A stretch of DNA of 64,000 nucleotides from Carcharhinus longimanus (taxonomy: Eukaryota), in NCBI GenBank assembly GCA_030264375.1, contig JASCQW010000032.1, forward strand, positions 40,453,032 to 40,517,031, in the 5' to 3' direction. The notes under the pieces were generated by a model. That model did not search any database, was not told the DNA's origin, and worked only from the letters and a program-made list of their open reading frames with translations. How positions within the stretch are numbered: position 1 is the first letter of the stretch; every line of letters begins with the position of its first letter. The position numbers and the translations under genes are program-made. Positions 1-64,000 of this stretch are shown here, one piece after another.

Positions 1-640
1 CCGTCCTAGCGCGGAATATAAATATTTAATTCACCTGCGTTACAGCCAGCCTTTGAATTGAAATGACCTCCCGGACCCGGTTCCAATATAACGTTTACAA
101 ATCTGTCTTGTTCATACATGTCGAACGCTCTTCGACCTCCCAAACGGTTGCCTGCAACTCGACCAACGAAACAAACGCCCTTCCCTCCTCTGTACAGCAG
201 TGTTATCTGCAATAGCAGAGCGTAAGCAAAACACAGCACTTACCCGGCTCAGGGCGCTTCCCCAGAATAGTAACCAGCTGAATGTTGTATTCCATTTCTA
301 CTTTTTCGATCAATAAAGGGACTTAAAATAAAGGAGTGAAGCGAAAACTGAAGGGTAAATGAAAGACTGTAAACAGACGTCAGAGGTCTGTGAGAGTGAT
401 CAGGTTGCTAAATCCCAGCATGGGCCGAATGACTTCCTCATAGTTTTACAGGAAAAGGCTGAAATGTGCGAATACAGCGGAAAGTGTCCTTTTTTGCTAG
501 CAGCTAGCGTCAAATACCAACGACAAAAGCAGGCAAGGGGAGATACTGACAGAAAAGACGATTTGAGACGAGTTAGCTGCGGAATGCAGTGAAATATTCA
601 CAAGGGAAATCATGAAAAGGCCATGAACGCTGTTACTAGA

Positions 641-712
641 TTCACATGACCAGTGGCAGCCAATAGAAAAAGAGTCTCCGTCGTAAAAGGTCCATTACAA
701 AGTTGTAAATTT
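641..712 (-). promoter_or_regulatory. Orphan Hox-type promoter module at the position of the lost paralog 7 (resembles the Hox8/7-6 four-cluster conserved sequence)
   Basis: Minus strand reads AAATTTACAACTTTGTAATGGACCTTTTACGACGG...CTATTGGCTGCCACTGGTCATGTGAA. It contains Hox/Cdx sites (702-709, 680-688), CCAAT (660-664) and E-box CACATG (643-648), about 3.7 kb 3' of the HoxD8 stop. The identification with the known element is from memory. Confidence 0.6.
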
Positions 713-3700
713 TCTTCAAACAAAAAGGAATTCGCAGCAATTCCTTGCGGATTTCACAAGTACAGCTCGCAAGCGCCATGTTTCCTTTAACGAGTTCTTT
801 GCTGCAGCTATTTGTTATCGTGTGTATTGTAACGAACGCCTTAACTAACTATAAACACGGAAATGCCGCGACAACATAAGGAGAAACCTCTCCCAATGCA
901 GTAGTTATTCCGCAGTCCAGCAATCAAATCACTGCCATCTGTGTGTGCATCTAGACGTTTGTTAGTTCATGGTTCGAATAAGTCAAAGGAGAGACATTCG
1001 AATTTTGGGGGGAAAAAGGCAAGGTCAACAAATGATTAAATGTGGGCTGATCACAATCTCCAATGCCGCCAGTTATGCAGCAGAAATCCACTTATTTTTC
1101 TTATTGCCCTGATTTTCACAGCCCATTCGATATGGCCAAGTGAAGAGTAGGAAATAAACCAAGCAGAAGCGTGTTTGTCTATTAAGTATAGCAAAACTAC
1201 GGCGACTTCCTTCCTTCAAATGGCGATCAATAATAAAAGCATTTACTAATTTATTCTAAATGTTATATGGTATATCCTGCACAGGTGAGAGATAGAAGAT
1301 TAAATATCGGTGTGTATATATAGGCAACTAATTATATGTTGCACTTCCATTCCAATCACAGGGAGCATTGTATTATATTCTTTGTGTATCCATTGTGAGT
1401 AGAAAGTGGATCTATATCAAATACAAGAACACATGCCACTGGTCACCAAGGCTTGCCTTAACCGGATAAAATAACTCCGGCGCTGGGTTTACACATCTAA
1501 ACCATTTAAATCAGTCGGCTTTGTAATTTCTCCCTTTAGTGGCGATGAGCGGACTTGGCACCTACTGCTCCGCCGTGTCCAATTCACGGCGACCCCATTC
1601 ATTGAGAGACGGAAAAAAATGATGGTTAAAATGTATATTTTCCCCATAACCATATGCTTTTCGCTGGTTTAACTCGAGTGAAAGGTTATCTATCACTCGG
1701 TTACCTCTGGTTTGATGCTTTGATCTGATCTTACGAGGGATAAAAATCAAAAACAGCGTAACCAGATACGTGCCGGTAACTCATTTTTAATTTATGATAG
1801 GAATAAAACTAGTACAGGAGCAGCCTCCAATTGAAGGCATTCTGAATAGAACGTTCGGCCGTGGAAGTTACTCTCAGTGTGAAAGGGGAAAGACTCGGTC
1901 TGGGGTGGATGCTGTTGGAGAGTCAGTGGTGGAAGAATNNNNNNNNNNNNTAAAAAAAACCCAAATGAAGGTTCTTGAAGAACCACATTGAACATTTTGC
2001 AATGATTCAGGGGAGAGTTTTTAATGCATGTTTGGCTTTTTTGATCTCCATTCTTTATTAAAAATCTGTGGAAGCAACGCTAATCTCAAAATACGAATTC
2101 CATTCAATGCTTCGCCGTTCAGTGCATCATCTTTCAGAGAAAACAGGCGATTCCTAACATCTGATAAGGCTATCAGTACGGCCTAGATCTATCCTGAATG
2201 CGCGGTCATTTTGGTGGCCGCTATCCCGGTGAAGACCCGCATTTGACCGTCCGATTTGCAAATGGGAGCCGATACAAAATTAACTTATTTTTTAAATGAG
2301 GAACATTTTGCTAACAGAGTGAATGAAACTTTAAATCTGCATGTTTTCTAAAAACGGAACGCAGTGCAAAAATATTGGGGGGGGGGGGTGAAATCATCTG
2401 GATGTAAAACAAGAGAGACTTATGAACACTTCATTTGGGACAGAGAATTCCCTTCAGATACGAGAAGGCAATTTCAAGAATAAACATTTTTTCCAAGTTG
2501 ACTTATTCTGTAAAATTATTTATCTGTTTCGATCAGGCGCCGATTGTAATAGCCAATGTAGTTTGCAAAATATATTTTGCCTTAAAGTCGTACGCTGAGC
2601 TTAGAATATGTGAAATTGACAACATAGATTTGTTTAAACAAAAGTGGAATTTCAGAACTGCTGCCCGCCTTGAACGAGCTAATTGCTGTTTCATATTCTC
2701 GGACTATCTGATAAAATGAGGATGTTGTCTTTTAGTTATCTAACATATAATTCAATTCGATTGCAAGCCCGAAGCTGTATGGTGCAGCAGAGATGGTTGA
2801 AGTTATGGATTCTGGAACCCACTGGTTAAATGTTATCTTCTGCAAATAAACGCGCGATTTCAATTGTTTATTTAATATTTATATAATGTTTGCTTCGTTT
2901 TTCTCTCCCGCTTTTGATTGTTTCCTGTCTGTTCTTATCAATACTTTTCCTTAATTTAGGCTTATCATGCGCACAAAGGAAGAGACTGGAAATTTTCAAT
3001 TCCTACGGCTGCGGTTTGCAGGCAGCACCCCCGCGCTGATTCTATTAGAGTTTCGACTTGGCCTAATCGCCGATTAAGGTAAATGTAATGGGAAGCCGGA
3101 AGATTCTTCGACAGCTGAAGATTTTGCTTTCGCTCCCAGCTTTTACGGCAGGGAGAAATAAAATGGAGGCCAGAAATCCGCAGTTTGTCCAGTGATTTGT
3201 AGTATTAGAATTTTATTGTCGGTTTTACGAGATTTGCTGATATACGTGTACAGTAGACCGCAGTTAAACACCAAACACTAACTTTTACAGCGTCGGTTTA
3301 GCCACACATGAGCCAGGCATGTGATCTGATCAGCCAATGGTCATTCGGAAGACTTTTAACTTGAGGCACAGATAAACTAATATTCTAATCATCGGCTATA
3401 TCATTAACTTTTATAACTACATATAAAGAATTACGCCATCTTCAGGCTTTTGCACCCAAGTAACAGAGCGGCGGTGCGGTATGGGGAGACAAGCACCTTG
3501 TGGCCACGGAGCTAAACAAACACAAATACACGACATCTGATTTCACTGCGAGGAATACAACCTCCAAACAGTCACAGAAAGCTGGCGAGGTAGTGACCCA
3601 GTCACTCCGGCTAACTTTCTCAATCCGAGCACAATGAGTTTCTACTCCTGTTGGATCTACTTTTGGAGATATTCGTCGTTAAATGAAACAAGTAGACAAT

Positions 3701-3975
3701 TAAATTTAATCAACATTTATTAATTTAATCACATTCGACCATCATAAAAAGTGACTATTGCCGCGGAATACCTTGCAATTCATTTTTATTTTTATTTTTT
3801 TGCTTGTGTTTATAATATGCGTATCGGAGATAGGTAATGGTTGAGAATTTCCAGCCGCAATACACCACCAATTATTTCACACGCACAGTAATTAAGACAC
3901 ATCGTAAGTGCACGGTTCTTTTTCTCTATCATTAATTAAGTGTGTTCGCAATACATTCCAAATTATCCAATCTAT

Positions 3976-3996
3976 TAGGCAGTTCATGTTGTTGGG
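3976..3996 (-). promoter_or_regulatory. miR-196 target site in HoxD8 3' UTR
   Basis: Plus strand TAGGCAGTTCATGTTGTTGGG versus miR-196a UAGGUAGUUUCAUGUUGUUGGG. The mRNA pairs along the whole miRNA with one G:U wobble at nt 5 and one bulged U. Confidence 0.9.
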
Positions 3997-4397
3997 TATA
4001 ATCACAAAAAATGCGAAATAAAATCAGCAAACTAAATCAATCACCATATCATTTCATATTTTCGTCTTATTAAAAAGCAATAAAATCTTTATTCCAAATG
4101 GCTATTTCTTTTGAGTTTTTTTTGCCGCTTTCCACTTTTAAAGGGAGCGGCAATAGGAGGGCTGATCTGTCAAGGTGTGATGGGTGGGGAGGGGGGAATG
4201 TTAAAATTATGCACACAGGATTCATTAGAAATAATGTCGAATTAAGGCTCTAAAGAACTTCGATAACAATAAACAGGTGGATTGTTTACATCGAGCTAAC
4301 CATGGCTGTGTTGTAGGATTCAATCCCCTCAACACGTTTAATAGTGGAATTAGCGCAAACTGAATGACGTTTCGCTTGGAGGCCAAAGGGGGTAAAG

Positions 4398-4693
4398 TTA
4401 CTTGGTCTGTTTTTCTGTTGTCTCCTGCTCGGGGTCTTCCTGTTCTTTCTTCACCTCTTCCTCCTCCTCGTCGTTCCGGGAGGTGGGAAATTTGTCCTTA
4501 TTGTTTTCCTTTTTCCACTTCATCCTTCTGTTCTGAAACCAAATCTTCACCTGCCTCTCAGTCAGTCCTAGGGCATGTGAAACCTCGATCCTTCGCTTCC
4601 GAGTCAGATACGGATTGAAGAGGAATTCCTTTTCCAACTCCAGGGTTTGGAAACGGCTGTAAGTTTGTCTCCCTCTGCGTCTCCCGGGCGCTG
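4398..4693 (-). CDS. hoxd8: HoxD8 exon 2 (homeobox)
   Basis: Acceptor TTCTTTAG|CAG. Encodes (A)[69 protein letters not shown], a paralog-8 homeodomain, ending TAA at 4398. Joined CDS is 723 nt (240 aa). Confidence 0.96.
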
Positions 4694-4923
4694 CTAAAGA
4701 ACACGAGAATCACAGAAAGACAATCAGTACGGGGGGAATCAAATGCACACAACCAAAGAGCGACACACATAGGAACAAATCTTTGCTTTGAACGGCCATA
4801 CCATACAAAGAAAGTGCTCCTATAAAAGCCGACAAGACTATTATAGACCGCATTAAAACACCTTGGCGATTTAACTGAGCAGCAGTAAAACGTGAGATGG
4901 AAGCTAATTCTAATATATCCAAC

Positions 4924-5350
4924 CTTGAGGTCTCATCCAGGGAAACATTTGAGTAGGAGACGAGTTCTGATTTAAGTGTTCTGGTTCTTCGCCAATATTA
5001 CTGCTGGACGATTTACAGTCAGGATATTGTACCAGATCGGCCTCTTGCTGTGTCGTAAAAATTTGCTGTCTTTGTAAGTTATCGTATCCGTAAAATTTAG
5101 AGGGGTCACCGTGACACGTAATTCCACAAGGATTCTGCTGAAAGCCAGCGTTAGGAAGTGCAGATGTCCCATGGTGGTAAAAATCTTGAACTTGAGCTGG
5201 GTGCTGGAAGCCTGCGCCGGTGCTGGGACCATAGACGACAGTGTGTCTACTGGTCACGTCCTGTGGAAACCGGCAGTCGTAGTAAGTGGGACTGAGAGCT
5301 TCTCCGGGCTTGTACTTGGAGTAGAATGGATTCACAAAATATGAACTCAT
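4924..5350 (-). CDS. hoxd8: HoxD8 exon 1
   Basis: ATG 5350 gives [14 protein letters not shown]...; hexapeptide MFPWMRPQ is followed by phase-1 donor G|GTTGGA at 4923. Confidence 0.96.
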
Positions 5351-6020
5351 CTGTGCAGACTCTGGAATGGCCAATGAATATCAACAAAATCACTGCTAAA
5401 CAGCACAGGAGGAATGTTATTTTGGGTCCCCCGGTTTACAGTGTGCTCATGATGGCAATGCAGGTCCTGTATGCACTGATGCCCCTGTGGAACATACTCG
5501 CTAATACTGTAGGTACACAACTGCCTCACTGCTCTGGCTGCTTCGCTTTCAGAAACCGCAACTCAGTAGTCAGCCAGCTGGGAAGGTCGTTGTCTGCCGT
5601 TTACAGTTACCGCTTTCGCGGGCAACACGTCTCTGCTGGAAAATGATTTTTTTTTGGGGGGGGGTAAAAAAATGTAGAGGGCACACAGATCGGGCAAAAA
5701 AGATAACATGCGGATTAATATATTCAGCACACTCTCATTACAATTAGGCGGGCCGCATCACAGAAAACATGAAATACGTGCGCCACTCAACTGAACAGAA
5801 ATGAAGCTGGCCCGGTTACAGCACAGCAATTAGATTTTAGAACACAACAAGGTGAGATTGGTTTCAAGGTCAAGACATAGTCAAAAATGAGGAGAATAAG
5901 CCAGAGGACTGAAAGGCTAAGGTTAGAATGAAGATTAGGGATTATTTTTCATTGGGTCTTTCTGTAAATCTTGTTGAATCTGCGTGGCTCTGTCAATCTG
6001 TCTGTCTTCAGCTTATATTT

Positions 6021-6052
6021 ACACACACACTCATACACACACACACATATAT
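6021..6052. repeat. (CA)n/(TA)n microsatellite
   Basis: acacacacactcatacacacacacacatatat. Confidence 0.8.
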
Positions 6053-8537
6053 ATTTCCAACCCCATGCTTAAGTATAGTTGACGCATAGATATTCCTGTA
6101 AGTTACATGTAAACTGTTATCAATCAACAATAATTCTTGTTGGTGGGTTTAAGTGGGCGGCTGATAAACAGAAGTGGAAGCTTATTTTTTTAAATGCACC
6201 AGGCAACATTAAGATAGTAAATATGAAATATTTCTTCTACAAATAACGCGAAAAATAGTTACCCTTGGCTCAGATTGAAAACAAAGTAGGTTCGCTTGAC
6301 TGAAACTTGGAGGTTAATTGCGAGTTAATGAAAATCATGCTTGTGAATACATTTTCCATCATTTCAACTCTGGCACACGTCATTGCCCAGAAAAGCAGCT
6401 CGGGTCTCCAGGCAAACACAAAGTTTGCAGATTGAGGTTAGAAATTTCACCAAGGACTTCAGCATCGGGAGGAACAACAAGCCTGAGATGATAGGCATGC
6501 ATGTCCCCCAGTTGCTTAGCTTTTGTCGCAGATAAACTGAATCGCTGGTGGATAAAGTGAATCCCAATTTATTTGCTTCCAGCGGTTGAGTTTAAAGTTT
6601 AAACGAAAAGAGTCCTTGATCTGTTAAACTTGTATCCACCAGTGAACTTTGTCCCTCACGCTTCGGCAGTTGCCTCAGCTCCACAGCGTGCTTCAGGGAA
6701 ATAAAGTCAGAAATGTCTTCACTCGCTGCTTCCACTCCACCCCAATGGGCGCATTTCAAATGAGTCCAAAATGTGCTGCAGACTGCAACGTTCCGTTTCA
6801 GTAACTTTTCATTTATTTGCATGAAAGAAAATCAGTCAGCTAAAAAGTCACAATTAAAAGAGGTTATTATTGTTTAATTATAAAAGTGTTCGTGAATTTT
6901 TACCTTGAAATAGAACTAATAGCTGATGATGGCTGCACGATAGAATCGAGGCTGTAATCGCATTCAGCGCTAAAATTTCCAACAAACCACACTTTTGCAC
7001 AACGAGGACAATTTCCATCAATCAGCATTGTGATTAATGGACGGCATTGTAACATTGTTATGTACATATTTACGTGGCCAATTCACTATTGAGTTAAACT
7101 CCATTTCACCAAAATAGTTCGTTTACGGAGAAATGGTAACGGCGAGAATCTCTCTCCTTCTGCTGCCTCCTTTTGTATATATATATAAAGCATTCATATC
7201 AATTACTTATTTTAAAAACCTGGCCCATCCGATTTATTACTTATCTGCTTGATTTTATTCTCTGCGCTTTGCTATCTGAAGCCATCACTAAACCTCTTCT
7301 AATCGAAGGGAAACGGCGCCAGAAACCCGAAAGAACAACTTAACACTTCTCGGGGTTTATTGGCAGATTCCTCAATGGTCGGCGGCAAATAAATGTATGG
7401 TATTTATTGCAACAAGGAGTGCGGGATACGTGACTAATATAAAACAGGGAAGTATCTTTTTAAAAGAAACGGCAGACACGGGTTTATTTTTGCCGAATTC
7501 TTGGGAACAGTTTTATAAAATTAAAATTGAGCTTCGAACGCCATTCTGTAGATGTAATTTAAATTTAACTGCAGACCTTATTCATATTTTCTATTGCGAA
7601 TATTTATCAGTTTGCAGCTAATTTATTCCGGGGCATGGCGATGCAGCTAGCATGTGAGAAGTCAAATCAATGGGCAATTTAGTTTATTTTACTTTTCGAT
7701 CTGTAACTGCCCTCAAACGCGTGAAGGATGTTTCAGAAATGATTGGAAACTATTACAACATGACCCGATAGAAGTATTTTAAAGGGAGATTGTAAAATTG
7801 ACCGCCAATGAGATTTTGTTTAAATTGGAGACATGACTCTGATTATTGCTTTAGGGGCTGACGCGCACAATGAAATAAACAAATGTTTACGCCTGTTAAA
7901 GTCGATAGTTGCAGTTTGAAAAGATTCGCTCTGCGTATTTCCATTTGTCTTAATTCTGCTACACATTGTAACATTTTAGTTTTCACCCCAGAATAGTGAT
8001 TTTTTGAGAAAATAAAAAAGTCATCCTTATTCTCGAAATCCACTGCGAATCATCTGACCCTTACTTAATGTACAAATTAACCATTCTACAAAGATCATAT
8101 TTTACAATTTCACCGAAGGAACATCATTCGAACAAAGAATGCAGGCAAAAATTGTGGCTTTTGTCACAATTTAAGTTGCAACTCGTGTAAATTCTTATGA
8201 ACAATTCTTCATTCTGTTCTCACAAAACTTTCACGATCAGAAGTCTTTACTATGCAACTATTTAATGGTAAATTTCCAAAACAAGTCATGTGGAACTTCT
8301 AACCTTTAAGCGAGCACATGGTCAGCTGTCTTTGATTTTGAACGTTTTTTGGGGGGTATTTGCAATCCCAATGTTAATCTTGAATTTTTATATTTCTCCA
8401 AAAACACGTTACAGATATCACTGTTTTTCATGTTTGCTACATTTAAATGCACTATGAAAAATATTATTTTCCTTTTAACCGATTTAAAATATATCTGTTG
8501 TCATTTGCAGGTCACCCAAATTGCTATAGTGGAGCGA

Positions 8538-8556
8538 CAGCACCGCCTAGTGGATA
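8538..8556 (-). promoter_or_regulatory. Candidate CTCF site between HoxD9 and HoxD8
   Basis: Minus strand TATCCACTAGGCGGTGCTG, two deviations from core CCASYAGRKGGCR. Confidence 0.45.
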
Positions 8557-11321
8557 ATGAAATGAACTGCGACTGGTGGAACGGGGCTACTTTGATTTTT
8601 GTGCGGGAATCATTTAAGAATCAGTTAATATATTTGTAAGATACATGACATAAAAGGTCCATTAGATCTCAGTAAATGTTTTTAAAAATTGCTTTATGTA
8701 AAAATGATTCAGAATTGTCAGTGCACTTTGCCTGATTAGCCTTGCACAACTTTAAATTGGCAATCAGCATTCTCCAGTGAAAGCACAGCGTTTCAAAAAG
8801 TTAAAAGACTTTTTGAAACTTTACGCACTTAGTATTTGAAAGGAAGCAGTCGCCTAACTCTATGTCATTTCTCTTACGACTCCTTAAAACAAATATAAAT
8901 TAAATTAGTTGATTGCATATATATGTTATGTATTATTAAAGATCCAATAATTTGAATAAAAGCGGGGGTGGGGGGGGCATGGGTGACTGCACGTGCATAC
9001 AGAGACAAAGAGAGTAGCAGAAATACAGATTATTAGCAACTATTCAATATGTGGAAAGATTTAAATATGTTTTCTATAGGTTGAGAACAGTATTTCCTGT
9101 CTGCTGTTTCTACATTTTAAAGATTTATGGATACATTTGTTTGCACACGTAAGCGAGATGAGAAACATTTGTTTGGAAATTCAAAATTAAATACATCCAT
9201 AAAACGGACGCTGTGTTCAATTTAGTTTCCAGCAGCAAGCCTGTGATACATATTCGCCTATCCACCGTTTGCATCTTGCATGATAAAATATCTTGAACGT
9301 AAGTATTATTTCTTTAGAGCTCTGTTTTACTTTCTATCGCATGACTCATCAGTTAATGAAGCAACCCTGTAGATTTCCGCGTTATTGTTATTTAATTGGG
9401 CACGCGGATTAATATTACATGTAATTTTTCCGTACAGCCAAATGTATTTCATTTCATTGCACTTCTTGCATGTATGTTTGGGAATAGGTACGATTGTCCA
9501 GACTCAAATGACAAAGCGGAATTAATTGTCTTCGTTCCTTTAACTAGCGTCTGAGTTTTTGTTTGTCGTCAACAGACAAAACATCTGAATTGGCTGATTT
9601 CAAAGAAGTCTGTAATTACATGAAAAAAACTATAAAGTCATTAAGGTCAGGCGTCTAGCCAGTAGTGGGGGTTTATTGTACCCGTCCCTTCCGGTTCTGA
9701 AGTACTGTATGTGGAATGGTGGCAATAGATGGCGTTGCAATTCAACACCTCCTGAGCAGTAAAGTTTTCAGAGGATCCTCCAAAAAGAATGAAGTTCTAG
9801 TTTTATGAGGGCGCGCAATTGTTTTCAGCTTGAAATAGTGACGTGAAGTAAAATTAACCTGTCTGTGTTCAGCACCCATGTATGTATACAGTTGTAATAA
9901 ATCCCTGCCCAGTGGCTTGCCAATAATGTGTACTTTGCTGTTTATTTCCGTACCTTTAACTAATATACCCAGTGTATTTGCAACTATGAATCATTCCAGC
10001 GTGCTCCGCGTCGGATACCCGCGATAATAATAAATAACATTGTTCAAACAACAAGAGAAACTATAAAACATCTCTGCGCACAGGAGGCTGAGGGGAACTT
10101 CCTTCCAATAGATATCCAGTCAAATTGCAAGCAAATAAGCAAATGTATTGATAAAGGCACGATTTTGTTTTAAAAGATGCCTTGATCCACATTATCTATA
10201 AAATACATGTGTGCCAGCATGTGTTTAGTAGATAATTGCTAATTGCTGCAATCGAGAAAAGTCCAAGATTTCAGAATCGTTTTCATAATTTATACAGCCA
10301 GCGATCATTTCTCACCAGGGGAGGTCAATGTTAGAATGCTGATCAGCTCATGTGAACGAAATCCACTTTGAACCATCGTGGTATTAACATCCAATTCAAC
10401 AATACTGTTCCGGATAGAAATGGAGGAAATTTAAGGCCTGCTAAAGTACCATATTTCTCTGCAGTCCCTCCTAAAATGGCTAACAGTTCACAGCCAGAGT
10501 TAATCGTAAATCATAAATGACTTTTCAAGCAGTCAGCAAATCTGAAATGTTTATAAATTTTATTGTTATCGTAACGAGGAAACGTGAGGTACAAAACCAA
10601 CGGACTAGAGTGGAATTTTCTGCCTAGCCGTTTGATTTCTGTAACACAGTGTGTTTTTTTAAATTATCATAACTATGGCAGCTATTAAATAGTGCAGAGG
10701 ACCTGGGAGTAAGTCCAAAACTACTGTGATCTTGTATTTGCTCACATCTTCCTTGTATCAATTACATTGGATTTGACTTACGTAATGATCCAGATAACGG
10801 CATCTTTATGACAGTATTGAAATGGACACAATAAACACTAAAGAAGGTCATATTCACTTGCCACTAAAATAAGCTTGCTTCAGATTGTCCCAAACGCACA
10901 AGAAAGATGTTCACGGATGTTGGAAAAGTAACAAAGTTTTGAACGTCTTTCTATTTATCTGTGTCCCTTCCTTAAGGTGCCTATCGCTTAATGACACGTT
11001 CAGGTTATTCCAGAAATGTGTTTTCTCGCCGTGACTATGACGCTCTGCTAATTTCACATGGAATATTTTAAATAAATAGTACATTGGCATGACACCCTTT
11101 ATCAGCACAGTGATAGTGCCATTGCACTTGTAAATAACTGCATAATGTACAGACACTGGCGCTTTTATTACATTTCATCCAGTAACCAGCAGACAAACTG
11201 AATAGAAGGACAAAGGGTATGTATTTCTCTATATTTCTATCTGAATGATACACTAACAATACAGCGGAAACACAACAATTTACAGGTTGCACAACTAAAG
11301 AGACTGTTGAAGTATGCGTGC

Positions 11322-11327
11322 TTTATT
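11322..11327 (-). terminator. Candidate HoxD9 polyadenylation signal
   Basis: AATAAA on minus strand about 280 nt after the stop codon. Confidence 0.5.
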
Positions 11328-11606
11328 CATGTACAAAACAAATATATTCTACTGATGGAGTCAACGTTTTATCGCAATACAACCAATGTGCTGACATTAG
11401 TTTAAATTCCATTTAATGTAACCAAGTAGCAGCAAATCAGGGAGTCTCTACACAAATGTAAGTTGTTTATACACAGGATTGCTCCGGAGCAGGACAACAC
11501 TGGGAAACATAGACCGTGCTTTGAGTAGGCACCACTAGATAGACAAAACACTTTGTACACAGTCTGTTGGATTTCCAGAACTATCGCTTAAAGTACGGGT
11601 GACCAC

Positions 11607-11848
11607 TTAAGGCTCTTCGTTATTTTTCACTTTGTTCATCTTTTTCATTTTCATTCTTCTGTTCTGAAACCAAATCTTTACCTGTCTCTCGGTAAGATTT
11701 AAAATTCTAGCAACTTCATAACGCCGGTCTCTGGTGAGGTACATATTAAATAAAAACTCCTTTTCTAATTCAAGCGTCTGGTACTTGGTATAAGGGCAAC
11801 GTTTCTTCCTGGTAGAGCGAGCGTGGATCCAGTTTATAGCTGGGTGAT
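11607..11848 (-). CDS. hoxd9: HoxD9 exon 2 (homeobox)
   Basis: Acceptor TTCCTTCTAG|AT. Encodes (N)[71 protein letters not shown]. Joined CDS is 798 nt (265 aa). Confidence 0.96.
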
Positions 11849-12409
11849 CTAGAAGGAATTGGGGGGGGGGGGGGGTAAAAAAAAACAAGAATTAAAATCT
11901 GAACATGTCCTGGATATCTTCCGCTGGATTTCAAACATCTTCGAGAATTTCCACAATCATAACAATATGAATCAAAGTTGCAGTTCTCTTTCCCCACTGG
12001 GTACTTGTCAAGTTCAGGGAGGTTTCATATATTAAGGAGTTGAGAGAGCGATTGATTTCAGTTTGTTTCGAGTTGTTTTGAAATTGGTTGTTACAAAATT
12101 GGGAGAAAAATAGAATGGAAAAATTGCAGATGAAAATGTTTAAATTAGAAAAAAGTTATTTCACCTCCGACTTTCCGATGCTGCTACACGATGCAACGAG
12201 AAGGAATACATCAACGTTTTACAGTCTTGTCAGACATACATTTGTGTGTAAAAATTCCCTGTAAACAATATAAACTCTTTACTGCTGCCTGTGCGTTTTC
12301 AGACTTGGGGAGGCGTCTAGACATCTTTATAGGTTTGTAAAACCATCAGCTTTGCACACTCGGGTCTACAGGTTCGGGTTGTAAATCAAGCTGCAATTTT
12401 TGCACTTAC

Positions 12410-12965
12410 TTGGGTCAAGTTGCTGTTGTTTCTCCTCCTTGTGCTCACTGTTGCTTGCCGTTTCGGAGCTGCTGCAGCCAATCTCCTTGGGAACCTTTTC
12501 CCTACACTCTGGGTAGGAGCCGCACGTAAATTCTGGCAGGCTGAGGGTTTGCAGCTCAAAGGAAGAACACTCAGTCCTCTTGGCTGATAAAGTTTCTGGC
12601 TTGATCCCGTAATGTCGGCCGTTTGGATGGAATCCGGGGAAAGGGACTGAGCTGGAAAGTGGTTCTAACCAGGAGCGCACGTATCTGCTGTCCCCAGCCG
12701 CAAGATGCGACTGATGCATGTACGGGTGATAGATTCCTGCAACGGCGGCAGAGGGCTGAGGATGGACGGGAGACCAGGGATTGGAAAATGCGGCTGACTT
12801 GGGGGTAAAACTGCAGGAAGAGAAATCTGAACTGTCTGCTACACCTGGCGGCCTTGAAGCTGTGCTGTGTGATCCTTGAGCATATCTGGCCGCGTATAAG
12901 TCCTCTGTCTCCTGACCTATCAAAGAATCAACATAATAGTTCTGTATAGTGCCACCGGTCGACAT
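12410..12965 (-). CDS. hoxd9: HoxD9 exon 1
   Basis: ATG 12965 gives MSTGGTIQNYYVDSLIG..., with Hox9 motifs FSSCSF, RYVRSWLEP and RHYGIKPE. Ends QQLDP with donor A|GTAAGT at 12409. An in-frame upstream ATG lies at 12986. Confidence 0.95.
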
Positions 12966-13065
12966 TTTAGGTTCTCTCGCTTTCATAGAAAAGGTTACAC
13001 TGGAACGTGTATCTGATACCTTCACTCAGAACAATCATAGTATTTTGCCGACTACAGTTGCAGCT

Positions 13066-13118
13066 ATTGGTTGCGGGTCTCACGTGATTGTATTTACCAA
13101 TACAGCGAGTAAATCAAT
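13066..13118 (-). promoter_or_regulatory. HoxD9 proximal promoter (CCAAT + E-box + Pbx/Hox site)
   Basis: CCAAT 13066-13070, CACGTG 13081-13086 and TGATTTAC 13109-13116, 100-150 nt upstream of the ATG. The arrangement matches the conserved Hox9 promoter. Confidence 0.7.
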
Positions 13119-16100
13119 CCGCTCATCTGTCTGACCACAACTGGGCCTGGCCCAGCTTTTAATGAAATAATATATATGTATATTTTAACAACGCCTTAGC
13201 AATGGGCAAAACAAAATCACTTGATCAGGATCGCTGGAGTCCTTCTGCTGGAGCCAAAGGAACAACCTCTCCAAATGCGGTTAAAACAGCGGCTGGAGAA
13301 GCAGGGGACTATTTTCCCTGTAAGCTAATTAATGTCTGTCACTCATTTCATAATCAGTAGTGCGGAGTCCATGATCTATGTCAAGAGCAAATATCTGTTA
13401 GCTTAGTGCAATAAAGCGGCAAGAAAACACCTTCGAGGTACGTCGGTGTTTTTATATTGTATATTCCCTTGTTTAGAGAAGAGCTTTTACAGACCATTGA
13501 CTGACTCTGTCCCATAAAAAAGAGTAAACGAGATGTTGTAAAACCAAGGGTTTGAGCTACTTTTTTTTTCAAATCCGGAATACAAGAACTTGCAGAGTTT
13601 CCTTCCCACTCTTCCAATGTTCTTCGGCTAATATTTTAACTTGTTTCAAATATCACCGCATTTGAAGTAAAGGCTTCGTCGCCCCTTTATAGTCTGTGCT
13701 CAGAAGCCACCATAAATGCTTTTATGTCTATCAATAAAATTTTTATGAGGTGCATTTGATTATACATTAATGTGTCTTTAATAAAACAGGCCTCTTTTGG
13801 CATAGTAAAGTATGCCTAACCAAAACTGGGCTCCAAAATGTTCCCACATAGGTGCAAGTACTCCAGCCTATAAATATATTTCTCTCTCATCGCCTGTTAA
13901 CAGCGATTCAGTGTACCAGGGTGTACAAAAGAGAGGAGTGTACCGGCTGACTGGAACATCAACTCATCGGCCAGCCGTGTCTCAATGCCCTCACTAGTCA
14001 ATACCATGAAGGAATTGCAGTGAGTCTAAGGGTAAAGATCGAGAAGTTTGAGTTGGTTCCGAGTTTTAAGAGATGCTACCCATTAAACAGCTGCAGAGAA
14101 ACGGCGTGTTTCTTCAGATGACATACTCTGTGACCGTCCACCATGACACCAATCAGACAAAACCTCGTTTGTGATGAAAGGAATAAGTTTAGTTCTACAT
14201 TTAAACATTTCTACATTTAGGCATTTTTAGTTTGACTCTTCTTTCTTTTTCACATTGAACTTTTTTTTCTTTTGAACAGTGAATAACTGCGCAGTAATCT
14301 TGGCATTCACCATGACTAGGTTATAGTCATTGAGTGCACCTCACGGACCTTTCAGAATACACAACTTATTCAAAAATACTCCATTCTTATCGGCTCATTT
14401 TTCTTATTTATTGATGAGCAGATACTTTATTATTTGTCACCCCTGCAATATAAACGAGAAGGAAATCGGCTTAATATAGAGCGGCGAATGATCAAAATCT
14501 AAAGATCAGCAAAGCCAGAGGATAAGGCACGTCAGTAAGCGTTCAAGTCGACTTTACGGCAGTATGAACCGTCCTATGTTATTTATTACTGCCTCACCTA
14601 ACGCGTTGAAGTCACTTTACTGAAATAACCTGTCATAATTAAAGGAATAAGTTTAAATTCCATTTTGCCAAATGCAGTTCATCCCGATTTAAGATGATGC
14701 AAATAATAATCTCCCGGAATTTAGACAGCAGGCAACCCACACAGATTTAAGTGAGTGGTTTTCGCAAGATGCCAGTTTTGGTTAAATTGAAAGAATAGGG
14801 GCACGTTCCTTGCTGTTGTGCAATGCCATTTACAAATGGCAAATGCTCCTTTCTTCGCTATGAATTACGTTAAGGATAACGAATGAAATTTACGCTGCAG
14901 TTTGCGCTGTGATTCTTCTAGCTAAGCCAAAGAGCACATTCCCCTTTGCGATTATTTAAATAAAGCGTAAATAAATTCAATTTCTGCAACTTTCAGGTTT
15001 ATCATGTTTACTGCATTTCATATAAGGAAATGCCGCCGGAAAGCTCGTTCGTTGGCTGCCATTTTACACCAGTTCAAGTAATACTTAGTTTTTTTTTACA
15101 GAATTAAAAATGATTAAGATTAACTAGCAATCGCTGCTCTCGTCCCTCAACACATTAACTTCGAGAACACGTTTGCAATTTAAACATCGGATGAATAGTG
15201 TATTACTGCAAAGGATTATTTTCTTTGTGAATTCCCTGTAGTAATGCAGAAAAAAAGTACTTTCGAATATTTTGAGCATTTACAAAATTATGCGAGGGAA
15301 ATCATTATTTTGAATGCAATTATTATCAAAGATAAGTAACTAATTCCATTCGGTAGTAACTTTAACCCGATTAATTGATTTTGATTTAATTAATTTTCTC
15401 GTTTGTATATACAAAGACAGTTGTTAAAACGAATTGGGGAGATTGTATGCTTCTGTGGCTTATTCAAGACAAAATAATTTATATTTGGTATTCGTGGGAT
15501 TGTAATTCGAAACAAATATTATGGTAAACAATCGCTGCAAGATTTGGGTTTTGCATTGTGGAAAAACAATCCTTTATTTCAAACTTGGACTTGATTGAGC
15601 TGATGGCTTGCGTTTAATTTGGTTTCATTTTTCGATGTGTTTCCTCAATGAGCTTGCACATTCTGTCATTTTAAATCTTTCAGATCTATCCACCTGTGTA
15701 AAGTCTTGTAAACGCGCCGCCACGTTGTTTAATTTAACGACCATATAATGTTTGTGACACTAAGCTGTACTCGAAGGATTTTAGCAATTTTGATCCACAG
15801 TAAATGTCCAGTGTTTTGTCATTATCATATCCACATATTTTGTCTGCTCTTATTTAGGCTATTTCATATACTTAGGCGACAAAGACTAGCAGCTCGGTAA
15901 ATTTCAAAAAGACTTGCATCTGCAAATACAAAATGTCAATTTGCCTCTTGAAACGGTTTATGAATTGAAGTGAACCTTCTCCATTAAAAATAATGCATTC
16001 AACTAAGCCATTAACCAGCCGTTCTTTTGGGTCCACTCTATGCTTATGGCGCTATAAATAGATTTTGTTTGCATCTATTAAACTTAGATTAAGGAATTCC

Positions 16101-16680
16101 ACACTATTAATATCCCTGTAGAAATAATACGAAACTATGTGTAATTCGTCACCTTGTCTGCTAAAAATATTAAAGACTTCATCATGTTACTAAAATTATT
16201 TCCCTTTTTTTATTGCCGCGAGTGACATTTACAAGATACAGCTGTGCATCCTAAAAGAAGGGAGCACTGAATTCAGCCCTCACTGCAACCACATATTCTC
16301 AACGTTTCGTATGGATCATAATAACACGTGAGCTTAACAAACGCTATTTGCACTGACCATGTCAAAATAACTAGTCTTCGATGCTTGCTTCTGTTTATCA
16401 ACGCCAAGGACGTAATGAGAACAGTAGTTTTGATATCCTGGTTAAGATCAAATCCAAATAAATAAATAATCACGTACCGAACCGTGATTATTTTTTCGTT
16501 CATAAAGCAGAATTACTATTTCCTTACGTATTTCTACCGGACACCTTAACGTTTAAATTATAATTTCCAATTGTTAACTTAGATATTTCCCACTGGTCGA
16601 AGACTTACGCTAATAAACTTAGCTTCCTACAGAGACAAGCAACAACTCCAAAGAGACAAAGCATAAATAAATATGTAACA

Positions 16681-16910
16681 AAAAGAGAAAATACTGGAAA
16701 AACTCAGCAGGTCAGACAGCATCCGTGGAGAAGGAAACAGATTGATTAANNNNNNNNNNNNNNNNNNNNNNNNNNNNNNNNNNNNNNNNNNNNNNNNNNN
16801 NNNNNNNNNNNNNNNNNNNNNNNNNNNNNNNNNNNNNNNNNNNNNNNNNCCTGAAGGTTTAACTGTTAGTCTCTCCACAGAGGTTGCCTGGCATACAGAA
16901 TATTTCCAGC
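16681..16910. mobile_element. Palindromic chondrichthyan-type interspersed repeat (inverted arms, N gap in centre)
   Basis: Left arm ACTGGAAAAACTCAGCAGGTCAGACAGCATCCGTGGAGAAGGAAACAG. Right arm reverse-complemented is GCTGGAAATATTCTGTATGCCAGGCAACCTCTGTGGAGAGACTAACAG. Resembles an abundant shark repeat; family name not assigned. Confidence 0.7.
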
Positions 16911-17148
16911 TGGTCGGTTGAATGTTACGGGGAACGTAATGTACTGAAGTATGAAGGAAGGAATTCGAATTTATCTCTACATTACGTTATTTGATTTTCA
17001 ATCTTTAAAGTAATGTGAGAAGTATTATGTTTGCTGTTGTTAAATTACCTTACTTGAACTGCCCGTGAGTAACTTATCAATTTTGCCTACAGCCGTTGGC
17101 GAATGGTTCCCAGATTGAAGAAGTTGATATCTAATTTAGGATTTATCG

Positions 17149-17188
17149 TTTATATTTATATTTATATATTTATATTTATATATATATA
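17149..17188. repeat. AT-rich (TTTATA)n/(TA)n simple repeat in HoxD10 3' region
   Basis: tttatatttatatttatatatttatatttatatatatata. Confidence 0.8.
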
Positions 17189-17742
17189 CGTGCAACAGAC
17201 ACATGCATATAAATAGACATGAAAATTTGCATCACGATGCATCACATACTCCAAAATGTACCTAAGAACTCCTTCTATAGATCTGATTATTTTAACACTA
17301 CTGTATATGGGCCACTGTTTAAGAGCATCTCTGTAATAAATTCAAATCGTACGTTTCTAATGCGATTGATCATGGTATTGCGACATCTGATTTACAATTG
17401 CTAAACAAATGGCATTTTTTTCTGAATATAGTGGCTTTGTAAGAGGTGATGTTCTGGTGTACAGTACGCTTGCCCGAATAGCTGTAGCGTGTAAAATTAC
17501 TGAAGACCTACTTCCTAAACAAAGTAAATAATTTGCCCCGCATTAGAAAGGACAATTTCTTAGAAAATATTCTTGTTAACGTAAACTTGCTAATTTGTAC
17601 TTTCAAACAACCATAACACTAAAATAGTCAAGTCAGAATAGTAACAATATCCCAGAGTGGACAAACTGCAGGGTTCCAAGATCCCCACTAAACCGTCACA
17701 GTATCAAAGGTGCTGGATCACGGTGGAATCCGTATCCCCCGC

Positions 17743-18014
17743 TCATGAGAAAGTGAGGTTAGTGGTCAGTTCTCGAATTCGGGTTTCTCTGTTCATTTTC
17801 TTCAGCTTCATCCTACGATTTTGAAACCAGATCTTGACTTGCCTGTCGGTCAGATTCACGCTCTTGCTTATCTCTAGACGGCGCTCACGAGTCAGATACA
17901 TATTAAATAAAAACTCTTTCTCCAATTCCAGTGTTTGATATTTTGTATAAGGACACCTCTTCTTTCTTCCGCTCTTTGCTGTGAGCCAGTTGCTTACCGG
18001 GGTTTTCAGCTCTT
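17743..18014 (-). CDS. hoxd10: HoxD10 exon 2 (homeobox)
   Basis: Acceptor CTTCTGATAG|AAG. Encodes (E)[89 protein letters not shown]. Joined CDS is 1011 nt (336 aa). Confidence 0.96.
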
Positions 18015-19189
18015 CTATCAGAAGTAAGAAACGAGAGATGAGATTTTAGCAAATATGTCCCTACGACAACTGAACTTCAAATCAGTTTCAGCCAGAGTAG
18101 TTATACGCAAAATTACCACTTCAAGTTATACACAGACCGCAGCGACACGCTCTTTACCTTTTATCAAATCGTCCAACAAATATATACACATAAATTGATG
18201 CGATTTAAAGAGAAAATCGGTGAATAGATCAAGGGAGCTAAAAATATGCTTTAGGAGATTGACAAATGATGTTACACCATATACCATTTATTGTAATGCA
18301 CATTTTGAGACAGGTTTCTTGGTGAATGGTAAAATATATGCCAGGCCGATTTAAGATGCACTGAAAACAGACAATTTGTTAATATTGGATGATTAGTAGG
18401 CAATGCCATTATTGTGAATGGATTCTAACGCTGTGGGTTGCAATAGGAGTTTCACCAATAGGTCGTTTTTCAACTTCATAACCTAAATTTACAGATTGTG
18501 AAATCCTGACAATATAAACGTATGTGGCCATGATAATAATTCCGGAGCTAAATCTTAGGCTATTAAACATACTACCGCTGCCTCTTATCGAGCAGGTTAA
18601 TTGGAATTTATGTGCTAGTATGTACTATATGTGCCGGTAGTATTTCACATTCTTCGAATGAAACTTTTATCTTTGGTTATAGTATATCTTATATATCTAA
18701 CAAACTGTTCAAGGGAAAGCTACAATTCTTCTATAGACCAAGGCTTTCTCACTCACTATCTCCAAGACAACAAATGATGCAAATAACGCTTTTATTTCAC
18801 AATATCCGAGCCTGTGGCGTGCTGCTAAATTTATACGCAGTTGCTTTTAGTATGCTGCATGTCGTGTATGGCACCAAACGTTTCATACTGTATCTTAGGG
18901 CTCGCCAACGCTAAGATGAAACTATCACTGTTATACTGACATCTGTAAATGATTTGCTAGCCTTTACTACGTCATTAACAATTTCATGGAATTGTTGGGC
19001 ACATTTTCCAACAACTCGTTGTAATAAAAGGAAATCGTCCTTTTACTCAAACTTATGCAGACTTGGCGATCAGGGACACACAGAACTTGCCAAACATATT
19101 ACCATGGTAAAGTTATGTAGTGGCTATACAAGTTTTTGTATCCGCTTTACGACGCTGCCATGTTCATATTAAATCTTTTAAATGCTCAC

Positions 19190-19928
19190 CTTTAGTCTCA
19201 TTGTCCGATTGTTCCGAGCTAGATTCGGCTTCCTCAGCGGTTGCACTGACCTCCACTAACCTCGGTTTTGGCTCTGGAGTTTCCACATATATTCCTTTAA
19301 TGGGCTCCTGCGCGCTTGGCTTCTCGTTTATTTTCCTCTCCATTGAAGGCTGGCTTGATACCTGGAGTTTGCTGATAAGCCCTAGGCTTGACTGCGGCAT
19401 TATATTGGCGCTAATTTCCCCAGCGTGATTGTAGTCCAGGCTTTTCTCCAATGGATAAGCCTGACAGAGTCTGAAATATCCCGGGATGGGAATCTCAGGA
19501 CTTTCAATGGAACAGCTTTCCGAGACCAACCTGGGATAGGCGGGAATTGCGGTAGGAGTGAGTTTTGCCCGTTTATCAGAATTATACATGCAGCAAGTGT
19601 TTTCTTCCTTTATGCTAGCAGGAAAGGAGCACGTGGGCATCTGTGGAGTAACAGGTTGTTCAATTCGGCATGGTCTCGAAGGGTCAGCCCAGCCATCCAC
19701 CTGAGATAAATACGGATGAACGCTGATGCTCATATTTTGATGGCTAACCTCTCCTCGTTTAGTCATGGTCGGGAGCAGTCCACAGGTCTGCATTCCGTAA
19801 GTTCCCATATCCGTGCTCGATGGCATGTACATGGAGCTGGTTGAATAGAACCCGTCACCCCTACAAGCACTAATCAGGGAATCTACTAAAAACGAGTTAG
19901 TGGCCGGAGAGCTGCTGGGACAGGACAT
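19190..19928 (-). CDS. hoxd10: HoxD10 exon 1
   Basis: [23 protein letters not shown]..., [10 protein letters not shown] and [13 protein letters not shown] are Hox10 motifs. Donor G|GTGAGC at 19189. Confidence 0.96.
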
Positions 19929-20039
19929 TTTGGAGAGTAATTTGAAGAAGGCAGATGATGTCCTTTGTAAGCTGACATCTCTAACAAAACATTCCCTGTG
20001 TAATTGTGGATGCCTCTGTACAAACGCATGACTACTGAG

Positions 20040-20092
20040 CCAATGGAATTTGAAAATGGCCTTGAAGCACTACCTCCCCGCACATCACATGA
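20040..20092 (-). promoter_or_regulatory. HoxD10 proximal promoter motifs
   Basis: CCAAT 20040-20044, YY1-like AAAATGGC 20053-20060 overlapping TCAAGGCCA (minus, 20057-20065), and E-box TCACATGA 20085-20092. Confidence 0.55.
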
Positions 20093-23000
20093 TCCACAGT
20101 CGGTTGAATTTGAGCTTAACTGTGGACAACAGCGACACCTACAACTGCAATTCCAAAGTGGCGCCCGCTCCAGCTCATCCTGATACCCACAGAGAGGCCG
20201 GCTCAAAGCTCACACTTATCCATACTACAGACCGTATCATCTTATCCCAGCTATCAGTCAGAAAATAATTAGCATTCTGTTTGTAAAACACAACCTTCTG
20301 TTTGTTTGATAAAACACAAAATAAGTGAATCGAATAGGAATTAAAGAAAATCGCTGCAATTCCCGAGCACAGGGAAGTAAAAACGGAGTTATTGATGGAA
20401 AATGTCGGCAAAATGAAATGAGTGCAGTGCAGGTTTATGGTCTGAATGTCTTTATAGTTTCAGGGAGTCCGGAGCAGCCGGGGCATTTCATTGTGTACAT
20501 TCTACACATTATGACTATTAATTTGCATAACTTGCTGGATTATGCATTTTATTTTGCTATAAGCCAAACATTTGGCATGAAAATATTGCAGACTTATCAG
20601 CATTCATTTAATACGTTCTTGCTGTTATTGTGTGGATGTACACTCTCTTCAGCTGCAAGTATGCCAAAGTATTTTAATGCATAATAAAACCAATCTTCGT
20701 GAGTAAAATTGAGCCGCCAGAAGAGTGTTCAAATTTGAATAATTGTAGGCTTCCTCCCACTTTGTCCTTTCCATTACTGTAGTTGGAATAAATAATAATG
20801 TCGTTTTATCCGAATATTTGCACAGACACCCTCCGCGGCTCAGACCGTGTGTGAGAAAAAGACGCATTTTGCAATTCTTGCCATTACTTTGTGTTTCTTT
20901 TTAATTTAATAACTATTATTCGAGTTCAAAGTGGATTAGCCTATCCCAAAAATTCCAGTTTAACTTTGGAATTCTCACACATCTCCCTGCTGCAGGTGGG
21001 AGGCTTCGCTGTTGATCATCAATAGAACCACTCCACAAAATAGGCCGGAAATGCATCCGCACTCCATAGCCGATAAACAAGGGAAAAGATACAAAGCTAG
21101 TCTGCCTGCTTTCCACTACACAGCCCGCGCCGCTTGTTCACGGGATTCAGCTGGGTTGGTGGATTTTTTTTTGTGATGCCTCCATTCGCAGTCAATCTTT
21201 GGAACTTTCTACATGGAGAAAATGTGCCACTTAACAGCACTTGCCCATGTCCGGTCACAGGGCGAACCCTCGAGGGTTCAACAAAATCCAAAGAACGATA
21301 GGCATCAGCTATGGAGGAGCAAAGTGACATTCACACAAAGGCATCGAGATTTTCCACTTCGCAAGACGGGGACAGTGTCAGGGTCAAGGCTGCCATGGTG
21401 TCCTCATTTTTCTGTTTATTTGGAAATGCAATGATCATCTTCAGAGTGTTTTCGGATTGTGTGAATTTTGGTATTGTACAAAACGTCTAAAATTCTACAA
21501 ATATTGAAAAGAGACGAAACATTAGAGCAGCTCTAAATACTTGCGTGTAAATTATTAAGAAATACAATTCTTTTCGCAGATAACTTGTTTATTACTTTGT
21601 TTATTTTCACATCACTGTTTCTGATTTGATAGAGTTGGTGGGCCAAATCTTTACAGTCTGCTCCAAGGTGTCCCTGCGTTATAATATTTGCATTTGATTC
21701 GTGCTTATAGTGATTCGAATCCAGAACATAACTTCGATGCTGTGTAGCCTATCTCTGCCAGTCCAGTATGTGTTAGGCAATACGCACATCTGGATCCTAG
21801 AGGTTTATATTTCTATAAAATGTATCACAATTCTGTCCTTAACATCCAACCCCAATTTAGCAAAGACTTACAAAAGGCGCTGGAATTTGTTTCTTAAACT
21901 ATGTCCTTTTGGTGTGAAGTCACTTCTCCAAGTCTTAAAACGCTCTGAAAGACGAGCAATATGACATGGCAAATAATGCACCCAATTGAGAACATCATAC
22001 ATTATTGATAAAGTTCAAATTAATTTATTCGGCGTCTTGTCTAAATTAAAAATGGGAATAGATGTGCTTTAATATAAAACTAGTCTTCCAGGCAAGGGCA
22101 AAACTAACAGTTCAAAGACAAAAGATTGCTTTACTCGGGCGCTTGGAAAATCATGGACGTATTTACGTGCAACATGAGTGAATATGTGCAAAATATAGAA
22201 ATAAGATTGATGCCTCCTGACTTCTTTATTATTTCCTCCGTCAAATTTCTACAACAGCCGAAAAGCTCAATGCTCACACTGCCTAACTCTGAGCGCAATT
22301 AATATCCTGGTAAAATAAAATACAAATCGCCACCGCTGTTTTACTCGTGACACTGGATACTATTCATTAAGCACACTAGGTAGCACGACTATATGTGGAA
22401 ATTTATCTGAAATAATACACTTCAAGAATTTTTCCAAGCAATATACCGACCTCAGTGGTTTGTTTATATGAAACAGTGAATTGTCGAACGGGAACCAACA
22501 ATATACTGCCAGCCTACAACGCTTCGCCATATTATAATCAATACTCAAATCCATGGCAAACAAAGCCAAAACGACGGTGACTTTTCTTGCAAGCGATCAA
22601 AAGCAAAAAAGCTAGCAGCTGTGACTTCGGTAGTACGGCAAGATAAGAACCAATGCCGCTCTGTTTTTTCAGACCACAGCTACTTGCAGCCTTGAACGAG
22701 AGAATTCTCTGCGCCGTGAGGCCTGCACAGTACAAAACTGCTATTTATATACAAATTGCTATCCCAAAGTTAAATAATCCTCAAAAGACGAAATGCCTAG
22801 ATGTTGGAATAGGCAATGCTTAGCTCAAACGTGTTTTTATCAAGAAGAATTTGTTTTTCACTCAACACGAGACAATTCGTTGCTCAGTAGCCGTGACTTA
22901 CGCCGCCATTTATTAGTCACTGTGAATGCGGTAGGGTAAAGAAAAACAGCATTAGTTACCGGAATATTACAAAGGAAAACATTACCGCAGTGTACCACAG

Positions 23001-26000
23001 TGTATTTACACTTATGCATATATTTATCGGGTATAAGTTGCTATGCAGGAAATTTGTTACATTTAAAAAGCCACTTTTATATTTCTACCTACATTTATTA
23101 CTTACTTACGAACTAGCATAGTGTTGATTGTATCGAGATTTTTTTTTACAACACAATGATAGAGGGTTATCGTATTAAGTTTACACTGTACCAGTCGCAT
23201 GCCAAGTAAACAAAACAATATAATTGCACGAAGCGGTCCTCCATGATGTATCATAAATGTTCCTTTCAATGTACTCNNNNNNNNNNTATCATAAGACCCC
23301 TAGTATGCCAAAAATACCCTCATAAAATATTACGACTGCAGACACACGAGAATTAACAGCTATGAAATCTTTGAACTATAAAGTGTCCTGGTATGCAGTG
23401 GGGAAGATTGCAATATCAAACACAGTTATCATGAGGGTACTCTCAACTCACGCAGAGCCTAGTTTAAGTAAAGGGAAGGTAATATTAATAGCAACTAGAA
23501 AGTGAACTGACTGATTAGTCTCCTAACGGTGCTTTAATGTTTAATAACCTAGTTATAAGCTGTTTATGGGAGAAATGTTACACACAATCCTCCTTAAATT
23601 AGTTCTAATGATGGAGATTAATTAAAACCTCGTAATGCATTAAAGCGCCAACGTCGGATGTGATTTGCTGGAAGGATTTTATATCAGACAAGCTTCATTA
23701 ATATTAGATTTAAACAGGAACATGAAGCAACAGTGTTGCATTCACATCGATTTGCAATGGAACACGGAGCAACATTTCCGTTCCGTACACATGTACAAAC
23801 ATCACCAACAGTCTATTGTCAAAATGAGACAAAATATAGGAAAAATGTCAAGTACCCTCCCCTCAAAAAAGGTGAAACAATTTTAAGTCACTATAGTCAC
23901 TGCGAATGTTTGGATGGAATTGCTTATTCCTTTGTTTCTCCTGCAGTGTTGACCAAACAGATGGCTCCATGCTTTGATAAAGGCTCACATTTCTTCCTTT
24001 ACACTTCCCACCGGCCTAAACTGACACGGCCTTGTGACCATGAAAGCGTCAGCCACTTCTACCTTCACTTTCACCTTGAATTTTTCTGACCGTTTTGCCA
24101 CGCTCAGAACTCGAAATTAAAGGAGTAAACACGAAGCGTGTGCCACTAATTTCATCATCTTGTTTGCAGTCCATCAGACAAATGTAGAGAAGATTAAATG
24201 TTCCATAAACGTCCGGTTAAAGTGCACGCGAAGCTTCCGTCAGGCTAATTTTGCTTGCCACCACAGTTGCCGATAGCAAAACGTTGGCTCTATTGTTAGT
24301 GCCTGTAGATACTTCGGAAATATGTGTGGTCACTGGGTATTTGAAGTTAAATTGCGACTGCAAGCCTAATGATAATGCACAGGGCTTTTATTATGCCTGA
24401 CTACAAAACGATCAGCAACAGAGTCCAACATAATTTCACTCCTTGTCACATTAAACAAGCGTTGGTGGTATTTGCTATCAGTAAATGTTTATCAATAAAG
24501 CAATTGCCCCTATCTGAATATCAGCCTTTCCATATTTTAAATTATACATTTCAGAATACTGTATCATCATCTTATAAACAAGGAGATAGGAAAAATGTTT
24601 TCCTCCAAACTATTTTAAAACAAAATGATAAAAATTGAGCAAAATAAAAGTTCCTTACAGACCGAATGGAAGATAGTTGAAAAGTATGAGCCAGCCAGCT
24701 TTGCTGCGAGGAAGAGAAAGACGCTCGGGCACTTTAGCTCGTGTTCTAAAATCTTCATCAGCACGGATAGAAAACTTAAGACAACCTCCTCCCCCCATTC
24801 ATTTAATACTCGAGCCATTAATGAGATTGGAGCGGATATTAGTGCCAATTACAGCAATAGGCCACTTTGACAATTTAAAATTATCTTGCATATATGCGTT
24901 TATTCCGTTTTACAGTAAGAAATTAAAGGGTGTCTCTTTCTGTACGCTTAAATATTTCAAATTGCTCTTACTCTCAAAAAAGAGAGAGAAAATTCTGCAC
25001 GTTAAGTCGGTCCAGCGGGCTGTCTCGTTGATTCCATTTAAATGGCTCGCCGAATATGACCATCAAATATTCCTCGTTTCCACACTGTGAGAGAATGGGG
25101 TAGTCATTAATTTTCCTCGCCGAAGTCAATACTCTGGTTTTCAGCATTCCCTTTTCACTTTTACAAAAGAGGGGAGGAATCCAAAACTCAACAACAGTGT
25201 GAACGGCTTTCCTTTGTCCAGTAAAAGCAGAAACGAATACTGTAGTTAACCATGTCATTATCGAGGTAAATTGTATAGCCGGAAGTATTTGGCTGTCCAG
25301 TACTATTCATTTCATAATCTTGTTAAGTTTGTACGGATTGCGGGGACACCGCGTGGGGAAAACGGTATTATGAAAGAACTGTTTCAGATATTGTGCTGCC
25401 ATTTAAGCCGTGACTGCTTCGCCAGGATGTGAACAGAACTCTTTAGATTATTTCTCAACAGCGGCTGTTTGTTTTAACAATTTCCATCCTTTGTTACATT
25501 GTTTCGCATAGTTTTCTTTTCAAATTCGCGGTAATCTGTTCCCTCAGTTTGCTCCATACATTCAGAACGTTTTCTGGGGCTGTTACAAAAAATAGACCGG
25601 ACCTGATTTGACCTTCGTATGTTAAAAATAAACCTTTGTTTCGACCCCAATACTTTATAACTTCGTTCAATCTGCACCCAACAAATCCGATCAACAAGCT
25701 TAAGTCAATACACCGAGTGAATGTGAATCGAACTATGCAACTCATGAAATTGAAAGGTGACTTTTATTCATTCTTCACTTATTACGCCGAAAATGAAACG
25801 ACTTAATTTTTAAAGCAAATGAACCTGCAGTTACATTGAACTGGCTTGTATTTAATTCCACACTTCGGCATAATGTTCCAGATAAATGGCAGGAGTAAGG
25901 AGAACTTTATCGTTCGGAATACTTACATTATTTCGGGTTCTTTCATTTTCATCTCTGAAATACATTATCACAACATTGCAAGCCTGTCGCTTCGTGCTAC

Positions 26001-26622
26001 AGTGCGCCGCCGTGTGGCTATTTGCAGAATTAACTATCCTGGCAATGACTATCACTGTAAACTAGTCTCGCTGTTTTGACACTTTTTAATGAGCTAATCA
26101 AATTATATATGTCATGGTCATTTAAGTAAGATATGCAAACAGTAAAGTCATACTTAGATCAGTATTGTATATTACAAGAATGCAGTGAATGCCCAGGTTT
26201 ACATCGGAAATTCTATTGAGTCGTAAATTACATTTTCTCTCATTGCCATGGAAACCAACATACTCGTGGGCGATTGGTATAGTGTTTGGACGCATGATGA
26301 ACATTTTTGACTCGTACGGTTTGCAAGAGAATAAGCAATATGGGGATATAGTGCTCCTATCTGTTCAGCATGGGAGAACAAAGGAGCCTTCGTACTTATT
26401 AACGCAAAAATACTTCGGGTGTATTGCTCAATGTAACTTTTGGAAACGTACACACACTCAGTTAAAATAGAGATATATTAAGGAAATAGCATTTTCACAT
26501 TCATTGTTTGTGGCCTTCAGCACGCGCACTTTAACAACACGTTATAGTTGTTGAAGTTTTTGTCTTAAGGAGGGAAGCTGCAAGAACAATCCAACAGCCA
26601 CCCGGCGCCTATGCCTTCAAAA

Positions 26623-26660
26623 AGGTTAAAGGTGATGACCTTGACATTATAGAAGTTCAA
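26623..26660. promoter_or_regulatory. Nuclear-receptor half-site cluster 3' of HoxD11 (candidate equivalent of mouse region IX)
   Basis: AGGTTA-A-AGGTGA (DR1) abuts TGACCTTGACA (minus strand TGTCAAGGTCA), followed by AGTTCA. It lies between D11 and D10, where a conserved nuclear-receptor element is known in mouse. Confidence 0.5.
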
Positions 26661-27390
26661 AGACAACATTATAAGAATTCTCTTTTCAACATATACCCGA
26701 GCATGCTCACGAGGAGATGCGACGTTGTCAGTATCACCCTGGTCTTCATTAGGTTTAACAAATTTGATTGATGTAACTTATGTGAGATGCAGATTTTTTT
26801 TTCNNNNNNNNNNNNNNNNNNNNNNNNNNNNNNNNNNNNNNNNNNNNNNNNNNNNNNNNNNNNNNNNNNNNNNTTTCGATTCTTTTGTTTGGTATGTGGT
26901 GCAGGAGCCTTCCTTAGTGACTAGAAGGTGTAATAAGTCGCCATTAGGCTGGTTAGAGCAGTGAACTTTACGATGTTGTCTAGACAGTTCAAGGTTTTGT
27001 AAACAGCAATGCTATGTCATGCGGCACGGAAACGTTTTTCCCCCGAAAAAAAAATTAAACGTTTTGAGAAGTCTTATTTACTGTGTCACAGGGACACGGA
27101 TTAGTTTCAAGTTATCATATGTTATTTATACACGTAAGTAATTCCTTCTGTAAGAAATTCGTTTAATTTTGATTATACGCTGCCATTGCCCCTTTTCTCA
27201 CCATGAAGTGGAAAAAATATGTCAATTAATTTCCAGATGTAAATATGTTTCCTCCAATTTTGTTTTTCAAATTGCAATTAACTATCATGTTTATCGGCGA
27301 ACAGCCAGGTCAAATTTCGGCTTTTCGTTTTTAAACAGAAACATTCGTGGAGACGCATTATACATGAGCCAGGCAGTAATCTGTAATATA

Positions 27391-27474
27391 AACAAAAAAA
27401 CTGGAAGTATTCAGTAGATGAAGCACCATCTGTTATACTTCAGATTTCCAGTATCCGCATTACTTAGTACTTGT
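27391..27474. mobile_element. Internally deleted remnant of the same palindromic repeat family
   Basis: AAAAACTGGAAGTATTCAGTAGATGAAGCACCATCTGT resembles the arm at 16690-16730 and is followed by TTCAGATTTCCAGTATCCGCA, an opposite-end motif. Confidence 0.5.
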
Positions 27475-28239
27475 GCAGTAAATTGCTGTGTACTTGGGAG
27501 ATTAACGATATTGGATCTTCCAAATGAATTGGTGTCCTTAATCTGGTCTGCTTAGTATACTCAAATTCATTTTAAAAAAGTTTATTTATAAGATTTCTTA
27601 GAAGACTTGTTTTCATTTGAGACAGAACACATACTAACACATGCATTTATCATGAAATGTCAACTAGTTTGTAATCTTTAAACAGAATTGTTAACATTGC
27701 AACAGGTTTAGACATTTCTAGCTACGATATGTTAGAGTTAATGAATGAAATAAATTGGAAAAACGTAAAATAATAAATATGCATTTCTTCTTTTCATGGG
27801 AATACATACACGTTGAACAAGAATGGTTAGTTTGGTTATACAATGACTAAAACACAAATAGAAAATACTATATTATCTGATTGACCTATCGCTGTGAACG
27901 AAAGACTGCTCCATTCCAGCCCCCAATTACCCCGGTTTATTGTTAAAAATGAGCACGCTGTTTTTTTATGCCGTGATCAAACCTCTTCCGTTGGAATCGA
28001 ATAACACAAATACTGAGGTAAGGATGTTCCCTAATTTACATTTCGGCCATGATTCCCGCACAACCGTGTCACCTTAAATTCGATTCTACGTCGATCGCAT
28101 TAAGGGCCGTCTGCTTTCCAAAGAAGAACAACAAAACTATTCCCTCATACTTGCAAGTCACTCCTTCTGTAAATAAATATCGACTAAGGCAATGGAGAGT
28201 TGGTCGGAGAGAATCCACCAGAGTTAAGTTGTATCATAG

Positions 28240-28472
28240 TCACAGTAAAGGGTTGCCAGTAAAAAAGTGAAGGCGGTCTCTGCTAAGTTTCTTTTCCTTC
28301 ATTCTTCGATTCTGGAACCAAATTTTCACTTGTCGATCGGTGAGGTTTAACATTCTCGACAACTGCAAGCGCTTCTCTTTGTTTATGTAAACATTGAAGA
28401 AAAATTCTCGTTCAAGTTCCCGGATTTGATATTTGGTGTAAGGACATCTTTTCTTTCTGCATCGCAGAGCGG
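28240..28472 (-). CDS. hoxd11: HoxD11 exon 2 (homeobox)
   Basis: Acceptor TTCCCATCAG|CC. Encodes [76 protein letters not shown]. Joined CDS is 828 nt (275 aa). Confidence 0.96.
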
Positions 28473-29037
28473 CTGATGGGAACACAGTAAAACGTAAGGT
28501 TACAAAGTATCAAATAGCAACTGACGTGTTCTTAATTCCTTCTACATAAACTCGACAGCAAATGTTGTAAATAATGTTCGACTTGCCCAATATATCCTGA
28601 TAGGACTATTTACTAACTGATGACTTTTTTTAAAAAAATGAAAAAGCTTAAATTAGGTTTTCTTTTATGAAGCATAATTTTCCTTACACTCGCATTGAAA
28701 TCAACAATCGCAGGGGTAACTGTCATAATTAAAACTTTGCCTTGTTACCCTAGAGGAAAAACCTTGGCAATGAATAGAAATCAGAAAAAAAAAACCCTCC
28801 GGTAAAATTACAATGACTATTCAAATCATTATATAAAGTTAAAATCGACTATTCGTGATTTTACATATTCAAAAAGCCCACCTAAACCGATTTCCCGTCG
28901 TAAACAACGTTTACAACTTTAAAACAGATCTTATAGGGTATATAAAATCCTTCGTCTGCTTATAAAATTTCACATAAAATCTGTGAGGCAAAATGTGTTG
29001 GCCCTGTATTCTAACCCCGGGTTACTACTGCACCTAC

Positions 29038-29632
29038 TGGATAGGCTGCTTTTGTCGGCCACACTGTTACCGGAGAACTCCACCGTGGTCTTTTCGGTCG
29101 CAGTTTCTTTTTCCTGCCGGGAAGAAACTTTCTCAGATGCTGAGATACTCTGGCACGCCGACACAGACTTTTCGGTCAACTGTTCATAGTTAGCGGAGTC
29201 AGAAATTCCATAAGCCGTCTCAAAGAACTGATCGAAACCTTGAGGGAGAATTCCATTCCTGCCAACAGCAGTGTAGAAATTGCAAGATGGATTTGAACTT
29301 CCACGCTGGCTGTATACGGAATCGCTTTTAAACAGCATCCCCGCCCTGCTTGGTGGTTGCATGTAGTCTCTATGCATGATTTCTTCTGCCGTGCAATAAG
29401 GAGCATAGTTGCTCCTGTAATGCCACTTAGCCGGACGTTCTAAAGCGTAATCTCGGAACGCCACTTCACGGACAGGTTGAACCTGGGTTAAATTGGAGGA
29501 GTAAGGAAATGTCATTTGGCAAGAGGTGCTCTGCGGTAAAAATGTTGAGAAATCTGGGGCTGAAACATAGTACGTGCAGCTGGGCAGATACATACTGGAA
29601 CCGCAAGTACCAAGGTCTTCAAACTCTGTCAT
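29038..29632 (-). CDS. hoxd11: HoxD11 exon 1
   Basis: [24 protein letters not shown]..., [12 protein letters not shown] and [15 protein letters not shown]. Phase-1 donor A|GTAGGT at 29037. An in-frame upstream ATG at 29686 would add 18 aa. Confidence 0.94.
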
Positions 29633-29770
29633 ATTTTGCTTTCGGAGTTGCGAGGCCGAATTATCAGGATTGATGATGTTAAACATGCTCCATCTATTCT
29701 ACCCTAAAAGCGTATGAACAGGGCCGGCGGAGAAAAAAATTGGAAACGCAAGTTGACGTGCAATTCATCT

Positions 29771-29808
29771 TGATTGATTCTAAGGCTAAACGAGTCATGT
29801 GATCCAAT
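29771..29808 (-). promoter_or_regulatory. HoxD11 proximal promoter motifs
   Basis: TGATTGAT (Pbx-type) 29771-29778, E-box TCATGTGA 29795-29802 and CCAAT 29804-29808. Confidence 0.5.
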
Positions 29809-32800
29809 GTAGAAATTACCATAGATCAGTTTTGGTCATTAAGATCCATCCTTTGGAACTCGAAGGTAATACCGTCGAAATTAGCCTATCGCCTTTCAGG
29901 CGGTGCTAGGTAGCTGCGTTCCCTTCCCGGTGCCAATGATTTGCCCTGTGACTAAGTATAAAGCAAACACAGTAACAAATAATTTAATTGACATACCGCA
30001 CTCTGTCACAGATACCTTTCTATATTTGGAAACTCCAAAAACATCGGCGCTGTTTCATTAACTGTTGAGGTCGTGTTCATAATATAAAACTATATTCTAC
30101 CAAATAGGCAGAATTCTTAATGTCTTAAAATATAAAACTTTATTTTTCTACATGTGCTAATACAAGTAACAAGGGGGAGCTCCAAGTCATTTCGTGGTGG
30201 GTGAACCGAATTACAAGATCCTGCCTAAACTCTACTTCAAGGTCGGATTGATGTGTTAACGCAGTTTCATTATATATCTCAGAGTAAGGAAATTAGATGG
30301 AATATGTCTATTCAAGGACGATAACGACATTATTCACTTTTATTTCGAAACTGGTGGCTTGCAACTTTTCGATTCGATTTCTAAGTTCGGATTTGACATA
30401 TGCCATAGCCAAGAATATGCACATGGTTGAAGCCATTCCCTACTGCTGAGCCTCATTATGTTACCGCCAAAAAAAGATTTCCTTCATTAATTGTCTAGAT
30501 ATTATTGTTTACATTACGCAAATTAGCCATCCAATGATCGCGCGAGTTTAACACTATCTTCGACATAAATCGTAAATATGCAAATTAAACAAGGTTTGGA
30601 GTTGAGCGCCTCTAGAACTGCATCGCTATTTTGACATTAACGTTAAAATATGGCTGCACTGCAATATTTAAATAATGACCATAATATCAGGCTTGCTCGA
30701 GGCGTACATTTCTCATTGCAATTTCAAAAGTTAATATCCATGATTTGCATAAATTGGAAACGACATGTGGAGACTCTGTTGGGCAACTGGAGTGAGTTCA
30801 GAAATCTGAGAATGCAAACGAGTGCATCGCCGAGTTATTCCGTAATCTCTCCCATCGGCAGAAGCCAATATGTGGAGCCTAATTAAATATCTGCAGGGAA
30901 GCGAAATTCTTGTTTGAATACAGCTCGAATCTGCAAATATGGATCATCTTCGACCCGTTTAAGCGAAGGCCAATCAAGCAAAAGATATATAAACTGATAT
31001 TTCCATGTACCAGCTTGGAGGGTGTGGGAGGAGGCAGCTCCACGGAGAAAAAAAATCATATTTAATTATGGAAGGAAATCTACTCATGTTCCAATTTGCG
31101 CTTACACACTGATTAAATATTGCATGTCATTTATCCCTCAAGACCGAGCAGGAGGTAGCGCTCTGATCAATATTTGTTTACTTTGGTCGGATTGCAATAG
31201 ACATATAATATTGTCCGTATATTTCAATTAGACAAAAATTCTGTGTAATTAATTCGAGCAATCTGAGGATAGTCCCACTTCTCCGAAACGAAACATAATA
31301 AAATGTAAATGTCATTGATTCCAAAAGTAATTATTGTTCGGTTGTAAAGTAAGTTTCCTAAAATATGGATTTAAGTTAAAGGTTTGAATCCCACCAATGT
31401 GTTAAGTTTCGATTTGTTCACTCCATTCTCGTCAAACTTGCACACGCACTTCTAAAATGTAACATCCGACTGTTGTTAGTATAAAGTGCGTGACCTGGTA
31501 TCGTTTTAATTAATCGGGACTAAAACGCAATGTTGTCTTTGTGTATTTATTGTAAAATAATAACGATAATTAACCTCAAATTAAATCAAAATTTGAAATT
31601 TCCTAACGCAGCACGGCTGAGTGATCTAGTATGTCGACCGTGATCGCCAATACAGCAGAATAAGCCACATTGCAATGTAGATAGCGTGTTGAGCATTACA
31701 CCGACACAATCTTTTGAAATAAGGGACCTCTTTCTTATAAATATTGATTCATTTTAAATTTTCTTCCTCTTGAATGTAATGCATCCTTTATGTAGTTAGT
31801 AAAAACATCATCGTTGCGTATTCTATTAATAGATTACGGAACTCGCTTAAGCATGCACTGGTTATAATATGGCTTTCCTTTCTGCGTATAATGGTTGTAA
31901 AGCTCAAATGTACTGGCCATGGGCTCGATGTCATTTCCAAGCAATTTCCAATCATCAACCGTTATGAAGATACGCACTAATTCAGTCACATAACATTAGT
32001 CCTTGTGTTAAAAGACCCGGTTCAATACTATGGCAATGGCTGTAAATGGAAAGGGAATTAAAAGTGCCCTTTGTTCTCATCTCGTGTTCAGATGACCAAT
32101 TCGGCCTGTATTGAATGTTAAATGCGGACAAATACCTAATAACTTGTTTAACATCGATGGGGGGAGGGGGAGGGAAGCAAAGGCGGTTCTGGTATACCAT
32201 GTAAAGAATTTTATAGGATATAAGTTAGGATCGTTATTCTCTTACACACATGGAGCAAAAAGGCGACGCACAGGGAAAGTTTGTCTGGCGTATTTCTTTC
32301 TTACTCAATTCTTCAAATCGGCGATTTGTTCTTTCACGTTGCCGTCCTAGGCAAAATATTAGCGTCTTCTTTGCTTTTTTTGAACAGAGCGCGGCGTTAA
32401 GTATTTCGAATGTGGAAAAAAAAAGCCCTCATTAGTCAAGCGAAGTCCACGATCAGTAGGTATGTTAGACTTGTGCAATGCAAAAAGAGACACTAACTTG
32501 ACCTTAACTTTGTTATGGCGCCCCCAGTATCTGGAGAACATGTACAGACACTGTCTGGCAGCTCGACCCATAAAAGTGAGATGAAAAAGAGATTCCGAGC
32601 CATTTCGACCTAATGTCGGACAAATTTCCAAAGCTCTGGGTTATACTGCGGCAAATATGATAACCTTGATACATTTTGGTGCTGGAGTAATTTACTGTAC
32701 ACAATTATCTCGCAAATTATTGGAAATTACACTCTGGGACGATGTAAGCACAGTTATTTCCACTTGCGGTATAATGATTAAAGGGGGCGGGTTGTGGGGG

Positions 32801-35800
32801 CGGTCAGAAATTCAGCACCAACCTCAGGTCTCATCATCCCTCCGAACGCAGCAGTTGGAAAAATAGAGCCTTAGCCATTTCCCTCCGTTTCGAATTCAAT
32901 TTGAAAGTCAATTTACAATGCCGGAATGCTGGGCTCTCAGTCTATTTTTAATTAATGCTTGGACTAGAAGGGTAATCACGCTGTTAGCGCTAACATTTTT
33001 AACATTAGCGAANNNNNNNNNNACATGTTGATGAATGTGCATTAAAATGTTTAGGACCTCTTAGAGACCCATTCGACCAGTTCCGACGAATTGGAGGCGC
33101 TTTTCGGGGTCGCATTATTTTCTAATCTGGCTCTTGTGGTGGTCTTTTTGGTGTTTGTTAGAAGGTCCCTCACTACCACCCATCCATACTGCTGACCTAC
33201 GTGGCGTTTTCATTAGTTCACAGTGCTTGTAAGACAAGCTCACCAAATTCAACCGGTTCCAAGTGCACACTCATGCTAATTCTACCCGACTTTCTAAAAT
33301 TTGAGCAATGTAAATTACTTTATGTAACCCTTTTCATTGTATTTATAAATATGTGCAATTTCATGCCAAAAGTTTATATTCCTAGTAATAGATTTTGATG
33401 AAATCTTTAATTATTTAAATACATGTTTTACCTCTGGTGATAGTGGAGGAACCTTCATTTCAGAGTAACGTAGTTTAAGTGTTTCCCATAGCACCTGTCT
33501 TTTTGAAATGCAAAGTGGCATCCACAATAATAGCAACCTTTCCATTCATTTCCATCACCCAGTCATTGCAGGAGTGCGCTGTAACATCTGGGCTGTAGGC
33601 ACCTACATTAATTTCTTGGGGCTGATACAATCACGGGGACCAGGGATATGAAAAGTCGCTTTGACACCCGCAAATTATTAAATGCCAACCCAGCATCAAA
33701 TTAATGGCATTGAAATAATTTAAAATGGGTGTGCGCATTGTTTGCATCGAAAGTCGTATTTCTATATCTCGCCTGAAAACAAATTCTCCGAATTTCATAG
33801 GCCTAATTGTCGATACACACTTTAAAAGAAATCTGGACATAGTTAAGGCCTGTTGCCAAAGCAGGTACTGCCTGGAAAATGCCCAGAATTAAATATCTAA
33901 TTACCTTCAATCACAGAGAACTTTCATTTGCGTTGATATATTTCATTAAAACTCCTTTAAAGGTTCATGAAATCGCACGGTGCATGTTTAATTAAAGTCC
34001 AGACAAATGGCGGGGTTAGAAATAATGGCTGCTTCTGCCCACCCACGTCCTGATTTGCGAGAATGAGAAGCGAAGTGACTGCAACTCATTCATTCTCGTT
34101 TACATTTTCTGCTAACTGCCCAGGCTCAAGTACAAAGATTATCTCCACCAAACCCTCATTTTAATAAACATGACTTATTCGCATCGAAATGTAGCTTTCC
34201 ATTTTTAAATGAGGTAGAAATCCGCCGTTCTTGTGACCGTCAAATCAAAAAGAATGAAGGAAGCTGGCATTGCCATAAAAGGAAGTGCAACAATAATTAT
34301 CAAAAGAGGTTGATAGCACTTGACTCCACTCTAAAAAAAACATTATTTCCAAACTTCTAAACTATTCCAAGAAAAATGTTCCAGCGGCGAATTGAATGGT
34401 CGCCAACCCGTATGAAACGAATGAATAAAAGTCGCATTCTCGTTTCAAATGAAAGAAATACGTGGCGCCGTGCATCCGGGTCAAATCATATTCAAATTAC
34501 AGCAAAGGTTCAATTATTTCATTTTATTTTGTTTCGTAAGTTTGCCTTTTTTGTACAGAAACCTACTGTCTCTGATTATTAAGAATGGGAATTATTGTAA
34601 ACTAATAGTAACATCTGAGAGAGGGACATTATCAAGGTTCGATGGAAATAGGGGCGCGCTGTAAATGAAAAACAGTAATTCTCAAACTAGCGAATTAAAC
34701 GGGTTGTTACAGAACCAAATTCCAGCTGAATACAAATACATGTCCACTGGATGTATTTGTATATTGTACGCTTTCTATTGGTGCCCAAATCTTGCGTTAC
34801 GATTGGGGTATGAACACAATTGAAGATAAATATTTGCCTCATTGAATCTGGATGCAACCTCCTTAAATGTTGCTGTTCCTCCTGATCCGAATTCTTAGAA
34901 GCCTCAGATTTTGTACAATTTAAATCCAAGTAGATCAGCAAGCACTGAAAGCCTACAGATCTCCCTATCGGAAATTGATGGGCGAAAATTGTTTGGCGCG
35001 TATGCACAGTGAGCAGGCAATATTGCTCCAGCAATGATACAATCATGTGAAGGCGATTAGCTCCGAAACTCTGTAATCAGTCTATTTAGCAAGTCAAAAT
35101 TTACCATCTTCTAACTATGCATCAGGTGGATATAATGTGTTCCCAATTAATCGCTATTGTATTATTATTGAAACTTATTCTGAAATCAGGCGTTGACTTA
35201 CTGTTACTGGAGTGGAAACGACTGCAATAAATCATTTGTGGAAAAAATTGCGAGGCGTGCTTCTTTATTTTTATTTAGCTCAATATGGGCCTTTAAAGGG
35301 TCCCAGAAAAGTACAATTCCATAACAATGCATCACCTCTGTGTTTATTATTTTGAATTTCTGGCACCGTTGTTTATTTATTTTGTTCTATGTGTTGCATT
35401 CAATTTCTGCAGAGCAACTCTGAATTCGGAAGCCGAAGTTCTCGCTGCTTTGAAAACACTAACTATACTGGGCAGTCACAGAACGTCAATAATATCAACA
35501 CCTTCCCATTCACACAGACCACGAACACCTATTGTGGACCCGCATTGTTAGCGAAAAACAAATGCAATAGCCCGAATGGATATGCATCTTTATCAGATTT
35601 CCACACACCTCTGTATTAATCAATTGTCCGCCTCCGGCTTCACAGCACGTTTACAAAACATGATTTGTACATACAAATGAAAAATTGCTTCGTCCTTCAT
35701 TTTATTAGAACTCAATTTACATAGGTAGAGTGCATGCATAATATTTATATATTTAAGATTTAAATTCGAATGTTCCATTCTAATTACCTGTTGTACTTAC

Positions 35801-36264
35801 ATTCTCAAAATGCAGAATATCTGCTTGTTACTCTTCTGGACAGTCATGTGGCAATTTTTTTTAAAAAAAATGAGGAAACAAAATCATTACAAATGTCTTT
35901 GAAACTAATACATGATGATGAGAAGACGCCGGCACGTTATTCACGGACAGCAAAGTACAGGCCACAACAAGTCAAATTTGTGCCTTGCGATCAGTGTCCT
36001 GCTATAGCAAATGTTCACGAGGTATCCGTAGTTTGCATCTCAGTCCCTGTATGTTGCTGATGTTTAACTAAGCCAACACGCCATGGACTAGTGGCAGTGG
36101 CGATGTAATGTTAGATTGCTGTTTTATATGACAGCACATCAAAGGAGCACCTATCCATTAAAACAATGGATATTCTTGATCTACATGCTTTCTGCAAGCA
36201 AGCTTAATTACCATAAAAAGTTCAACTCACGACCTTGAAACTCACATTTGAACTTTACTTTGGC

Positions 36265-36503
36265 CTAAAAAAGTGAGAGTGTTTGTTCGCGCATTACAAG
36301 CCTTTTCTTTTTCATGCGTCGGTTTTGAAACCAGATTTTGACTTGTTGGTCGCTCAGATTCAGTCTGTCGGACAACTCTTTCCTCTTCTGTCGGTTGATA
36401 AACTCGTTGGCGAGAAATTCATTCTCAAGTTCAGCTATTTGCTGCTTGGTGTACGGCTTGCGCTTCCTTCTTGACCTCACTTGAGTTGGACACCAGGGCA
36501 GAC
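36265..36503 (-). CDS. hoxd12: HoxD12 exon 2 (homeobox)
   Basis: Acceptor CCTATCAGCAG|GT. Encodes (G)[78 protein letters not shown]. Joined CDS is 819 nt (272 aa). Confidence 0.96.
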
Positions 36504-37275
36504 CTGCTGATAGGGATAGAGAAGAAAAAAAGGCTGAAGCAATCGAAACATTTCGCCACCCACCACCCTCCCCTCCAAACACACCCCTTCACCCCCCAAT
36601 TCTAGAATAATTGACATTTTCAGCACGGTTTGTTCCTCCAGACAGTAGCATTTTTAACACTGCCGGATTTATATTGTTGCGCTTTTTTGAAATGATGTTG
36701 AAACTTCGATCAAAAGATATAGCATTCTCTATTTGTGGTACTTGGTCCTGATGATTTGAAAAAACTAGTAAATTATTATTTCATCTAACAAGCTGGTCAA
36801 ATGGCACAGATGCATTATTTCAGTATTCAAGCATCTTAATGTTCTATAGTCACTGCAGCAGAAACTCACCAATTCTAACAAAGGAATCACCCTGAAAAAT
36901 TGGCTTCATAATAAAATGGCGACAAATTCATTAAAGATTTCTTCGCCATTTAAATAAATGTTAGTTAGAACCCAAACTGCAACATTCAACCTTGTAATTT
37001 TAATTCAATTTCAAATGTTTTGACCTATCATTCATGTACCGCTGCCAAGCCTTCAGTTTCATTGTGTTTATTATCACATCCTAATCATTTTTTGTTTGCA
37101 ATTGCGAGAATCATTTCCCCGCTTTTTCTGAATACAATAACCGCAAGGTTTTCAGGCTCGTTGTTTGATACTCAGTCCATGAAATTCAGGTGAGGGTGAC
37201 AGGTAATACTTTTGGGAAGTCGGGATACTGCAGTTTTCAGAGGATGATCGTTTGAATATTGTACTGATACTATAC

Positions 37276-37855
37276 CGTCGGAGGATCTGTTGCACACTGG
37301 CGTTACTGGTGACTGTAATGACACACTGAGGCTCACACTTTGCTTGATGCCATCGTTTACAGTGGGAGAGTTGGAATTCAATTCAAAGCCTTGGTTATGT
37401 AATGACGAGCCATGCAGAGATGTTTCCACATTTGGGTATTCGTACTTGGCAGGATTGATGTTGACTGAAGAGGGGATGCTGCTATCACTGGGATAAGACT
37501 GATTGTGTCTGCATCTCTCCTCCAGTTTCCGGCTGCTGTCTTGGAAGTAGTATTTGTTAGGCTCTTCGCCGGCCGCTGTCTTGTCTGATCCATGCTTATT
37601 GATGCTGATGGAGACTGAGTTGTTGAGGTAGGATTGAGAGTAGCCGCTAAAGGCGCGGCTCTGCGGCGGCGATGCGCATGGACTCGAAGTCCACGGGAGC
37701 GAGCACACCTCCCTGCGGGTGTAGGAGAGTGCTGGCGACAGAGTTGCCAGTTGAGTCCCATTCGGACGCAGGTTGGCGAAATAGAATGGCTCCGGACTGG
37801 TAAAATTTAACAGGGAGCCGACATAGCCTGAATTTAGCAGATTGTGATCGCACAT
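37276..37855 (-). CDS. hoxd12: HoxD12 exon 1
   Basis: MCDHNLLNSGYVGSLLNFTSPEPFYFANLRPNGTQLATL is a Hox12 N-terminus. Donor G|GTATAG at 37275. Confidence 0.95.
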
Positions 37856-39911
37856 TTCCGAGGAACGCGATCAGACCCTCTCTGTCCCCTATTTAGCTTC
37901 CAGACAGAGATAAACGAAAGACGCTCGCTGATTGGCTCCTTGGTGGTCACAAGACAAGCGGAAACAGCTTTTTTTTCGGGAACCGCCTCCATCCCACTTC
38001 AACTCACATCTGAAATGCCCAAGTACACGTCCGTGTGCACCTTCATCATATTCAATGCCTCTTTAGTCCGACGCAAACTCGCTGAAGTCAACAGGATGCA
38101 TGCACAATTCAGAAAAACATCTTCCAATTTAATAAATTGGACACGCTGATTAAACAGATCTCTGAGTATTTCACATGCCCTAAACGGATTAACGCTTTAT
38201 TGACCCCATGACTTTTTAAAAATAAGTAAGCTTTGAATATCCGAAATGTTCAAACGTTCTCGTGAATCCATCAAATCAATATCAGTTATTCCTGTAAATT
38301 TCATTGCTAAAATTGGTAGTATGGTTTATCCGATCATGCATTATTTTAACTGGTGTCATCCATCTGCGTGGAATAAAAATAAAGCGTTCATTTAAAATAC
38401 CACAGACGTTTTATACTTTAACCCGTTATTTTTAGCTATTTATTAACGGGTAGGTAATATCAATCGCTGTGCGAAGGTCATCTGTGTTTAAACCAGCCAT
38501 GTTTTTATTGTCTTAGTTTGATTATTTTTGTTTAAAATAAACAACGAATATGACGGTAAGCAATGACAATGTTTCAAAACTAAACACGTGAACATTACTG
38601 CAAATTATCTATAGATTTTAGAAAATGTATTCTGCGCCTAACTAGTTAAGGTATATTTTACCATTCGAATAATCAACTAACGCACCAAATATAGCGCGAT
38701 TAAACTCATTCGACTTTTCCAAGTGAACAAAGCCCCACATCAGCATAGCGTCCAATGTGATATAAACAATGGGCATCTTTCTTAATTCTCGCCGTTGAAT
38801 TCAATTACCTAAGACAGTTTTGATTTTTAGAAAATCAGCAAGTTGATTATATTAAAATGTGCTTTCATTTATTAGGCGGAAAGGAAAATGGGCCGGTTCT
38901 TGGTGCGGCCACAATTGAGTTCAAAAATATTGCACAGTCCTTTTGTGTTTGACAATGTGCGGCTTCAAGTAAAAATGTTGAGGTTAAATTCTGCTGTGAG
39001 TTTGTGTTTACAATACTCGCGTTTCGATAATAGCCAGTAAATTGGCGGTGGCCTCCCTTAACATTAGACTGCAACGTTTTATATTTCCCAAGAACGTTGC
39101 CCGTTATGAGAGAACGGCGAATCCTCATTTTATCCTTAGAGAATGAAAATGTTGAACTCAGATTGTGGAGTAAATGCCAACATTTGCAACGCTAGTGTCC
39201 CAGCCAAAATAACACACTTCTCTTTTGCATCGGCTCCTCTTTTCGAATTATTAGCAACTTATTTTAGGCTGATTTTTTTTTCTTAATGCATCACATTTCT
39301 CAGTAATAAAAACATTAAGGCGGCTGGTACTGATTTAACAATTTAACAATAACAATAATATCAAAATATATCGATAGCAGACCAAATTAAATAAAGAAGT
39401 AAATATATTGCGTCTACCTTGTTGAACTATGTAACTAATTCTGGGGACAAATATGACTTTAGATAATTCAATCTGAGACGCCGTTCCTAAGGTAAAACAC
39501 AATTTTATTTCTAACATTGTATCAACTACAGAAATGTGATATTTTAAATATTTTTATTTCCACAACTAATTATTCTTGGTCTGTAAGTTAAGAAATGACT
39601 TTTTTCCCGCTCATGTATATATTTATCTATTTACAATTTGACACGAATTGACCCTTTCTGTTAAAATCATGTGCTTTAAAATCAAAGCAACACCGCCACC
39701 ACATCCTCACCGGAAAGGAAAACCACCGGTCGATCTTTGTCCTTTTTATGATCTCACGATGCCCTAAAAATGCCGAACCAGTTTCTTTAGTAAAACTTCA
39801 AAATCCAAGCGTAATTGCGAACAAGGGGCGCTTAACCGAAGGCGCGTCTACACCTAACACTTAATGCAAAAAAAAACCCCTCGGAATAACTCCAGAAAAA
39901 TGAAACTCCTC

Positions 39912-39923
39912 AGTTCAAGGTCA
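39912..39923 (+). promoter_or_regulatory. Perfect DR0 nuclear-receptor element (NR6A1/GCNF-type)
   Basis: AGTTCAAGGTCA. Confidence 0.55.
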
Positions 39924-40660
39924 ATGTCGAATGGGGATCAAATCGCCATGTTGTTTCAAAGATATGTTGTTAAACTTCGTTTTAGTGCAAAATGTGCTTT
40001 CAAATGAAAAATCACCTCAGGTAGAAACTGAGCACCCTACCAGGAAAAAAAATGAGGTTTTCATTAGAACTATTGTAACCAAGGAAGCGACTGGGAAGAA
40101 GAATCCACACTTTCCAGCTACCAGGACAAACACTGCTTTATTGTTCATGATGTTTTCTCAAAGCTCTCATTCCAAAACCATCGTCATTTCAATACAGTTT
40201 GTGAGTATCTGTGGTAACTGAGATAAGAATATGCTGAAGAAAACCACAATCGCACAATTTCTGTGTTATGTATTTCACAGAAACTAGGAGCAAGGCTAAT
40301 TCACCTACATTCTTTTGTTTACAATATAACATCAAAGCCGGGCTGGTGCTTTGTCATCCGGGATGTGAACGCCAAACTGGCCAACATGTAAAAAATACAA
40401 CTTGTTGCGCAAGCTCGGGAAGGTACACTAAATTTAATGGATGCAAAATGTTAAACCCCAGATAATTAACAAAATTGAACACCCGGTATTTGCAAACTTT
40501 ACGTAGCTGGAGTTGAAATACTTACTTTCAGCGCGCTTTTCTTGAAAAACACGCAATGCTGCAACCTAAGTCGCTAATGCAGCCTTTCAATTAAGATCTT
40601 GAAAGAAACAAATGTTGGCCTAATTAGTACTTCTGACACTGGTTTGCAGCGTAAAGTACG

Positions 40661-40679
40661 AACGACCATCTTGTGGCCC
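40661..40679 (-). promoter_or_regulatory. Candidate CTCF site facing the anterior (3') side of the cluster
   Basis: Minus strand GGGCCACAAGATGGTCGTT; a partial match to the core consensus. Confidence 0.45.
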
Positions 40680-40728
40680 GCGTTTCAGTGGCACTAACGA
40701 TTATGTTGCATCGTGTTTTACGGCGGAT

Positions 40729-40747
40729 TGTCCAGTAGATGGCGAAC
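40729..40747 (+). promoter_or_regulatory. CTCF site facing Evx2
   Basis: TGTCCAGTAGATGGCGAAC is an exact match to core CCASYAGRKGGCR. Confidence 0.7.
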
Positions 40748-40792
40748 TGGCTCTGCGATCAGGGTAGTCCTTATTATTCATGATGCTAAATA

Positions 40793-40829
40793 AAGTCAAG
40801 GTCAAAGACCATAACGATAGTCAAGGTCA
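40793..40829 (+). promoter_or_regulatory. Tandem DR0-like elements
   Basis: AAGTCAAGGTCAA at 40793 and TAGTCAAGGTCAA at 40818, 25 bp apart. Confidence 0.55.
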
Positions 40830-43393
40830 ATGGTAAATAGAAATTTGACGTCAGATCGCTGAACATCCTTCAAAAAATGCATCTTGAAATCACGGAATTC
40901 CGCCAAATTCAAGGAGAGAAAATCAGGCAATCTGCATGCACATGCTAAATATGACAGAATACGAAGTTTTATTTAACTTAATAAACCACGAGGCGTTTCA
41001 ATTTCCTTCTGAAGTTGACGAAGAGAACCTATCCCGATGCACAGGAATATGGTTAGAAAGTGTTAGCAGATGGTAAATATAGATGCTGGGGTCAGGAGAA
41101 TTATCACCTACTAAGGTCACGCTCATATAAATGCCGCCAATCGCACTTAGCTTAATTCTAAACTTCATCACTTAATATTTCTATTTTAAACAGGGAGGCT
41201 GATGGCTCTCCTCACTTGCTTATCCCGACATCAATTTTCCTTCAAAAGGCTACATTCACTCTCTTACGAATGTATTATTCACATCATCATGTTTTGCTTT
41301 AATTTACACAGCGAGGCCGACAGGCATGATATAACCGGTGTTAAAACATCTGCGCCGAGATTACAAGGCTGCTCGCTAAATGATTAATTTTAAACTTAAG
41401 ATTTAAAATAAGCATTAGTTCAATTAGTTACACGTTCAATTGCGTTTAAGAATCAAATAATATGTTTGAAATCACACATTTTGCCGTAACTCTTTTCAAA
41501 GTTGTTAGCTCGGATAACTAACTGCCACACGGTTTATTTACCTAATAATCCTTCATGGGAAACCTTACAAATTATTGGGACTGTTATCTGAAATGAGTAC
41601 AACCCCCATCTTGAATTAACCGCTACATAGGCAATGAGCTAATGGCGTGCGATCTGGTATTTTCTTTAGCCACCAGATTCTAGTGGCTAAGACCATATTT
41701 AAAATGGAACTCGCCGCACGACCCATTTTCTGCTTTCAATTTGGCCCTACTCGTAAGTTGTTTCAAAGCGCAACAAGCAGGAAACAGCACATGTTTCAAA
41801 TATTTTAATTTTATATTTACAAGATGCGCAGCAAGTGAATACTGGGGAAAAAAGTCAACATAAGGTATTATTATTATAAAGTGGTGAATTTCAACACACT
41901 TATGTTCAGCTCTTATGTTTTGTTAATACAGTAATCCCTATGTATGCTTAAGTCGTTTAGAAGTTTGTGTCCCCCAATCCCCGCCAAAATGCCGCTGTAC
42001 AATGTAACTTGGTGACTTATGAAGATGTGTAAATGCGAGAATGCGAATATTGCTGAATTTAATATAAATATGGCGAGGTGACAAAACCAAAGACGTTGGA
42101 TTCATTTACAGGAAAGATAAAACTTGAAGACAATCAAAGTGTGATTTGTTTTAATATTGTACACGGCATAATCAAAGAAAACCATGCGAGTTCATATTTA
42201 ACTCATCTTGGGTAAAGAAAATGATGGACAAAATGAACAAATGCTTGCGTTAAAAATGTACATAAAACATAGAAATAACGCCGAACGTATCCGCTAATTT
42301 ACTCGTATAGTTATCATGATTACAATAATGAAGTAATTTAACTATAGAGCGCAACAAGTTACTAATTAGAAAACAGCTGTAAAAGGCACCGCATTCAAAA
42401 CGACCAAGGGGCTTTCAAATATATTAGCGTTTCTTTTGAAAATAAGAGTTAAAGGGACAAAAGATTCAAAATTCAGAAACATAGATTTTCATACTTTAAC
42501 GCATAACTTTTAAGGACATTTTAGATTCGACGAGCATTTCACTTGAGACTGAATTTAAGTTTAATGTTTACATTTACTGAGGACAACATAGAACATTCTG
42601 CAGTGAATAAAAGGAAGGTCCTTTCAGTATCTAGGCTAAATAATTTATTATGAAAATGATTGTAAATTCGCTGCCGATTAATATGATAGAACATCTTATG
42701 AGATTGTACCGCAGTTGATCCGTAACTATCCCACTTATATTTAATTTCTAACTGGCACTGATTTAAAATGGTATTTTTGCAATATATTTTCAATCATTTA
42801 CAAGAGAATGGATTTTGTTGCTAGTATATATGATTAGCATTTGAACCCACTCGCAATGTAGCCATTGTACCTCTTGCAAAGTATGGCTGAAAACTTATAT
42901 GTTAAATAAGGATGGCTTTGCATTAAGAAAATTATAAATACGTTCCATTTAATGTCAACGTTTGTGTTTGAACGTGTTATCAGTTGTAGTCGCCATTTTA
43001 TCTGTATATTGCAAACCCTCCAGTAGCTCAACTGAACCCTCGAAACATTTACTTAAAACTGAACGAAGCATTACTCTGCAGCAGTATTTGTAATGTCACT
43101 CGTGAAAATAATCCAGCACGGTAACATAATACAAGGGTGTGAACGTGGAGCTGTTCACCCTTTTAAGATTGCCTTGTTTCTTTGAAGGTGGTAAATGAAG
43201 TCAGATCAAGTATCTTTTTTTAAGCACAGATTCGCACAAAACATTTTGTGGAAATTGTCAGTTTAAGATTTTTTTTGTAAATCCGAAGATGTGTCTTCAA
43301 CGCCTCCCACATTCATTTGGTTCCCTTTGCTAACAGGAAAACCATCACATGTAATTTACAATGGGCCAATACTGGCTACTGATCTCTGCCGTA

Positions 43394-43644
43394 TCAAGGT
43401 ATATTTTCTTTGACTTTGGAAACCACTTTCTTCTCTTTGACTCTCCTGTTCTGAAACCAGATGGTAACTTGTCTCTCGGTCAGGTTGGTGGCTGTTGATA
43501 TCCTGCGTCGTTTTTCCTTGGTTATGAATTTGTTTGTGGCGTACTCTCGCTCCAGTTCTTTGAGCTGGGTTTTCGTGTAAGGGACCCTTTTTTTCCTCCC
43601 TCGCCTGTAAATGTTTATATCAGTCTGATTGTGCATCATGTCTC
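43394..43644 (-). CDS. hoxd13: HoxD13 exon 2 (homeobox)
   Basis: Acceptor CCCTCTCAG|GA. Encodes (G)[82 protein letters not shown]. Confidence 0.96.
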
Positions 43645-43987
43645 CTGAGAGGGAAAATACAAGTTAGAAAAACATTTAACTTCAAAGCAGTAGCACTTCA
43701 AAGAATGTTATATAAAAAAAGAATATTTCTATCCCAAATTTTTGAGTTTTGAAACGTACTTTGAGTAACTCAGAGATATTTAGTCATATGGCCAATCCCA
43801 TATCCCAGCGCATTAATTCACACATATGGTTATTCTGTGTTCCAGGTGTTACTAGTCCAAAACACATTAATTGTTAAAAACTAGCGAATTCCTGGCAATA
43901 TTAAAAACCAAACCAATTGGAATTATGTTATTTCCTTTGAATTTAAAATAATTGTAATTTTTATCAGTGAAACTTATTTCATAATAC

Positions 43988-44675
43988 CTGAGAGAGGAGA
44001 TTTCCAAAAATGTGGAGTCTGTGTCTGATCTTTAGGACAATACACTTGACCGTTCCAGCCATTAGCAAATGACCAGGGCTGATAGCCCTCCATGGAAATT
44101 AAGGCTTCATGCCTTGGCTCTCCGTGGCCGCTTATTGTGGGGACAACTGGAACGTCCAAATAACCAGAGACCCGTTGGTATGGATTGGGGTAGCTCTGAT
44201 AAAATGCAAATTCTTTTGCCCTGGATGACACCTCGTCAGTGGGGACAGGGGTATTAGTCAAACCCGAAACGTCCATGTATTTGTCCACTGGATAACCGGC
44301 TAGAGATGCATGCGCACCAGATTTCAGTCCAGTTTGCTGAATGCCAACATTACGACAACTGTAATAGCTGCTTCCAAAATGATAGCCGTAACTGATCGCT
44401 GGGTTTGGAGGGCTTGTCGGAGCTGGGCATGGGCTGCATTGCTTAGCAGATTCAGAAATGACAGAATGCGTTCGATCTCCGACTGAATAAGCGGGACCCG
44501 AAGATAACGAGTTGTGATGAGCTCCAAATGCAGAGGGAGACAAAAAATTCCTGCATTGATTTGAAGGGACGTTCCCTCCCAGTCCTTCCATGTCCGAGTT
44601 AGCTGTGTTGTTTCTGTTGTGTAGGTACCTGATTGTATCAGTCCTCCAAGGGGCTGAAAGAAAAGAAGCTGTCAT
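43988..44675 (-). CDS. hoxd13: HoxD13 exon 1
   Basis: Hox13 motifs [38 protein letters not shown] and MEGYQPW...[12 protein letters not shown]. Donor G|GTATTA at 43987. Start is either ATG 44675 (MTASF, 312 aa) or ATG 44591 (MEGL, 284 aa). Confidence 0.93.
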
Positions 44676-44704
44676 ATCACGACCCACTGCAAACTAAGTA
44701 CTGC

Positions 44705-44804
44705 TTTATAGAAGCAGCCCCGGGAGTGAGAAGAGGTGCTTATTTTCACTGATTAGAGTGTGCACTGGCCGAGTGAAACCTGATAGGTCGATTCTGCCCA
44801 CGTG
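44705..44804 (-). promoter_or_regulatory. HoxD13 promoter: TATA box and E-box
   Basis: CTATAAAG (TATAAA 44710-44705) and GTCACGTGG (CACGTG 44799-44804). Confidence 0.55.
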
Positions 44805-47800
44805 ACACACAGCAACTGGAGCTGGCTTCAGCAGTTATTGCAATCTCTTCCCGATGTTAAAACCATTTAATTTTTCCTGAATTAATTCACTGTAATTGAC
44901 TACTTGATCTGTTGTGCATTGGAAAGAGAAAACGTGAAGGTGCTTTCTAAGGTTCCATTCTTACGGTGTTCGCTGAGATTTATTATTGATACCTTGCATG
45001 ATGTACACTTTGCAGGATCTGCAAATTATACGTACAGCATACATGAGATATTCTTTGAGTCGATTTTCTATTCGGCATTCTTCTATTTCAAACAAAGTTT
45101 GGGATACCTTTTGCGAAATAACAATTTCAAACTGGCACTGAATCATATCTTTTTATCAATGCACAGTGGTGACAATTATTTGCATTTTCGGCTATGATAA
45201 CGAAGACACTCGGCAATGACCTGCTTAGCATCAACATGTGTTGTTCAAGATAGTCTATAAATTTTCCAGATATAAATCCACGCTGTATGCATGATTCTGC
45301 ATACAAATGTGAAATGGATTGCAAAAATCGTCCATTTTTTTCTCACCAACTCTAAGACGCTCCCATAGCATTCATTTCCGCTCAAATCCTACATATACTA
45401 AATCTTCAAAAACCCGAGGGGAAATTAATCGTGTCGATATTTACTTTTCGCTCTGATATTCGATCTGTAAAAAAAATTACTTCCCTTAAATTCGGCTTCC
45501 TTAAGTCGGAGGTATGGAGATTGCGAATGTCTGATATTTAATTTTGATGTACATGCGATATCCTCTATTTTGCATTATCCCATCGCCCTTTTGCACCACG
45601 TCATTTTCACATTTTGGGATTAGTTTGTATTTTACATCCAATTCGCCAAATGACTCCAAATGGTCAACTATCGAAACATATTTGTAGCAAAAAAATAAAG
45701 ATATGATATCGGGGGAGGCCGCGGTCTCTCAACTAAGGAAGCGCCGCATTTTTTTTCTGCAGGCCTTGTTTTGGTTGTCTGAAATCTGTAAATTTGGACT
45801 TTGTGGGAAAGTTCCCGTGTATGATTGAATTCTCCCCATTGATATCAAAAACCGTAGGAGATGAACATAAATATTCAGCAATATAACTGTGCTACTGGAA
45901 CTAGGACTTGTTCTGATTCCATTTTAACAATAAGATGAGATGTAGAAAAATATTTACATTTTCCACCAAAACGCATTTCCAATACATACATTCCCAAAGT
46001 TGCGAAATCACGTTTTTGACACAAATCAAATGATACTTTTGCAGCCTACCTTAGGATAAACGGCTCATTATGTGCGGCATAAATATTGCCTTGTGTGTGT
46101 GATTAATTAAAAACGAAGAAATCCCATTCTCGGAAGATATTTGATGAAATTATGTATTGCAGATATTATGTATTAGATATTATAACAAAAGTCTCAGGGA
46201 CATTTTACAAATGTTGAACGGAAAATAGGAAGAATTTGGCTAACTGTGACTTGGCTTTCAATAGGTAATGTTACGGAAAACTGAGCGTTCATCTTACTCG
46301 TCCACTGCACATAGTTCCACATTTTCCTCCAGCCTGCAGAGCGGGTCATTTCCATGACGAAGTGAACATTTCAAATAAAAGATCAGAATGCTTCGACAAA
46401 GAGTAATTGAAAAACTCCAAACAATTAGTCAACGGGATTCTGGGCACCAGCAAAATAAGAATTACGGCATTTTCAAAGGAAGCTTTTTAAAATCTTGTCT
46501 TAATTCTTCCCCTCAGCCCCCTAATATCATAGAGGGGACATGTGCCGTTATTTCACAGAGAAAGCAGATTCTATCTACAAGCGTCCGTGAGGTGGAGAAA
46601 TTAATGAGCCCATTTCTTTGCACTTAATTACATTCATCCATTCCTGCGAATCCATTGCTTTATTTTCTTTGAAAAGATATTCTGCACTGACTTGATGCGC
46701 TTCGTTTATATTTAGTGAAATCGTTCCCACAGCCTTTAAAAAAAGACGAAGAAAAAGAATTTGCAATCAGCAAAGTCAATGCTGATCCTTCCTATTTGAG
46801 TATCTAATTTGAATAGGTGCAGCGTCTTTATTTAAGAGCATGCGGGTCGTGTCTTTCGTCAGAAAACGAAAACAAATAGCAAGTGAGCGGTTCCCATTTT
46901 CAGTGAGAGAAAGAAGAAACGTGCCAGCGACTTATTTCGGATGGCTACTTTTATTTAGAATTCCGGCCAAAGCGCAGGATCGGATTTAAAAGTATGTCGC
47001 TGTCTCAAGTTGGTCGCATCAATGGCATTGTAGACAAAGGGGTTCTTGCCGGAAGTAGATGAAGTCCAAGGTCAAGGTGGAGAGAGAGGGAGGGGGCGAG
47101 GGAGAGGAGAAGAAGGATGGTAAACAGCGGTTTAAAGAACTCAACAGCTCCGTTGGATTCATGTGAACATTTCAAAAGATTGAAGTTAGCTGTGAATTAT
47201 AACATAGCTTTGCAAAATTGTGTGCTCTTGCTAAACCATGTCAGGTTAGTAATACCTGTGGTGCCATATAAAGTTAAACACTAATTTACGTATAGGAATG
47301 TGTGTTAACTTTCTGATTCAGAACCATTTGGTAAATAAGGCACGAGAAAATGGAACCAGATTCAACAGGAGGCTAATGGCGAAGGCCCGCTACCAATTTT
47401 CGACCCAAGCTAGGGATGGGCAGTAGATGTGACCTTGCCGTCTTCGCTTGTATCCCAGAACAAAACAGAAGGAGGGAGCCAGTTGTTGTAAATATTAACA
47501 ATCCCGCATGTTGTCGACAAAGGGTGACAGTAAATGTTGCTGTTTGAATGTTGCTTATTCTCAATGTTATTTACTATAATGTGCTGATTTCATTCATTTC
47601 ACAGAATTGCAACTTCAAGACATTTCCATTTTTAAAGCATTTATTGGAACGTTATGTTGCTTCCGAGCCATCCTCTACCACCCCCATCCCGCCCCCCATT
47701 CCCGGCGAAGTTCAACATCAACTTTCCACTGTCGCTTTGTGAATTCTGTGGACAGCTGTGACTGGGGAATCTTCCTCCGAAATATAAAACGTCCTTTATT

Positions 47801-50164
47801 CTTCTTTGATCATTAAAATTGATATTCTTTCCCTTGTTGCGATTTACTTGACCTATTCAAAACGGTACTTGCGTTATTGAAAATAGCATTTATTGTTTAA
47901 TATATTTGTAAGGTGTTATTTTGAATGATCTTTGGCTNNNNNNNNNNATAACAAAAAATAAAATTTCTGGTTTAAACTCGAAACTGATTATATGGATAAT
48001 TCTTTTTTATACCTTGCCATTTTAAAAATAATTGTCAACAATCGCTATGAATTATTAGTGACTATTTTCTTTTACACAACCTGTTACATATTTTTCTAAT
48101 TATAACTTTTATAAAACAAGCTTTTCTAAATCCTAACCACTGTTGGATTATTTGCACCCTGAATTCGTGGAGCAGGGGACCACACAATATAGTCCGTGCA
48201 AAATTACTCCCTGAAACTTGAGCTGCAAGCATGTTAAATTTGGAATTCATAATGCGGAAGTATGTACTTAAAGGGATTTTCTTTAAAATTAGTTAACGAT
48301 AATAGATAGTTTTAAAAAGTTGATAATTTATATATTCAGCGAGCAATATTTATTAACGTGAGACAGACTATGTTATAGGTCATATGAGTCCCGTTTGAAA
48401 GCACAATATCGTAAACATGTCTTTTTAGTCAAACATAATGGTTGATATTAATACATGAATGAAACCAGATTACACGCCACAAAATGTTCACCATATTTTT
48501 TCTTCCCAACTGGAAAATAAGTATGATATGTCCCTAGCTGTCACAATTCCATCCATATTACTTACCATACGTTTTTGAAATTAAATCGTAAACAGTTGCT
48601 AAAACTAGATCCAAATTTGCTTGAGATGTTTCAGACATACAGAAAAATTATCCTTGCAGTTAAAATGCATCTATATAAAATGGGTTTAGTCTGTCACCAG
48701 TAATTAGGGTGACGAAATATATTTTTAATCTGACATTGCTCGCAACCAATTAATCATTTGATGTTGTGAAAGTCTCCTCCCTCGCCTTTTGCACGTATGT
48801 TTCAGTTGAACCTACAAAAATAATTTATTGCATTATAAATACATTGCAGCAAACGGTCATCACACGGTCTAGGCATCTTAGAGTGAACTCATTATAAATA
48901 TTTCAACAGTTTTGAAGTTCTGCGTACCTGAAGACAATATGATCATATTTAGAAATAAAGTATTTGCTTCATTCAAAAGCAGTTGTTATGTGTTATTGAA
49001 ATAGTGTCACGTTCCTTTGAGCGATAAATATAACTGAATGCGTCTTATTGTTTGCTGGATTGACAGTACACGGAGCAACAAGTTTGTGTAAAACTTTGTC
49101 AGATAAAAACTATTGCATTTTGAAAGAAAATGGTAGTTTCTGAAGCCAGATCTTCTGTAAGTGTACCACAGAATCTATCTGGGGGCTGATAGACGTTCAT
49201 TTTCCCTTGGACTATATATTCTATACGAAATGACTTTAACTGTAGCAGCCCAAACCGGCACCCAAAATGAATTTCACTGGCAAGGCACAGAATCTATCAA
49301 TGAGCGGGAAAACAGTATGATGATAGGGTGTCTGGAATTCAAATACAGTCCCGATGACACAATCTATGCCTCTGCCAGCGAATTAGAGTGGCATTGACGT
49401 AAATGTGCTTCCACAGTACATTCAAAAGAATTTCAGAATTTTTTCAAGCAGAAATCCCAGCCTGGACAGTGATGTTAAAGGAAGTGTTGAAGATATACTC
49501 ACCCCAGTGTCTTGTTTTACTCTAGATTGATACAGAAAATAAATCAATTCGACAGCTTGGTTTATAAAGTTTACCAGCGCCAATTTCAGTTGTTCGGACC
49601 GCATGCCATTCTCGTGCTCCTGACTATTTATACATTTCTCTGATGCACAAACAAATTGAACAATATGTTATAGACTCGTGTGTCTGTTAAATCTTTCACT
49701 GCTGAAATTGCTATTTCCCCACGATTTGCAATGGTCTTGAATACAATTTGACGCAATTCACTTCTCAACAAGTCTATGACACAGCAAAAGTCGACAACAA
49801 GTGAAACGTTATTGAAGGGCAGTTGAAAAAAAAAACGAACAGGGGATGGAGACCTAACTAAACCCTGGTTTTAAAGTGACAAATTTTAAATTCCCTTTTC
49901 CTCATTTGGAAACAAAAGATGTAAACCTGTCACGCTGCAGTTATCATTTCCCACCAATGATGGCGCTACTTGTCTACCCAGCGGGAGGCTCTGATTCCAA
50001 GTTGGTAAGTTTGCATTGGCAGTTTCTATTATAAAGGTAGACACAAGGGTTGCAATGGGAACGTTGAAAGGAAGCAAACATAGTCGTAAGGTTTTGAATC
50101 TGCAGCCATTAACTGTTATTCCGCCAGTATCTGTCTGTAAGGAGATTTAGACAGCAATTATTAT

Positions 50165-50460
50165 GTATTTTCCCCATGGCAGAATTGTCTTAAGACCAAA
50201 GGGCAAAGGTTTAACCTGAGGAGTAGGTACTTTCAGGGGATCTGAAGGGGAAACAATCATCGAGAGGGCGATGGAAATATGGAACACTCTGCCTGGGAGA
50301 GTGGTGGAGAAAGTACTCTCGCAACATTTAAGTTGCATCTGGAGGAGCACTTAAATTGCAAGTGCTGGTAAATGGGATTAGTACAGATTGGTATTTGATG
50401 GTCGGTATGTAAATGGTCGGCCGAAGAGTCTGTTTCTCTGCTGTAAGACTCTACGGTTAT
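50165..50460 (+). mobile_element. 5'-truncated CR1-type LINE (ORF2 C-terminus + 3' tail), decayed
   Basis: Frameshifted translation KTKGQRFNLRSRYF..., RAMEIWNTLPGRVVE / TLATFKLHLEEHL matches the CR1 ORF2 C-terminal pattern. Tail GGCCGAAGAGTCTGTTTCTCTGCTGTAAGACTCTA is typical of shark CR1/HE1 3' ends. Confidence 0.85.
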
Positions 50461-51332
50461 TATGCTGATTATATTCCATAGCTACTTGAAGAATGTAAGG
50501 CTTAAAGATTTCTGTTTCATTGCGGGTTCTACAAAGGATTATAATGAGGTAGACATTAAACAAGAAAGCCATGGCTCTGTTTGAACAAAGCAAGTCATTC
50601 TCTTGCTGTTGTGGCATTGTTCAACCAATATCACCGAATGCAGATTAGCTAGTCATTCATTCGTCTGCCTCTTGTAGGACATTGCTGTTCCCAAATTAGC
50701 TGAAATTTCCCTAGATAAAAATAATTCTATTTCAAACCATTTTTCATTTTCCGTGGAGAATAATTTTGAAAATGACAAAATTCAGGGTTTTCAGAAGAAA
50801 TGTGACACTTAACAGCCTTTTTAAATATTCAGTCAGGAGCTTGAAAACTGAAATATCTGAGAAATAATTGATTCGACTGACTAATTGTAAATCACTAATT
50901 ACAATAATTTTATTCCAATTATTATGAGGCTTGCTATACCTTTAAAACATTTCTTTGGACATGTACAATTGATATCAGAGTGTGGCTTTTGAAATTCAAA
51001 TCAGACTTTTGGTCAAATTACGAGTTAAGAAATTATGACAGACAATCGCTCAAAATATATTTCTTCCTTGCAACTTCTCTAATCATTGGGTAATCGCTAT
51101 TCAGGCACGTGACGGCAGCATGACTTTATTCCCTCTATTGGGATAATGTAGTGGGCTGCTTCAGATTTTTTTTGTCACCTGTGACTTTTGCTTTCAGTTA
51201 TTTACATTGAAGATGTACCAGAGACGGGTCTTGGGTTTATGCTTTCTGGTTTGAAAAACACACATCTGGTATACGCCCTTTGCAATTAAACAATATGGCC
51301 ACCACAGCAGAAAATGGACTGATGGGCAATCA

Positions 51333-51367
51333 ATACAATCCCTCCAGTGCAGAAACAGGCCTTTTGG
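51333..51367 (-). mobile_element. Short CR1/SINE 3'-tail remnant
   Basis: ATACAATCCCTCCAGTGCAGAAACAGGCCTTTTGG resembles the reverse complement of the tail at 50420-50455. Confidence 0.4.
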
Positions 51368-51784
51368 AAGTATTTTCCTTTCCTCCTGACGTTTTTATTC
51401 CAAGCCCAGCTCTGAAGCAACTATAAATATATTGTCATTTACACAAGTAAATAAATGGGCGGATAAATATGCTGGGACGATTGGGAACAAATCAGAAATA
51501 AGCAGATATTACACTCAGAATATATCCTGAAATATCAGTACATTGCACTTGGACAGCATGGATCGGTTTGGCTGACCGATGTTCCGGTTACCTCTACAAT
51601 TAAACAAAGCACTCTGTTCCATTATAGCTCACTGTTGTATTAAACAAATGTATTTATTCTTTTGAGCTCAATAATCCATAGCAAAATACTCCGCTTCCGT
51701 AACCACCGCAATGAAACATCATTTCAATTGTTCTATTTCTTTCCGAAAACCGATCTGCGGTTATCGGCAAATCAGCAGGAAAAA

Positions 51785-51880
51785 TGTATAACTTCTAAGC
51801 TGTTTACATTTTAATTTTTATAACTTTTAGACTGTATAACTTTTAAACTGTGAACCTTCCAACTGTACAGCTTTTAAAAC
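51785..51880. repeat. Degenerate 16-bp minisatellite, about 6 copies
   Basis: tgtataacttctaagc/tgtttacattttaatt/tttataacttttagac/tgtataacttttaaac/tgtgaaccttccaac/tgtacagcttttaaaac. Confidence 0.75.
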
Positions 51881-52650
51881 TGCATCTAAAAGGAGAATAG
51901 CAAATGCATTATGAACCATTGAGGAAATGGTCTAGACAGACTGAAATCCGTTCTATTTCATAAGCTAAATGTTGCCATGAATGTTAATATTTTTTACATC
52001 AATACATTGCTGCCTTTAACTAACCAGTGCTGGTCCATTCCCATTGAATCCCAGCTATGTGCTTTGATTGAAGCCTCTAAATTAATACATTTTTGAAGCA
52101 GAAGATAAGAAGATCTTGTTTTAAAGCAATTTTGAATTCAATGTTACTGGAGGAAGGCCTTCATGAGGTTGAGAAATTTATTCGAATATAACACGCAATT
52201 ACTTTGTACGATTATATGCATTCCAAATCATTCCAAATTTGAACAACATTGTTTATTATCCAAGAAACAATCTCCCTGGCAATCAAGATCATTGTTATCA
52301 TCATTTAAGCATTAAAGGTAGCCTTTAGAAAAGCGTTCATATTATATAATGAATGATAGTCATTATTTTAGAACACTAAGCTGCGAATTTTCTTTAAGAA
52401 TCGAATTTGGCTCAAAGTGTAAATATTTCTTGTTCGTCACCTTTAGTACTGTTTCGCACAGAAAATTCACACCAATGTAACATAAAACTTTTCGCTCTTG
52501 TGCATCTCTAAACGAAAAACATTGAAAGAAAAAACGCCTAATAATGGACGTGAATGGATATTTGAAGAGAGGTGACTTTGCCGTTACACATCTGAATATA
52601 CGTTTCTCTAACTCATAAAGCCAGTCTTCCTTTGAGAAAAGGTTCGGGTT

Positions 52651-52740
52651 TCACAGTCCGGGATAACCTGACTTTACCGATTGTTGTACGCGGAGAAGCT
52701 TTTTCTCTTTTTGCCTCTGATTCTGAAACCATATTTTGAC
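52651..52740 (-). CDS. hoxd14: HoxD14 exon 3 (homeodomain helix 3 and C-terminus)
   Basis: Acceptor GTCTTTCAG|GTC. Encodes VKIWFQNQRQKEKKLLRVQQSVKSGYPGL*; WFQNQR is the vertebrate Hox14 signature. Too short for the ORF track. Confidence 0.93.
   Translation of the reverse strand, partial: VKIWFQNQRQKEKKLLRVQQSVKSGYPGL

Positions 52741-64000: not shown

What the first reader, a model, noticed from the sequence alone, without database searches (positions are those of the whole stretch)
19886..19978. HoxD10 overlapping uORF is a frameshifted homologue of the HOXA10 N-terminal extension
Seen: ATG 19978 reads [17 protein letters not shown] and lies 50 nt upstream of the main ATG, so it is out of frame. 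It continues [13 protein letters not shown] across the start codon (30 aa). Known (from memory): HOXA10 begins MSARKGYLLPSPNYPTT-MSC..., the same peptide but in frame at 51 nt. Inference: one ancestral upstream AUG yields a long isoform in HoxA10 but, through a 1-nt indel, an inhibitory overlapping uORF or micropeptide in HoxD10. I recall a similar out-of-frame AUG in human HOXD10, which needs checking. Conservation could also be purely at the DNA/promoter level.
Basis: partly seen in the sequence, partly recalled or inferred. Interest (0 to 1): 0.7.

Follow-up and report, generated by a model that had tools for sequence, protein, structure and literature searches.

The report
Frame-shifted upstream start in shark HoxD10
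A shark limb- and spine-patterning gene (HoxD10) keeps an extra start codon that, in its sister gene HoxA10, adds 17 amino acids to the protein but here sits one base out of frame; it most likely just damps protein output, a kind of control already described for Hox genes.

Summary
ATG 19978 opens a 30-codon ORF 50 nt upstream of the HoxD10 start and overlaps it. The gene is 321/336 identical to catshark HoxD10. The first 17 residues match the HoxA10 extension at 10/17 and rank first of 2,351 ATG-started 17-mers in the window. A guinea-pig model shows the same 50-nt register, so this is not an assembly error.

A functional micropeptide is unlikely. Only about 7 codons are conserved, their wobble bases look fixed too, and the block runs on into the promoter. 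In other HoxD10 models the AUG lies 48-65 nt upstream, in frame in 7 and out of frame in 5 of 12.

Ivanov et al. 2022 already list a conserved, translated Hoxd10 uORF. It may be this one or a 3-codon uORF at 19992; their table was unreadable. I found no paper stating the A10/D10 frame switch. Which frame is ancestral, and the transcription start, remain unknown.

Verdict: most likely a leaky, repressive upstream start in an ancestral Hox10 leader; a modest new variant of a known kind.

The parts
19886..19978 (-). Overlapping out-of-frame uORF, 30 codons plus stop; start context G at -3, T at +4
19928..19978 (-). First 17 codons of the uORF, homologous to the in-frame HoxA10 N-terminal extension; only about the first 7 codons (19978-19958) are conserved among HoxD10 orthologues
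19981..19992 (-). Second, 3-codon uORF (Met-Phe-Cys-stop) ending 2 nt before ATG 19978; inferred also in guinea pig and gecko, apparently absent in three teleost read-throughs
   Evidence: shown; inferred from peptide read-throughs, not from DNA
20040..20044 (-). Inverted CCAAT box (ATTGG) 116 nt upstream of the main ATG
   Evidence: a promoter role is inferred from general knowledge of NF-Y sites
19958..20064 (-). Conserved proximal promoter and leader block that contains both upstream ATGs; its upstream end lies at nearly the same distance from the main ATG in guinea-pig and teleost read-throughs
   Evidence: exact peptide matches at shark nt -137 to -135, -90, -74 and -54
19190..19928 (-). 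HoxD10 coding exon 1; main ATG 19928 has A at -3 and T at +4; next in-frame ATGs at 19832, 19826 and 19808
17743..18014 (-). HoxD10 coding exon 2 with the homeodomain
19886..20029 (-). Longer 47-codon form of the same uORF frame from ATG 20029; relevant only for transcripts starting further upstream
   Evidence: no database hit

Best explanation
HoxA10 and HoxD10 inherited the same proximal promoter and short 5' leader from before the Hox clusters duplicated. It includes an AUG about 50 nt ahead of the main start, in middling context and probably close to the cap. A fraction of scanning ribosomes start there and the rest leak through. In HoxA10 the spacing is 51 nt, so those ribosomes make a 17-residue longer protein. 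In this shark's HoxD10 (and in guinea pig) it is 50 nt, so they read a 30-codon out-of-frame ORF that ends past the main AUG and yields no full-length HoxD10. The element is thus a modest translational damper, sensitive to start-codon stringency (eIF1/eIF5), and the peptide is a by-product. SHOWN: the sequence, the homology, the 50-nt register in shark and guinea pig, the variable spacing in other models. FROM PRINT: a translated, conserved uORF in the mouse Hoxd10 leader, identity not verified. INFERRED: transcription start upstream of 19978 in shark, use of this AUG, repression and stringency sensitivity.
For: Homology far above chance. 83 of 103 named HoxA10 rows keep the extension and 81 keep exactly 17 residues. 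The upstream Met motif recurs in shark, ray, gecko, guinea pig and teleost models. The context G(-3)/T(+4) meets the 'suboptimal uAUG' definition of PMC8892498. That paper lists Hoxd10 and Hoxc10 among 13 Hox mRNAs with conserved uORFs downstream of the mouse CAGE peak and says translation of each was confirmed in aggregate ribosome profiling. Its reporters for Hoxa1, a9 and a11 respond to eIF1 versus eIF5. An ORF that ends 43 nt inside the CDS precludes forward re-initiation at the main AUG (established scanning model). 74 of 83 named HoxD10 models start at the main Met, consistent with, not proof of, an out-of-frame AUG in most species.
Against: There are no shark CAGE or Ribo-seq data, so use of this AUG is unshown. 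No HOXD10 ORF is listed among the 7,264 GENCODE Ribo-seq ORFs (supplement of PMC10032668). The published Hoxd10 uORF ('mammals to tetrapods') may be the 3-codon one at 19992, whose inferred distribution (shark, gecko, guinea pig, not teleosts) fits that wording better than the 50-nt AUG. The frame is not strictly kept: the AUG is in frame in 4 of 83 named HoxD10 models and 3 unnamed teleost-like rows, so repression is dispensable in some lineages or those models carry errors. Wobble bases look fixed and conservation extends about 85 nt upstream of the AUG, which DNA-level selection alone explains. AUGs within about 30-40 nt of the cap are leaked past (PMC13219423 passages), so the effect may be small.
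Confidence: 0.55

Rival explanations
1. The ATG is a passenger. The block is conserved as DNA (core promoter, initiator or transcription-factor sites around the transcription start), the AUG lies at or too near the cap to be used much, and its reading frame is close to neutral in HoxD10. The HoxA10 'extension' may then be partly an annotation of the first in-frame ATG.
For: The third bases of uORF codons 5 and 6 are unchanged in shark, guinea pig and 3 teleost read-throughs, and codon 2 is restricted to A or T. The conserved block starts about 136 nt upstream of the main ATG, next to an inverted CCAAT box. The frame varies among HoxD10 models. Hyperconserved Hox leaders often overlap promoters (PMC9456764 passages). 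No HOXD10 ORF in the Ribo-seq catalogue. 20 of 103 HoxA10 models start at the second Met.
Against: HoxA10 holds the spacing at 17 codons in 81 of 83 extended rows, from coelacanth and bichir to birds and teleosts; counting is biased towards in-frame cases. PMC8892498 reports ribosome footprints on each scored uORF, Hoxd10 included. DNA-level constraint and translational effect are not exclusive. The wobble test rests on 3 informative sites in about 3 independent lineages.
Confidence: 0.3
2. A two-uORF switch. Ribosomes that translate the 3-codon uORF at 19992 terminate 2 nt before ATG 19978, cannot restart there, and re-initiate at the main AUG 53 nt further on. The small uORF would shield HoxD10 from the overlapping one, and output would depend on ternary-complex supply (GCN4/ATF4-like logic with the opposite sign).
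For: The arrangement is in the sequence. The same small uORF is implied by guinea-pig and gecko read-throughs. Re-initiation falls with uORF length (PMC8892498).
Against: Three teleost read-throughs seem to lack the small uORF. It may lie only a few nt from the cap. The 2-nt spacing is unlike ATF4 or GCN4 (recalled). No functional data.
Confidence: 0.08
3. The 30-residue product is a functional micropeptide that keeps the activity of the HoxA10 extension.
For: The first 7 residues are identical in shark and some teleost in-frame models; 10 of 17 match HoxA10.
Against: Beyond residue 7 the length (16-22 codons) and frame vary, and the Narcine, Gekko and Sebastes models change frame inside the stretch. 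Residues 18-30 are just the alternative frame of the CDS. Wobble sites are as fixed as the others. 0 hits among 1.84 billion representatives for the 47-aa form (low power for so short a query). No Pfam family. Not in the Ribo-seq catalogue.
Confidence: 0.05
4. Assembly error: one base is missing and shark HoxD10 really has an in-frame 17-residue extension.
For: A run of four A at the junction. The electric ray Narcine model is in frame, though at 48 nt.
Against: The guinea-pig read-through is colinear over the same 17 main-frame codons and again at -90. 6 of 7 other named chondrichthyan HoxD10 models start at the main Met.
Confidence: 0.02

Closest known systems
Conserved inhibitory Hox uORFs with suboptimal uAUG (Ivanov et al. 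2022, PMC8892498): Hoxa1, a9, a11, b9, c4, c8, c9, a6, c10, d10, d11, c13, d1
   Same: AUG-started ORF in a short Hox leader, suboptimal context by their definition, deep conservation; Hoxd10 is itself on their list.
   Different: They give Hoxd10 as 'mammals to tetrapods'; here the AUG is in a shark and in teleost models. The ORF overlaps the CDS. The main text never mentions Hoxa10 (0 occurrences). Which of two upstream AUGs they scored could not be seen (SI Appendix too large). Only a1, a9 and a11 were tested in reporters.
HoxA10 17-residue N-terminal extension (alternative in-frame upstream start)
   Same: Homologous sequence and position: 10 of 17 residues, 51 versus 50 nt.
   Different: In frame and nearly fixed in length in HoxA10 of bony vertebrates; out of frame or variable in HoxD10. 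The only chondrichthyan HoxA10 row found (P0101) lacks the extension, so the ancestral frame is open.
Overlapping uORFs (oORF/uoORF class; ATF4 uORF2 as the textbook case, recalled)
   Same: Out-of-frame ORF that starts in the leader and stops inside the CDS, preceded by a 3-codon uORF.
   Different: The two uORFs are 2 nt apart rather than tens of nt; no evidence of stress induction; no HOXD10 entry in the GENCODE Ribo-seq catalogue.
Hyperconserved Hox transcript leaders that are promoters (Akirtava et al. 2022, PMC9456764)
   Same: Deep conservation running through a CAAT-box region into the leader.
   Different: That work concerns Hoxa leaders and false IRESes; Hoxd10 is not mentioned (0 occurrences).

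Membership tests
Conserved inhibitory Hox uORF (Ivanov 2022) | AUG-initiated ORF upstream of the main AUG, not in frame with it | tested here: met
   ATG 19978, 50 nt upstream, stop at 19886
Conserved inhibitory Hox uORF (Ivanov 2022) | Suboptimal uAUG context (no purine at -3 and/or no G at +4) | tested here: met
   G at -3, T at +4; definition
Conserved inhibitory Hox uORF (Ivanov 2022) | Lies downstream of the major CAGE-defined transcription start | not testable with these tools
   No shark transcript data; SI Tables S1 and S2 unreadable
Conserved inhibitory Hox uORF (Ivanov 2022) | Present in at least 90% of placental mammals | tested here: inconclusive
   Only one mammalian leader visible, by read-through (guinea pig); no vertebrate DNA collection available
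Conserved inhibitory Hox uORF (Ivanov 2022) | Translated in ribosome profiling | tested here: inconclusive
   The paper says each scored uORF was confirmed, but its identity is unknown; absent from the GENCODE 7,264 list
Conserved inhibitory Hox uORF (Ivanov 2022) | Represses the main ORF and responds to eIF1/eIF5 | not testable with these tools
   Needs reporters; shown in print only for a1, a9 and a11
HoxA10-type N-terminal extension | Sequence homology to the 17-residue extension | tested here: met
   10 of 17 to consensus, rank 1 of 2,351, 0 of 20,000 shuffles
HoxA10-type N-terminal extension | In frame with the main ORF | tested here: not met
   50-nt spacing in the window and in guinea pig
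Conserved-peptide uORF / functional micropeptide | Amino-acid conservation over the ORF with synonymous excess and kept frame and length | tested here: not met
   About 7 residues conserved, wobble sites fixed, length 16-22 codons, internal frame changes; small indirect sample, no true dN/dS
Programmed -1 frameshift site | X XXY YYZ slippery heptamer plus downstream stable structure | tested here: not met
   The junction heptamer has a non-matching first base; 19880-20000 folds no better than shuffles, z = +1.24, 184 of 200 as good

The most novel reading that the evidence does not exclude
Posterior Hox leaders carry ancestral cap-proximal AUGs whose reading frame has toggled repeatedly, between paralogues and between lineages, from in-frame extension to repressive uORF by 1-2 nt indels, acting as an evolutionary dial on Hox protein dose and N-terminus. 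Group 10 shows it directly: in frame in HoxA10; out of frame in shark and guinea-pig HoxD10; in frame in electric ray, gecko and several teleost HoxD10 models. The in-frame upstream ATGs of HoxD9 (12986) and HoxD11 (29686) in this window have the same context classes that are reported for the Hoxa9 and Hoxa11 uORF starts, and may be the mirror cases.
Probability: 0.2. Interest if true: 0.65.

Novelty: new variant of a known kind. Interest (0 to 1): 0.36.

Why it matters
If the AUG is used, this is a compact natural experiment on how uORFs and N-terminal extensions interconvert. One start codon, kept since the Hox cluster duplications, gives a longer protein in one paralogue and a repressor of translation in another. 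It would extend the published Hoxd10 uORF from tetrapods to jawed vertebrates, and a single-base edit could test whether Hox10 dose or isoform depends on leader frame. It also warns annotators that in-frame 'extended' HoxD10 models and second-Met HoxA10 models may reflect leader indels or pipeline choices. If the AUG is unused, it is ordinary paralogous promoter conservation.

Tried and rejected
Stand-alone relatives of the uORF peptide: 0 hits at E 0.001 among 1.84 billion representatives with the 47-aa form, and no Pfam family for the 30-aa or 47-aa forms. Both have weak power for so short a query.

RNA structure: the leader folds no better than shuffles (z = +1.24). Rfam gave 0 matches at gathering score in the whole window. 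A structured element or a frameshift stimulator was rejected. A programmed -1 frameshift that would make an extended HoxD10 was rejected because the heptamer is imperfect and there is no structure.

Ancestral frame: the search for chondrichthyan HoxA10 gave a single cluster (P0101, 25 members, representative without extension; 120 of 245 hits listed). Its members could not be listed. Since 20 of 103 HoxA10 models start at the second Met anyway, no polarity is claimed. HoxC10, HoxB10 and lamprey Hox10 leaders were not obtained. The only hint is a catalogue HOXC10 uORF peptide holding the same Asp-Val-Ser triplet as the HoxD10 leader's main-frame reading, which fits but does not prove a shared AUG.

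Literature: SI Appendix of PMC8892498 too large to read; its four spreadsheets hold only gene-list rows for the Hox10 genes; Dataset S4 is cut and irrelevant. No supplements were available for PMC2746220. The supplement search of PMC13275300 was not made. Searches without a paper on the frame switch: 'Hoxd10'+'uORF' 7 papers; 'Hoxd10'+'Hoxa10'+'upstream ATG' 0; five-term uORF/extension/paralog search 5 papers, 4 listed; 'HOXA10'+'uORF' 14 papers, 12 listed; 15 of 91 listed; 12 of 193 listed. Except where a paper is cited as read, these were judged from listings only.

Rows dropped before counts: 7 of 44 unnamed rows were left out of the HoxD10 leader survey as tetrapod-like or ambiguous; 17 unnamed rows were left out of the HoxA10 count. 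In one search the HoxD9 start was entered 3 nt off (the ATG is at 12965), and the HoxD9, D11 and D13 main starts were my choice from the ORF list, guided by recalled N-termini. Bacterial promoter scans and the microbial DNA collections were not used, being irrelevant to a vertebrate locus.

Full report
Locus. The window is a HoxD cluster on the minus strand, with homeoboxes of HoxD8 to D13, a HoxD14-like gene and Evx2 on the plus strand. The gene names other than HoxD10 are my reading of the translations and gene order, not search results. The gene at issue is HoxD10: coding exons 19928-19190 and 18014-17743 give 336 aa, 321 identical to Scyliorhinus canicula HoxD10. The six best named hits are sharks and rays, the seventh a chimaera. 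The source is therefore a shark close to the catshark.

Observation. ATG 19978 reads [30 protein letters not shown], 50 nt upstream of the main ATG 19928, with its stop ending 43 nt inside the CDS. Its context has G at -3 and T at +4; the main ATG has A at -3 and T at +4. Two further upstream ATGs lie within 130 nt. 19992 opens a 3-codon ORF whose stop ends 2 nt before 19978, and 20029 is in the uORF frame. An inverted CCAAT box lies at 20044-20040. An upstream ATG alone is unremarkable: 1.26 are expected per 70 nt and 6 of 8 genes in the window have one within 130 nt.

Homology to HoxA10. Of 103 named HoxA10 rows from two searches, 81 carry a 17-residue extension, one has 16, one has 18 and 20 start at the second Met (17 unnamed rows excluded; one search listed 120 of 245 hits). 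The first 17 uORF residues match the consensus at 10 positions and the best single row at 12. They rank first among 2,351 ATG-started 17-mers of the window (z = 7.0), no shuffle of 20,000 reaches the score, and the other two frames score below zero. Residues 18-30 are only the alternative frame of the CDS. The homology is real.

Is the 50-nt spacing real? No vertebrate DNA collection was available, so I used gene models that read through the leader. The guinea-pig model P0015 matches the shark main-frame reading over the same 17 codons, and again at -90 and -136. The out-of-frame register is thus shared by a shark and a rodent and is not an assembly error. Four unnamed teleost-like rows give the same phase at 53, 53, 53 and 65 nt.

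The spacing is not fixed. The AUG is in frame in Narcine (48 nt), Gekko (51), Solea (51), Sebastes (60) and three unnamed teleost-like rows (51, 57, 57). That is 7 in frame and 5 out of frame among 12 informative models. Caveats: the Solea model is labelled LOW QUALITY and the Gekko model UNVERIFIED_CONTAM; homopolymer errors are possible; the sample is biased towards in-frame cases; and the third phase cannot be seen by this method. Among 83 named HoxD10 models, 74 start at the main Met, 4 at the upstream AUG, 3 further downstream and 2 are other.

Peptide or DNA? Among HoxD10 orthologues only about the first seven codons are kept. After that the length runs from 16 to 22 codons, and the Narcine, Gekko and Sebastes models switch frame inside the stretch. 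The main-frame reading of those first codons is conserved as well. This implies that the third bases of uORF codons 5 and 6 are unchanged in shark, guinea pig and three teleost rows, and that codon 2 is limited to A or T; codon 4 is forced by the method. Conservation also runs about 85 nt upstream of the AUG to the CCAAT region. This is a small, indirect sample, but it points to constraint on nucleotides. The peptide has no relatives among 1.84 billion representatives, no Pfam family and no entry among the 7,264 GENCODE Ribo-seq ORFs (a 3-codon ORF would be below that catalogue's length limit, as I recall it). The leader has no unusual structure and no Rfam match.

What is in print. PMC8892498 (read: parts 1-3 of 9 of the text; the methods section on uORFs; passages; four spreadsheets searched; SI Appendix not readable) lists 13 Hox mRNAs with conserved uORFs. 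Hoxd10 and Hoxc10 are among those conserved 'from mammals to tetrapods'. All were defined downstream of mouse somite CAGE peaks and confirmed in aggregate ribosome profiling. Reporters for Hoxa1, a9 and a11 showed 1.2- to 2.5-fold effects and eIF1/eIF5 sensitivity. Hoxa10 does not occur in the main text. I cannot tell whether their Hoxd10 uORF is the overlapping one or the 3-codon one; the latter is implied in guinea pig and gecko but apparently absent from teleost read-throughs, which fits their wording. PMC9456764 (passages) shows that hyperconserved Hoxa leaders are often promoter sequence. PMC13219423 (passages) shows that AUGs near the cap are leaked past. PMC10032668 was seen only through a supplement search; PMC2746220, PMC13275300 and PMC11317171 only as listings. 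Searches turned up no paper stating the HoxA10/HoxD10 frame relation, but the library lacks most subscription papers and the unread SI may hold it.

Mechanism. The most likely reading (0.55) is a leaky upstream start in an ancestral Hox10 promoter-leader block. It diverts some ribosomes into a longer isoform in HoxA10 and into a dead-end overlapping ORF in HoxD10, giving a modest, stringency-sensitive cut in protein. Sequence, homology and register are shown; transcription start, use of the AUG and repression are inferred. The main rival (0.30) is that the AUG is a passenger in a DNA-level element. A two-uORF shielding switch (0.08), a functional micropeptide (0.05) and assembly error (0.02) are less likely. 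Which frame is ancestral is unresolved: the one chondrichthyan HoxA10 cluster found lacks the extension, its members could not be listed, and annotation often skips the upstream Met.

Verdict. The element works like the published Hox uORFs and may be one of them. It is homologous to, but not a member of, the HoxA10 extension class, since it fails the frame test. The new part is the paralogue frame switch, its depth (shark to mammal) and its apparent lability. Interest 0.36. The bolder reading, repeated frame toggling of upstream AUGs across posterior Hox genes, has a probability of about 0.2 and would merit about 0.65.

Noticed in passing
window 19981-19992 (-): 3-codon uORF ending 2 nt before the overlapping uORF's ATG; implied in guinea-pig and gecko read-throughs, apparently absent in teleost ones. 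It may be the Hoxd10 uORF scored in PMC8892498.
   Followed up: partly
window 12986-12965 (-), HoxD9: In-frame upstream ATG 21 nt before the likely main ATG, with neither a purine at -3 nor G at +4, the context class reported for the 7-codon Hoxa9 uORF. Homology untested. A 23-codon uORF starts at 13038.
   Followed up: no
window 29693-29632 (-), HoxD11: In-frame upstream ATG 29686 (54 nt; A at -3, no G at +4, as reported for the Hoxa11 uAUG) preceded by a 4-codon uORF at 29693, an arrangement much like that of HoxD10. Homology untested.
   Followed up: no
window 44675-44591 (-), HoxD13: In-frame upstream ATG 84 nt before the presumed main ATG, 35 nt downstream of a TATA-like motif.
   Followed up: no
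window 5350 (-), HoxD8: The main ATG is in poor context (C at -3, A at +4), agreeing with the conserved poor-context Hoxd8 start reported in PMC8892498.
   Followed up: no
window 19832-19808 (-): Three in-frame ATGs lie 53-78 nt after the uORF stop; the Met-Tyr-Met motif is present in 71 of 83 named HoxD10 models and 3 models start there. Re-initiation could give an N-truncated HoxD10 lacking the conserved N-terminal motif; speculative.
   Followed up: partly
proteins P0008, P0123, P0062, P0088: HoxD10 models of electric ray, gecko, sole and rockfish have the upstream AUG in frame (48-60 nt). Real leader indels or assembly and annotation errors; two of the four carry quality flags.
   Followed up: partly
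protein P0101: The only chondrichthyan HoxA10 cluster found (25 members) is represented without the extension.
   Followed up: partly
window 52674-54344 (-): HoxD14-like gene between HoxD13 and Evx2, as expected for a cartilaginous fish; name from my reading, not searched.
   Followed up: no
window 1-64000: No Rfam family reaches its gathering score in the window, so no miR-196-like hairpin between HoxD10 and HoxD9 at that threshold. Eight N runs occur, none near the finding; one (60976-61117) interrupts the last Evx2 exon.
   Followed up: yes
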